A DNA stretch of 64,000 nucleotides from Eledone cirrhosa (Eukaryota), in assembly GCA_964016885.1 (NCBI GenBank), contig CAXHJY010001472.1:186001-250000 (forward strand), in the 5' to 3' direction. Below the pieces are notes generated by a model. That model was not told the DNA's origin, made no database searches, and saw only the letters and a list, made by a program, of their open reading frames with translations. Position 1 is the first letter of the stretch; every line of letters begins with the position of its first letter. The position numbers and the translations under genes were made by a program. This document shows positions 1 to 64,000 of the stretch, in pieces.

Positions 1-133
1 CCAACTCTGAAGTTTTGGATTGCGTTTGGAGGTTGGGAGCGGTGGGGAGCGGGGATGGGGTTAGGGTTAGCCATCCGCGGCCGAAACAAAGAGGAGGAGC
101 CCTTGCATTCTCGTCCATGAGGTGGATTTGTCT
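1..133 (-). mobile_element. 5' part of bipartite RTE-derived element (cut by window start)
   Basis: Same as 5913-6045 apart from one SNP. Minus strand reads [24 protein letters not shown], leading into the APE domain. Confidence 0.7.
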
Positions 134-134
134 T

Positions 135-624
135 TATGTATGTATATGTATATATGTATGTATGTGTGTGTATGTATGTATATGTATATATGAGTGTATA
201 TGTGTATATGTATGTATATGTATGTGTATGTATGTGTATATATGTGTATATGTATGTGTTTGTATATATGTGTGTGTATGTATATATGTGTGTGTACGTA
301 TATATATATATGTATGTATGTGTATATGTATGTATATGTATGTATGTGTATGTATATGTGTGTATGTATGTGTATATATGTATGTATGTATATGTATATA
401 TACGTGTGTATATGTATATATACTTATGTGTATATGCTTATGTATGTGTATGTATGTATATTTATATTATGTATATATATATATCTATGTATGTGTATGT
501 ATGTATATATATGTATGTATATGTGTATGTATGTGTATGTATGTATGTATGTGTATATATGTATGTATGTATATATATATGTATGTATATGTATATGTAT
601 GTGTATGTATATGTATATGTATAT
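135..624. repeat. Compound (TATG/TA/TG)n microsatellite, present in every short unit with variable length
   Basis: Directly visible. It produces the spurious YVCM/IHTY ORFs. Confidence 0.97.
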
Positions 625-978
625 GGAGGCACATGGCTTAGTGGTTCGAGCATTGGCCTGGCAATCGAAAGGTTGTGAGTTCAATTCTCAGACCGGGTGA
701 TGTGTTGTTTCCTTGAGCAAGACACTTTATTTCACATTGCTCCAGTTTACTCAGCTGTAGAAATGAGATGATAGGGACTGGGGTCCATATCATTCCACTG
801 CAAAGTGGTCGTGGAGGTGCCACGGCAAAAAAGCACTCAGCACTCACTGTAAATGAGGTTGGTGTTAGGAAGGGCATCCAGCTGTAGAAATCAAGCCAGA
901 ATCAGTTCCCGTCCCACATTTGCAAGCAGGGAAAAAGCGGACTTAAAACGAAATGATGATGATGATGATGATGATGAT
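625..978 (+). mobile_element. tRNA-derived CORE-type SINE with RTE-like 3' tail and (GAT)n end
   Basis: A box tggcttagtgg, B box gagttcaattc, MIR/CORE-like ccttgagcaagacactt...cagtttactcagctgtagaaatgag. Tail ggttggtgttaggaagggcatccagctgtagaaa is shared with the RTE at 42563-44490. Confidence 0.85.
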
Positions 979-1030
979 GTATGTATGTATGTGTATATGT
1001 ATGTATGTATGTATATGTATGTATGTGTAT

Positions 1031-1166
1031 GAGATGCAGTTTGGTTTTGTGCCGCTGAAAAGTGCAACAGATGCCCTCTTCTTAGTGAGACAACTACAAA
1101 AGAGGTTCTTAGAGAAAAATAAGCCACTATACTTAGCTTTGGACATAGAGAAGGCTTTTGATAGAG
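1031..1166 (+). pseudogene. Short RTE-LINE reverse transcriptase fragment (one per unit; 5'-clipped at 46438 and 56244)
   Basis: EMQFGFVPLKSATDALFLVRQLQKRFLEKNKPLYLALDIEKAFDR aligns by eye with the RT in ORF 43352-44608. Confidence 0.9.
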
Positions 1167-1254
1167 AACTCTTATAAATGACAACATATATATATGTGTG
1201 TGTATATATATGTTTTTTTTAAAACTATATATTTATTACTCCCTTAAGCAGAAG

Positions 1255-1550
1255 AAATATATTCCCAGATATCGAAGATTACCACAATAACTAGGGAGCG
1301 GAAATCAATAGATGCTGGACATTGCTGCTGAGGGTAGGATGACCTGATGAGCTGGCTCCTGTGGTTGATACCTAAACATAGTAAGAGCCAAGTGGGATGA
1401 CTGAGGTTCACCTACATACATCAGATGTCTCTGGATCTCCAGCTGGAGATTAATGATCTCAGGAATGCCATGAAAAATCGTGACATCTAAAAAAGAAGAG
1501 TAGAATTGTTCTGGCCAATCCACCTGACCTAATAAACAATAATAATATTA
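1255..1550 (+). pseudogene. Decayed 3' end of an RTE-type LINE ORF with (AAT)-rich tail (one per unit)
   Basis: Manual translation across stops and frameshifts gives KITTITRERKSIDAGHC..DLMSWLLWLIPKHSKSQVG*LRFTYIHQMSLDLQLEINDLRNAMKNRDI*KRRV. This resembles the RTE C-terminal AGHC..W.P...G....TY.....L..AM.DR..W pattern. Confidence 0.7.
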
Positions 1551-1631
1551 ATATATATTGATGAAAATTAATTATGGTGAAATATCTTAGAAATCATTCT
1601 CAGAGGTTTTGTATTGTAATCCACACTTGCT

Positions 1632-3598
1632 CCTTGTGGCTTCTGATGCAGACATCATGTCCGCCATCAGGTCCTTCCCAGCTAGCAGCTGCGGAGATGT
1701 TGATGGTCTCTGACCAGGCCTCCTCAAGGAGTTGATATCTCCCCTCTCCGCTGAGGCCGGGCGCCGCCTTCTGAGTGCAATTGTGGCGCTCACCAATAGG
1801 CTCATCCATGGCGCCCTGGACTCTTATGCTCGAGGCCTCTTTTTTTCGGCCAGCCTCACCGCTCTCAGGAAGAAAGAGGATGGCATACGCCCCATTGCTG
1901 TGGGCAATGTCTTCCGGAGGCTGGCTGCCAAGGTAATCTGCAAGTCCGTAACACTCGGAACCGGCATCCAGGGCCTCCAGCCACCTCATTGTCAAGTTTG
2001 ACATGAGGAATGCCTTCAACTCTTTACGCTGGGATCATCTGCTCGAGGCCTGCCTCAGCCGAGCCCCCTCTGCCTACCTGTCATATGGAGCCCCAAGCAT
2101 GCGCCATGCTGCTGATACGGTCATACCCTTGGCTACTGGGATCCAACAGGGCAACCCTTTGGGACCCCTCCTGTTCACCCTTGGTATTGACCACATCGCC
2201 TGGAGTATAACGGCCCCTCTCAACGTTTGGTATCTGGATGATGCTACTTTGGGTGGGCCCGTACAGGCGGTCTGCCATGACCTTCAATCGGTGGTTCCTG
2301 CCCTGGCGGGAATCGACCTCCAGGTCAACTCAGCCAAGTCGGAGGTGGTGAATGTCAGCCTCGATGCTGCAAGCTTTGCAGTCTCCGTCTTGGACGTGCG
2401 GTCCATTCTCCGCCAGGTTCAGGTGACCCCCCAAAGAGGATGCCCTCACCGATCCACCCGCCGGCCATCCGCTCCTCCATCAAGTCCAGACTCTCACGAG
2501 CCGACTGGGCTTGATTGATGGCCACCCAGTTCTCTTTCTGCTGAGGAACTGCTACGCCATGCCGAAGCTCCTCTATACACTCTGTGCTACACCTAAACTT
2601 GTATCCGAGCAGCAGCCGATGAGATATGCAACTTTACCTGTCAGGTATGGCGGCCTTCGCCTCCAGTCCCCGATCTCACTAGCTTTGCCGGCATATCTTT
2701 CGTCGGTAACCTCGTACCACGTCCTCTTCAGCAGGGTTCTTCAAAACACAACAGAACCCTCTGTGTTCAGAGAACGCGTGGCCGCCTGTGAGACGTGGGA
2801 CCGGCTGGGACTTAGCCCAGTAGACGTTCCTCCTCCTTCTCCCCCTGTTGACGTCAAGTCCCCCCCAACACACTTGGGATGCCATCCAGTGCAGCCTGGC
2901 CTCAGACAGGCTCACGTGCCAGCTCGACCAGCACCGCCTTGTTTGTTTTCGTGCAGCCTCCAAACCCCACAGTGGGGCCTGGCTCCATGCCCTGCCCTCC
3001 TTCTCCACTCGCACGCAGCTAGACAACAATAGCTTGCGCATCGGCGTTTCCCTGAGGCTCGGCCTCACACCAATGTCGCTGCCGTTCCACCATGGACTCT
3101 TTCGGCCTCCACCCGCAATCCACGCCATGCTGCCCTCAACGAAGTCATTAAGCATGGCTTGGACGCTGCAGGCTTCCCTTCCCAGCTCGAGGGGACGGCA
3201 AAAGGCTAGATGGCATGACCATCTTCCCGTTCCGCGGTGGCAAACCCCTCGTCTGGGATGCCACTTGCACCGACACTTTCTGCAGCCGCAACCTGGTGCA
3301 GTCTGCGACTGGCCCAGGTTCTGCTGCACGTCAGGCTGAGGGGGCCAAACTCCTCACATATCGTTCACTCTCCGACAGGTTTGCGGTCGTACCCCTGGAA
3401 GTGGAGACTTCTGGTGTCCTCGGCCCCAGGGCTACCTCCTTACTCACCACCATAGGCGCTGAGCTGGCCAGCCGCAGGTGTGAGCCCCGCGAGTTGGAGT
3501 GGCTTTTCCAGCGCGTCTCCCTTGCCGTGCTCCGGGGAAACGCCTTCTCCATTCTGTCCGCCGGGGCTGTGGGTGGGTCCCATCGCGTACCGTTATGA
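1632..3598 (+). mobile_element. CRE-clade non-LTR retrotransposon, 5'-truncated and frameshifted (copy 1, type A)
   Basis: RT motifs AIRSFPASS..DGL, GIRPIAVGNVFRRLAAK, KFDMRNAFNS, GIQQGNPLGPLLF, WYLDD, ATLPVRYGGL, SGAWL. REL endonuclease motifs RHAALNEVI, KRLDG, LVWDATCTDT, AEGAK, VETSG. Contains stops, frameshifts and internal deletions. Confidence 0.88.
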
Positions 3599-4242
3599 AT
3601 GTATACAAAACAACTAAATCTCTTAAATAACTTCACTTATATCCAAAACATGATTTGTATATACATCAACAGTGACTCATTATTATACGCCAGTCACGAC
3701 CCCACTGCAAAAACGATATCTATATAACAACCCCACCGTAAAACTACTCTTCCCCACTTTACAAACACTTTATATTATTTGTCATTAAGGTTTCTTAAAA
3801 TAAATATATATACGTATGTGTAGTAATTAGTACGGAGACTGAGAGAGAAGGGGCGAGTGTGTCTTCATGGAGGGCACATGGGACCAGCAAAGCCCTAAAA
3901 GTAGAGACCAGTAAATGAGATAAGGTCCTAGCTATGTTAAGAATATAAATAAGAAACATGTTCTATACATTTAAGAAGACAAGAGAAACATGTTCTAAAC
4001 ATTTAAGAAATAATTATTTACCTCTTTCATGTCGGTAATATAGCGGTGTTATAAAACTAATTATAACGACCGGTGTTAAAATAGAGAGAGATAGACAGAT
4101 AAATGTGTGTCACACTCTCACCCTCTCTTTAAATCTTTTACACTATCTAACTCGTACTTCTCACACTCTCTTTAAATCTTTTACTCTATCTACCTCTCAT
4201 TTCTATCTGTGTATGTATGTATGTATCTGTCTATGTGTAACT

Positions 4243-4290
4243 CGGTGTACTGGAGCAATATGAAGTGAAGTGTCTTGCTCAAGAAGACAT
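4243..4290 (-). mobile_element. Inverted fragment of the SINE CORE domain (one per complete unit)
   Basis: Reverse complement cttgagcaagacacttcacttcatattgctccagt matches about 712-746. Confidence 0.75.
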
Positions 4291-4593
4291 TTTGTGGAGT
4301 TATATCATCGTTTCTTGTTATAAAGCTACTTATACTACCGGCGTAACAGTGGCTATAGGTGATAGATGTAGAAATAAAAGGCTGTAACAGCGATATAAAT
4401 ATAGATGAAATAGTTTACCACGAGACTAAGAATGAATGTTTAATGGAATTAAGTGTAATCTAATAGGAAATAAGAGGCTAGAGCAGCGAAATGTTTACGT
4501 AAAATAAAAGAACAACAAACAAGAGTGCAACATTGAAATTTTTTTTTTTTTTTTGTCGATATAAGCGTTATTTTATGCGCGATTTGCCTTGCT

Positions 4594-4706
4594 GCCGGCG
4601 CTGCTCAGTCAGTAGCAGCCCCGCTTACGAACTTCAGGAGCCAACGACTTTACATGGTTCGAATCTCACCCTCTCCGCTCTTGTCGAGTTATCTCCTACT
4701 CTTTTT
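4594..4706 (+). ncRNA. Candidate Pol III small RNA gene (tRNA-like or vault-like promoter layout), copy 1
   Basis: TATAAG at 4560, A-box-like GCTCAGTCAGTAG, B box GGTTCGAATC at 4656-4665, TTTTT at 4702-4706. 5' hairpin GCTGCT/AGCAGC. No cloverleaf. Confidence 0.45.
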
Positions 4707-4752
4707 ACTTAGTTCCAGGTCATTAAAATAGAGCAAAGAGGGCGCGGCGATC

Positions 4753-4929
4753 GGCATATGCACTGGCTACAATGTTGAACTTTGGTACTGACTGCGTAGT
4801 TGAACGTTCCACATACCAACCGCCCAACTGGCCAGTCAACCGCATATGCGGCTGGCTGGCCGGTTGGGTAGTTGGCATATGTACTGGCTACCATGCTGAA
4901 CATTGTACTGACTGTCAAGTTGAACGTTC
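4753..4929. repeat. 60-bp palindrome (4816-4875) between ~57-bp imperfect direct repeats (4753-4809, 4874-4929)
   Basis: Arms ccaaccgcccaactggccagtcaaccgcat / atgcggctggctggccggttgggtagttgg. The palindrome also starts at about 10676, 16585, 22442, 28432, 34420, 40428, 50202 and 59997. Confidence 0.9.
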
Positions 4930-5373
4930 TAACCCTCTCTTTACATCTATTACTCTATCTACCGCTTATTTCTCCCCCTCTCTTTACTTCTATAACTCTA
5001 TCTCCCACTCTCTTTACATCTATTACAGTGTCTCCCTGTATATATACACGTATATATGCACTAGATTTTATAAGAAATCTACGTAATAATATAATTAACA
5101 ATAGTTGATGAATTAGACCAGAGTTAATTAAACAATAAATATGAATGAAATAGCAGTAGATGGCGAAACTTGAGTGTTGTGTGTGCATACATATATATGA
5201 GGTAAACTGGTTCAAATACTGTCAGGATTATATTGGATCAAAGACTGTATTAAATAGAAAGTAAAAAATGAAGTGAAAATATAAAAACAAACTGAAAATT
5301 TCCCCATCCCTAGAAAAATTCATATCTTGTTATATATAGATAATTGGCGCTTTAAATTGAATAAATATTCATT

Positions 5374-5447
5374 TATATATATATATATATGTATATATAT
5401 ATGTACACTGATATATATGTGTGTATATATATATGTGTATATATATA

Positions 5448-5496
<49 letters not shown>
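5374..5496. repeat. (TA)n microsatellite, length-variable between units
   Basis: Directly visible. Confidence 0.95.
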
Positions 5497-5498
<2 letters not shown>

Positions 5499-6045
5499 AC
5501 TTCATCATACGTCCGCTTTTCCATGCTTGCAAGGGTGGGGTGGGAGCTGATTCTGGATTGGTTTCTACAGCTGGGTGCCCTTCCTGACGCCAACCCCGTT
5601 TGCAGTGAGTGCTGGGTGCTTTTTTTTTTCCGTGGCACCTCCACGTCAGCTTTACAGTGTGGGCTGGGTGCTTTTTTGCCGCGGCGCCTCCACGACCACT
5701 TTGCGGTGGGGTGGTGGGGTGGTATGTGTATACCCAGCCCATTGTCATTTGCCACACAGAAAAGCTTATAGCATCGTTCTTTACCCACGATGAATCTAGC
5801 AGACCCACCCCTCCACCTGGTCTCTTGAATACAACAAACATCGACCTCCTTACGTTCAAGCATTTCTACAACCTCGTTAGAGCCACCCTATAAGGTGCCT
5901 ACATTAATGGTACCAACTCTGAAGTTTTGGATTGCGTTTGGAGGTTGGGAGCGGTGGGGAGCGGGGATGGGGTTAGGGTTAGCCATCCGCGGCCGAAACA
6001 AAGAGGAGGAGCCCTTGCATTCTCGTCCATGAGGTGGATTTGTCT
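5497..6045 (-). mobile_element. Bipartite non-autonomous RTE derivative (5' end and APE N-terminus fused to RTE 3' tail)
   Basis: [43 protein letters not shown] is an APE start. It joins near 5725 to a tail homologous to the SINE and LINE tails. Confidence 0.8.
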
Positions 6046-6484
6046 CTATGTATGTATATGTATATATGTATGTATGTGTGTGTATGTATGTATATGTATA
6101 TATGAGTGTATATGTGTATATGTATGTATATGTATGTGTATGTATGTGTATATATGTGTATATGTATGTGTTTGTATATATGTGTGTGTATGTATATATG
6201 TGTGTGTACGTATATATATATATGTATGTATGTGTATATGTATGTATATGTATGTATGTGTATGTATATGTGTGTATGTATGTATATATGTATGTATGTG
6301 TATATATGTATGTATGTATATGTATATATACGTGTGTATATGTATATATACTTATGTGTATATGCTTATGTATGTGTATGTATGTATATTTATATTATGT
6401 ATATATATATATCTATGTATGTGTATGTATGTATATATATGTATGTATATGTATGTGTATGTGTATGTATATGTATATGTATAT

Positions 6485-6838
6485 GGAGGCACATGGCTTA
6501 GTGGTTCGAGCATTGGCCTGGCAATCGAAAGGTTGTGAGTTCAATTCTCAGACCGGGTGATGTGTTGTTTCCTTGAGCAAGACACTTTATTTCACATTGC
6601 TCCAGTTTACTCAGCTGTAGAAATGAGATGATAGGGACTGGGGTCCATATCATTCCACTGCAAAGTGGTCGTGGAGGTGCCACGGCAAAAAAGCACTCAG
6701 CACTCACTGTAAATGAGGTTGGTGTTAGGAAGGGCATCCAGCTGTAGAAATCAAGCCAGAATCAGTTCCCGTCCCACATTTGCAAGCAGGGAAAAAGCGG
6801 ACTTAAAACGAAATGATGATGATGATGATGATGATGAT
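6485..6838 (+). mobile_element. CORE-type SINE, copy 2
   Basis: Matches 625-978. Confidence 0.85.
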
Positions 6839-7491
6839 GTATGTATGTATGTGTATATGTATGTATGTATGTATATGTATGTATGTGTATGAGATGCAGT
6901 TTGGTTTTGTGCCGCTGAAAAGTGCAACAGATGCCCTCTTCTTAGTGAGACAACTACAAAAGAGGTTCTTAGAGAAAAATAAGCCACTATACTTAGCTTT
7001 GGACATAGAGAAGGCTTTTGATAGAGAACTCTTATAAATGACAACATATATATATGTGTGTGTATATATATGTTTTTTTTAAAACTATATATTTATTACT
7101 CCCTTAAGCAGAAGAAATATATTCCCAGATATCGAAGATTACCACAATAACTAGGGAGCGGAAATCAATAGATGCTGGACATTGCTGCTGACGGTAGGAT
7201 GACCTGATGAGCTGGCTCCTGTGGTTGATACCTAAACATAGTAAGAGCCAAGTGGGATGACTGAGGTTCACCTACATACATCAGATGTCTCTGGATCTCC
7301 AGCTGGAGATTAATGATCTCAGGAATGCCATGAAAAATCGTGACATCTAAAAAAGAAGAGTAGAATTGTTCTGGCCAATCCACCTGACCTAATAAACAAT
7401 AATAATATTAATATATATTGATGAAAATTAATTATGGTGAAATATCTTAGAAATCATTCTCAGAGGTTTTGTATTGTAATCCACACTTGCT

Positions 7492-9458
7492 CCTTGTGGC
7501 TTCTGATGCAGACATCATGTCCGCCATCAGGTCCTTCCCAGCTAGCAGCTGCGGAGATGTTGATGGTCTCTGACCAGGCCTCCTCAAGGAGTTGATATCT
7601 CCCCTCTCCGCTGAGGCCGGGCGCCGCCTTCTGAGTGCAATTGTGGCGCTCACCAATAGGCTCATCCATGGCGCCCTGGACTCTTATGCTCGAGGCCTCT
7701 TTTTTTCGGCCAGCCTCACCGCTCTCAGGAAGAAAGAGGATGGCATACGCCCCATTGCTGTGGGCAATGTCTTCCGGAGGCTGGCTGCCAAGGTAATCTG
7801 CAAGTCCGTAACACTCGGAACCGGCATCCAGGGCCTCCAGCCACCTCATTGTCAAGTTTGACATGAGGAATGCCTTCAACTCTTTACGCTGGGATCATCT
7901 GCTCGAGGCCTGCCTCAGCCGAGCCCCCTCTGCCTACCTGTCATATGGAGCCCCAAGCATGCGCCATGCTGCTGATACGGTCATACCCTTGGCTACTGGG
8001 ATCCAACAGGGCAACCCTTTGGGACCCCTCCTGTTCACCCTTGGTATTGACCACATCGCCTGGAGTATAACGGCCCCTCTCAACGTTTGGTATCTGGATG
8101 ATGCTACTTTGGGTGGGCCCGTACAGGCGGTCTGCCATGACCTTCAATCGGTGGTTCCTGCCCTGGCGGGAATCGACCTCCAGGTCAACTCAGCCAAGTC
8201 GGAGGTGGTGAATGTCAGCCTCGATGCTGCAAGCTTTGCAGTCTCCGTCTTGGACGTGCGGTCCATTCTCCGCCAGGTTCAGGTGACCCCCCAAAGAGGA
8301 TGCCCTCACCGATCCACCCGCCGGCCATCCGCTCCTCCATCAAGTCCAGACTCTCACGAGCCGACTGGGCTTGATTGATGGCCACCCAGTTCTCTTTCTG
8401 CTGAGGAACTGCTACGCCATGCCGAAGCTCCTCTATACACTCTGTGCTACACCTAAACTTGTATCCGAGCAGCAGCCGATGAGATATGCAACTTTACCTG
8501 TCAGGTATGGCGGCCTTCGCCTCCAGTCCCCGATCTCACTAGCTTTGCCGGCATATCTTTCGTCGGTAACCTCGTACCACGTCCTCTTCAGCAGGGTTCT
8601 TCAAAACACAACAGAACCCTCTGTGTTCAGAGAACGCGTGGCCGCCTGTGAGACGTGGGACCGGCTGGGACTTAGCCCAGTAGACGTTCCTCCTCCTTCT
8701 CCCCCTGTTGACGTCAAGTCCCCCCCAACACACTTGGGATGCCATCCAGTGCAGCCTGGCCTCAGACAGGCTCACGTGCCAGCTCGACCAGCACCGCCTT
8801 GTTTGTTTTCGTGCAGCCTCCAAACCCCACAGTGGGGCCTGGCTCCATGCCCTGCCCTCCTTCTCCACTCGCACGCAGCTAGACAACAATAGCTTGCGCA
8901 TCGGCGTTTCCCTGAGGCTCGGCCTCACACCAATGTCGCTGCCGTTCCACCATGGACTCTTTCGGCCTCCACCCGCAATCCACGCCATGCTGCCCTCAAC
9001 GAAGTCATTAAGCATGGCTTGGACGCTGCAGGCTTCCCTTCCCAGCTCGAGGGGACGGCAAAAGGCTAGATGGCATGACCATCTTCCCGTTCCGCGGTGG
9101 CAAACCCCTCGTCTGGGATGCCACTTGCACCGACACTTTCTGCAGCCGCAACCTGGTGCAGTCTGCGACTGGCCCAGGTTCTGCTGCACGTCAGGCTGAG
9201 GGGGCCAAACTCCTCACATATCGTTCACTCTCCGACAGGTTTGCGGTCGTACCCCTGGAAGTGGAGACTTCTGGTGTCCTCGGCCCCAGGGCTACCTCCT
9301 TACTCACCACCATAGGCGCTGAGCTGGCCAGCCGCAGGTGTGAGCCCCGCGAGTTGGAGTGGCTTTTCCAGCGCGTCTCCCTTGCCGTGCTCCGGGGAAA
9401 CGCCTTCTCCATTCTGTCCGCCGGGGCTGTGGGTGGGTCCCATCGCGTACCGTTATGA
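7492..9458 (+). mobile_element. CRE-clade retrotransposon remnant, copy 2 (type A)
   Basis: Same ORF fragments as copy 1. Confidence 0.88.
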
Positions 9459-10453
9459 ATGTATACAAAACAACTAAATCTCTTAAATAACTTCACTTAT
9501 ATCCAAAACATGATTTGTATATACATCAACAGTGACTCATTATTATACGCCAGTCACGACCCCACTGCAAAAACGATATCTATATAACAACCCCACCGTA
9601 AAACTACTCTTCCCCACTTTACAAACACTTTATATTATTTGTCATTAAGGTTTCTTAAAATAAATATATATACGTATGTGTAGTAATTAGTACGGAGACT
9701 GAGAGAGAAGGGGCGAGTGTGTCTTCATGGAGGGCACATGGGACCAGCAAAGCCCTAAAAGTAGAGACCAGTAAATGAGATAAGGTCCTAGCTATGTTAA
9801 GAATATAAATAAGAAACATGTTCTATACATTTAAGAAGACAAGAGAAACATGTTCTAAACATTTAAGAAATAATTATTTACCTCTTTCATGTCGGTAATA
9901 TAGCGGTGTTATAAAACTAATTATAACGACCGGTGTTAAAATAGAGAGAGATAGACAGATAAATGTGTGTCACACTCTCACCCTCTCTTTAAATCTTTTA
10001 CACTATCTAACTCGTACTTCTCACACTCTCTTTAAATCTTTTACTCTATCTACCTCTCATTTCTATCTGTGTATGTATGTATGTATCTGTCTATGTGTAA
10101 CTCGGTGTACTGGAGCAATATGAAGTGAAGTGTCTTGCTCAAGAAGACATTTTGTGGAGTTATATCATCGTTTCTTGTTATAAAGCTACTTATACTACCG
10201 GCGTAACAGTGGCTATAGGTGATAGATGTAGAAATAAAAGGCTGTAACAGCGATATAAATATAGATGAAATAGTTTACCACGAGACTAAGAATGAATGTT
10301 TAATGGAATTAAGTGTAATCTAATAGGAAATAAGAGGCTAGAGCAGCGAAATGTTTACGTAAAATAAAAGAACAACAAACAAGAGTGCAACATTGAAATT
10401 TTTTTTTTTTTTTTGTCGATATAAGCGTTATTTTATGCGCGATTTGCCTTGCT

Positions 10454-10566
10454 GCCGGCGCTGCTCAGTCAGTAGCAGCCCCGCTTACGAACTTCAGGAG
10501 CCAACGACTTTACATGGTTCGAATCTCACCCTCTCCGCTCTTGTCGAGTTATCTCCTACTCTTTTT
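10454..10566 (+). ncRNA. Candidate Pol III small RNA, copy 2
   Basis: Matches 4594-4706. Confidence 0.45.
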
Positions 10567-11307
10567 ACTTAGTTCCAGGTCATTAAAATAGAGCAAAGAG
10601 GGCGCGGCGATCGGCATATGCACTGGCTACAATGTTGAACTTTGGTACTGACTGCGTAGTTGAACGTTCCACATACCAACCGCCCAACTGGCCAGTCAAC
10701 CGCATATGCGGCTGGCTGGCCGGTTGGGTAGTTGGCATATGTACTGGCTACCATGCTGAACATTGTACTGACTGTCAAGTTGAACGTTCTAACCCTCTCT
10801 TTACATCTATTACTCTATCTACCGCTTATTTCTCCCCCTCTCTTTACTTCTATAACTCTATCTCCCACTCTCTTTACATCTATTACAGTGTCTCCCTGTA
10901 TATATACACGTATATATGCACTAGATTTTATAAGAAATCTACGTAATAATATAATTAACAATAGTTGATGAATTAGACCAGAGTTAATTAAACAATAAAT
11001 ATGAATGAAATAGCAGTAGATGGCGAAACTTGAGTGTTGTGTGTGCATACATATATATGAGGTAAACTGGTTCAAATACTGTCAGGATTATATTGGATCA
11101 AAGACTGTATTAAATAGAAAGTAAAAAATGAAGTGAAAATATAAAAACAAACTGAAAATTTCCCCATCCCTAGAAAAATTCATATCTTGTTATATATAGA
11201 TAATTGGCGCTTTAAATTGAATAAATATTCATTTATATATATATATATATGTATATATATATGTACACTGATATATATGTGTGTATATATATATGTGTAT
11301 ATATATA

Positions 11308-11354
<47 letters not shown>

Positions 11355-11356
<2 letters not shown>

Positions 11357-11903
11357 ACTTCATCATACGTCCGCTTTTCCATGCTTGCAAGGGTGGGGTG
11401 GGAGCTGATTCTGGATTGGTTTCTACAGCTGGGTGCCCTTCCTGACGCCAACCCCGTTTGCAGTGAGTGCTGGGTGCTTTTTTTTTTCCGTGGCACCTCC
11501 ACGTCAGCTTTACAGTGTGGGCTGGGTGCTTTTTTGCCGCGGCGCCTCCACGACCACTTTGCGGTGGGGTGGTGGGGTGGTATGTGTATACCCAGCCCAT
11601 TGTCATTTGCCACACAGAAAAGCTTATAGCATCGTTCTTTACCCACGATGAATCTAGCAGACCCACCCCTCCACCTGGTCTCTTGAATACAACAAACATC
11701 GACCTCCTTACGTTCAAGCATTTCTACAACCTCGTTAGAGCCACCCTATAAGGTGCCTACATTAATGGTACCAACTCTGAAGTTTTGGATTGCGTTTGGA
11801 GGTTGGGAGCGGTGGGGAGCGGGGATGGGGTTAGGGTTAGCCATCCGCGGCCGAAACAAAGAGGAGGAGCCCTTGCATTCTCGTCCATGAGGTGGATTTG
11901 TCT
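11355..11903 (-). mobile_element. Bipartite RTE derivative, copy 2
   Basis: Matches 5497-6045. Confidence 0.8.
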
Positions 11904-12394
11904 TTATGTATGTATATGTATATATGTATGTATGTGTGTGTATGTATGTATATGTATATATGAGTGTATATGTGTATATGTATGTATATGTATGTGTATG
12001 TATGTGTATATATGTGTATATGTATGTGTTTGTATATATGTGTGTGTATGTATATATGTGTGTGTACGTATATATATATATGTATGTATGTGTATATGTA
12101 TGTATATGTATGTATGTGTATGTATATGTGTGTATGTATGTGTATATATGTATGTATGTATATGTATATATACGTGTGTATATGTATATATACTTATGTG
12201 TATATGCTTATGTATGTGTATGTATGTATATTTATATTATGTATATATATATATCTATGTATGTGTATGTATGTATATATATGTATGTATATGTGTATGT
12301 ATGTGTATGTATGTATGTATGTGTATATATGTATGTATGTATATATATATGTATGTATATGTATATGTATGTGTATGTATATGTATATGTATAT

Positions 12395-12748
12395 GGAGGC
12401 ACATGGCTTAGTGGTTCGAGCATTGGCCTGGCAATCGAAAGGTTGTGAGTTCAATTCTCAGACCGGGTGATGTGTTGTTTCCTTGAGCAAGACACTTTAT
12501 TTCACATTGCTCCAGTTTACTCAGCTGTAGAAATGAGATGATAGGGACTGGGGTCCATATCATTCCACTGCAAAGTGGTCGTGGAGGTGCCACGGCAAAA
12601 AAGCACTCAGCACTCACTGTAAATGAGGTTGGTGTTAGGAAGGGCATCCAGCTGTAGAAATCAAGCCAGAATCAGTTCCCGTCCCACATTTGCAAGCAGG
12701 GAAAAAGCGGACTTAAAACGAAATGATGATGATGATGATGATGATGAT
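12395..12748 (+). mobile_element. CORE-type SINE, copy 3
   Basis: Matches 625-978. Confidence 0.85.
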
Positions 12749-13401
12749 GTATGTATGTATGTGTATATGTATGTATGTATGTATATGTATGTATGTGTAT
12801 GAGATGCAGTTTGGTTTTGTGCCGCTGAAAAGTGCAACAGATGCCCTCTTCTTAGTGAGACAACTACAAAAGAGGTTCTTAGAGAAAAATAAGCCACTAT
12901 ACTTAGCTTTGGACATAGAGAAGGCTTTTGATAGAGAACTCTTATAAATGACAACATATATATATGTGTGTGTATATATATGTTTTTTTTAAAACTATAT
13001 ATTTATTACTCCCTTAAGCAGAAGAAATATATTCCCAGATATCGAAGATTACCACAATAACTAGGGAGCGGAAATCAATAGATGCTGGACATTGCTGCTG
13101 AGGGTAGGATGACCTGATGAGCTGGCTCCTGTGGTTGATACCTAAACATAGTAAGAGCCAAGTGGGATGACTGAGGTTCACCTACATACATCAGATGTCT
13201 CTGGATCTCCAGCTGGAGATTAATGATCTCAGGAATGCCATGAAAAATCGTGACATCTAAAAAAGAAGAGTAGAATTGTTCTGGCCAATCCACCTGACCT
13301 AATAAACAATAATAATATTAATATATATTGATGAAAATTAATTATGGTGAAATATCTTAGAAATCATTCTCAGAGGTTTTGTATTGTAATCCACACTTGC
13401 T

Positions 13402-15368
13402 CCTTGTGGCTTCTGATGCAGACATCATGTCCGCCATCAGGTCCTTCCCAGCTAGCAGCTGCGGAGATGTTGATGGTCTCTGACCAGGCCTCCTCAAGGA
13501 GTTGATATCTCCCCTCTCCGCTGAGGCCGGGCGCCGCCTTCTGAGTGCAATTGTGGCGCTCACCAATAGGCTCATCCATGGCGCCCTGGACTCTTATGCT
13601 CGAGGCCTCTTTTTTTCGGCCAGCCTCACCGCTCTCAGGAAGAAAGAGGATGGCATACGCCCCATTGCTGTGGGCAATGTCTTCCGGAGGCTGGCTGCCA
13701 AGGTAATCTGCAAGTCCGTAACACTCGGAACCGGCATCCAGGGCCTCCAGCCACCTCATTGTCAAGTTTGACATGAGGAATGCCTTCAACTCTTTACGCT
13801 GGGATCATCTGCTCGAGGCCTGCCTCAGCCGAGCCCCCTCTGCCTACCTGTCATATGGAGCCCCAAGCATGCGCCATGCTGCTGATACGGTCATACCCTT
13901 GGCTACTGGGATCCAACAGGGCAACCCTTTGGGACCCCTCCTGTTCACCCTTGGTATTGACCACATCGCCTGGAGTATAACGGCCCCTCTCAACGTTTGG
14001 TATCTGGATGATGCTACTTTGGGTGGGCCCGTACAGGCGGTCTGCCATGACCTTCAATCGGTGGTTCCTGCCCTGGCGGGAATCGACCTCCAGGTCAACT
14101 CAGCCAAGTCGGAGGTGGTGAATGTCAGCCTCGATGCTGCAAGCTTTGCAGTCTCCGTCTTGGACGTGCGGTCCATTCTCCGCCAGGTTCAGGTGACCCC
14201 CCAAAGAGGATGCCCTCACCGATCCACCCGCCGGCCATCCGCTCCTCCATCAAGTCCAGACTCTCACGAGCCGACTGGGCTTGATTGATGGCCACCCAGT
14301 TCTCTTTCTGCTGAGGAACTGCTACGCCATGCCGAAGCTCCTCTATACACTCTGTGCTACACCTAAACTTGTATCCGAGCAGCAGCCGATGAGATATGCA
14401 ACTTTACCTGTCAGGTATGGCGGCCTTCGCCTCCAGTCCCCGATCTCACTAGCTTTGCCGGCATATCTTTCGTCGGTAACCTCGTACCACGTCCTCTTCA
14501 GCAGGGTTCTTCAAAACACAACAGAACCCTCTGTGTTCAGAGAACGCGTGGCCGCCTGTGAGACGTGGGACCGGCTGGGACTTAGCCCAGTAGACGTTCC
14601 TCCTCCTTCTCCCCCTGTTGACGTCAAGTCCCCCCCAACACACTTGGGATGCCATCCAGTGCAGCCTGGCCTCAGACAGGCTCACGTGCCAGCTCGACCA
14701 GCACCGCCTTGTTTGTTTTCGTGCAGCCTCCAAACCCCACAGTGGGGCCTGGCTCCATGCCCTGCCCTCCTTCTCCACTCGCACGCAGCTAGACAACAAT
14801 AGCTTGCGCATCGGCGTCTCCCTGAGGCTCGGCCTCACACCAATGTCGCTGCCGTTCCACCATGGACTCTTTCGGCCTCCACCCGCAATCCACGCCATGC
14901 TGCCCTCAACGAAGTCATTAAGCATGGCTTGGACGCTGCAGGCTTCCCTTCCCAGCTCGAGGGGACGGCAAAAGGCTAGATGGCATGACCATCTTCCCGT
15001 TCCGCGGTGGCAAACCCCTCGTCTGGGATGCCACTTGCACCGACACTTTCTGCAGCCGCAACCTGGTGCAGTCTGCGACTGGCCCAGGTTCTGCTGCACG
15101 TCAGGCTGAGGGGGCCAAACTCCTCACATATCGTTCACTCTCCGACAGGTTTGCGGTCGTACCCCTGGAAGTGGAGACTTCTGGTGTCCTCGGCCCCAGG
15201 GCTACCTCCTTACTCACCACCATAGGCGCTGAGCTGGCCAGCCGCAGGTGTGAGCCCCGCGAGTTGGAGTGGCTTTTCCAGCGCGTCTCCCTTGCCGTGC
15301 TCCGGGGAAACGCCTTCTCCATTCTGTCCGCCGGGGCTGTGGGTGGGTCCCATCGCGTACCGTTATGA
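13402..15368 (+). mobile_element. CRE-clade retrotransposon remnant, copy 3 (type A)
   Basis: Same ORF fragments as copy 1. Confidence 0.88.
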
Positions 15369-16363
15369 ATGTATACAAAACAACTAAATCTCTTAAATAA
15401 CTTCACTTATATCCAAAACATGATTTGTATATACATCAACAGTGACTCATTATTATACGCCAGTCACGACCCCACTGCAAAAACGATATCTATATAACAA
15501 CCCCACCGTAAAACTACTCTTCCCCACTTTACAAACACTTTATATTATTTGTCATTAAGGTTTCTTAAAATAAATATATATACGTATGTGTAGTAATTAG
15601 TACGGAGACTGAGAGAGAAGGGGCGAGTGTGTCTTCATGGAGGGCACATGGGACCAGCAAAGCCCTAAAAGTAGAGACCAGTAAATGAGATAAGGTCCTA
15701 GCTATGTTAAGAATATAAATAAGAAACATGTTCTATACATTTAAGAAGACAAGAGAAACATGTTCTAAACATTTAAGAAATAATTATTTACCTCTTTCAT
15801 GTCGGTAATATAGCGGTGTTATAAAACTAATTATAACGACCGGTGTTAAAATAGAGAGAGATAGACAGATAAATGTGTGTCACACTCTCACCCTCTCTTT
15901 AAATCTTTTACACTATCTAACTCGTACTTCTCACACTCTCTTTAAATCTTTTACTCTATCTACCTCTCATTTCTATCTGTGTATGTATGTATGTATCTGT
16001 CTATGTGTAACTCGGTGTACTGGAGCAATATGAAGTGAAGTGTCTTGCTCAAGAAGACATTTTGTGGAGTTATATCATCGTTTCTTGTTATAAAGCTACT
16101 TATACTACCGGCGTAACAGTGGCTATAGGTGATAGATGTAGAAATAAAAGGCTGTAACAGCGATATAAATATAGATGAAATAGTTTACCACGAGACTAAG
16201 AATGAATGTTTAATGGAATTAAGTGTAATCTGATAGGAAATAAGAGGCTAGAGCAGCGAAATGTTTACGTAAAATAAAAGAACAACAAACAAGAGTGCAA
16301 CATTGAAATTTTTTTTTTTTTTTTGTCGATATAAGCCTTATTTTATGCGCGATTTGCCTTGCT

Positions 16364-16475
16364 GCGGCGCTGCTCAGTCAGTAGCAGCCCCGCTTACGAA
16401 CTTCAGGAGCCAACGACTTTACATGGTTCGAATCTCACCCTCTCCGCTCTTGTCGAGTTATCTCCTACTCTTTTT
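16364..16475 (+). ncRNA. Candidate Pol III small RNA, copy 3 (1-nt deletion at 5' end)
   Basis: gcggcgctgctcag...ggttcgaatc...ttttt. Confidence 0.45.
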
Positions 16476-17218
16476 ACTTAGTTCCAGGTCATTAAAATAG
16501 AGCAAAGAGGGCGCGGCGATCGGCATATGCACTGGCTACAATGTTGAACTTTGGTACTGACTGCGTAGTTGAACGTTCCACATACCAACCGCCCAACTGG
16601 CCAGTCAACCGCATATGCGGCTGGCTGGCCAGTTGGGTAGTTGGCATATGTACTGGCTACCATGCTGAACATTGTACTGACTGTCAAGTTGAACGTTCTA
16701 ACCCTCTCTTTACATCTATTACTCTATCTACCGCTTATTTCTCCCCCTCTCTTTACTTCTATAACTCTATCTCCCACTCTCTTTACATCTATTACAGTGT
16801 CTCCCTGTATATATACACGTATATATGCACTAGATTTTATAAGAAATCTACGTAATAATATAATTAACAATAGTTGATGAATTAGACCAGAGTTAATTAA
16901 ACAATAAATATGAATGAAATAGCAGTAGATGGCGAAACTTGAGTGTTGTGTGTGCATACATATATATGAGGTAAACTGGTTCAAATACTGTCAGGATTAT
17001 ATTGGATCAAAGACTGTATTAAATAGAAAGTAAAAAATGAAGTGAAAATATAAAAACAAACTGAAAATTTCCCCATCCCTAGAAAAATTCATATCTTGTT
17101 ATATATAGATAATTGGCGCTTTAAATTGAATAAATATTCATTTATATATATATATATATGTATATATATATGTACACTGATATATATGTGTGTATATATA
17201 TATATGTGTATATATATA

Positions 17219-17267
<49 letters not shown>

Positions 17268-17269
<2 letters not shown>

Positions 17270-17816
17270 ACTTCATCATACGTCCGCTTTTCCATGCTTG
17301 CAAGGGTGGGGTGGGAGCTGATTCTGGATTGGTTTCTACAGCTGGGTGCCCTTCCTGACGCCAACCCCGTTTGCAGTGAGTGCTGGGTGCTTTTTTTTTT
17401 CCGTGGCACCTCCACGTCAGCTTTACAGTGTGGGCTGGGTGCTTTTTTGCCGCGGCGCCTCCACGACCACTTTGCGGTGGGGTGGTGGGGTGGTATGTGT
17501 ATACCCAGCCCATTGTCATTTGCCACACAGAAAAGCTTATAGCATCGTTCTTTACCCACGATGAATCTAGCAGACCCACCCCTCCACCTGGTCTCTTGAA
17601 TACAACAAACATCGACCTCCTTACGTTCAAGCATTTCTACAACCTCGTTAGAGCCACCCTATAAGGTGCCTACATTAATGGTACCAACTCTGAAGTTTTG
17701 GATTGCGTTTGGAGGTTGGGAGCGGTGGGGAGCGGGGATGGGGTTAGGGTTAGCCATCCGCGGCCGAAACAAAGAGGAGGAGCCCTTGCATTCTCGTCCA
17801 TGAGGTGGATTTGTCT
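17268..17816 (-). mobile_element. Bipartite RTE derivative, copy 3
   Basis: Matches 5497-6045. Confidence 0.8.
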
Positions 17817-18255
17817 CTATGTATGTATATGTATATATGTATGTATGTGTGTGTATGTATGTATATGTATATATGAGTGTATATGTGTATATGTATGTAT
17901 ATGTATGTGTATGTATGTGTATATATGTGTATATGTATGTGTTTGTATATATGTGTGTGTATGTATATATGTGTGTGTACGTATATATATATATGTATGT
18001 ATGTGTATATGTATGTATATGTATGTATGTGTATGTATATGTGTGTATGTATGTATATATGTATGTATGTGTATATATGTATGTATGTATATGTATATAT
18101 ACGTGTGTATATGTATATATACTTATGTGTATATGCTTATGTATGTGTATGTATGTATATTTATATTATGTATATATATATATCTATGTATGTGTATGTA
18201 TGTATATATATGTATGTATATGTATATGTATGTGTAAGTATATGTATATGTATAT

Positions 18256-18612
18256 GGAGGCACATGGCTTAGTGGTTCGAGCATTGGCCTGGCAATCGAA
18301 AGGTTGTGAGTTCAATTCTCAGACCGGGTGATGTGTTGTTTCCTTGAGCAAGACACTTTATTTCACATTGCTCCAGTTTACTCAGCTGTAGAAATGAGAT
18401 GATAGGGACTGGGGTCCATATCATTCCACTGCAAAGTGGTCGTGGAGGTGCCACGGCAAAAAAGCACTCAGCACTCACTGTAAATGAGGTTGGTGTTAGG
18501 AAGGGCATCCAGCTGTAGAAATCAAGCCAGAATCAGTTCCCGTCCCACATTTGCAAGCAGGGAAAAAGCGGACTTAAAACGAAATGATGATGATGATGAT
18601 GATGATGATGAT
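18256..18612 (+). mobile_element. CORE-type SINE, copy 4
   Basis: Matches 625-978 with one extra GAT. Confidence 0.85.
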
Positions 18613-19265
18613 GTATGTATGTATGTGTATATGTATGTATGTATGTATATGTATGTATGTGTATGAGATGCAGTTTGGTTTTGTGCCGCTGAAAAGTGCA
18701 ACAGATGCCCTCTTCTTAGTGAGACAACTACAAAAGAGGTTCTTAGAGAAAAATAAGCCACTATACTTAGCTTTGGACATAGAGAAGGCTTTTGATAGAG
18801 AACTCTTATAAATGACAACATATATATATGTGTGTGTATATATATGTTTTTTTTAAAACTATATATTTATTACTCCCTTAAGCAGAAGAAATATATTCCC
18901 AGATATCGAAGATTACCACAATAACTAGGGAGCGGAAATCAATAGATGCTGGACATTGCTGCTGAGGGTAGGATGACCTGATGAGCTGGCTCCTGTGGTT
19001 GATACCTAAACATAGTAAGAGCCAAGTGGGATGACTGAGGTTCACCTACATACATCAGATGTCTCTGGATCTCCAGCTGGAGATTAATGATCTCAGGAAT
19101 GCCATGAAAAATCGTGACATCTAAAAAAGAAGAGTAGAATTGTTCTGGCCAATCCACCTGACCTAATAAACAATAATAATATTAATATATATTGATGAAA
19201 ATTAATTATGGTGAAATATCTTAGAAATCATTCTCAGAGGTTTTGTATTGTAATCCACACTTGCT

Positions 19266-21258
19266 CCTTGTGGCTTCTGATGCAGACATCATGTCCGCCA
19301 TCAGGTCCTTCCCAGCTAGCAGCTGCGGAGATGTTGATGGTCTCTGACCAGGCCTCCTCAAGGAGTTGATATCTCCCCTCTCCGCTGAGGCCGGGCGCCG
19401 CCTTCTGAGTGCAATTGTGGCGCTCACCAATAGGCTCATCCATGGCGCCCTGGACTCTTATGCTCGAGGCCTCTTTTTTTCGGCCAGCCTCACCGTTCTC
19501 AGGAAGAAAGAGGATGGCATACGCCCCATTGCTGTGGGCAATGTCTTCCGGAGGCTGGCTGCCAAGGTAATCTGCAAGTCCGTAACACTCGGAACCGGCA
19601 TCCAGGGCCTCCAGCCACCTCATTGTCAAGTTTGACATGAGGAATGCCTTCAACTCTTTACGCTGGGATCATCTGCTCGAGGCCTGCCTCAGCCGAGCCC
19701 CCTCTGCCTACCTGTCATATGGAGCCCCAAGCATGCGCCATGCTGCTGATACGGTCATACCCTTGGCTACTGGGATCCAACAGGGCAACCCTTTGGGACC
19801 CCTCCTGTTCACCCTTGGTATTGACCACATCGCCTGGAGTATAACGGCCCCTCTCAACGTTTGGTATCTGGATGATGCTACTTTGGGTGGGCCCGTACAG
19901 GCGGTCTGCCATGACCTTCAATCGGTGGTTCCTGCCCTGGCGGGAATCGACCTCCAGGTCAACTCAGCCAAGTCGGAGGTGGTGAATGTCAGCCTCGATG
20001 CTGCAAGCTTTGCAGTCTCCGTCTTGGACGTGCGGTCCATTCTCCGCCAGGTTCAGGTGACCCCCCAAAGAGGATGCCCTCACCGATCCACCCGCCGGCC
20101 ATCCGCTCCTCCATCAAGTCCAGACTCTCACGAGCCGACTGGGCTTGATTGATGGCCACCCAGTTCTCTTTCTGCTGAGGAACTGCTACGCCATGCCGAA
20201 GCTCCTCTATACACTCTGTGCTACACCTAAACTTGTATCCGAGCAGCAGCCGATGAGATATGCAACTTTACCTGTCAGGTATGGCGGCCTTCGCCTCCAG
20301 TCCCCGATCTCACTAGCTTTGCCGGCATATCTTTCGTCGGTAACCTCGTACCACGTCCTCCTCAGCAGGGTTCTTCAAAACACAACAGAACCCTCTGTGT
20401 TCAGAGAACGCGTGGCCGCCTGTGAGACGTGGGACCGGCTGGGACTTAGCCCAGTAGACGTTCCTCCTCCTTCTCCCCCTGTTGACGTCAAGTCCCCCCC
20501 AACACACTTGGGATGCCATCCAGTGCAGCCTGGCCTCAGACAGGCTCACGCGCCAGCTCGACCAGCACCGCCTTGTTTGTTTTCGTGCAGCCTCCAAACC
20601 CCACAGTGGGGCCTGGCTCCATGCCCTGCCCTCCTTCTCCACTCGCACGCAGCTAGACAACAATAGCTTGCGCATCGGCGTTTCCGTGAGGCTCGGCCTC
20701 ACACCAATGTCGCTGCCGTTCCACCATGGACTCTTTCGGCCTCCACCCGCTTTCCTGTCGCCACAGTGCCAGCCGCAATCCACGCCATGCTGCCCTCAAC
20801 GAAGTCATTAAGCATGGCTTGGACGCTGCAGGCTTCCCTTCCCAGCTCGAGGGGACGGCAAAAGGCTAGATGGCATGACCATCTTCCCGTTCCGCGGTGG
20901 CAAACCCCTCGTCTGGGATGCCACTTGCACCGACACTTTCTGCAGCCGCAACCTGGTGCAGTCTGCGACTGGCCCAGGTTCTGCTGCACGTCAGGCTGAG
21001 GGGGCCAAACTCCTCACATATCGTTCACTCTCCGACAGGTTTGCGGTCGTACCCCTGGAAGTGGAGACTTCTGGTGTCCTCGGCCCCAGGGCTACCTCCT
21101 TACTCACCACCATAGGCGCTGAGCTGGCCAGCCGCAGGTGTGAGCCCCGCGAGTTGGAGTGGCTTTTCCAGCGCGTCTCCCTTGCCGTGCTCCGGGGAAA
21201 CGCCTTCTCCATTCTGTCCGCCGGGGCTGTGGGTGGGTCCCATCGCGTACCGTTATGA
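19266..21258 (+). mobile_element. CRE-clade retrotransposon remnant, copy 4 (A/B mosaic)
   Basis: Has the type-A frameshift and 3' end but keeps the 26-bp zinc-knuckle segment. Confidence 0.88.
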
Positions 21259-22219
21259 ATGTATACAAAACAACTAAATCTCTTAAATAACTTCACTTAT
21301 ATCCAAAACATGATTTGTATATACATCAACAGTGACTCATTATTATACGCCAGTCACGACCCCACTGCAAAAACGATATCTTATAACAACCCCACCGTAA
21401 AACTACTCTTCCCCACTTTACAAACACTTTATATTATTTGTCATTAAGGTTTCTTAAAATAAATATATATACGTATGTGTAGTAATTAGTACGGAGACTG
21501 AGAGAGAAGGGGCGAGTGTGTCTTCATGGAGGGCACATGGGACCAGCAAAGCCCTAAAAGTAGAGACCAGTAAATGAGATAAGGTCCTAGCTATGTTAAG
21601 AATATAAATAAGAAACATGTTATATACATTTAAGAAATAATTATTTACCTCTTTCATGTCGGTAATATAGCGGTGTTATAAAACTAATTATAACGACCGG
21701 TGTTAAAATAGAGAGAGATAGACAGATAAATGTGTGTCACACTCTCACACTCTCTTTAAATCTTTTACACTATCTAACTCGTACTTCTCACACTCTCTTT
21801 AAATCTTTTACTCTATCTACCTCTCATTTCTATCTGTGTATGTATGTATGTATCTGTCTATGTGTAACTCGGTGTACTGGAGCAATATGAAGTGAAGTGT
21901 CTTGCTCAAGAAGACATTTTGTGGAGTTATATCATCGTTTCTTGTTATAAAGCTACTTATACTACCGGCGTAACAGTGGCTATAGGTGATAGATGTAGAA
22001 ATAAAAGGCTGTAACAGCGATATAAATATAGATGAAATAGTTTACCACGAGACTAAGAATGAATGTTTAATGGAATTAAGTGTAATCTAATAGGAAATAA
22101 GAGGCTAGAGCAGCGAAATGTTTACGTAAAATAAAAGAACAACAAACAAGAGTGCAACATTGAAATTTTTGTTTTATTTTCTCGATATAAGCGTTATTTT
22201 ATGCGCGATTTGCCTTGCT

Positions 22220-22332
22220 GCCGGCGTTGCTCAGTCAGTAGCAGCCCCGCTTACGAAGTTCAGGAGCCAACGACTTTACATGGTTCGAATCTCACCCTCT
22301 CCGCTCTTGTCGAGTTATCTCCTACTCTTTTT
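22220..22332 (+). ncRNA. Candidate Pol III small RNA, copy 4
   Basis: Variant gccggcgttgctcag; boxes and terminator intact. Confidence 0.45.
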
Positions 22333-23073
22333 ACTTAGTTCCAGGTCATTAAAATAGAGCAAAGAGGGCGCGGCGATCGGCATATGCACTGGCTACAATG
22401 TTGAACTTTGGTACTGACTGCGTAGTTGAACGTTCCACATACCAACCGCCCAACTGGCCAGTCAACCGCATATGCGGCTGGCTGGCCGGTTGGGTAGTTG
22501 GCATATGTACTGGCTACCATGCTGAACATTGTACTGACTGTCAAGTTGAACGTTCTAACCCTCTCTTTACATCTATTACTCTATCTACCGCTTAGTTCTC
22601 CCCCTCTCTTTACTTCTATAACTCTATCTCCCACTCTCTTTACATCTATTACAGTGTCTCCCTGTATATATACACGTATATATGCACTAGATTTTATAAG
22701 AAATCTACGTAATAATATAATTAACAATAGTTGATGAATTAGACCAGAGTTAATTAAACAATAAATATGAATGAAATAGCAGTAGATGGCGAAACTTGAG
22801 TGTTGTGTGTGCATACATATATATGAGGTAAACTGGTTCAAATACTGTCAGGATTATATTGGATCAAAGACTGTATTAAATAGAAAGTAAAAAATGAAGT
22901 GAAAATATAAAAACAAACTGAAAATTTCCCCATCCCTAGAAAAATTCATATCTTGTTATATATAGATAATTGGCGCTTTAAATTGAATAAATATTCATTT
23001 ATATATATATATATATGTATATATATATGTACACTGATATATATGTGTGTATATATATATGTGTATATATATA

Positions 23074-23132
<59 letters not shown>

Positions 23133-23137
<5 letters not shown>

Positions 23138-23681
23138 TCATCATACGTCCGCTTTTCCATGCTTGCAAGGGTGGGGTGGGAGCTGATTCTGGATTGGTTT
23201 CTACAGCTGGGTGCCCTTCCTGACGCCAACCCCGTTTGCAGTGAGTGCTGGGTGCTTTTTTTTTTCCGTGGCACCTCCACGTCAGCTTTACAGTGTGGGC
23301 TGGGTACTTTTTGGCCGCGGCGCCTCCACGACCACTTTGCGGTGGGGCGGTGGGGTGGTATGTGTATACCCAGCCCATTGTCATTTGCCACACAGAAAAG
23401 CGTATAGCATCGTTCTTTACCCACGATGAATCTAGCAGACCCACCCCTCCACCTGGTCTCTTGAATACAACAAACATCGACCTCCTTACGTTCAAGCATT
23501 TCTACAACCTCGTTAGAGCCACCCTATAAGGTGCCTACATTAATGGTACCAACTCTGAAGTTTTGGATTGCGTTTGGAGGTTGGGAGCAGTGGGGAGCGG
23601 GGATGGGGTTAGGGTTAGCCATCCGCGGCCAAAACAAAGAGGAGGAGCCCTTGCATTCTCGTCCATGAGGTGGATTTGTCT
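23133..23681 (-). mobile_element. Bipartite RTE derivative, copy 4
   Basis: Matches 5497-6045. Confidence 0.8.
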
Positions 23682-24168
23682 TTATGTATGTATATGTATA
23701 TATGTATGTATGTGTGTGTATGTATGTATATGTATATATGAGTGTATATGTGTATATGTATGTATATGTATGTGTATGTATGTGTATATATGTGTATATG
23801 TATGTGTTTGTATATATGTGTGTGTATGTATATATGTGTGTGTATGTATATATATATATGTATGTATGTGTATATGTATGTATATGTATGTATGTGTATA
23901 TGTATATATGTGTGTATGTATGTATATATGTATGTATGTGTATATATGTATGTATGTATATGTATATATACGTGTGTATATGTATATATACTTATGTGTA
24001 TATGCTTATGTATGTGTATGTATGTATATTTATATTATGTATATATATATATCTATGTATGTATATGTATGTATATGTGTATGTATGTGTATGTATGTAT
24101 GTGTATATATGTATGTATGTATATATATATGTATGTATATGTATGTGTATGTATATGTATATGTATAT

Positions 24169-24522
24169 GGAGGCACATGGCTTAGTGGTTCGAGCATTGG
24201 CCTGGCAATCGAAAGGTTGTGAGTTCAATTCTCAGACCGGGTGATGTGTTGTTTCCTTGAGCAAGACACTTTATTTCACATTGCTCCAGTTTACTCAGCT
24301 GTAGAAATGAGATGATAGGGACTGGGGTCCATATCATTCCACTGCAAAGTGGTCGTGGAGGTGCCACGGCAAAAAAGCACTCAGCACTCACTGTAAATGA
24401 GGTTGGTGTTAGGAAGGGCATCCAGCTGTAGAAATCAAGCCAGAATCAGTTCCCGTCCCACCCTTGCAAGCAGGGAAAAAGCGGACTTAAAACGAAATGA
24501 TGATGATGATGATGATGATGAT
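24169..24522 (+). mobile_element. CORE-type SINE, copy 5
   Basis: Matches 625-978. Confidence 0.85.
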
Positions 24523-25179
24523 GTATGTATGTATGTGTATATGTATGTATGTATGTATGTATATGTATGTATGTGTATGAGATGCAGTTTGGTTTTGTGC
24601 CGCTGAAAAGTGCAACAGATGCCCTCTTCTTAGTGAGACAACTACAAAAGAGGTTCTTAGAGAAAAATAAGCCACTATACTTAGCTTTGGACATAGAGAA
24701 GGCTTTTGATAGAGAACTCTTATAAATGACAACATATATATATGTGTGTGTATATATATGTTTTTTTTAAAACTATATATTTATTACTCCCTTAAGCAGA
24801 AGAAATATATTCCCAGATATCGAAGATTACCACAATAACTAGGGAGCGGAAATCAATAGATGCTGGACATTGCTGCTGAGGGTAGGATGACCTGATGAGC
24901 TGGCTCCTGTGGTGGATACCTAATCATAGTAAGACCCTAGTGGGATGACTGAGGTTCACCTACATACATCAGATGTCTCTGGATCTCCAGCTGGAGATTA
25001 ATGATCTCAGGAATGCCATGAAAAATCGTGACATCTAAAAAAGAAGAGTAGAATTGTTCTGGCCAATCCACCTGACCTAATAAACAATAATAATATTAAT
25101 ATATATTGATGAAAATTAATTATGGTGAAATATCTTAGAAATCATTCTCAGAGGTTTTGTATTGTAATCCACACTTGCT

Positions 25180-27203
25180 CCTTGTGGCTTCTGATGCAGA
25201 CATCATGTCCGCCATCAGGTCCTTCCCAGCTAGCAGCTGCGGAGATGTTGATGGTCTCTGACCAGGCCTCCTCAAGGAGTTGATATCTCCCCTCTCCGCT
25301 GAGGCCGGGCGCCGCCTTCTGAGTGCAATTGTGGCGCTCACCAATAGGCTCATCCATGGCGCCCTGGACTCTTATGCTCGAGGCCTCTTTTTTTCGGCCA
25401 GCCTCACTGCTCTCAGGAAGAAAGAGGATGGCATACGCCCCATTGCTGTGGGCAATGTCTTCCGGAGGCTGGCTGCCAAGGTAATCTGCAAGTCCGTAAC
25501 ACTCGGAACCGGCATCCAGGGCCTCCAGCCACCTCATTGTCAAGTTTGACATGAGGAATGCCTTCAACTCTTTACGCTGGGATCATCTGCTCGAGGCCTG
25601 CCTCAGCCGAGCCCCCTCTGCCTACCTGTCATATGGAGCCCCAAGCATGCGCCATGCTGCTGATACGGTCATACCCTTGGCTACTGGGATCCAACAGGGC
25701 AACCCTTTGGGACCCCTCCTGTTCACCCTTGGTATTGACCACATCGCCTGGAGTATAACAGCCCCTCTCAACGTTTGGTATCTGGATGATGCTACTTTGG
25801 GTGGGCCCGTACAGGCGGTCTGCCATGACCTTCAATCGGTGGTTCCTGCCCTGGCGGGAATCGACCTCCAGGTCAACTCAGCCAAGTCGGAGGTGGTGAA
25901 TGTCAGCCTCGATGCTGCAAGCTTTGCAGTCTCCGTCTTGGACGTGCGGTCCATTCTCCGCCAGGTTCAGGTGACCCCCAAAGAGGATGCCCTCACCGAT
26001 CCACCCGCCGGCCATCCGCTCCTCCATCAAGTCCAGACTCTCACGAGCCGACTGGGCTTGATTGATGGCCACCCAGTTCTCTTTCTGCTGAGGAACTGCT
26101 ACGCCATGCCGAAGCTCCTCTATACACTCTGTGCTACACCTAAACTTGTATCCGAGCAGCAGCCGATGAGATATGCAACTTTACCTGTCAGGTATGGCGG
26201 CCTTCGCCTCCAGTCCCCGATCTCACTAGCTTTGCCGGCATATCTTTCGTCGGTAACCTCGTACCACGTCCTCCTCAGCAGGGTTCTTCAAAACACAACA
26301 GAACCCTCTGTGTTCAGAGAACGCGTGGCCGCCTGTGAGACGTGGGACCGGCTGGGACTTAGCCCAGTAGACGTTCCTCCTCCTTCTCCCCCTGTTGACG
26401 TCAAGTCCCCCCCAACACACTTGGGATGCCATCCAGTGCAGCCTGGCCTCAGACAGGCTCACGCGCCAGCTCGACCAGCACCGCCTTGTTTGTTTTCGTG
26501 CAGCCTCCAAACCCCACAGTGGGGCCTGGCTCCATGCCCTGCCCTCCTTCTCCACTCGCACGCAGCTAGACAACAATAGCTTGCGCATCGGCGTTTCCCT
26601 GAGGCTCGGCCTCACACCAATGTCGCTGCCGTTCCACCATGGACTCTTTCGGCCTCCACCCGCTTTCCTGTCGCCACAGTGCCAGCCGCAATCCACGCCA
26701 TGCTGCCCTCAACGAAGTCATTAAGCATGGCTTGGACGCTGCAGTCTTCCCTTCCCAGCTCGAGGGGACGGCAAAAGGCTAGATGGCATGACCATCTTCC
26801 CGTTCCGCGGTGGCAAACCCCTCGTCTGGGATGCCACTTGCACCGACACTTTCTGCAGCCGCAACCTGGTGCAGTCTGCGACTGGCCCAGGTTCTGCTGC
26901 ACGTCAGGCTGAGAGGGCCAAACTCCTCACATATCGTTCACTCTCCGACAGGTTTGCGGTCGTACCCCTGGAAGTGGAGACTTCTGGTGTCCTCGACCCC
27001 AGGGCTACCTCCTTACTCACCACCATAGGCGCTGAGCTGGCCAGTCGCAGGTGTGAGCCCCGCGAGTTGGAGTGGCTTTTCCAGCGCGTCTCCCTTGCCG
27101 TGCTCCGGGGAAACGCCTTCTCCATTTTGTCCGCCGGGGCTGTGGGTGGGCCCCATCGCGTACCGTTATAGTTGTTGAAGAAGAAACAGGGAGACAACAA
27201 CTG
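25180..27203 (+). mobile_element. CRE-clade retrotransposon remnant, copy 5 (type B, less decayed)
   Basis: 342-aa RT ORF at 25551-26579. Full knuckle CRCRSTMDSFGLHPLSC..RH. Extra 34 bp at the stop codon. Confidence 0.9.
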
Positions 27204-28209
27204 GAATGTATACAAAACAACTAAATCTCTTAAATAACTTCACTTATATCCAAAATATGATTTGTATATACATCAACAGTGACTCATTATTATACGCCAG
27301 TCACGACCCCACTGCAAAAAAGATATCTATATAACAACCCCACCGTAAAACTACTCTTCCCCACTTTACAAACACTTTATATTATTTGTCATTAAGGTTT
27401 CTTAAAATAAATATATATACGTATGTGTAGTAATTAGTACGGAGACTGAGAGAGAAGGGGCGAGTGTGTCTTCATGGAGGGCACATGGGACCAGCAAAGC
27501 CCTAAAAGTAGAGACCAGTAAATGAGATAAGGTCCTAGCTTTGTTAAGAATATAAATAAGAAACATGTTCTATACATTTAAGAAGACAAGAGAAACATGT
27601 TCTAAACATTTAAGAAATAATTATTTACCTCTTTCATGTCGGTAATATAGCGGTGTTATAAAACTAATTATAACGACCGGTGTTAAAATAGAGAGAGATA
27701 GACAGATAAATGTGTGTCACACTCTCACCCTCTCTTTAAATCTTTTACACTATCTAACTCGTACTTCTCACACTCTCTTTAAATCTTTTACTCTATCTCC
27801 CTCTTATTTCTATCTGTGTACATATATATGTGTATGTATGTATCTGTCTATGTGTAACTCGGTGTACTGGAGCAATATGAGGTGAAGTGTCTTGCTCAAG
27901 AAGACATTTTGTGGAGTTATATCATCGTTTCTTGTTATAAAGCTACTTATACTACCGGCGTAACAGTGGCTATAGGTGATAGATGTAGAAATAAAAGGCT
28001 GTAACAGCGATATAAATATAGATGAAATAGTTTACCACGAGACTAAGAATGAATGTTTAATGGAATTAAGTGTAATCTAATAGGAAATAAGAGGCTAGAG
28101 CAGCGAAATGTTTACGTAAAATAAAAGAACAACAAACAAGAGTGCAACATTGAAATTTTTGTTTTATTTTCTCGATATAAGCGTTATTTTATGCGCGATT
28201 TGCCTTGCT

Positions 28210-28322
28210 GCCGGCGTTGCTCAGTCAGTAGCAGCCCCGCTTACGAAGTTCAGGAGCCAACGACTTTACATGGTTCGAATCTCACCCTCTCCGCTCTTGT
28301 CGAGTTATCTCCTACTCTTTTT
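28210..28322 (+). ncRNA. Candidate Pol III small RNA, copy 5
   Basis: As copy 4. Confidence 0.45.
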
Positions 28323-29063
28323 ACTTAGTTCCAGGTCATTAAAATAGAGCAAAGAGGGCGCGGCGATCGGCATATGCACTGGCTACAATGTTGAACTTTG
28401 GTACTGACTGCGTAGTTGAACGTTCCACATACCAACCGCCCAACTGGCCAGTCAACCGCATATGCGGCTGGCTGGCCGGTTGGGTAGTTGGCATATGTAC
28501 TGGCTACCATGCTGAACATTGTACTGACTGTCAAGTTGAACGTTCTAACCCTCTCTTTACATCTATTACTCTATCTACCGCTTAGTTCTCCCCCTCTCTT
28601 TACTTCTATAACTCTATCTCCCACTCTCTTTACATCTATTACAGTGTCTCCCTGTATATATACACGTATATATGCACTAGATTTTATAAGAAATCTACGT
28701 AATAATATAATTAACAATAGTTGATGAATTAGACCAGAGTTAATTAAACAATAAATATGAATGAAATAGCAGTAGATGGCGAAACTTGAGTGTTGTGTGT
28801 GCATACATATATATGAGGTAAACTGGTTCAAATACTGTCAGGATTATATTGGATCAAAGACTGTATTAAATAGAAAGTAAAAAATGAAGTGAAAATATAA
28901 AAACAAACTGAAAATTTCCCCATCCCTAGAAAAATTCATATCTTGTTATATATAGATAATTGGCGCTTTAAATTGAATAAATATTCATTTATATATATAT
29001 ATATATGTATATATATATGTACACTGATATATATGTGTGTATATATATATGTGTATATATATA

Positions 29064-29120
<57 letters not shown>

Positions 29121-29122
<2 letters not shown>

Positions 29123-29669
29123 ACTTCATCATACGTCCGCTTTTCCATGCTTGCAAGGGTGGGGTGGGAGCTGATTCTGGATTGGTTTCTACAGCTGGGT
29201 GCCCTTCCTGACGCCAACCCCGTTTGCAGTGAGTGCTGGGTGCTTTTTTTTTTCCGTGGCACCTCCACGTCAGCTTTACAGTGTGGGCTGGGTGCTTTTT
29301 GGCCGCGGCGCCTCCACGACCACTTTGCGGTGGGGCGGTGGGGTGGTATGTGTATACCCAGCCCATTGTCATTTGCCACACAGAAAAGCGTATAGCATCG
29401 TTCTTTACCCACGATGAATCTAGCAGACCCACCCCTCCACCTGGTCTCTTGAATACAACAAACATCGACCTCCTTACGTTCAAGCATTTCTACAACCTCG
29501 TTAGAGCCACCCTATAAGGTGCCTACATTAATGGTACCAACTCTGAAGTTTTGGATTGCGTTTGGAGGTTGGGAGCAGTGGGGAGCGGGGATGGGGTTAG
29601 GGTTAGCCATCCGCGGCCAAAACAAAGAGGAGGAGCCCTTGCATTCTCGTCCATGAGGTGGATTTGTCT
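29121..29669 (-). mobile_element. Bipartite RTE derivative, copy 5
   Basis: Matches 5497-6045. Confidence 0.8.
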
Positions 29670-30156
29670 TTATGTATGTATATGTATATATGTATGTATG
29701 TGTGTGTATGTATGTATATGTATATATGAGTGTATATGTGTATATGTATGTATATGTATGTGTATGTATGTGTATATATGTGTATATGTATGTGTTTGTA
29801 TATATGTGTGTGTATGTATATATGTGTGTGTATGTATATATATATATGTATGTATGTGTATATGTATGTATATGTATGTATGTGTATATGTATATATGTG
29901 TGTATGTATGTATATATGTATGTATGTGTATATATGTATGTATGTATATGTATATATACGTGTGTATATGTATATATACTTATGTGTATATGCTTATGTA
30001 TGTGTATGTATGTATATTTATATTATGTATATATATATATCTATGTATGTATATGTATGTATATGTGTATGTATGTGTATGTATGTATGTGTATATATGT
30101 ATGTATGTATATATATATGTATGTATATGTATGTGTATGTATATGTATATGTATAT

Positions 30157-30510
30157 GGAGGCACATGGCTTAGTGGTTCGAGCATTGGCCTGGCAATCGA
30201 AAGGTTGTGAGTTCAATTCTCAGACCGGGTGATGTGTTGTTTCCTTGAGCAAGACACTTTATTTCACATTGCTCCAGTTTACTCAGCTGTAGAAATGAGA
30301 TGATAGGGACTGGGGTCCATATCATTCCACTGCAAAGTGGTCGTGGAGGTGCCACGGCAAAAAAGCACTCAGCACTCACTGTAAATGAGGTTGGTGTTAG
30401 GAAGGGCATCCAGCTGTAGAAATCAAGCCAGAATCAGTTCCCGTCCCACCCTTGCAAGCAGGGAAAAAGCGGACTTAAAACGAAATGATGATGATGATGA
30501 TGATGATGAT
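30157..30510 (+). mobile_element. CORE-type SINE, copy 6
   Basis: Matches 625-978. Confidence 0.85.
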
Positions 30511-31167
30511 GTATGTATGTATGTGTATATGTATGTATGTATGTATGTATATGTATGTATGTGTATGAGATGCAGTTTGGTTTTGTGCCGCTGAAAAGTG
30601 CAACAGATGCCCTCTTCTTAGTGAGACAACTACAAAAGAGGTTCTTAGAGAAAAATAAGCCACTATACTTAGCTTTGGACATAGAGAAGGCTTTTGATAG
30701 AGAACTCTTATAAATGACAACATATATATATGTGTGTGTATATATATGTTTTTTTTAAAACTATATATTTATTACTCCCTTAAGCAGAAGAAATATATTC
30801 CCAGATATCGAAGATTACCACAATAACTAGGGAGCGGAAATCAATAGATGCTGGACATTGCTGCTGAGGGTAGGATGACCTGATGAGCTGGCTCCTGTGG
30901 TGGATACCTAATCATAGTAAGACCCTAGTGGGATGACTGAGGTTCACCTACATACATCAGATGTCTCTGGATCTCCAGCTGGAGATTAATGATCTCAGGA
31001 ATGCCATGAAAAATCGTGACATCTAAAAAAGAAGAGTAGAATTGTTCTGGCCAATCCACCTGACCTAATAAACAATAATAATATTAATATATATTGATGA
31101 AAATTAATTATGGTGAAATATCTTAGAAATCATTCTCAGAGGTTTTGTATTGTAATCCACACTTGCT

Positions 31168-33191
31168 CCTTGTGGCTTCTGATGCAGACATCATGTCCGC
31201 CATCAGGTCCTTCCCAGCTAGCAGCTGCGGAGATGTTGATGGTCTCTGACCAGGCCTCCTCAAGGAGTTGATATCTCCCCTCTCCGCTGAGGCCGGGCGC
31301 CGCCTTCTGAGTGCAATTGTGGCGCTCACCAATAGGCTCATCCATGGCGCCCTGGACTCTTATGCTCGAGGCCTCTTTTTTTCGGCCAGCCTCACCGCTC
31401 TCAGGAAGAAAGAGGATGGCATACGCCCCATTGCTGTGGGCAATGTCTTCCGGAGGCTGGCTGCCAAGGTAATCTGCAAGTCCGTAACACTCGGAACCGG
31501 CATCCAGGGCCTCCAGCCACCTCATTGTCAAGTTTGACATGAGGAATGCCTTCAACTCTTTACGCTGGGATCATCTGCTCGAGGCCTGCCTCAGCCGAGC
31601 CCCCTCTGCCTACCTGTCATATGGAGCCCCAAGCATGCGCCATGCTGCTGATACGGTCATACCCTTGGCTACTGGGATCCAACAGGGCAACCCTTTGGGA
31701 CCCCTCCTGTTCACCCTTGGTATTGACCACATCGCCTGGAGTATAACAGCCCCTCTCAACGTTTGGTATCTGGATGATGCTACTTTGGGTGGGCCCGTAC
31801 AGGCGGTCTGCCATGACCTTCAATCGGTGGTTCCTGCCCTGGCGGGAATCGACCTCCAGGTCAACTCAGCCAAGTCGGAGGTGGTGAATGTCAGCCTCGA
31901 TGCTGCAAGCTTTGCAGTCTCCGTCTTGGACGTGCGGTCCATTCTCCGCCAGGTTCAGGTGACCCCCAAAGAGGATGCCCTCACCGATCCACCCGCCGGC
32001 CATCCGCTCCTCCATCAAGTCCAGACTCTCACGAGCCGACTGGGCTTGATTGATGGCCACCCAGTTCTCTTTCTGCTGAGGAACTGCTACGCCATGCCGA
32101 AGCTCCTCTATACACTCTGTGCTACACCTAAACTTGTATCCGAGCAGCAGCCGATGAGATATGCAACTTTACCTGTCAGGTATGGCGGCCTTCGCCTCCA
32201 GTCCCCGATCTCACTAGCTTTGCCGGCATATCTTTCGTCGGTAACCTCGTACCACGTCCTCCTCAGCAGGGTTCTTCAAAACACAACAGAACCCTCTGTG
32301 TTCAGAGAACGCGTGGCCGCCTGTGAGACGTGGGACCGGCTGGGACTTAGCCCAGTAGACGTTCCTCCTCCTTCTCCCCCTGTTGACGTCAAGTCCCCCC
32401 CAACACACTTGGGATGCCATCCAGTGCAGCCTGGCCTCAGACAGGCTCACGCGCCAGCTCGACCAGCACCGCCTTGTTTGTTTTCGTGCAGCCTCCAAAC
32501 CCCACAGTGGGGCCTGGCTCCATGCCCTGCCCTCCTTCTCCACTCGCACGCAGCTAGACAACAATAGCTTGCGCATCGGCGTTTCCCTGAGGCTCGGCCT
32601 CACACCAATGTCGCTGCCGTTCCACCATGGACTCTTTCGGCCTCCACCCGCTTTCCTGTCGCCACAGTGCCAGCCGCAATCCACGCCATGCTGCCCTCAA
32701 CGAAGTCATTAAGCATGGCTTGGACGCTGCAGTCTTCCCTTCCCAGCTCGAGGGGACGGCAAAAGGCTAGATGGCATGACCATCTTCCCGTTCCGCGGTG
32801 GCAAACCCCTCGTCTGGGATGCCACTTGCACCGACACTTTCTGCAGCCGCAACCTGGTGCAGTCTGCGACTGGCCCAGGTTCTGCTGCACGTCAGGCTGA
32901 GAGGGCCAAACTCCTCACATATCGTTCACTCTCCGACAGGTTTGCGGTCGTACCCCTGGAAGTGGAGACTTCTGGTGTCCTCGACCCCAGGGCTACCTCC
33001 TTACTCACCACCATAGGCGCTGAGCTGGCCAGTCGCAGGTGTGAGCCCCGCGAGTTGGAGTGGCTTTTCCAGCGCGTCTCCCTTGCCGTGCTCCGGGGAA
33101 ACGCCTTCTCCATTTTGTCCGCCGGGGCTGTGGGTGGGCCCCATCGCGTACCGTTATAGTTGTTGAAGAAGAAACAGGGAGACAACAACTG
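31168..33191 (+). mobile_element. CRE-clade retrotransposon remnant, copy 6 (type B)
   Basis: 342-aa RT ORF at 31539-32567; endonuclease ORF at 32776-33159. Confidence 0.9.
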
Positions 33192-34197
33192 GAATGTATA
33201 CACAACAACTAAATCTCTTAAATAACTTCACTTATATCCAAAATATGATTTGTATATACATCAACAGTGACTCATTATTATACGCCAGTCACGACCCCAC
33301 TGCAAAAAAGATATCTATATAACAACCCCACCGTAAAACTACTCTTCCCCACTTTACAAACACTTTATATTATTTGTCATTAAGGTTTCTTAAAATAAAT
33401 ATATATACGTATGTGTAGTAATTAGTACGGAGACTGAGAGAGAAGGGGCGAGTGTGTCTTCATGGAGGGCACATGGGACCAGCAAAGCCCTAAAAGTAGA
33501 GACCAGTAAATGAGATAAGGTCCTAGCTTTGTTAAGAATATAAATAAGAAACATGTTCTATACATTTAAGAAGACAAGAGAAACATGTTCTAAACATTTA
33601 AGAAATAATTATTTACCTCTTTCATGTCGGTAATATAGCGGTGTTATAAAACTAATTATAACGACCGGTGTTAAAATAGAGAGAGATAGACAGATAAATG
33701 TGTGTCACACTCTCACCCTCTCTTTAAATCTTTTACACTATCTAACTCGTACTTCTCACACTCTCTTTAAATCTTTTACTCTATCTCCCTCTTATTTCTA
33801 TCTGTGTACATATATATGTGTATGTATGTATCTGTCTATGTGTAACTCGGTGTACTGGAGCAATATGAGGTGAAGTGTCTTGCTCAAGAAGACATTTTGT
33901 GGAGTTATATCATCGTTTCTTGTTATAAAGCTACTTATACTACCGGCGTAACAGTGGCTATAGGTGATAGATGTAGAAATAAAAGGCTGTAACAGCGATA
34001 TAAATATAGATGAAATAGTTTACCACGAGACTAAGAATGAATGTTTAATGGAATTAAGTGTAATCTAATAGGAAATAAGAGGCTAGAGCAGCGAAATGTT
34101 TACGTAAAATAAAAGAACAACAAACAAGAGTGCAACATTGAAATTTTTGTTTTATTTTCTCGATATAAGCGTTATTTTATGCGCGATTTGCCTTGCT

Positions 34198-34310
34198 GCC
34201 GGCGTTGCTCAGTCAGTAGCAGCCCCGCTTACGAAGTTCAGGAGCCAACGACTTTACATGGTTCGAATCTCACCCTCTCCGCTCTTGTCGAGTTATCTCC
34301 TACTCTTTTT
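34198..34310 (+). ncRNA. Candidate Pol III small RNA, copy 6
   Basis: As copy 4. Confidence 0.45.
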
Positions 34311-35073
34311 ACTTAGTTCCAGGTCATTAAAATAGAGCAAAGAGGGCGCGGCGATCGGCATATGCACTGGCTACAATGTTGAACTTTGGTACTGACTGCG
34401 TAGTTGAACGTTCCACATACCAACCGCCCAACTGGCCAGTCAACCGCATATGCGGCTGGCTGGCCGGTTGGGTAGTTGGCATATGTACTGGCTACCATGC
34501 TGAACATTGTACTGACTGTCAAGTTGAACGTTCTAACCCTCTCTTTACATCTATTACTCTATCTACCGCTTAGTTCTCCCCCTCTCTTTACTTCTATAAC
34601 TCTATCTCCCACTCTCTTTACATCTATTACAGTGTCTCCCTGTATATATACACGTATATATGCACTAGATTTTATAAGAAATCTACGTAATAATATAATT
34701 AACAATAGTTGATGAATTAGACCAGAGTTAATTAAACAATAAATATGAATGAAATAGCAGTAGATGGCGAAACTTGAGTGTTGTGTGTGCATACATATAT
34801 ATGAGGTAAACTGGTTCAAATACTGTCAGGATTATATTGGATCAAAGACTGTATTAAATAGAAAGTAAAAAATGAAGTGAAAATATAAAAACAAACTGAA
34901 AATTTCCCCATCCCTAGAAAAATTCATATCTTGTTATATATAGATAATTGGCGCTTTAAATTGAATAAATATTCATTTATATATATATATATATGTATAT
35001 ATATATGTACACTGATATATATGTGTGTATATATATATGTGTATATATATACTAATATATATATATATATATA

Positions 35074-35128
<55 letters not shown>

Positions 35129-35130
<2 letters not shown>

Positions 35131-35677
35131 ACTTCATCATACGTCCGCTTTTCCATGCTTGCAAGGGTGGGGTGGGAGCTGATTCTGGATTGGTTTCTAC
35201 AGCTGGGTGCCCTTCCTGACGCCAACCCCGTTTGCAGTGAGTGCTGGGTGCTTTTTTTTTTCCGTGGCACCTCCACGTCAGCTTTACAGTGTGGGCTGGG
35301 TGCTTTTTGGCCGCGGCGCCTCCACGACCACTTTGCGGTGGGGCGGTGGGGTGGTATGTGTATACCCAGCCCATTGTCATTTGCCACACAGAAAAGCGTA
35401 TAGCATCGTTCTTTACCCACGATGAATCTAGCAGACCCACCCCTCCACCTGGTCTCTTGAATACAACAAACATCGACCTCCTTACGTTCAAGCATTTCTA
35501 CAACCTCGTTAGAGCCACCCTATAAGGTGCCTACATTAATGGTACCAACTCTGAAGTTTTGGATTGCGTTTGGAGGTTGGGAGCAGTGGGGAGCGGGGAT
35601 GGGGTTAGGGTTAGCCATCCGCGGCCAAAACAAAGAGGAGGAGCCCTTGCATTCTCGTCCATGAGGTGGATTTGTCT
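35129..35677 (-). mobile_element. Bipartite RTE derivative, copy 6
   Basis: Matches 5497-6045. Confidence 0.8.
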
Positions 35678-36164
35678 TTATGTATGTATATGTATATATG
35701 TATGTATGTGTGTGTATGTATGTATATGTATATATGAGTGTATATGTGTATATGTATGTATATGTATGTGTATGTATGTGTATATATGTGTATATGTATG
35801 TGTTTGTATATATGTGTGTGTATGTATATATGTGTGTGTATGTATATATATATATGTATGTATGTGTATATGTATGTATATGTATGTATGTGTATATGTA
35901 TATATGTGTGTATGTATGTATATATGTATGTATGTGTATATATGTATGTATGTATATGTATATATACGTGTGTATATGTATATATACTTATGTGTATATG
36001 CTTATGTATGTGTATGTATGTATATTTATATTATGTATATATATATATCTATGTATGTATATGTATGTATATGTGTATGTATGTGTATGTATGTATGTGT
36101 ATATATGTATGTATGTATATATATATGTATGTATATGTATGTGTATGTATATGTATATGTATAT

Positions 36165-36518
36165 GGAGGCACATGGCTTAGTGGTTCGAGCATTGGCCTG
36201 GCAATCGAAAGGTTGTGAGTTCAATTCTCAGACCGGGTGATGTGTTGTTTCCTTGAGCAAGACACTTTATTTCACATTGCTCCAGTTTACTCAGCTGTAG
36301 AAATGAGATGATAGGGACTGGGGTCCATATCATTCCACTGCAAAGTGGTCGTGGAGGTGCCACGGCAAAAAAGCACTCAGCACTCACTGTAAATGAGGTT
36401 GGTGTTAGGAAGGGCATCCAGCTGTAGAAATCAAGCCAGAATCAGTTCCCGTCCCACCCTTGCAAGCAGGGAAAAAGCGGACTTAAAACGAAATGATGAT
36501 GATGATGATGATGATGAT
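36165..36518 (+). mobile_element. CORE-type SINE, copy 7
   Basis: Matches 625-978. Confidence 0.85.
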
Positions 36519-37175
36519 GTATGTATGTATGTGTATATGTATGTATGTATGTATGTATATGTATGTATGTGTATGAGATGCAGTTTGGTTTTGTGCCGCT
36601 GAAAAGTGCAACAGATGCCCTCTTCTTAGTGAGACAACTACAAAAGAGGTTCTTAGAGAAAAATAAGCCACTATACTTAGCTTTGGACATAGAGAAGGCT
36701 TTTGATAGAGAACTCTTATAAATGACAACATATATATATGTGTGTGTATATATATGTTTTTTTTAAAACTATATATTTATTACTCCCTTAAGCAGAAGAA
36801 ATATATTCCCAGATATCGAAGATTACCACAATAACTAGGGAGCGGAAATCAATAGATGCTGGACATTGCTGCTGAGGGTAGGATGACCTGATGAGCTGGC
36901 TCCTGTGGTGGATACCTAATCATAGTAAGACCCTAGTGGGATGACTGAGGTTCACCTACATACATCAGATGTCTCTGGATCTCCAGCTGGAGATTAATGA
37001 TCTCAGGAATGCCATGAAAAATCATGACATCTAAAAAAGAAGAGTAGAATTGTTCTGGCCAATCCACCTGACCTAATAAACAATAATAATATTAATATAT
37101 ATTGATGAAAATTAATTATGGTGAAATATCTTAGAAATCATTCTCAGAGGTTTTGTATTGTAATCCACACTTGCT

Positions 37176-39199
37176 CCTTGTGGCTTCTGATGCAGACATC
37201 ATGTCCGCCATCAGGTCCTTCCCAGCTAGCAGCTGCGGAGATGTTGATGGTCTCTGACCAGGCCTCCTCAAGGAGTTGATATCTCCCCTCTCCGCTGAGG
37301 CCGGGCGCCGCCTTCTGAGTGCAATTGTGGCGCTCACCAATAGGCTCATCCATGGCGCCCTGGACTCTTATGCTCGAGGCCTCTTTTTTTCGGCCAGCCT
37401 CACCGCTCTCAGGAAGAAAGAGGATGGCATACGCCCCATTGCTGTGGGCAATGTCTTCCGGAGGCTGGCTGCCAAGGTAATCTGCAAGTCCGTAACACTC
37501 GGAACCGGCATCCAGGGCCTCCAGCCACCTCATTGTCAAGTTTGACATGAGGAATGCCTTCAACTCTTTACGCTGGGATCATCTGCTCAAGGCCTGCCTC
37601 AGCCGAGCCCCCTCTGCCTACCTGTCATATGGAGCCCCAAGCATGCGCCATGCTGCTGATACGGTCATACCCTTGGCTACTGGGATCCAACAGGGCAACC
37701 CTTTGGGACCCCTCCTGTTCACCCTTGGTATTGACCACATCGCCTGGAGTATAACAGCCCCTCTCAACGTTTGGTATCTGGATGATGCTACTTTGGGTGG
37801 GCCCGTACAGGCGGTCTGCCATGACCTTCAATCGGTGGTTCCTGCCCTGGCGGGAATCGACCTCCAGGTCAACTCAGCCAAGTCGGAGGTGGTGAATGTC
37901 AGCCTCGATGCTGCAAGCTTTGCAGTCTCCGTCTTGGACGTGCGGTCCATTCTCCGCCAGGTTCAGGTGACCCCCAAAGAGGATGCCCTCACCGATCCAC
38001 CCGCCGGCCATCCGCTCCTCCATCAAGTCCAGACTCTCACGAGCCGACTGGGCTTGATTGATGGCCACCCAGTTCTCTTTCTGCTGAGGAACTGCTACGC
38101 CATGCCGAAGCTCCTCTATACACTCTGTGCTACACCTAAACTTGTATCCGAGCAGCAGCCGATGAGATATGCAACTTTACCTGTCAGGTATGGCGGCCTT
38201 CGCCTCCAGTCCCCGATCTCACTAGCTTTGCCGGCATATCTTTCGTCGGTAACCTCGTACCACGTCCTCCTCAGCAGGGTTCTTCAAAACACAACAGAAC
38301 CCTCTGTGTTCAGAGAACGCGTGGCCGCCTGTGAGACGTGGGACCGGCTGGGACTTAGCCCAGTAGACGTTCCTCCTCCTTCTCCCCCTGTTGACGTCAA
38401 GTCCCCCCCAACACACTTGGGATGCCATCCAGTGCAGCCTGGCCTCAGACAGGCTCACGCGCCAGCTCGACCAGCACCGCCTTGTTTGTTTTCGTGCAGC
38501 CTCCAAACCCCACAGTGGGGCCTGGCTCCATGCCCTGCCCTCCTTCTCCACTCGCACGCAGCTAGACAACAATAGCTTGCGCATCGGCGTTTCCCTGAGG
38601 CTCGGCCTCACACCAATGTCGCTGCCGTTCCACCATGGACTCTTTCGGCCTCCACCCGCTTTCCTGTCGCCACAGTGCCAGCCGCAATCCACGCCATGCT
38701 GCCCTCAACGAAGTCATTAAGCATGGCTTGGACGCTGCAGTCTTCCCTTCCCAGCTCGAGGGGACGGCAAAAGGCTAGATGGCATGACCATCTTCCCGTT
38801 CCGCGGTGGCAAACCCCTCGTCTGGGATGCCACTTGCACCGACACTTTCTGCAGCCGCAACCTGGTGCAGTCTGCGACTGGCCCAGGTTCTGCTGCACGT
38901 CAGGCTGAGAGGGCCAAACTCCTCACATATCGTTCACTCTCCGACAGGTTTGCGGTCGTACCCCTGGAAGTGGAGACTTCTGGTGTCCTCGACCCCAGGG
39001 CTACCTCCTTACTCACCACCATAGGCGCTGAGCTGGCCAGTCGCAGGTGTGAGCCCCGCGAGTTGGAGTGGCTTTTCCAGCGCGTCTCCCTTGCCGTGCT
39101 CCGGGGAAACGCCTTCTCCATTTTGTCCGCCGGGGCTGTGGGTGGGCCCCATCGCGTACCGTTATAGTTGTTGAAGAAGAAACAGGGAGACAACAACTG
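37176..39199 (+). mobile_element. CRE-clade retrotransposon remnant, copy 7 (type B)
   Basis: 342-aa RT ORF at 37547-38575; endonuclease ORF at 38784-39167. Confidence 0.9.
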
Positions 39200-40205
39200 G
39201 AATGTATACAAAACAACTAAATCTCTTAAATAACTTCACTTATATCCAAAATATGATTTGTATATACATCAACAGTGACTCATTATTATACGCCAGTCAC
39301 GACCCCACTGCAAAAAAGATATCTATATAACAACCCCCCCGTAAAACTACTCTTCCCCACTTTACAAACACTTTATATTATTTGTCATTAAGGTTTCTTA
39401 AAATAAATATATATACGTATGTGTAGTAATTAGTACGGAGACTGAGAGAGAAGGGGCGAGTGTGTCTTCATGGAGGGCACATGGGACCAGCAAAGCCCTA
39501 AAAGTAGAGACCAGTAAATGAGATAAGGTCCTAGCTTTGTTAAGAATATAAATAAGAAACATGTTCTATACATTTAAGAAGACAAGAGAAACATGTTCTA
39601 AACATTTAAGAAATAATTATTTACCTCTTTCATGTCGGTAATATAGCGGTGTTATAAAACTAATTATAACGACCGGTGTTAAAATAGAGAGAGATAGACA
39701 GATAAATGTGTGTCACACTCTCACCCTCTCTTTAAATCTTTTACACTATCTAACTCGTACTTCTCACACTCTCTTTAAATCTTTTACTCTATCTCCCTCT
39801 TATTTCTATCTGTGTACATATATATGTGTATGTATGTATCTGTCTATGTGTAACTCGGTGTACTGGAGCAATATGAGGTGAAGTGTCTTGCTCAAGAAGA
39901 CATTTTGTGGAGTTATATCATCGTTTCTTGTTATAAAGCTACTTATACTACCGGCGTAACAGTGGCTATAGGTGATAGATGTAGAAATAAAAGGCTGTAA
40001 CAGCGATATAAATATAGATGAAATAGTTTACCACGAGACTAAGAATGAATGTTTAATGGAATTAAGTGTAATCTAATAGGAAATAAGAGGCTAGAGCAGC
40101 GAAATGTTTACGTAAAATAAAAGAACAACAAACAAGAGTGCAACATTGAAATTTTTGTTTTATTTTCTCGATATAAGCGTTATTTTATGCGCGATTTGCC
40201 TTGCT

Positions 40206-40318
40206 GCCGGCGTTGCTCAGTCAGTAGCAGCCCCGCTTACGAAGTTCAGGAGCCAACGACTTTACATGGTTCGAATCTCACCCTCTCCGCTCTTGTCGAG
40301 TTATCTCCTACTCTTTTT
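40206..40318 (+). ncRNA. Candidate Pol III small RNA, copy 7
   Basis: As copy 4. Confidence 0.45.
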
Positions 40319-41076
40319 ACTTAGTTCCAGGTCATTAAAATAGAGCAAAGAGGTCGCGGCGATCGGCATATGCACTGGCTACAATGTTGAACTTTGGTAC
40401 TGACTGCATAGTTGAACGTTCCACATACCAACCGCCCAACTGGCCAGTCAACCGCAAATACGGCTGGCTGGCCGGTTGGGTAGTTGGCATATGTACTGAC
40501 TGTCAAGTTGAACGTTCTAACCCTCTCTTTACATCTATTGCTCTATCTACCGCTTATTTCTCTCCCTCTCTTTACTTCTATAACTCTATCTCCCACTCTC
40601 TTTACATCTATTACACAGTGTCTCCCTGTATATATACACGTATATATGCACTAGATTTTATAAGAAATCTACGTAATAATATAATTAACAATAGTTGATG
40701 AATTAGACCAGAGTTAATTAAACAATAAATATGAATGAAATAGCAGTAGATGGCGAAACTTGAGTGTTGTGTGTGCATACATATATATGAGGTAAACTGG
40801 TTCAAATACTGTCAGGATTATATTGGATCAAAGACTGTATTAAATAGAAAGTAAAAAATGAAGTGAAAATATAAAAACAAACTGAAAATTTCCCCATCCC
40901 TAGAAAAATTCATATCTTGTTATATATAGATAATTGGCGCTTTAAATTGAATAAATATTCATTTATATATATATATGTATATATATATGTACACTGATAT
41001 ATATGTGTGTGTATATATATATATATATGTATGTGTATATGTGTATATATATACTAATATATATATATATATATAT

Positions 41077-41417
41077 CAACTTCATCATACGTCCGCTTTT
41101 CCATGCTTGCAAGGGTGGGGTGGGAGCTGATTCTGGATTGGTTTCTACAGCTGGGTGCCCTTCCTGACGCCAATCCAGTTTACAGTGAGTGCTGGGTGCT
41201 TTTTTTTTTTCCGTGGCACCTCCACGTCAGCTTTACAGAGCGGGCTGGGTGCTTTTTTGCCGTGGCGCCTCCACGACCACTTTACGGTGGGGTGGTGGGG
41301 TGGTATGTGTATACCCAGCCCATTGTCATTTCCCACCCAGAAAAGTTCATAGCACCGTTCTTTACCCACGATGAATCTAGCAGACCCACCCCTCCACCTG
41401 GTCTCTTGAATACAACA
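41077..41417 (-). mobile_element. Bipartite RTE derivative truncated by the 5-kb block
   Basis: Homology to 5497-5836 stops at ctcttgaatacaaca|gtgg. Variant allele ELFWVGND. Confidence 0.8.
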
Positions 41418-42560
41418 GTGGTTTCACTAAAATAAAAATTAAATTAAATTAAATTAAATTAATTATATTAGATAAATAGACATTGGGGTTCTCACCAAAG
41501 ATTTTCAGTTATTTCTAAGAGATGTAAAAGGAAAATTAAAAAAAGATTAATAGGACACATTAGACATGTCTCCAAGCAAGAATTGAACTTACAGACAAGG
41601 ATCTCACCATCTCTGGTACTTCCCACTAAGCCACCAAGACTGCTACAAAGGTCTATTGAAAATTAATATTTATAAACCTACTTTCAAAATATAACTAATT
41701 TAATTAAAAATAAAATAAAATAAATAGACATTGGCGTTCTCACAAAACTTTTTCAGTTCTTTTTTCTAAGAAATGTCAAAGGAATATATATATATATATA
41801 TTTTATTTTTAATTTTATTTTGAAAGTAGGTTTATAAATATTAAATTTCAGTACATCTTTGTATCAGTCTCGGTAGCTTAGTGGGAAGTACCAGAGATGG
41901 TGAGATCCTGTTCTGGGTGTTCAATCCTGGTCTGAGGGTTGAATTGGGGACTCAGGTTCAATCCTGGTCCATGAGATACATGTAAGGTGTCATGTTAATC
42001 TTTTATAATTTTCTTTCTATATCTCTTTGAAAAAGAGAACCCCTATTTATTTAATTATATTGAATTTAATTTTTTATTTTAGTTAAATTGTCGAAAACAC
42101 TGAAGATCTAAAGGTTGAGGAGACAATATGTCTATTTTATCTGTCTCCTCTAACTTTAGATCACCAGTGGTTTTGACAATTTAACTAAAGTAAAATAAAA
42201 TAAAATTAATTAAATTATATTAGATAAATAGACATTGGGGTTCTCACCAAAGATTTTCAGTTTTTTCTGAGGAAAATTTAAAAAAAGATTAACAGGACAC
42301 ATTACAGCAATGATTGAACTCCCAGACCAGGATTGAACCTACAGACAAGGACCTCACCATCTCTGGTACTTCCCACTAAGCCGCCAAGACTGCTACAAAG
42401 GTCTGCTGATAATTAATATTTATAATTTCAAAATAAAATTAATGTTATTAATTTTATTTAAAAATAAAATAAAATAAATAAACATTGGGGTTCTCACAAA
42501 ACTTTTTCATTTTTTTTCTAAGAAATGTCAAAGGAATATATATATATATATATATATATA
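41418..42560. repeat. Direct-inverted-direct triplication of an AT-rich unit with a tRNA-like (A/B box) core
   Basis: Core gcttagtgggaagtaccagagatggtgag..cct..gttcaat on minus at about 41581-41645, plus at about 41865-41970 and minus at about 42312-42392. Fold-back junction at 42078-42189. Confidence 0.85.
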
Positions 42561-42562
42561 TA

Positions 42563-44490
42563 TCATCATCATCATCATCATCATCGTTTAACGTCCATAT
42601 TCCACGCTTGCATGGGTTTGGACGGGAATTTTCCCACTTGAGGCAAGAGTGGTTGTCTTGCTCGCATAGGACTGTCTGGCGGGTTTTCTACAGCTGGATG
42701 CCCTTCCTAACACCAACCGCATTTACAGTGTGGGACTGGGAGGTTTTTACCGTGTTACCTACACGGCCACATTACTGCGTGGACTGTGTTTTTTTTTTTT
42801 GTCGTGACACCTACACGACCTCATTTGTTTCGGCCTGGATGTTGTGGCACCAACATAACTTTACATTGAAAGGGGCGGTGTGGATGGGGTGGGGGTGTAT
42901 TTTGTTAGAGGTGCCTACTGACTGTAGTAGGTTTTACTTTGTATCTAGGTAAGGCGGGTCTTCTCTATTACTGAGTACCGCCAAAGATCTCGGTCCAGTG
43001 ACATTGTCTTGGAGAGGTGTAAGTGTGTGAGGTCGGAATTTATCAAGTCGTCCCAGGTTTTTCTGGGTCTGCCTACTCCGTGGCTACCGTCTATCTTTAT
43101 TGCCCTGCATTTTTTTTATACAGCTGTCGTCTTTCATCCGCATCACGTGGACCATACCAACGTAGTCTTCTCTCGAGTACACAACATCTGATCCCTCTTA
43201 TTTCTAATTTTTCCCTTAGTTCGTTTATGCTTTGCCGTTCACATATATTACTATTACACATCCAGCGAAGCATGCAAGCTTCGTTCCTCTCTAGTCTGCG
43301 TATATCCTCTGCACACAATGCCCAGGTCTCACTGCCATGCAACATTGCTGTTCATATGCAGGCATCATACAACCTGCCTTTCATTTTTAGGGAGAACCCT
43401 TTAGCGGCTAATAGTGGTATAAGCTCTCTGAACTTTTTCCATCCAGTTCTGACTCTAGCTACTGTACTTTCAGAGCACCCTCCCCCACTGCTGATTTTGT
43501 CACCCAGGTAACGGAAGCTGTCCACTATTTCTATAGAACCCTCTGCGCAATTGAAAGAGCTAGTATTTTGTGGGCACTTGCTGCTACTTATTGCACCAGA
43601 GCACCGGCCACATGTAAAATCTATGTTCTTAGTTAGCTTACCTGTGATCCCACTACATCTTTTATGAACCCATACTTTGCATTTGGGACATAAAATGGAG
43701 TTTCTACCTACGCCTTTCCTACACACTGAGCATGGCCATTTCCCGGAAGGGACCGGCGCCTTATTTTCTTTCCTACAAACTAGAACTTTAGTCTTAGCCA
43801 GGTTAATTTTAAGGCCTTCTGATTCTAGGCCTTGCTTCCATGTTTGGAATTTCTTCTCTAGCTCGGCCATTGATTCAGCTATGAGCGTTAGATCATCTGC
43901 GTATAGGAGTTCCCATGGGCAGCCGGTCTTGAACTCCACTGTTATAGCCTGAAGGGCAATAATAAATAGTAGGGGGCTAAGGACGGAGCCCTGATGAACA
44001 CCAACTTTTACGCTAAACTCTTCACTATATTCGTTGTTAATTCTAACCTTGCTGACTGTTTCTTTATACATGGCTCGTATAGCTCTCACAAGCCATTCCT
44101 CAACACCTAGTTTTCTAAGAGCCCACCAGATAATGGAACGGGGGACTCTGTCGAAGGCTTTCTCCAAGTCAACAAAAGCTAAGTATAGGGGTTTACTTTT
44201 AACTAGGTACTTCTCCTGTAGTTGTCGTACAATGAAAAGAGCGTCTGTGGTACTTTTACCTGACACAAACCCGAACTGCATTTCATCTAGATCAATTCTC
44301 TCTCTGATTAGTTGCGCTATTACTTTTTCCGTGACCTTCATGACCTGGTCGATTAATTTAATGCCTCTATAGTTACTCCTATCTAGGGCATCTCCTTTAC
44401 CCTTGTAACAGTTAATGATGATGCTGCTACGCCAGTCCTTCAGAACAACCCCATTCTGTATGACTTGGTTTACTATCCGGGTGACCATTA
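42563..44490 (-). mobile_element. 5'-truncated RTE-clade LINE (RT, PHD-like finger, C-terminus, 3' UTR, (GAT)n tail)
   Basis: ORF 43352-44608 has NYRGIKL, QFGF, FVDLEKAFDRVP, GVHQGSVLSPLLF, LLYADD, CSVC..CPKC..WVHKRC..CGRC and FRYLG. ORF 43097-43345 has MLHGSETW..RRLRWYG. Confidence 0.95.
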
Positions 44491-45282
44491 CGTGTATACA
44501 TCTGAAAATGTATATATGTATGCAAAGATATAAGTAAACATACATGTATACATATAGATGGACAGTTATGCATATACAATAACTTATTTCTATACATACA
44601 TATACCACAAGTAAGGCATGGTGCTGCCAACTAACCAGACCTCCCTCATAATGGACCAGCTAGATCCCAAAATACAGGCCTGCTTGCCAACACACAGTCC
44701 CAATAAGTGTAAGTTACAGCGCAGCTATCTGGACAGACTTGTCTTAAGACTACACACTATCCCACTACATCTTTTGTATACTATATATATACTGTTTATA
44801 TATATATATACTATATATATATATACTGTTTATATATATATACACACATATAATTGTGTATTCACACATTATCTTAGTAATGAAATAATTAATAATTTTA
44901 GTAAATTGTTCAAAATTCTTCATTAACCCTTTTGGTAGAAACCCAGCCAAAATTAGTTCTCGTACTATGGAAATGGTTCCTATCTAAATTAAAGTCTTAC
45001 AACAAAATTCTATATAACAACCATATGGTAAGTTACTATGTTAGTAATTAACTAACAATTGTGATAAATAGCTCAAAATTATTCATAATTAATTGAATTA
45101 TAAGGTTCATAATTATAATAAAATCTTCAAATAGGCTACGAAACCGGTAAACCTGAAAGGTACACAACACACACACATTGCTATAGCGTTTCACCAGCCC
45201 CTTCCTTCCTGAATTATTACAGAGATGTGTGTGTATGTAATAATTATTTGTATAATGTGTGTCTATTTATGAATATGTATGA

Positions 45283-46040
45283 GTAGATGTGTGTGTGTGT
45301 ATCACAGTAGATGTGTATGTAACACAGTAGATGTGTATATGTAACAGAGTAGATGTGTGTTTGCATGTAACTCAGTATATGTGTATGTAACTCAGTAGAT
45401 GTGTGTGTGTAACACGGTAGATGTGTGTGCGTAACACGGTAGATGTGTGTGTGTAACACGGTAGATGTGTGTGTGTAACACGGTAGATGTGTGTATGTAA
45501 CAGTAGATGTGTATGTATGTAACACAGTAGATGTGTATGTATGTAACACAGTAGATGTGTGTATGTAACACAGTAGATGTGTGTATGTAACACAGTACAT
45601 GTGTGTGTATGTAACTCAGTAGATGTGTGTGTATGTAACTCAGTAGATGTGTGTATGTAACACAGTAGATTGTGTGTATGTAACATAGAAGATGTGTGTA
45701 ACACAGTAGATGTGTGTGTATGTAACACAGTAGATCTGTGTGTATGTAACTCAGTAGATGTGTGTGTATGTAACACAGGTGTGTGTATGTAACACAGTAG
45801 ATGTGTGTATGTAACATAGTAGATGTGTGTATGTAACACAGAAGATGTGTGTGTATGTAACACAGTAGATGTGTGTGTATGTAACTCAGTAGATGTGTGT
45901 GTATGTAACACAGTAGATGTGTGTGTAACACAGTAGATGTGTATGTAACGCAGTAGATGTGTGTGTATGTAACCCAGTTGATGTGTGTGTATGTAACACA
46001 GTAGATGTGTGTATGTAACATAGTATATGTGTATGTAACT
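45283..46040. repeat. ~20-22 bp minisatellite (GTAACACAGTAGATGTGTGTAT)n
   Basis: Directly visible; source of the HTHLLCY ORFs. Confidence 0.95.
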
Positions 46041-46173
46041 AAAGTGTAACGTACGTTACAAATGGACGACAAAATGATTTTAACTTGTTTTTTAACAATT
46101 GATGGTGGAAAAGATTTTAAATTGTCTTAACTCAGACCATAAAGGGCCGCAACACATGGAGTCTGACACTCTT

Positions 46174-46257
46174 ACCGGCTACATAGCCTGGGCGTCTATT
46201 TTACCGCGACCGGCTACATAGCCTGGGCGTCTATTTTACCGCGACCGGCTACATAGC
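46174..46257. repeat. 35-bp tandem repeat, about 2.4 copies (about 1.4 copies near 56015)
   Basis: accggctacatagcctgggcgtctattttaccgcg starts at 46174, 46209 and, partially, 46244. Confidence 0.9.
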
Positions 46258-47018
46258 ATCTTCCTAAAATCTTCCAACATAATTTTATACAAGAACCACA
46301 TGTTAAGTTACTAATAAAATAATTAATAAATAAAAACATTAGTAAGTCCTTCAAATGATATCTCAGTAATGAAATAATTAATAATTGTTATAAATACCTC
46401 AAAATTCCTCATTAATTAAACCTCATTAATTAATTAAGCCGCTGAAAAGTGCAACAGATGCCCTCTTCTTAGTGAGACAACTACAAAAGAGGTTCTTAGA
46501 GAAAAATAAGCCACTATACTTAGCTTTGGACATAGAGAAGGCTTTTGATAGAGAACTCTTATAAATGACAACATATATATATGTGTGTGTATATATATGT
46601 TTTTTTTTAAACTATATATTTATTACTCCCTTAAGCAGAAGAAATATATTCCCAGATATCGAAGATTACCACAATAACTAGGGAGCGGAAATCAATAGAT
46701 GCTGGACATTGCTGCTGAGGGTAGGATGACCTGATGAGCTGGCTCCTGTGGTGGATACCTAAACATAGTAAGAGCCTAGTGGGATGACTGAGGTTCACCT
46801 ACATACATCAGATGTCTCTGGATCTCCAGCTGGAGATTAATGATCTCAGGAATGCCATGAAAAATCGTGACATCTAAAAAAGAAGAGTAGAATTGTTCTG
46901 GCCAATCCACCTGACCTAATAAACAATAATAATATTAATATATATTGATGAAAATTAATTATGGTGAAATATCTTAGAAATCATTCTCAGAGGTTTTGTA
47001 TTGTAATCCACACTTGCT

Positions 47019-48985
47019 CCTTGTGGCTTCTGATGCAGACATCATGTCCGCCATCAGGTCCTTCCCAGCTAGCAGCTGCGGAGATGTTGATGGTCTCTGA
47101 CCAGGCCTCCTCAAGGAGTTGATATCTCCCCTCTCCGCTGAGGCCGGGCGCCGCCTTCTGAGTGCAATTGTGGCGCTCACCAATAGGCTCATCCATGGCG
47201 CCCTGGACTCTTATGCTCGAGGCCTCTTTTTTTCGGCCAGCCTCACCGCTCGCAGGAAGAAAGAGGATGGCATACGCCCCATTGCTGTGGGCAATGTCTT
47301 CCGGAGGCTGGCTGCCAAGGTAATCTGCAAGTCCGTAACACTCGGAACCGGCATCCAGGGCCTCCAGCCACCTCATTGTCAAGTTTGACATGAGGAATGC
47401 CTTCAACTCTTTACGCTGGGATCATCTGCTCGAGGCCTGCCTCAGCCGAACCCCCTCTGCCTACCTGTCATATGGAGCCCCAAGCATGCGCCATGCTGCT
47501 GATACGGTCATACCCTTGGCTACTGGGATCCAACAGGGCAACCCTTTGGGACCCCTCCTGTTCACCCTTGGTATTGACCACATCGCCTGGAGTATAACGG
47601 CCCCTCTCAACGTTTGGTATCTGGATGATGCTACTTTGGGTGGGCCCGTACAGGCGGTCTGCCATGACCTTAAATCGGTGGTTCCTGCCCTGGCGGGAAT
47701 CGACCTCCAGGTCAACTCAGCCAAGTCGGAGGTGGTGAATGTCAGCCTCGATGCTGCAAGCTTTGCAGTCTCCGTCTTGGACGTGCGGTCCATTCTCCGC
47801 CAGGTTCAGGTGACCCCCCAAAGAGGATGCCCTCACCGATCCACCCGCCGGCCATCCGCTCCTCCATCAAGTCCAGACTCTCACGAGCCGACTGGGCTTG
47901 ATTGATGGCCACCCAGTTCTCTTTCTGCTGAGGAACTGCTACGCCATGCCGAAGCTCCTCTATACACTCTGTGCTACACCTAAACTTGTATCCGAGCAGC
48001 AGCCGATGAGATATGCAACTTTACCTGTCAGGTATGGCGGCCTTCGCCTCCAGTCCCCGATCTCACTAGCTTTGCCGGCGTATCTTTCGTCGGTAACCTC
48101 GTACCACGTCCTCTTCAGCAGGGTTCTTCAAAACACAACAGAACCCTCTGTGTTCAGAGAACGCGTGGCCGCCTGTGAGACGTGGGACCGGCTGGGACTT
48201 AGCCCAGTAGACGTTCCTCCTCCTTCTCCCCCTGTTGACGTCAAGTCCCCCCCAACACACTTGGGATGCCATCCAGTGCAGCCTGGCCTCAGACAGGCTC
48301 ACGTGCCAGCTCGACCAGCCCCGCCTTGTTTGTTTTCGTGCAGCCTCCAAACCCCACAGTGGGGCCTGGCTCCATGCCCTGCCCTCCTTCTCCACTCGCA
48401 CACAGCTAGACAACAATAGCTTGCGCATCGGCGTTTCCCTGAGGCTCGGCCTCACACCAATGTCGCTGCCGTTCCACCATGGACTCTTTCGGCCTCCACC
48501 CGCAATCCACGCCATGCTGCCCTCAACGAAGTCATTAAGCATGGCTTGGACGCTGCAGGCTTCCCTTCCCAGCTCGAGGGGACGGCAAAAGGCTAGATGG
48601 CATGACCATCTTCCCGTTCCGCGGTGGCAAACCCCTCGTCTGGGATGCCACTTGCACCGACACTTTCTGCAGCCGCAACCTGGTGCAGTCTGCGACTGGC
48701 CCAGGTTCTGCTGCACGTCAGGCTGAGGGGGCCAAACTCCTCACATATCGTTCACTCTCCGACAGGTTTGCGGTCGTACCCCTGGAAGTGGAGACTTCTG
48801 GTGTCCTCGGCCCCAGGGCTACCTCCTTACTCACCACCATAGGCGCTGAGCTGGCCAGCCGCAGGTGTGAGCCCCGCGAGTTGGAGTGGCTTTTCCAGCG
48901 CGTCTCCCTTGCCGTGCTCCGGGGAAACGCCTTCTCCATTCTGTCCGCCGGGGCTGTGGGTGGGTCCCATCGCGTACCGTTATGA
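47019..48985 (+). mobile_element. CRE-clade retrotransposon remnant, copy 8 (type A)
   Basis: Same ORF fragments as copy 1 with a few SNPs. Confidence 0.88.
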
Positions 48986-49979
48986 ATGTATACAAAACAA
49001 CTAAATCTCTTAAATAACTTCACTTATATCCAAAACATGATTTGTATATACATCAACAGTGACTCATTATTATACGCCAGTCACGACCCCACTGCAAAAA
49101 CGATATCTATATAACAACCCCACCGTAAAACTACTCTTCCCCACTTTACAAACACTTTATATTATTTGTCATTAAGGTTTCTTAAAATAAATATATATAC
49201 GTATGTGTAGTAATTAGTACGGAGACTGAGAGAGAAGGGGCGAGTGTGTCTTCATGGAGGGCACATGGGACCAGCAAAGTCCTAAAAGTAGAGACCAGTA
49301 AATGAGATAAGGTCCTAGCTATGTTAAGAATATAAATAAGAAACATGTTCTATACATTTAAGAAGACAAGAGAAACATGTTCTAAACATTTAAGAAATAA
49401 TTATTTACCTCTTTCATGTCGGTAATATAGCGGTGTTATAAAACTAATTATAACGACCGGTGTTAAAATAGAGAGAGATAGACAGATAAATGTGTGTCAC
49501 ACTCTCACCCTCTCTTTAAATCTTTTACACTATCTAACTCGTACTTCTCACACTCTCTTTAAATCTTTTACTCTATCTACCTCTCATTTCTATCTGTGTA
49601 TGTATGTATGTATCTGTCTATGTGTAACTCGGTGTACTGGAGCAATATGAAGTGAAGTGTCTTGCTCAAGAAGACATTTTGTGGAGTTATATCATCGTTT
49701 CTTGTTATAAAGCTACTTATACTACCGGCGTAACAGTGGCTATAGGTGATAGATGTAGAAATAAAAGGCTGTAACAGCGATATAAATATAGATGAAATAG
49801 TTTACCACGAGACTAAGAATGAATGTTTAATGGAATTAAGTGTAATCTAATAGGAAATAAGAGGCTAGAGCAGCGAAATGTTTACGTAAAATAAAAGAAC
49901 AACAAACAAGAGTGCAACATTGAAATTTTTGTTTTATTTTTTCGATATAAGCGTTATTTTATGCGCGATTTGCCTTGCT

Positions 49980-50092
49980 GCCGGCGCTGCTCAGTCAGTA
50001 ACAGCCCCGCTTACGAACTTCAGGAGCCAACGACTTTACATGGTTCGAATCTCACCCTCTCCGCTCTTGTCGAGTTATCTCCTACTCTTTTT
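49980..50092 (+). ncRNA. Candidate Pol III small RNA, copy 8
   Basis: Boxes intact; one substitution (agtaacagc) weakens the 5' hairpin. Confidence 0.42.
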
Positions 50093-50759
50093 ACTTAGTT
50101 CCAGGTCATTTAAATAGAGCAAAGAGGGCGCGGCGATCGGCATATGCACTGGCTACAATGTTGAACTTTGGTACTGACTGCGTAGTTGAACGTTCCACAT
50201 ACCAACCGCCCAACTGGCCAGTCAACCGCAAATACGGCTGGCTGGCCGGTTGGGTAGTTGGCATATGTACTGGCTACCATGCTGAACATTGTACTGACTG
50301 TCAAGTTGAATGTTCTAACCCTCTCTTTACATCTATTACTCTATCTACCGCTTATTTCTCCCCCTCTCTTTACTTCTATAACTCTATCTCCCACTCTCTT
50401 TACATCTATTACAGTGTCTCCCTGTATATATACACGTATATATGCACTAGATTTTATAAGAAATCTACGTAATAATATAATTAACAATAGTTGATGAATT
50501 AGACCAGAGTTAATTAAACAATAAATATGAATGAAATAGCAGTAGATGGCGAAACTTGAGTGTTGTGTGTGCATACATATATATGAGGTAAACTGGTTCA
50601 AATACTGTCAGGATTATATTGGATCAAAGACTGTATTAAATAGAAAGTAAAAAATGAAGTGAAAATATAAAAACAAACTGAAAATTTCCCCATCCCTAGA
50701 AAAATTCATATCTTGTTATATATAGATAATTGGCGCTTTAAATTGAATAAATATTCATT

Positions 50760-50794
<35 letters not shown>

Positions 50795-50894
50795 GTACAC
50801 TGATATATATGTGTGTGTATATATATATATATATGTATGTGTATATGTGTACATATGTATGTGTATATATATACTAATATATATATATATATAT

Positions 50895-51235
50895 CAACTT
50901 CATCATACGTCCGCTTTTCCATGCTTGCAAGGGTGGGGTGGGAGCTGATTCTGGATTGGTTTCTACAGCTGGGTGCCCTTCCTGACGCCAACCCAGTTTG
51001 CAGTGAGTGCTGGGTGCTTTTCTTTTTTACGTGGCACCTCCACGTCAGCTTTACAGAGCGGGCTGGGTGCTTTTTTGCCGTGGCGCCTCCACGACCACTT
51101 TACGGTGGGGTGGTGGGGTGGTATGTGTATACCCAGCCCATTGTCATTTCCCACCCAGAAAAGTTCATAGCACCGTTCTTTACCCACGATGAATCTAGCA
51201 GACCCACCCCTCCACCTGGTCTCTTGAATACAACA
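50895..51235 (-). mobile_element. Truncated bipartite RTE derivative
   Basis: Same breakpoint as 41417. Confidence 0.8.
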
Positions 51236-52385
51236 GTGGTTTCACTAAAATAAAAATTAAATTAAATTAAATTAAATTAATTATATTAGATAAATAGACA
51301 TTGGGGTTCTCACCAAAGATTTTCAGTTATTTCTAAGAGATGTAAAAGGAAAATTAAAAAAAGATTAATAGGACACATTAGACATGTCTCCAAGCAAGAA
51401 TTGAACTTACAGACAAGGATCTCACCATCTCTGGTACTTCCCACTAAGCCACCAAGACTGCTACAAAGGTCTATTGAAAATTAATATTTATAAACCTACT
51501 TTCAAAATATAACTAATTTAATTAAAAATAAAATAAAATAAATAGACATTGGCGTTCTCACAAAACTTTTTCAGTTCTTTTTTCTAAGAAATGTCAAAGG
51601 AATATATATATATATATATTTTATTTTTAATTTTATTTTGAAAGTAGGTTTATAAATATTAAATTTCAGTACATCTTTGTATCAGTCTCGGTAGCTTAGT
51701 GGGAAGTACCAGAGATGGTGAGATCCTGTTCTGGGTGTTCAATCCTGGTCTGAGGGTTGAATTGGGGACTCAGGTTCAATCCTGGTCCATGAGATACATG
51801 TAAGGTGTCATGTTAATCTTTTATAATTTTCTTTCTATATCTCTTTGAAAAAGAGAACCCCTATTTATTTAATTATATTGAATTTAATTTTTTATTTTAG
51901 TTAAATTGTCGAAAACACTGAAGATCTAAAGGTTGAGGAGACAATATGTCAATTTTATCTGTCTCCTCGAACTTTAGATCACCAGTGGTTTTGACAATTT
52001 AACTAAAGTAAAATAAAATAAAATAAATTAAATTATATTAGATAAATAGACATTGGGGTTCTCACCAAAGATTTTCAGTTTTTTCTGAGGAAAATTTAAA
52101 AAAAGATTAACAGGACACATTACAGCAATGATTGAACTCCCAGACCAGGATTGAACCTACAGACAAGGACCTCACCATCTCTGGTACTTCCCACTAAGCC
52201 GCCAAGACTGCTACAAAGGTCTGCTGATAATTAATATTTATAAACCTAATTTCAAAATAAAATTAATGTTATTAATTTTATTTAAAAATAAAATAAAATA
52301 AATAAACATTGGGGTTCTCACAAAACTTTTTCATTTTTTTTCTAAGAAATGTCAAAGGAATATATATATATATATATATATATAT
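51236..52385. repeat. Direct-inverted-direct triplication, second copy
   Basis: Matches 41418-42560; fold-back at 51896-52007. Confidence 0.85.
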
Positions 52386-52386
52386 C

Positions 52387-54315
52387 TCATCATCATCATC
52401 ATCATCATCGTTTAACGTCCATATTCCACGCTTGCATGGGTTTGGACGGGAATTTTCCCACTTGAGGCAAGAGTGGTTGTCTTGCTCGCATAGGACTGTC
52501 TGGCGGGTTTTCTACAGCTGGATGCCCTTCCTAACACCAACCGCATTTACAGTGTGGGACTGAGAGGTTTTTACCGTGTTACCTACACGGCCACATTACT
52601 GCGTGGACTGTGTTTTTTTTTTTTGTCGTGACACCTACACGACCTCATTTGTTTCGGCCTGGATGTTGTGGCACCAACATAACTTTACATTGAAAGGGGC
52701 GGTGTGGATGGGGTGGGGGTGTATTTTGTTAGAGGTGCCTACTGACTGTAGTAGGTTTTACTTTGTATCTAGGTAAGGCGGGTCTTCTCTATTACTGAGT
52801 ACCGCCAAAGATCTCGGTCCAGTGACATTGTCTTGGAGAGGTGTAAGTGTGTGAGGTCGGAATTTATCAAGTCGTCCCAGGTTTTTCTGGGTCTGCCTAC
52901 TCCGTGGCTACCGTCTATCTTTATTGCCCTGCATTTTTTTTATACAGCTGTCGTCTTTCATCCGCATCACGTGGACCATACCAACGTAGTCTTCTCTCGA
53001 GTACACAACATCTGATCCCTCTTATTTCTAATTTTTCCCTTAGTTCGTTTATGCTTTGCCGTTCACATATATTACTATTACACATCCAGCGAAGCATGCA
53101 AGCTTCGTTCCTCTCTAGTCTGCGTATATCCTCTGCACACAATGCCCAGGTCTCACTGCCATGCAACATTGCTGTTCATATGCAGGCATCATACAACCTG
53201 CCTTTCATTTTTAGGGAGAACCCTTTAGCGGCTAATAGTGGTATAAGCTCTCTGAACTTTTTCCATCCAGTTCTGACTCTAGCTACTGTACTTTCAGAGC
53301 ACCCTCCCCCACTGCTGATTTTGTCACCCAGGTAACGGAAGCTGTCCACTATTTCTATAGAACCCTCTGCGCAATTGAAAGAGCTAGTATTTTGTGGGCA
53401 CTTGCTGCTACTTATTGCACCAGAGCACCGGCCACATGTAAAATCTATGTTCTTAGTTAGCTTACCTGTGATCCCACTACATCTTTTATGAACCCATACT
53501 TTGCATTTGGGACATAAAATGGAGTTTCTACCTACGCCTTTCCTACACACTGAGCATGGCCATTTCCCGGAAGGGACCGGCGCCTTATTTTCTTTCCTAC
53601 AAACTAGAACTTTAGTCTTAGCCAGGTTAATTTTAAGGCCTTCTGATTCTAGGCCTTGCTTCCATGTTTGGAATTTCTTCTCTAGCTCGGCCATTGATTC
53701 AGCTATGAGCGTTAGATCATCTGCGTATAGGAGTTCCCATGGGCAGCCGGTCTTGAACTCCACTGTTATAGCCTGAAGGGCAATAATAAATAGTAGGGGG
53801 CTAAGGACGGAGCCCTGATGAACACCAACTTTTACGCTAAACTCTTCACTATATTCGTTGTTAATTCTAACCTTGCTGACTGTTTCTTTATACATGGCTC
53901 GTATAGCTCTCACAAGCCATTCCTCAACACCTAGTTTTCTAAGAGCCCACCAGATAATGGAACGGGGGGACTCTGTCGAAGGCTTTCTCCAAGTCAACAA
54001 AAGCTAAGTATAGGGGTTTACTTTTAACTAGGTACTTCTCCTGTAGTTGTCGTACAATGAAAAGAGCGTCTGTGGTACTTTTACCTGACACAAACCCGAA
54101 CTGCATTTCATCTAGATCAATTCTCTCTCTGATTAGTTGCGCTATTACTTTTTCCGTGACCTTCATGACCTGGTCGATTAATTTAATGCCTCTATAGTTA
54201 CTCCTATCTAGGGCATCTCCTTTACCCTTGTAACAGTTAATGATGATGCTGCTACGCCAGTCCTTCAGAACAACCCCATTCTGTATGACTTGGTTTACTA
54301 TCCGGGTGACCATTA
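52387..54315 (-). mobile_element. 5'-truncated RTE-clade LINE, second copy with an extra frameshift
   Basis: RT is split into ORFs 53939-54433 and 53176-54000 by one extra G near 53965. Confidence 0.95.
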
Positions 54316-55142
54316 CGTGTATACATCTGAAAATGTATATATGTATGCAAAGATATAAGTAAACATACATGTATACATATAGATGGACAGTTATGCATAT
54401 ACAATAACTTATTTCTATACATACATATACCACAAGTAAGGCATGGTGCTGCCAACTAACCAGACCTCCCTCATAATGGACCAGCTAGATCCCAAAATAC
54501 AGGCCTGCTTGCCAACACACAGTCCCAATAAGTGTAAGTTACAGCGCAGCTATCTGGACAGACTTGTCTTAAGACTACACACTATCCCACTACATCTTTT
54601 GTATACTATATATATACTGTTTATATATATATATACTATATATATATATACTGTTTATATATATATATACTATATATATATATATACTGTTTATATATAT
54701 ATACACACATATAATTGTGTATTCACACATTATCTTAGTAATGAAATAATTAATAATTTTAGTAAATTGTTCAAAATTCTTCATTAACCCTTTTGGTAGA
54801 AACCCAGCCAAAATTAGTTCTCGTACTATGGAAATGGTTCCTATCTAAATTAAAGTCTTCCAACAAAATTCTATATAACAACCATATGGTAAGTTACTAT
54901 GTTAGTAATTAACTAACAATTGTGATAAATAGCTCAAAATTATTCATAATTAATTGAATTATAAGGTTCATAATTATAATAAAATCTTCAAATAGGCTAC
55001 GAAACCGGTAAACCTGAAAGGTACACAACACACACACATTGCTATAGCGTTTCACCAGCCCCTTCCTTCCTGAATTATTACAGAGATGTGTGTGTATGTA
55101 ATAATTATTTGTATAATGTGTGTCTATTTATGAATATGTATG

Positions 55143-55880
55143 AGTAGATGTGTGTGTGTGTATCACAGTAGATGTGTATGTAACACAGTAGATGTGTATA
55201 TGTAACAGAGTAGATGTGTGTTTGCATGTAACTCAGTATATGTGTATGTAACTCAGTAGATGTGTGTGTGTAACACGGTAGATGTGTGTGTGTAACACGG
55301 TAGATGTGTGTGTGTAGCACGGTAGATGTGTGTATGTAACAGTAGATGTGTATGTATGTAACACAGTAGATGTGTATGTATGTAACACAGTAGATGTGTA
55401 TGTATGTAACACAGTAGATGTGTGTATGTAACACAGTACATGTGTGTGTATGTAACTCAGTAGATGTGTGTGTATGTAACTCAGTAGATGTGTGTATGTA
55501 ACACAGTAGATTGTGTGTATGTAACATAGAAGATGTGTGTAACACAGTAGATGTGTGTGTATGTAACACAGTAGATCTGTGTGTATGTAACTCAGTAGAT
55601 GTGTGTGTATGTAACACAGGTGTGTGTATGTAACACAGTAGATGTGTGTATGTAACATAGTAGATGTGTGTATGTAACACAGAAGATGTGTGTGTATGTA
55701 ACACAGTAGATGTGTGTGTATGTAACTCAGTAGATGTGTGTGTATGTAACACAGTAGATGTGTGTGTAACACAGTAGATGTGTATGTAACGCAGTAGATG
55801 TGTGTGTATATAACCCAGTTGATGTGTGTGTATGTAACACAGTAGATGTGTGTATGTAACATAGTATATGTGTATGTAAC
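55143..55880. repeat. ~20-22 bp minisatellite, second copy
   Basis: Matches 45283-46040, slightly shorter. Confidence 0.95.
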
Positions 55881-56824
55881 TAAAGTGTAACGTACGTTAC
55901 AAATGGACGACAAAATGATTTTAACTTGTTTTTTAACAATTGATGGTGGAAAAGATTTTAAATTGTCTTAACTCAGACCATAAAGGGCCGCAACACATGG
56001 AGTCTGACACTCTTACTGGCTACATAGCCTGGGCGTCTATTTTACCGCGACCGGCTACATAGCATCTTCCTAAAATCTTCCAACATAATTTTATACAAGA
56101 ACCACATGTTAAGTTACTAATAAAATAATTAATAAATAAAAACATTAGTAAGTCCTTCAAATGATATCTCAGTAATGAAATAATTAATAATTGTTATAAA
56201 TACCTCAAAATTCCTCATTAATTAAACCTCATTAATTAATTAAGCCGCTGAAAAGTGCAACAGATGCCCTCTTCTTAGTGAGACAACTACAAAAGAGGTT
56301 CTTAGAGAAAAATAAGCCACTATACTTAGCTTTGGACATAGAGAAGGCTTTTGATAGAGAACTCTTATAAATGACAACATATATATATGTGTGTGTATAT
56401 ATATGTTTTTTTTAAAACTATATATTTATTACTCCCTTAAGCAGAAGAAATATATTCCCAGATATCGAAGATTACCACAATAACTAGGGAGCGGAAATCA
56501 ATAGATGCTGGACATTGCTGCTGAGGGTAGGATGACCTGATGAGCTGGCTCCTGTGGTGGATACCTAAACATAGTAAGACCCAAGTGGGATGACTGAGGT
56601 TCACCTACATACATCAGATGTCTCTGGATCTCCAGCTGGAGATTAATGATCTCAGGAATGCCATGAAAAATCGTGACATCTAAAAAAGAAGAGTAGAATT
56701 GTTCTGGCCAATCCACCTGACCTAATAAACAATAATAATATTAATATATATTGATGAAAATTAATTATGGTGAAATATCTTAGAAATCATTCTCAGAGGT
56801 TTTGTATTGTAATCCACACTTGCT

Positions 56825-58791
56825 CCTTGTGGCTTCTGATGCAGACATCATGTCCGCCATCAGGTCCTTCCCAGCTAGCAGCTGCGGAGATGTTGATGGT
56901 CTCTGACCAGGCCTCCTCAAGGAGTTGATATCTCCCCTCTCCGCTGAGGCCGGGCGCCGCCTTCTGAGTGCAATTGTGGCGCTCACCAATAGGCTCATCC
57001 ATGGCGCCCTGGACTCTTATGCTCGAGGCCTCTTTTTTTCGGCCAGCCTCACCGCTCTCAGGAAGAAAGAGGATGGCATACGCCCCATTGCTGTGGGCAA
57101 TGTCTTCCGGAGGCTGGCTGCCAAGGTAATCTGCAAGTCCGTAACACTCGGAACCGGCATCCAGGGCCTCCAGCCACCTCATTGTCAAGTTTGACATGAG
57201 GAATGCCTTCAACTCTTTACGCTGGGATCATCTGCTCGAGGCCTGCCTCAGCCGAGCCCCCTCTGCCTACCTGTCATATGGAGCCCCAAGCATGCGCCAT
57301 GCTGCTGATACGGTCATACCCTTGGCTACTGGGATCCAACAGGGCAACCCTTTGGGACCCCTCCTGTTCACCCTTGGTATTGACCACATCGCCTGGAGTA
57401 TAACGGCCCCTCTCAACGTTTGGTATCTGGATGATGCTACTTTGGGTGGGCCCGTACAGGCGGTCTGCCATGACCTTCAATTGGTGGTTCCTGCCCTGGC
57501 GGGAATCGACCTCCAGGTCAACTCAGCCAAGTCGGAGGTGGTGAATGTCAGCCTCGATGCTGCAAGCTTTGCAGTCTCCGTCTTGGACGTGCGGTCCATT
57601 CTCCGCCAGGTTCAGGTGACCCCCCAAAGAGGATGCCCTCACCGATCCACCCGCCGGCCATCCGCTCCTCCATCAAGTCCAGACTCTCACGAGCCGACTG
57701 GGCTTGATTGATGGCCACCCAGTTCTCTTTCTGCTGAGGAACTGCTACGCCATGCCGAAGCTCCTCTATACACTCTGTGCTACACCTAAACTTGTATCCG
57801 AGCAGCAGCCGATGAGATATGCAACTTTACCTGTCAGGTATGGCGGCCTTCGCCTCCAGTCCCCGATCTCACTAGCTTTGCCGGCATATCTTTCGTCGGT
57901 AACCTCGTACCACGTCCTCTTCAGCAGGGTTCTTCAAAACACAACAGAACCCTCTGTGTTCAGAGAACGCGTGGCCGCCTGTGAGACGTGGGACCGGCTG
58001 GGACTTAGCCCAGTAGACGTTCCTCCTCCTTCTCCCCCTGTTGACGTCAAGTCCCCCCCAACACACTTGGGATGCCATCCAGTGCAGCCTGGCCTCAGAC
58101 AGGCTCACGTGCCAGCTCGACCAGCACCGCCTTGTTTGTTTTCGTGCAGCCTCCAAACCCCACAGTGGGGCCTGGCTCCATGCCCTGCCCTCCTTCTCCA
58201 CTCGCACGCAGCTAGACAACAATAGCTTGCGCATCGGCGTTTCCCTGAGGCTCGGCCTCACACCAATGTCGCTGCCGTTCCACCATGGACTCTTTCGGCC
58301 TCCACCCGCAATCCACGCCATGCTGCCCTCAACGAAGTCATTAAGCATGGCTTGGACGCTGCAGGCTTCCCTTCCCAGCTCGAGGGGACGGCAAAAGGCT
58401 AGATGGCATGACCATCTTCCCGTTCCGCGGTGGCAAACCCCTCGTCTGGGATGCCACTTGCACCGACACTTTCTGCAGCCGCAACCTGGTGCAGTCTGCG
58501 ACTGGCCCAGGTTCTGCTGCACGTCAGGCTGAGGGGGCCAAACTCCTCACATATCGTTCACTCTCCGACAGGTTTGCGGTCGTACCCCTGGAAGTGGAGA
58601 CTTCTGGTGTCCTCGGCCCCAGGGCTACCTCCTTACTCACCACCATAGGCGCTGAGCTGGCCAGCCGCAGGTGTGAGCCCCGCGAGTTGGAGTGGCTTTT
58701 CCAGCGCGTCTCCCTTGCCGTGCTCCGGGGAAACGCCTTCTCCATTCTGTCCGCCGGGGCTGTGGGTGGGTCCCATCGCGTACCGTTATGA
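56825..58791 (+). mobile_element. CRE-clade retrotransposon remnant, copy 9 (type A)
   Basis: Same ORF fragments as copy 1. Confidence 0.88.
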
Positions 58792-59773
58792 ATGTATACA
58801 AAACAACTAAATCTCTTAAATAACTTCACTTATATCCAAAACATGATTTGTATATACATCAACAGTGACTCATTATTATACGCCAGTCACGACCCCACTG
58901 CAAAAACGATATCTATATAACAACCCCACCGTAAAACTACTCTTCCCCACTTTACAAACACTTTATATTATTTGTCATTAAGGTTTCTTAAAATAAATAT
59001 ATATACGTATGTGTAGTAATTAGTACGGAGACTGAGAGAGAAGGGGCGAGTGTGTCTTCATGGAGGGCACATGGGACCAGCAAAGCCCTAAAAGTAGAGA
59101 CCAGTAAATGAGATAAGGTCCTAGCTATGTTAAGAATATAAATAAGAAACATGTTCTATACATTTAAGAAGACAAGAGAAACATGTTCTAAACATTTAAG
59201 AAATAATTATTTACCTCTTTCATGTCGGTAATATAGCGGTGTTATAAAACTAATTATAACGACCGGTGTTAAAATAGAGAGAGATAGACAGATAAATGTG
59301 TGTCACACTCTCACCCTCTCTTTAAATCTTTTACACTATCTTTACATCTTTTACTCTATCTCCCTCTTATTTCTATCTGTGTACATATATATGTGTATGT
59401 ATGTATCTGTCTATGTGTAACTCGGTGTACTGGAGCAATATGAGGTGAAGTGTCTTGCTGAAGAAGACATTTTGTGGAGTTATATCATCGTTTCTTGTTA
59501 TAAAGCTACTTATACTACCGGCGTAACAGTGGCTATAGGTGATAGATGTAGAAATAAAAGGCTGTAACAGCGATATAAATATAGATGAAATAGTTTACCA
59601 CGAGACTAAGAATGAATGTTTAATGGAATTAAGTGTAATCTAATAGGAAATAAGAGGCTAGAGCAGCGAAATGTTTACGTAAAATAAAAGAACAACAAAC
59701 AAGAGTGCAACATTGAAATTTTTTTTTTTTTTTTGTCGATATAAGCGTTATTTTATGCGCGATTTGCCTTGCT

Positions 59774-59886
59774 GCCGGCGTTGCTCAGTCAGTAGCAGCC
59801 CCGCTTACGAACTTCAGGAGCCAACGACTTTACATGGTTCGAATCTCACCCTCTCCGCTCTTGTCGAGTTATCTCCTACTCTTTTT
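59774..59886 (+). ncRNA. Candidate Pol III small RNA, copy 9
   Basis: Boxes and terminator intact. Confidence 0.45.
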
Positions 59887-60628
59887 ACTTAGTTCCAGGT
59901 CATTTAAATAGAGCAAAGAGGTCGCGGCGATCGGCAATATGCACTGGCTACAATGTTGAACTTTGGTACTGACTGCATAGTTGAACGTTCCACATACCAA
60001 CCGCCCAACTGGCCAGTCAACCGCATATGCGGCTGGCTGGCCGGTTAGGTAGTTGGCATATGTACTGGCTACCATGCTGAACATTGTACTGACTGTCAAG
60101 TTGAACGTTCTAACCCTCTCTTTACATCTATTACTCTATCTACCGCTTATTTCTCCCCCTCTCTTTACTTCTATAACTCTATCTCCCACTCTCTTTACAT
60201 CTATTACAGTGTCTCCCTGTATATATACACGTATATATGCACTAGATTTTATAAGAAATCTACGTAATAATATAATTAACAATAGTTGATGAATTAGACC
60301 AGAGTTAATTAAACAATAAATATGAATGAAATAGCAGTAGATGGCGAAACTTGAGTGTTGTGTGTGCATACATATATATGAGGTAAACTGGTTCAAATAC
60401 TGTCAGGATTATATTGGATCAAAGACTGTATTAAATAGAAAGTAAAAAAAGAAGTGAAAATATAAAAACAAACTGAAAATTTCCCCATCCCTAGAAAAAT
60501 TCATATCTTGTTATATATAGATAATTGGCGCTTTAAATTGAATAAATATTCATTTATATATATATATATATGTATATATATATGTACACTGATATATATG
60601 TGTGTATATATATATGTGTATATATATA

Positions 60629-60689
<61 letters not shown>

Positions 60690-60691
<2 letters not shown>

Positions 60692-61238
60692 ACTTCATCA
60701 TACGTCCGCTTTTCCATGCTTGCAAGGGTGGGGTGGGAGCTGATTCTGGATTGGTTTCTACAGCTGGGTGCCCTTCCTGACGCCAACCCCGTTTGCAGTG
60801 AGTGCTGGGTGCTTTTTTTTTTCCGTGGCACCTCCACGTCAGCTTTACAGTGTGGGCTGGGTGCTTTTTGGCCGCGGCGCCTCCACGACCACTTTGCGGT
60901 GGGGAGGTGGGGTGGTATGTGTATACCCAGCCCATTGTCATTTGCCACACAGAAAAGCGTATAGCATCGTTCTTTACCCACGATGAATCTAGCAGACCCA
61001 CCCCTCCACCTGGTCTCTTGAATACAACAAACATCGACCTCCTTACGTTCAAGCATTTCTACAACCTCGTTAGAGCCACCCTATAAGGTGCCTACATTAA
61101 TGGTACCAACTCTGAAGTTTTGGATTGCGTTTGGAGGTTGGGAGCAGTGGGGAGCGGGGATGGGGTTAGGGTTAGCCATCCGCGGCCGAAACAAAGAGGA
61201 GGAGCCCTTGCATTCTCGTCCATGAGGTGGATTTGTCT
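60690..61238 (-). mobile_element. Bipartite RTE derivative
   Basis: Matches 5497-6045. Confidence 0.8.
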
Positions 61239-61747
61239 TTATGTATGTATATGTATATATGTATGTATGTGTGTGTATGTATGTATATGTATATATGAGT
61301 GTATATGTGTATATGTATGTATATGTATGTGTATGTATGTGTATATATGTGTATATGTATGTGTTTGTATATATGTGTGTGTATGTATATATGTGTGTGT
61401 ATGTATATATATATATATGTATGTGTATATGTATGTATATGTATGTATGTGTATATGTATATATGTATGTATATGTGTGTATGTATGTATATATGTATGT
61501 ATGTGTATATATGTATGTATGTATATGTATATATACGTGTGTATATGTAAATATACTTATGTGTATATGCTTATGTATGTGTATGTGTGTATATTTATAT
61601 TATGTATATATATATATCTATGTATGTGTATGTATGTATATATATGTATGTATATGTGTATGTATGTGTATGTATGTATGTGTATATATGTATGTATGTA
61701 TATATATATGTATGTATATGTATGTGTATGTATATGTATATGTATAT

Positions 61748-62098
61748 GGAGGCACATGGCTTAGTGGTTCGAGCATTGGCCTGGCAATCGAAAGGTTGTG
61801 AGTTCAATTCTCAGACCGGGTGATGTGTTGTTTCCTTGAGCAAGACACTTTATTTCACATTGCTCCAGTTTACTCAGCTGTAGAAATGAGATGATAGGGA
61901 CTGGGGTCCATATCATTCCACTGCAAAGTGGTCGTGGAGGTGCCACGGCAAAAAAGCACTCAGCACTCACTGTAAATGAGGTTGGTGTTAGGAAGGGCAT
62001 CCAGCTGTAGAAATCAAGCCAGAATCAGTTCCCGTCCCACCCTTGCAAGCAGGGAAAAAGCGGACTTAAAACGAAATGATGATGATGATGATGATGAT
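61748..62098 (+). mobile_element. CORE-type SINE, copy 8
   Basis: Matches 625-978. Confidence 0.85.
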
Positions 62099-62741
62099 GT
62101 ATGTATGTATGTGTATATGTATGTATGTATGTATATGTATGAGATGCAGTTTGGTTTTGTGCCGCTGAAAAGTGCAACAGATGCCCTCTTCTTAGTGAGA
62201 CAACTACAAAAGAGGTTCTTAGAGAAAAATAAGCCACTATACTTAGCTTTGGACATAGAGAAGGCTTTTGATAGAGAACTCTTATAAATGACAACATATA
62301 TATATGTGTGTGTATATACATGTTTTTTTTAAAACTATATATTTATTACTCCCTTAAGCAGAAGAAATATATTCCCAGATATCGAAGATTACCACAATAA
62401 CTAGGGAGCGGAAATCAATAGATGCTGGACATTGCTGCTGAGGGTAGGATGACCTGATGAGCTGGCTCCTGTGGTGGATACCTAAACATAGTAAGACCCA
62501 AGTGGGATGACTGAGGTTCACCTACATACATCAGATGTCTCTGGATCTCCAGCTGGAGATTAATGATCTCAGGAATGCCATGAAAAATCGTGACATCTAA
62601 AAAAGAAGAGTAGAATTGTTCTGGCCAAACCACCTGACCTAATAAACAATAATAATATTAATATATATTGATGAAAATTAATTATGGTGAAATATCTTAG
62701 AAATCATTCTCAGAGGTTTTGTATTGTAATCCACACTTGCT

Positions 62742-64000
62742 CCTTGTGGCTTCTGATGCAGACATCATGTCCGCCATCAGGTCCTTCCCAGCTAGCAGCT
62801 GCGGTGATGTTGATGGTCTCTGACCAGGCCTCCTCAAGGAGTTGACATCTCCCCTCTCCGCTGAGGCCGGGCGCCGCCTTCTGAGTGCAATTGTGGCGCT
62901 CACCAATAGGCTCATCCATGGCGCCCTGGACTCTTATGCTCGAGGCCTCTTTTTTTCAGCCAGCTTCACCGCTCTCAGGAAGAAAGAGGGTGGCATACGC
63001 CCCATTGCTGTGGGCAATGTCTTCCGGAGGCTGGCTGCCAAGGTAACCTGCAAGTCCGTAACACTCGGAACCGGCATCCAGGGACTCCAGCCACCTCATT
63101 GTCAAGTTTGACATGAGGAATGCCTTCAACTCTTTACGCTGGGATCATCTGCTCGAGGCCTGCCTCAGCCGAGCCCCCTCTGCCTAGCTGTCATATGGAG
63201 CCCCGAGCATGCGACATGCTGCTGATACGGTCATACCCTTGGCTACTGGGATCCAACAGGGCAACCCTTTGGGACCCCTCCTGTTCACCCTTGGTATTGA
63301 CCACATCGCCCGGAGTATAACGGCCCCTCTCAACGTTTGGTATCTGGATGATGCTACTTTGGGTGGGCCCGTACAGGCGGTCTGCCATGACCTTCAATCG
63401 GTGGTTCCTGCCCTGGCGGGAATCGACCTCCAGGTCAACTCAGCCAAGTCGGAGGTGGTGAATGTCAGCCTCGATGCTGCAAGCTTTGCAGTCTCCGTCT
63501 TGGACGTGCGGTCCATTCTCCGCCAGGTTCAGGTGACCCCCAAAGAGGATGCCCTCACCGATCCACCCGCCGGCCATCCGCTCCACCATCAAGTTCAGAC
63601 TCTCACGAGCCGACTGGGCTTGATTGATGGCCACCCAGTTCTCTTTCTGCTGAGGAACTGCTACGCCATGCCGAAGCTCCTCTATACACTCTGTGCTACA
63701 CCCAGACTTGTATCCGAGCAGCAGCCGATGAGATATGCAACTTTACCTATCAGGTATGGCGACCTTCGCCTCCAGTCCCCGATCTCACTAGCTTTGCCGG
63801 CGTATCTTTCGTCGGTAACCTCGTACCACGTCCACCTCAGCAGGGTTCTTCAAAACACAACAGAACCCTCTGTGTTCAGAGAACGCGTGGCCGCCTGTGA
63901 GACGTGGCACCGGCTGGGGCTTAGCCCAGTAGACGTTCCTCCTCCTTCTCCCCCTGTTGACGTCAAGTCCCCCCAACACACTTGGGATGCCATCCAGTGC
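62742..64000 (+). mobile_element. CRE-clade retrotransposon remnant, copy 10 (diverged, cut by window end)
   Basis: Same RT motifs, many private SNPs and a new TAG stop near 63185. Confidence 0.88.

What the first reader, a model, noticed from the sequence alone, without database searches (positions are those of the whole stretch)
4560..4706. Unrecognised Pol III small-RNA cassette repeated once per unit: possible payload of the array
Seen: TATAAG lies about 31-34 nt upstream of GCCGGCG(C/T)TGCTCAGTCAGTAGCAGC. A textbook B box GGTTCGAATC is at 4656 and a TTTTT terminator at 4702. This layout is kept in all 9 complete units. By tRNA numbering the body would be 84 nt (4594-4677), but the acceptor, anticodon and T stems do not pair. 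The 5' end instead folds as GCTGCT/AGCAGC, extendable to about 10 bp with one mismatch, and the common C>T variant becomes a tolerated G-U pair. No SINE core or LINE tail follows. Established: upstream TATA plus internal A/B boxes plus oligo-T in a ~100-nt unit is the layout of vault RNAs and similar Pol III genes, and small-RNA genes often sit in homogenised multi-kb tandem arrays (5S, U2). Inference: this is a novel ~113-nt Pol III RNA gene array (vault-like or tRNA-derived) whose spacer is TE debris.
Basis: partly seen in the sequence, partly recalled or inferred. Interest (0 to 1): 0.75.

Follow-up and report, generated by a model that had tools for sequence, protein, structure and literature searches.

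The report
tRNA-like relic in chromosome-end repeats
A short stretch with the promoter signals of a transfer-RNA gene sits once in each unit of a DNA repeat that has about 320 copies, many near chromosome ends; it is likely a decayed passenger rather than a vault RNA gene or the reason for the array, though it might still be copied into a small RNA.

Summary
The motifs are real: TATAAG 4560, A-box-like 4601-4612, B box 4656 and T5 4702, in all 9 cassettes of the window. The full layout arose in 7 of 2000 shuffled units, and the body aligns with this genome's tRNAs. The 5.9-kb unit has about 322 copies; the arrays examined lie mostly about 100 kb from chromosome ends, in blocks shared between chromosomes. 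It is not a vault RNA: Rfam Vault does not match it but matches 14 places in another cluster (C3). It is not a dispersed SINE head: copies travel with their flanks. Nothing marks it as the payload. Across 20 diverged copies the body changes as fast as its flanks (4.13 vs 4.18 per 100 cells), there is no shared fold, and the hairpin is intact in 7 of 17. In the arrays it is among the most variable parts, and 50 of 72 copies have lost the tRNA T8. A neighbouring 3.4-kb array is homogenised without any RNA gene. Best reading (0.6): a tRNA-derived Pol III relic carried by a subtelomeric macrosatellite. An intact B box and T5 leave a 4.5SH-like RNA open (0.2). Expression is untested.

The parts
4594..4706 (+). 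tRNA-derived Pol III cassette body (predicted 113-nt transcript if transcribed from 4594 to the T5)
   Evidence: start site inferred from tRNA numbering
4539..4554 (+). T16 tract upstream of the TATA-like box (variable; interrupted in older copies)
4560..4565 (+). TATA-like box TATAAG, starting 34 nt upstream of 4594
   Evidence: invariant in 72 of 72 array copies, 12 of 14 solitary copies
4601..4612 (+). Imperfect A box (tRNA D-arm relic); T8 replaced by C in 50 of 72 array copies
4656..4666 (+). B box GGTTCGAATCT
   Evidence: invariant in 72 of 72 array copies; damaged in 5 of 19 diverged paralogues (read by eye)
4702..4706 (+). T5, candidate Pol III terminator, inside a conserved block 4688-4723 that weakly resembles the antisense tail of an old dispersed repeat
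   Evidence: invariant in 20 of 20 diverged copies and 86 of 86 unit copies; tail likeness
4707..4755 (+). Downstream GC-rich block shared by all 19 diverged paralogues and at least as conserved as the body
4756..4925 (.). Direct/inverted repeat block that replaces the older downstream arm in the 5.9-kb unit
4072..4330 (+). Relic of the older module: 43-bp TC-rich minisatellite, microsatellite and a SINE fragment; a second minisatellite relic lies at 4927-5037
52..5911 (+). One 5.86-kb macrosatellite unit (phase chosen here)
625..975 (+). tRNA-headed SINE copy with (ATG)n tail, a second A/B-box pair in the unit; absent from the 9.8-kb variant units
   Evidence: same head dispersed in other loci
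1601..3591 (+). Broken non-LTR retrotransposon relic (Pfam RVT_1 at 1952-2515); 'CRE-like' is a recalled label from its C-terminal motif and comes from no call
   Evidence: high-copy family in run X3
10454..10566 (+). Cassette copy 2
16364..16475 (+). Cassette copy 3 (1-nt deletion in the first 7 bases)
22220..22332 (+). Cassette copy 4 (T allele)
28210..28322 (+). Cassette copy 5 (T allele)
34198..34310 (+). Cassette copy 6 (T allele)
40206..40318 (+). Cassette copy 7 (T allele)
49980..50092 (+). Cassette copy 8 (AACAGC, hairpin broken)
59774..59886 (+). Cassette copy 9 (T allele)
41418..46437 (.). About 5-kb segment of LINE and simple-repeat debris that replaces about 1.07 kb of the unit in the 9.8-kb variant; second copy at about 51236-56243

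Best explanation
The cassette has the A-box, B-box and T-run layout of a tRNA gene but no cloverleaf, and it is likely a decayed tRNA-derived promoter that rides as a passenger in a 5.9-kb repeat amplified to about 320 copies, many in arrays near chromosome ends. Shown: the layout, the copy number, the position about 100 kb from telomere repeats on several chromosomes, older 86-95% identical copies that share the flanks, and no excess conservation or shared fold. Inferred history: a tRNA gene or SINE head (parent uncertain; tRNA-Sec is a weak hint) decayed inside an old patchwork of minisatellites. One such module was taken, with LINE and SINE debris, into a 5.9-kb unit. Unequal crossing-over and exchange between chromosome ends then amplified and homogenised the whole unit. 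Predicted activity: the intact B box likely still binds TFIIIC, and some copies would give an unstructured RNA of about 110 nt that ends at the T5, without a selected function.
For: tRNA origin: alignment to an own-genome tRNA-like gene scores 40, against a shuffle maximum of 29 of 300 and 37 of 500; full layout in 7 of 2000 shuffles. Spread as DNA: both halves give 322 places at 3 or fewer mismatches; 11 of 11 solitary places checked lie in 1.5-5.9 kb of unit sequence; 16 of 19 diverged paralogues share the upstream flank and 19 of 19 the downstream block. Chromosome ends: telomere repeats at the ends of C5, C6, C9, C13, C19 and near the start of the window's contig; distal blocks up to 98-99% identical among C6, C8, C9, C13, C19, C1499. 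No selection seen: body 4.13 vs outside 4.18 changes per 100 cells, p 0.48; A+B boxes p 0.24; all four motifs p 0.09, circular-shift p 0.20. In 72 array copies the body differs 1.03% from consensus; only 2 of 13 flanking segments are more variable (range 0.12-1.47%). Alignment fold -0.6 kcal/mol; hairpin intact in 7 of 17, one two-sided change. A neighbouring 3.4-3.65-kb array is about 99% identical between chromosomes with no Rfam hit and no A/B layout.
Against: T5 is invariant in 20 of 20 diverged copies. TATAAG, B box and T5 (22 nt) are invariant in 72 of 72 array copies, where about 2-4 variable sites would be expected (hand estimate, chance about 0.03-0.1). Motif columns change less than the rest (2.9 vs 4.3 per 100 cells); a first run that held non-homologous flanks and a duplicated row gave p 0.016. 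The cassette survived the turnover from the old module to the new array, as did its flanks. Most paralogues may be dead copies, which would hide selection on a few active ones. Lineage-specific Pol III RNAs in 4-5 kb tandem repeats exist (4.5SH RNA, PMC10137851).
Confidence: 0.6

Rival explanations
1. A working lineage-specific Pol III RNA gene family like rodent 4.5SH RNA or ape snaR: hundreds of genes, each in a multi-kb tandem unit with TE debris as spacer, making an RNA of about 113 nt, and selection for dosage helps keep the array.
For: TATA-like box, B box and T5 intact in 72 of 72 array copies; T5 invariant in 20 of 20 diverged copies; the layout matches 4.5SH genes (boxes A and B, TATA-like box at -31/-24, hundreds of copies each in a 4-5 kb tandem repeat; PMC10137851 passages) and snaR arrays (PMC3045588 passages).
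Against: Body no more conserved than flanks; no shared fold; T8 lost in 50 of 72 array copies; conservation runs on past the T5; an adjacent array needs no RNA gene.
Confidence: 0.2
2. A DNA element: the B box binds TFIIIC without useful transcription and acts as a repeated chromatin boundary or nuclear-periphery tether in the subtelomere, like yeast ETC/COC sites.
For: The B box is the best-kept promoter part (72 of 72; 2.3 changes per 100 cells) while the A box decays; the large arrays sit about 100 kb from telomeres and all point inward; B-box sites bind TFIIIC and act as boundaries in yeasts (PMC3395662 passages).
Against: [quoted passage not shown]
Confidence: 0.1
3. Head of a SINE family that is or was dispersed by retroposition; the array holds one copy.
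For: tRNA-like head without cloverleaf; 3 of 19 paralogues begin at or near the A box without the upstream flank; SINE-derived satellites prefer subtelomeres (PMC10702118 abstract and Discussion).
Against: Only 322 close copies for each half; of the first 100 of 271 A..B pattern hits listed, all but one carry the array spacer, and that one shares the flanks; copies share untranscribed upstream DNA; an internal T5 would stop Pol III; two of the three head-starting copies abut a LINE fragment and no target-site duplication was seen by eye. An extinct, more diverged SINE parent is not excluded.
Confidence: 0.05
4. The motifs are a chance alignment of short words in repeat debris.
For: A+B pair alone arises in 28% of shuffled units; the rule was set after the fact; no Rfam or ARAGORN hit.
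Against: Full layout in 7 of 2000 shuffles; z about 5 for alignment to tRNAs; the older T allele is closer to the tRNA A box.
Confidence: 0.03
5. It is the vault RNA gene array of this animal.
For: TATA + internal boxes + T-run and a length near 100 nt.
Against: No Vault match at E up to 10 for the cassette or six paralogue loci; no terminal stem; 14 over-threshold Vault matches lie in a separate cluster on C3, and the cassette aligns to one of them worse than its shuffles (16 vs mean 21).
Confidence: 0.02

Closest known systems
Rodent 4.5SH RNA genes (PMC10137851, passages read)
   Same: Type-2 promoter with A and B boxes, TATA-like box near -30, T-run terminator, hundreds of copies each in a 4-5 kb tandem repeat.
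   Different: 4.5SH derives from 7SL/B1, is an abundant RNA with a reported function and is shared across rodent families. This element is tRNA-derived and subtelomeric, with no expression data and no sign of selection.
Great-ape snaR genes (PMC3045588, passages read)
   Same: Young Pol III element spread by segmental duplication into tandem arrays, with older dispersed relatives.
   Different: snaR is Alu-derived, about 30 genes, shown to be expressed; its ancestors spread by retrotransposition, whereas the older copies here share DNA flanks.
SINE-derived satellites of squamates (PMC10702118, abstract and Discussion read)
   Same: Pol III-derived sequence caught in homogenised tandem repeats with a subtelomeric bias and no known function.
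   Different: Those units are parts of an abundant SINE; here the cassette is 2% of a 5.9-kb composite unit and no parent SINE family was found.
ETC/COC TFIIIC sites of yeasts (PMC3395662, passages read)
   Same: A B box kept without a proper tRNA gene.
   Different: ETC sites are single, conserved between species and shown to bind TFIIIC; binding here is untested.
Vault RNA (Rfam RF00006)
   Same: TATA-like box, internal boxes, T-run, about 100 nt.
   Different: No model match and no terminal stem; the matching genes of this genome are elsewhere.

Membership tests
Vault RNA (RF00006) | Score above the Rfam gathering threshold (34 bits) | tested here: not met
   No hit at E up to 10 on 4450-4850 or six paralogue loci; positive control: 14 hits over threshold on C3
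Vault RNA (RF00006) | Terminal stem joining 5' and 3' ends | tested here: not met
   Absent in folds of the cassette; present in both C3 candidates folded
Vault RNA (RF00006) | Association with the vault particle | not testable with these tools
   Needs a major vault protein pull-down
tRNA gene | Cloverleaf (acceptor, D, anticodon, T stems) | tested here: not met
   ARAGORN 0 genes and Rfam 0 hits; acceptor intact in 0 of 16, T stem in 0 of 20 copies
tRNA gene | A and B boxes at tRNA-like spacing | tested here: met
   B box exact; A box with 2-3 mismatches of 8; spacing 56 nt, longer than in standard tRNAs
tRNA-Sec derivative | Similarity to tRNA-Sec outside the boxes | tested here: inconclusive
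   Best of 36 tRNA sequences with boxes held fixed: 4 of 1000 shuffles, uncorrected; only Sec, Ser, Leu, Thr, Ile and one tRNA-like repeat family were sampled; no shared upstream element seen by eye. Intact tRNA-Sec genes lie on C23
tRNA-derived SINE | Many dispersed copies with unrelated flanks | tested here: not met
   322 close copies; 11 of 11 solitary ones in unit context; 16 of 19 paralogues share the upstream flank. Search scores only the top 40, so old flank-free copies may be missed
tRNA-derived SINE | No internal terminator; body and tail read through, target-site duplications | tested here: not met
   T5 46 nt after the start of the B box in all copies; no TSD seen by eye in three head-starting copies
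4.5SH/snaR-type Pol III RNA gene array | Type-2 promoter, TATA-like box and terminator, one per multi-kb tandem unit, many copies | tested here: met
4.5SH/snaR-type Pol III RNA gene array | A discrete abundant transcript | not testable with these tools
   No RNA run was available to lay
4.5SH/snaR-type Pol III RNA gene array | Gene better conserved than its spacer | tested here: not met
   Within this genome only; no related species could be searched
Subtelomeric macrosatellite / shared subtelomeric duplication | Tandem arrays near telomere repeats on several chromosomes, highly identical between them | tested here: met
   interstitial copies also exist (C7, C11, C18)
ETC/COC TFIIIC boundary site | TFIIIC bound without Pol III; boundary activity | not testable with these tools
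   Needs ChIP or CUT&Tag

The most novel reading that the evidence does not exclude
This animal has independently evolved a 4.5SH-like system: a tRNA-derived (perhaps tRNA-Sec-derived) Pol III RNA of about 113 nt, encoded by some 320 genes in inward-pointing arrays at many chromosome ends, the first such array outside mammals in the papers searched. Either the RNA or the several hundred TFIIIC sites would help organise subtelomeric chromatin.
Probability: 0.2. Interest if true: 0.65.

Novelty: new member of a known kind. Interest (0 to 1): 0.3.

Why it matters
If it is a passenger, it is an ordinary but clear case of how a dead Pol III promoter is multiplied several hundredfold at chromosome ends, and the shared end structure is useful annotation for this genome. 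If it is transcribed and used, it would be an invertebrate parallel to 4.5SH RNA and snaR, and one Northern blot or small-RNA library would show it. The side result, a tandem cluster of Vault-model genes on C3, gives a direct candidate for this animal's vault RNA.

Tried and rejected
Rfam at gathering threshold on the window and ARAGORN: 0 hits; relaxed ARAGORN gave only noise and never called the cassette in the part printed. Rfam at E up to 10 on the cassette and six paralogue loci: nothing relevant. Sequencing runs: no RNA holder listed among 15 runs, which says nothing on expression. Contigs of five runs were laid on 3600-5370 and 1235-3620. Runs under other organism labels held near-identical pieces of the cassette and also of other parts of the unit, so they cannot show cassette-only conservation, and holes prove nothing. 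A first parsimony run gave p 0.016 for the motifs but held non-homologous flanks and a duplicated row; the cleaned run gave p 0.09. The alignment fold still held one duplicated row (21 rows). tRNA-Sec as parent: weak hint only. Terminator as the antisense tail of an old dispersed repeat: 2 look-alikes in 1.15 Mb of fetched loci, but the motif has only 2 and 10 exact matches in the genome and likeness stops after about 28 nt, so this is left open. Earlier scan notes: nothing near this place or like this sequence. Literature searches listed no paper describing this element, a cephalopod subtelomeric macrosatellite or an octopus vault RNA; the library lacks most subscription journals, and no supplements were read. 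No eukaryote relatives are held for genome search, so the cross-species test could not be run.

Full report
Observation. The B box occurs nine times, all exact and on +, spaced about 5.9 kb six times and about 9.8 kb twice; the units are 95-100% identical over the long aligned stretches. ARAGORN and Rfam at gathering threshold find nothing in the window, and Rfam at E up to 10 finds nothing relevant on the cassette. As the nine copies are one event, I tested one unit. B box + A box (3 or fewer mismatches of 8) + TATA[AT] + T5 arose in 7 of 2000 block-shuffled units; A+B alone arose in 28% and A+B+T5 in 2.1% of 1500. The rule was set after seeing the cassette, and the stricter TATA[AT][AT] is not met by it. 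The predicted fold is no better than shuffles (z -1.19, 24 of 200).

What it descends from. The body aligns with this genome's own tRNA-like genes mainly at the A box and T arm: score 40 against a shuffle maximum of 29 of 300 and 37 of 500, and z about 5 globally. It has no cloverleaf: acceptor stem fully paired in 0 of 16 and T stem in 0 of 20 copies. With both boxes held fixed, tRNA-Sec was the best of 36 tRNA sequences (4 of 1000 shuffles, uncorrected), but only five tRNA types and one tRNA-like family were sampled, so this is a hint. Intact tRNA-Sec genes lie on C23.

Where it lies. An exact 21-mer has 235 places in the 3.0-Gb genome, and each half of the cassette has 322 places at 3 or fewer mismatches; only the first 100 places of each search were listed. 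Most listed places form arrays near contig ends: + strand at the left ends of C8, C9, C19 and C1499, - strand at the right ends of C6, C10 and C13. Telomere repeats were seen at the ends of C5, C6, C9, C13 and C19 and at about 9-18 kb of the window's contig, and arrays begin about 90-125 kb in. The DNA between telomere and array is up to 98-99% identical among C6, C8, C9, C13, C19 and C1499. Interstitial arrays or copies also exist (C7, C11, C18). The rest of the unit is debris: a SINE at 625-975, a broken reverse-transcriptase element at 1601-3591 (RVT_1, E 2e-10), LINE fragments and simple repeats. The genome is probably an octopus according to an earlier AI note (e1-8664148), which I did not test.

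Not a dispersed SINE head. All 11 solitary places checked lie in 1.5-5.9 kb of unit sequence. A pattern of A box, free spacer and B box gave 271 places; of the 100 listed, one had a different spacer. That copy, on C9, shares 4516-4755 with the unit and runs into the same 43-bp minisatellite. Two searches from such copies (top 40 scored each) gave 19 paralogues that are 86-95% identical over 4602-4706. I took these 19 of the 30 loci and left out near-identical unit copies and repeats of the same place. Sixteen share the upstream flank with the TATA-like box, and all 19 share the downstream block. They sit in a patchwork of minisatellites, once as a tandem pair. Copies that carry untranscribed flanks were duplicated as DNA (inference). 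Older flank-free copies below the top 40 could have been missed.

Not vault RNA. The Vault model does not match the cassette or six paralogue loci. It matches 14 places above its cut-off in one cluster on C3; these have TATA-like boxes, a terminal stem and a T-run. The cassette aligns to one of them worse than its own shuffles.

Is it under selection? In 20 aligned copies, parsimony changes per 100 cells are 4.13 in the body and 4.18 outside (p 0.48). A+B boxes give 3.3 vs 4.2 (p 0.24), and TATA+A+B+T5 give 2.9 vs 4.3 (p 0.09; circular shift 0.20). DNA after the T5 is at least as conserved as the body. An earlier run with non-homologous flanks and a duplicated row gave p 0.016 for the motifs. 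In 72 array copies from tiled stretches the body differs 1.03% from consensus, against 0.12-1.47% for 13 flanking segments, and the RT relic is retained in as many copies (69-73). At 4601, 50 of 72 array copies have C, while 18 of 20 older copies have the tRNA-like T: the array has drifted away from the A-box consensus. The alignment fold is -0.6 kcal/mol (with one duplicated row). The six-pair hairpin is intact in 7 of 17 copies with one two-sided change. Against my reading: T5 never varies in 20 of 20 old and 86 of 86 unit copies, and TATAAG, B box and T5 are invariant in all 72 array copies (hand estimate of chance 0.03-0.1). The B box is damaged in 5 of 19 paralogues (by eye). Dead copies would dilute any signal.

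A control next door. Between telomere and this array lies a 3.4-3.65-kb tandem array, about 99% identical among C6, C9, C13 and C19. It has no Rfam hit and no A/B layout and reads as LINE debris by eye. Arrays at these ends therefore need no RNA payload.

Mechanism. Shown: layout, copy number, position, shared flanks, lack of structure and of excess conservation. Inferred: a tRNA gene or SINE head decayed inside an old minisatellite patchwork; one module entered a 5.9-kb unit, which was amplified by unequal crossing-over and spread by exchange between chromosome ends. Predicted from established Pol III biology: the B box could still bind TFIIIC, and some copies could give an RNA of about 110 nt. 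Confidence 0.6; working RNA gene family 0.2; TFIIIC boundary 0.1; SINE head 0.05; chance 0.03; vault 0.02.

Comparison with what is known. It is built like 4.5SH RNA genes, which have A and B boxes, a TATA-like box at -31/-24 and hundreds of copies each in a 4-5 kb tandem repeat (PMC10137851, passages), and like snaR arrays (PMC3045588, passages). It lacks their evidence of expression. As a passenger it resembles SINE-derived satellites, which favour subtelomeres (PMC10702118, abstract and Discussion). B-box sites that bind TFIIIC alone are known in yeasts (PMC3395662, passages). Vault RNAs are already reported from two lophotrochozoan lineages (PMC2770079, passages). Mollusc SINE superfamilies are listed in PMC4758252 (passages), without a test against their sequences. 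Nine searches listed no description of this element; no supplements were read.

Verdict. It is a new member of a known kind, interest 0.3. Expression and cross-species conservation, the two tests that could raise it, could not be run.

Noticed in passing
G000:C3:221.18-221.25 Mb (L051-L060): Tandem cluster with 14 Rfam Vault matches over the cut-off (34.1-43.3 bits; 14 of 17 matches, only 49 candidates scored). Two alternating types, with TATA-like box near -30, terminal stem and T-run, and no canonical B box by eye. Likely this animal's vault RNA genes. Vault RNAs were already reported in two lophotrochozoan lineages (PMC2770079).
   Followed up: partly
Ends of G000:C5, C6, C8, C9, C10, C13, C19, C1499 (L215-L233, L046, L047): Shared chromosome-end structure: telomere repeats, a shared block, a 3.4-3.65-kb tandem array of LINE-like debris, another shared block, then the 5.9-kb array about 90-125 kb in; up to 98-99% identical between chromosomes.
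   Followed up: partly
G000:C1499:1-18000 (L045, L232): The window's contig starts with about 5 kb of (TTAGGG)n, then 3 kb of a (TAACTT)n-like repeat, then about 9 kb of (CCCTAA)n: telomere repeats head to head, either a fusion or an assembly join.
   Followed up: no
window 3675, run X8: One contig joins telomere repeats directly to unit position 3675, which would fit an array broken and healed by telomere addition.
   Followed up: no
L063, L065-L073 (C1-C5, C28): Dispersed tRNA-like family with an intact cloverleaf, varying anticodons (GGC, GAC, AGC, GGT, GTC) and near-identical flanks on both sides: a tRNA look-alike moved as DNA.
   Followed up: no
G000:C1:441.19-441.23 Mb, C10:51.30-51.33 Mb, C4:316.09-316.13 Mb, C1:243.65-243.68 Mb: True tRNA genes (Ser, Thr) lie in tandem arrays, on C1 with a 1.68-kb period. 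Two identical-scoring tRNA-Sec genes lie on C23, with a TATA box and an octamer-like word upstream.
   Followed up: no
L210, L211, L212, L214 (C28, C18, C1): Older cassette copies sit in a patchwork of 34-, 40-, 43-, 53-, 64/67- and 71-bp minisatellites; on C21 two cassette modules lie in tandem about 830 bp apart.
   Followed up: partly
window 4756-4925: Two 57-bp direct repeats around a palindrome of about 60 bp, found in the 5.9-kb unit but not in the older module; part of it matches the junction of two minisatellites elsewhere.
   Followed up: no
window 41436-42520 and 51254-52340: AT-rich segment of about 1.1 kb with internal direct and inverted repeats in the 9.8-kb variant units.
   Followed up: no
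G000:C1499:430-440 kb (L234): A 25-26 bp satellite fills this stretch just beyond the last cassette match seen at 427 kb.
   Followed up: no
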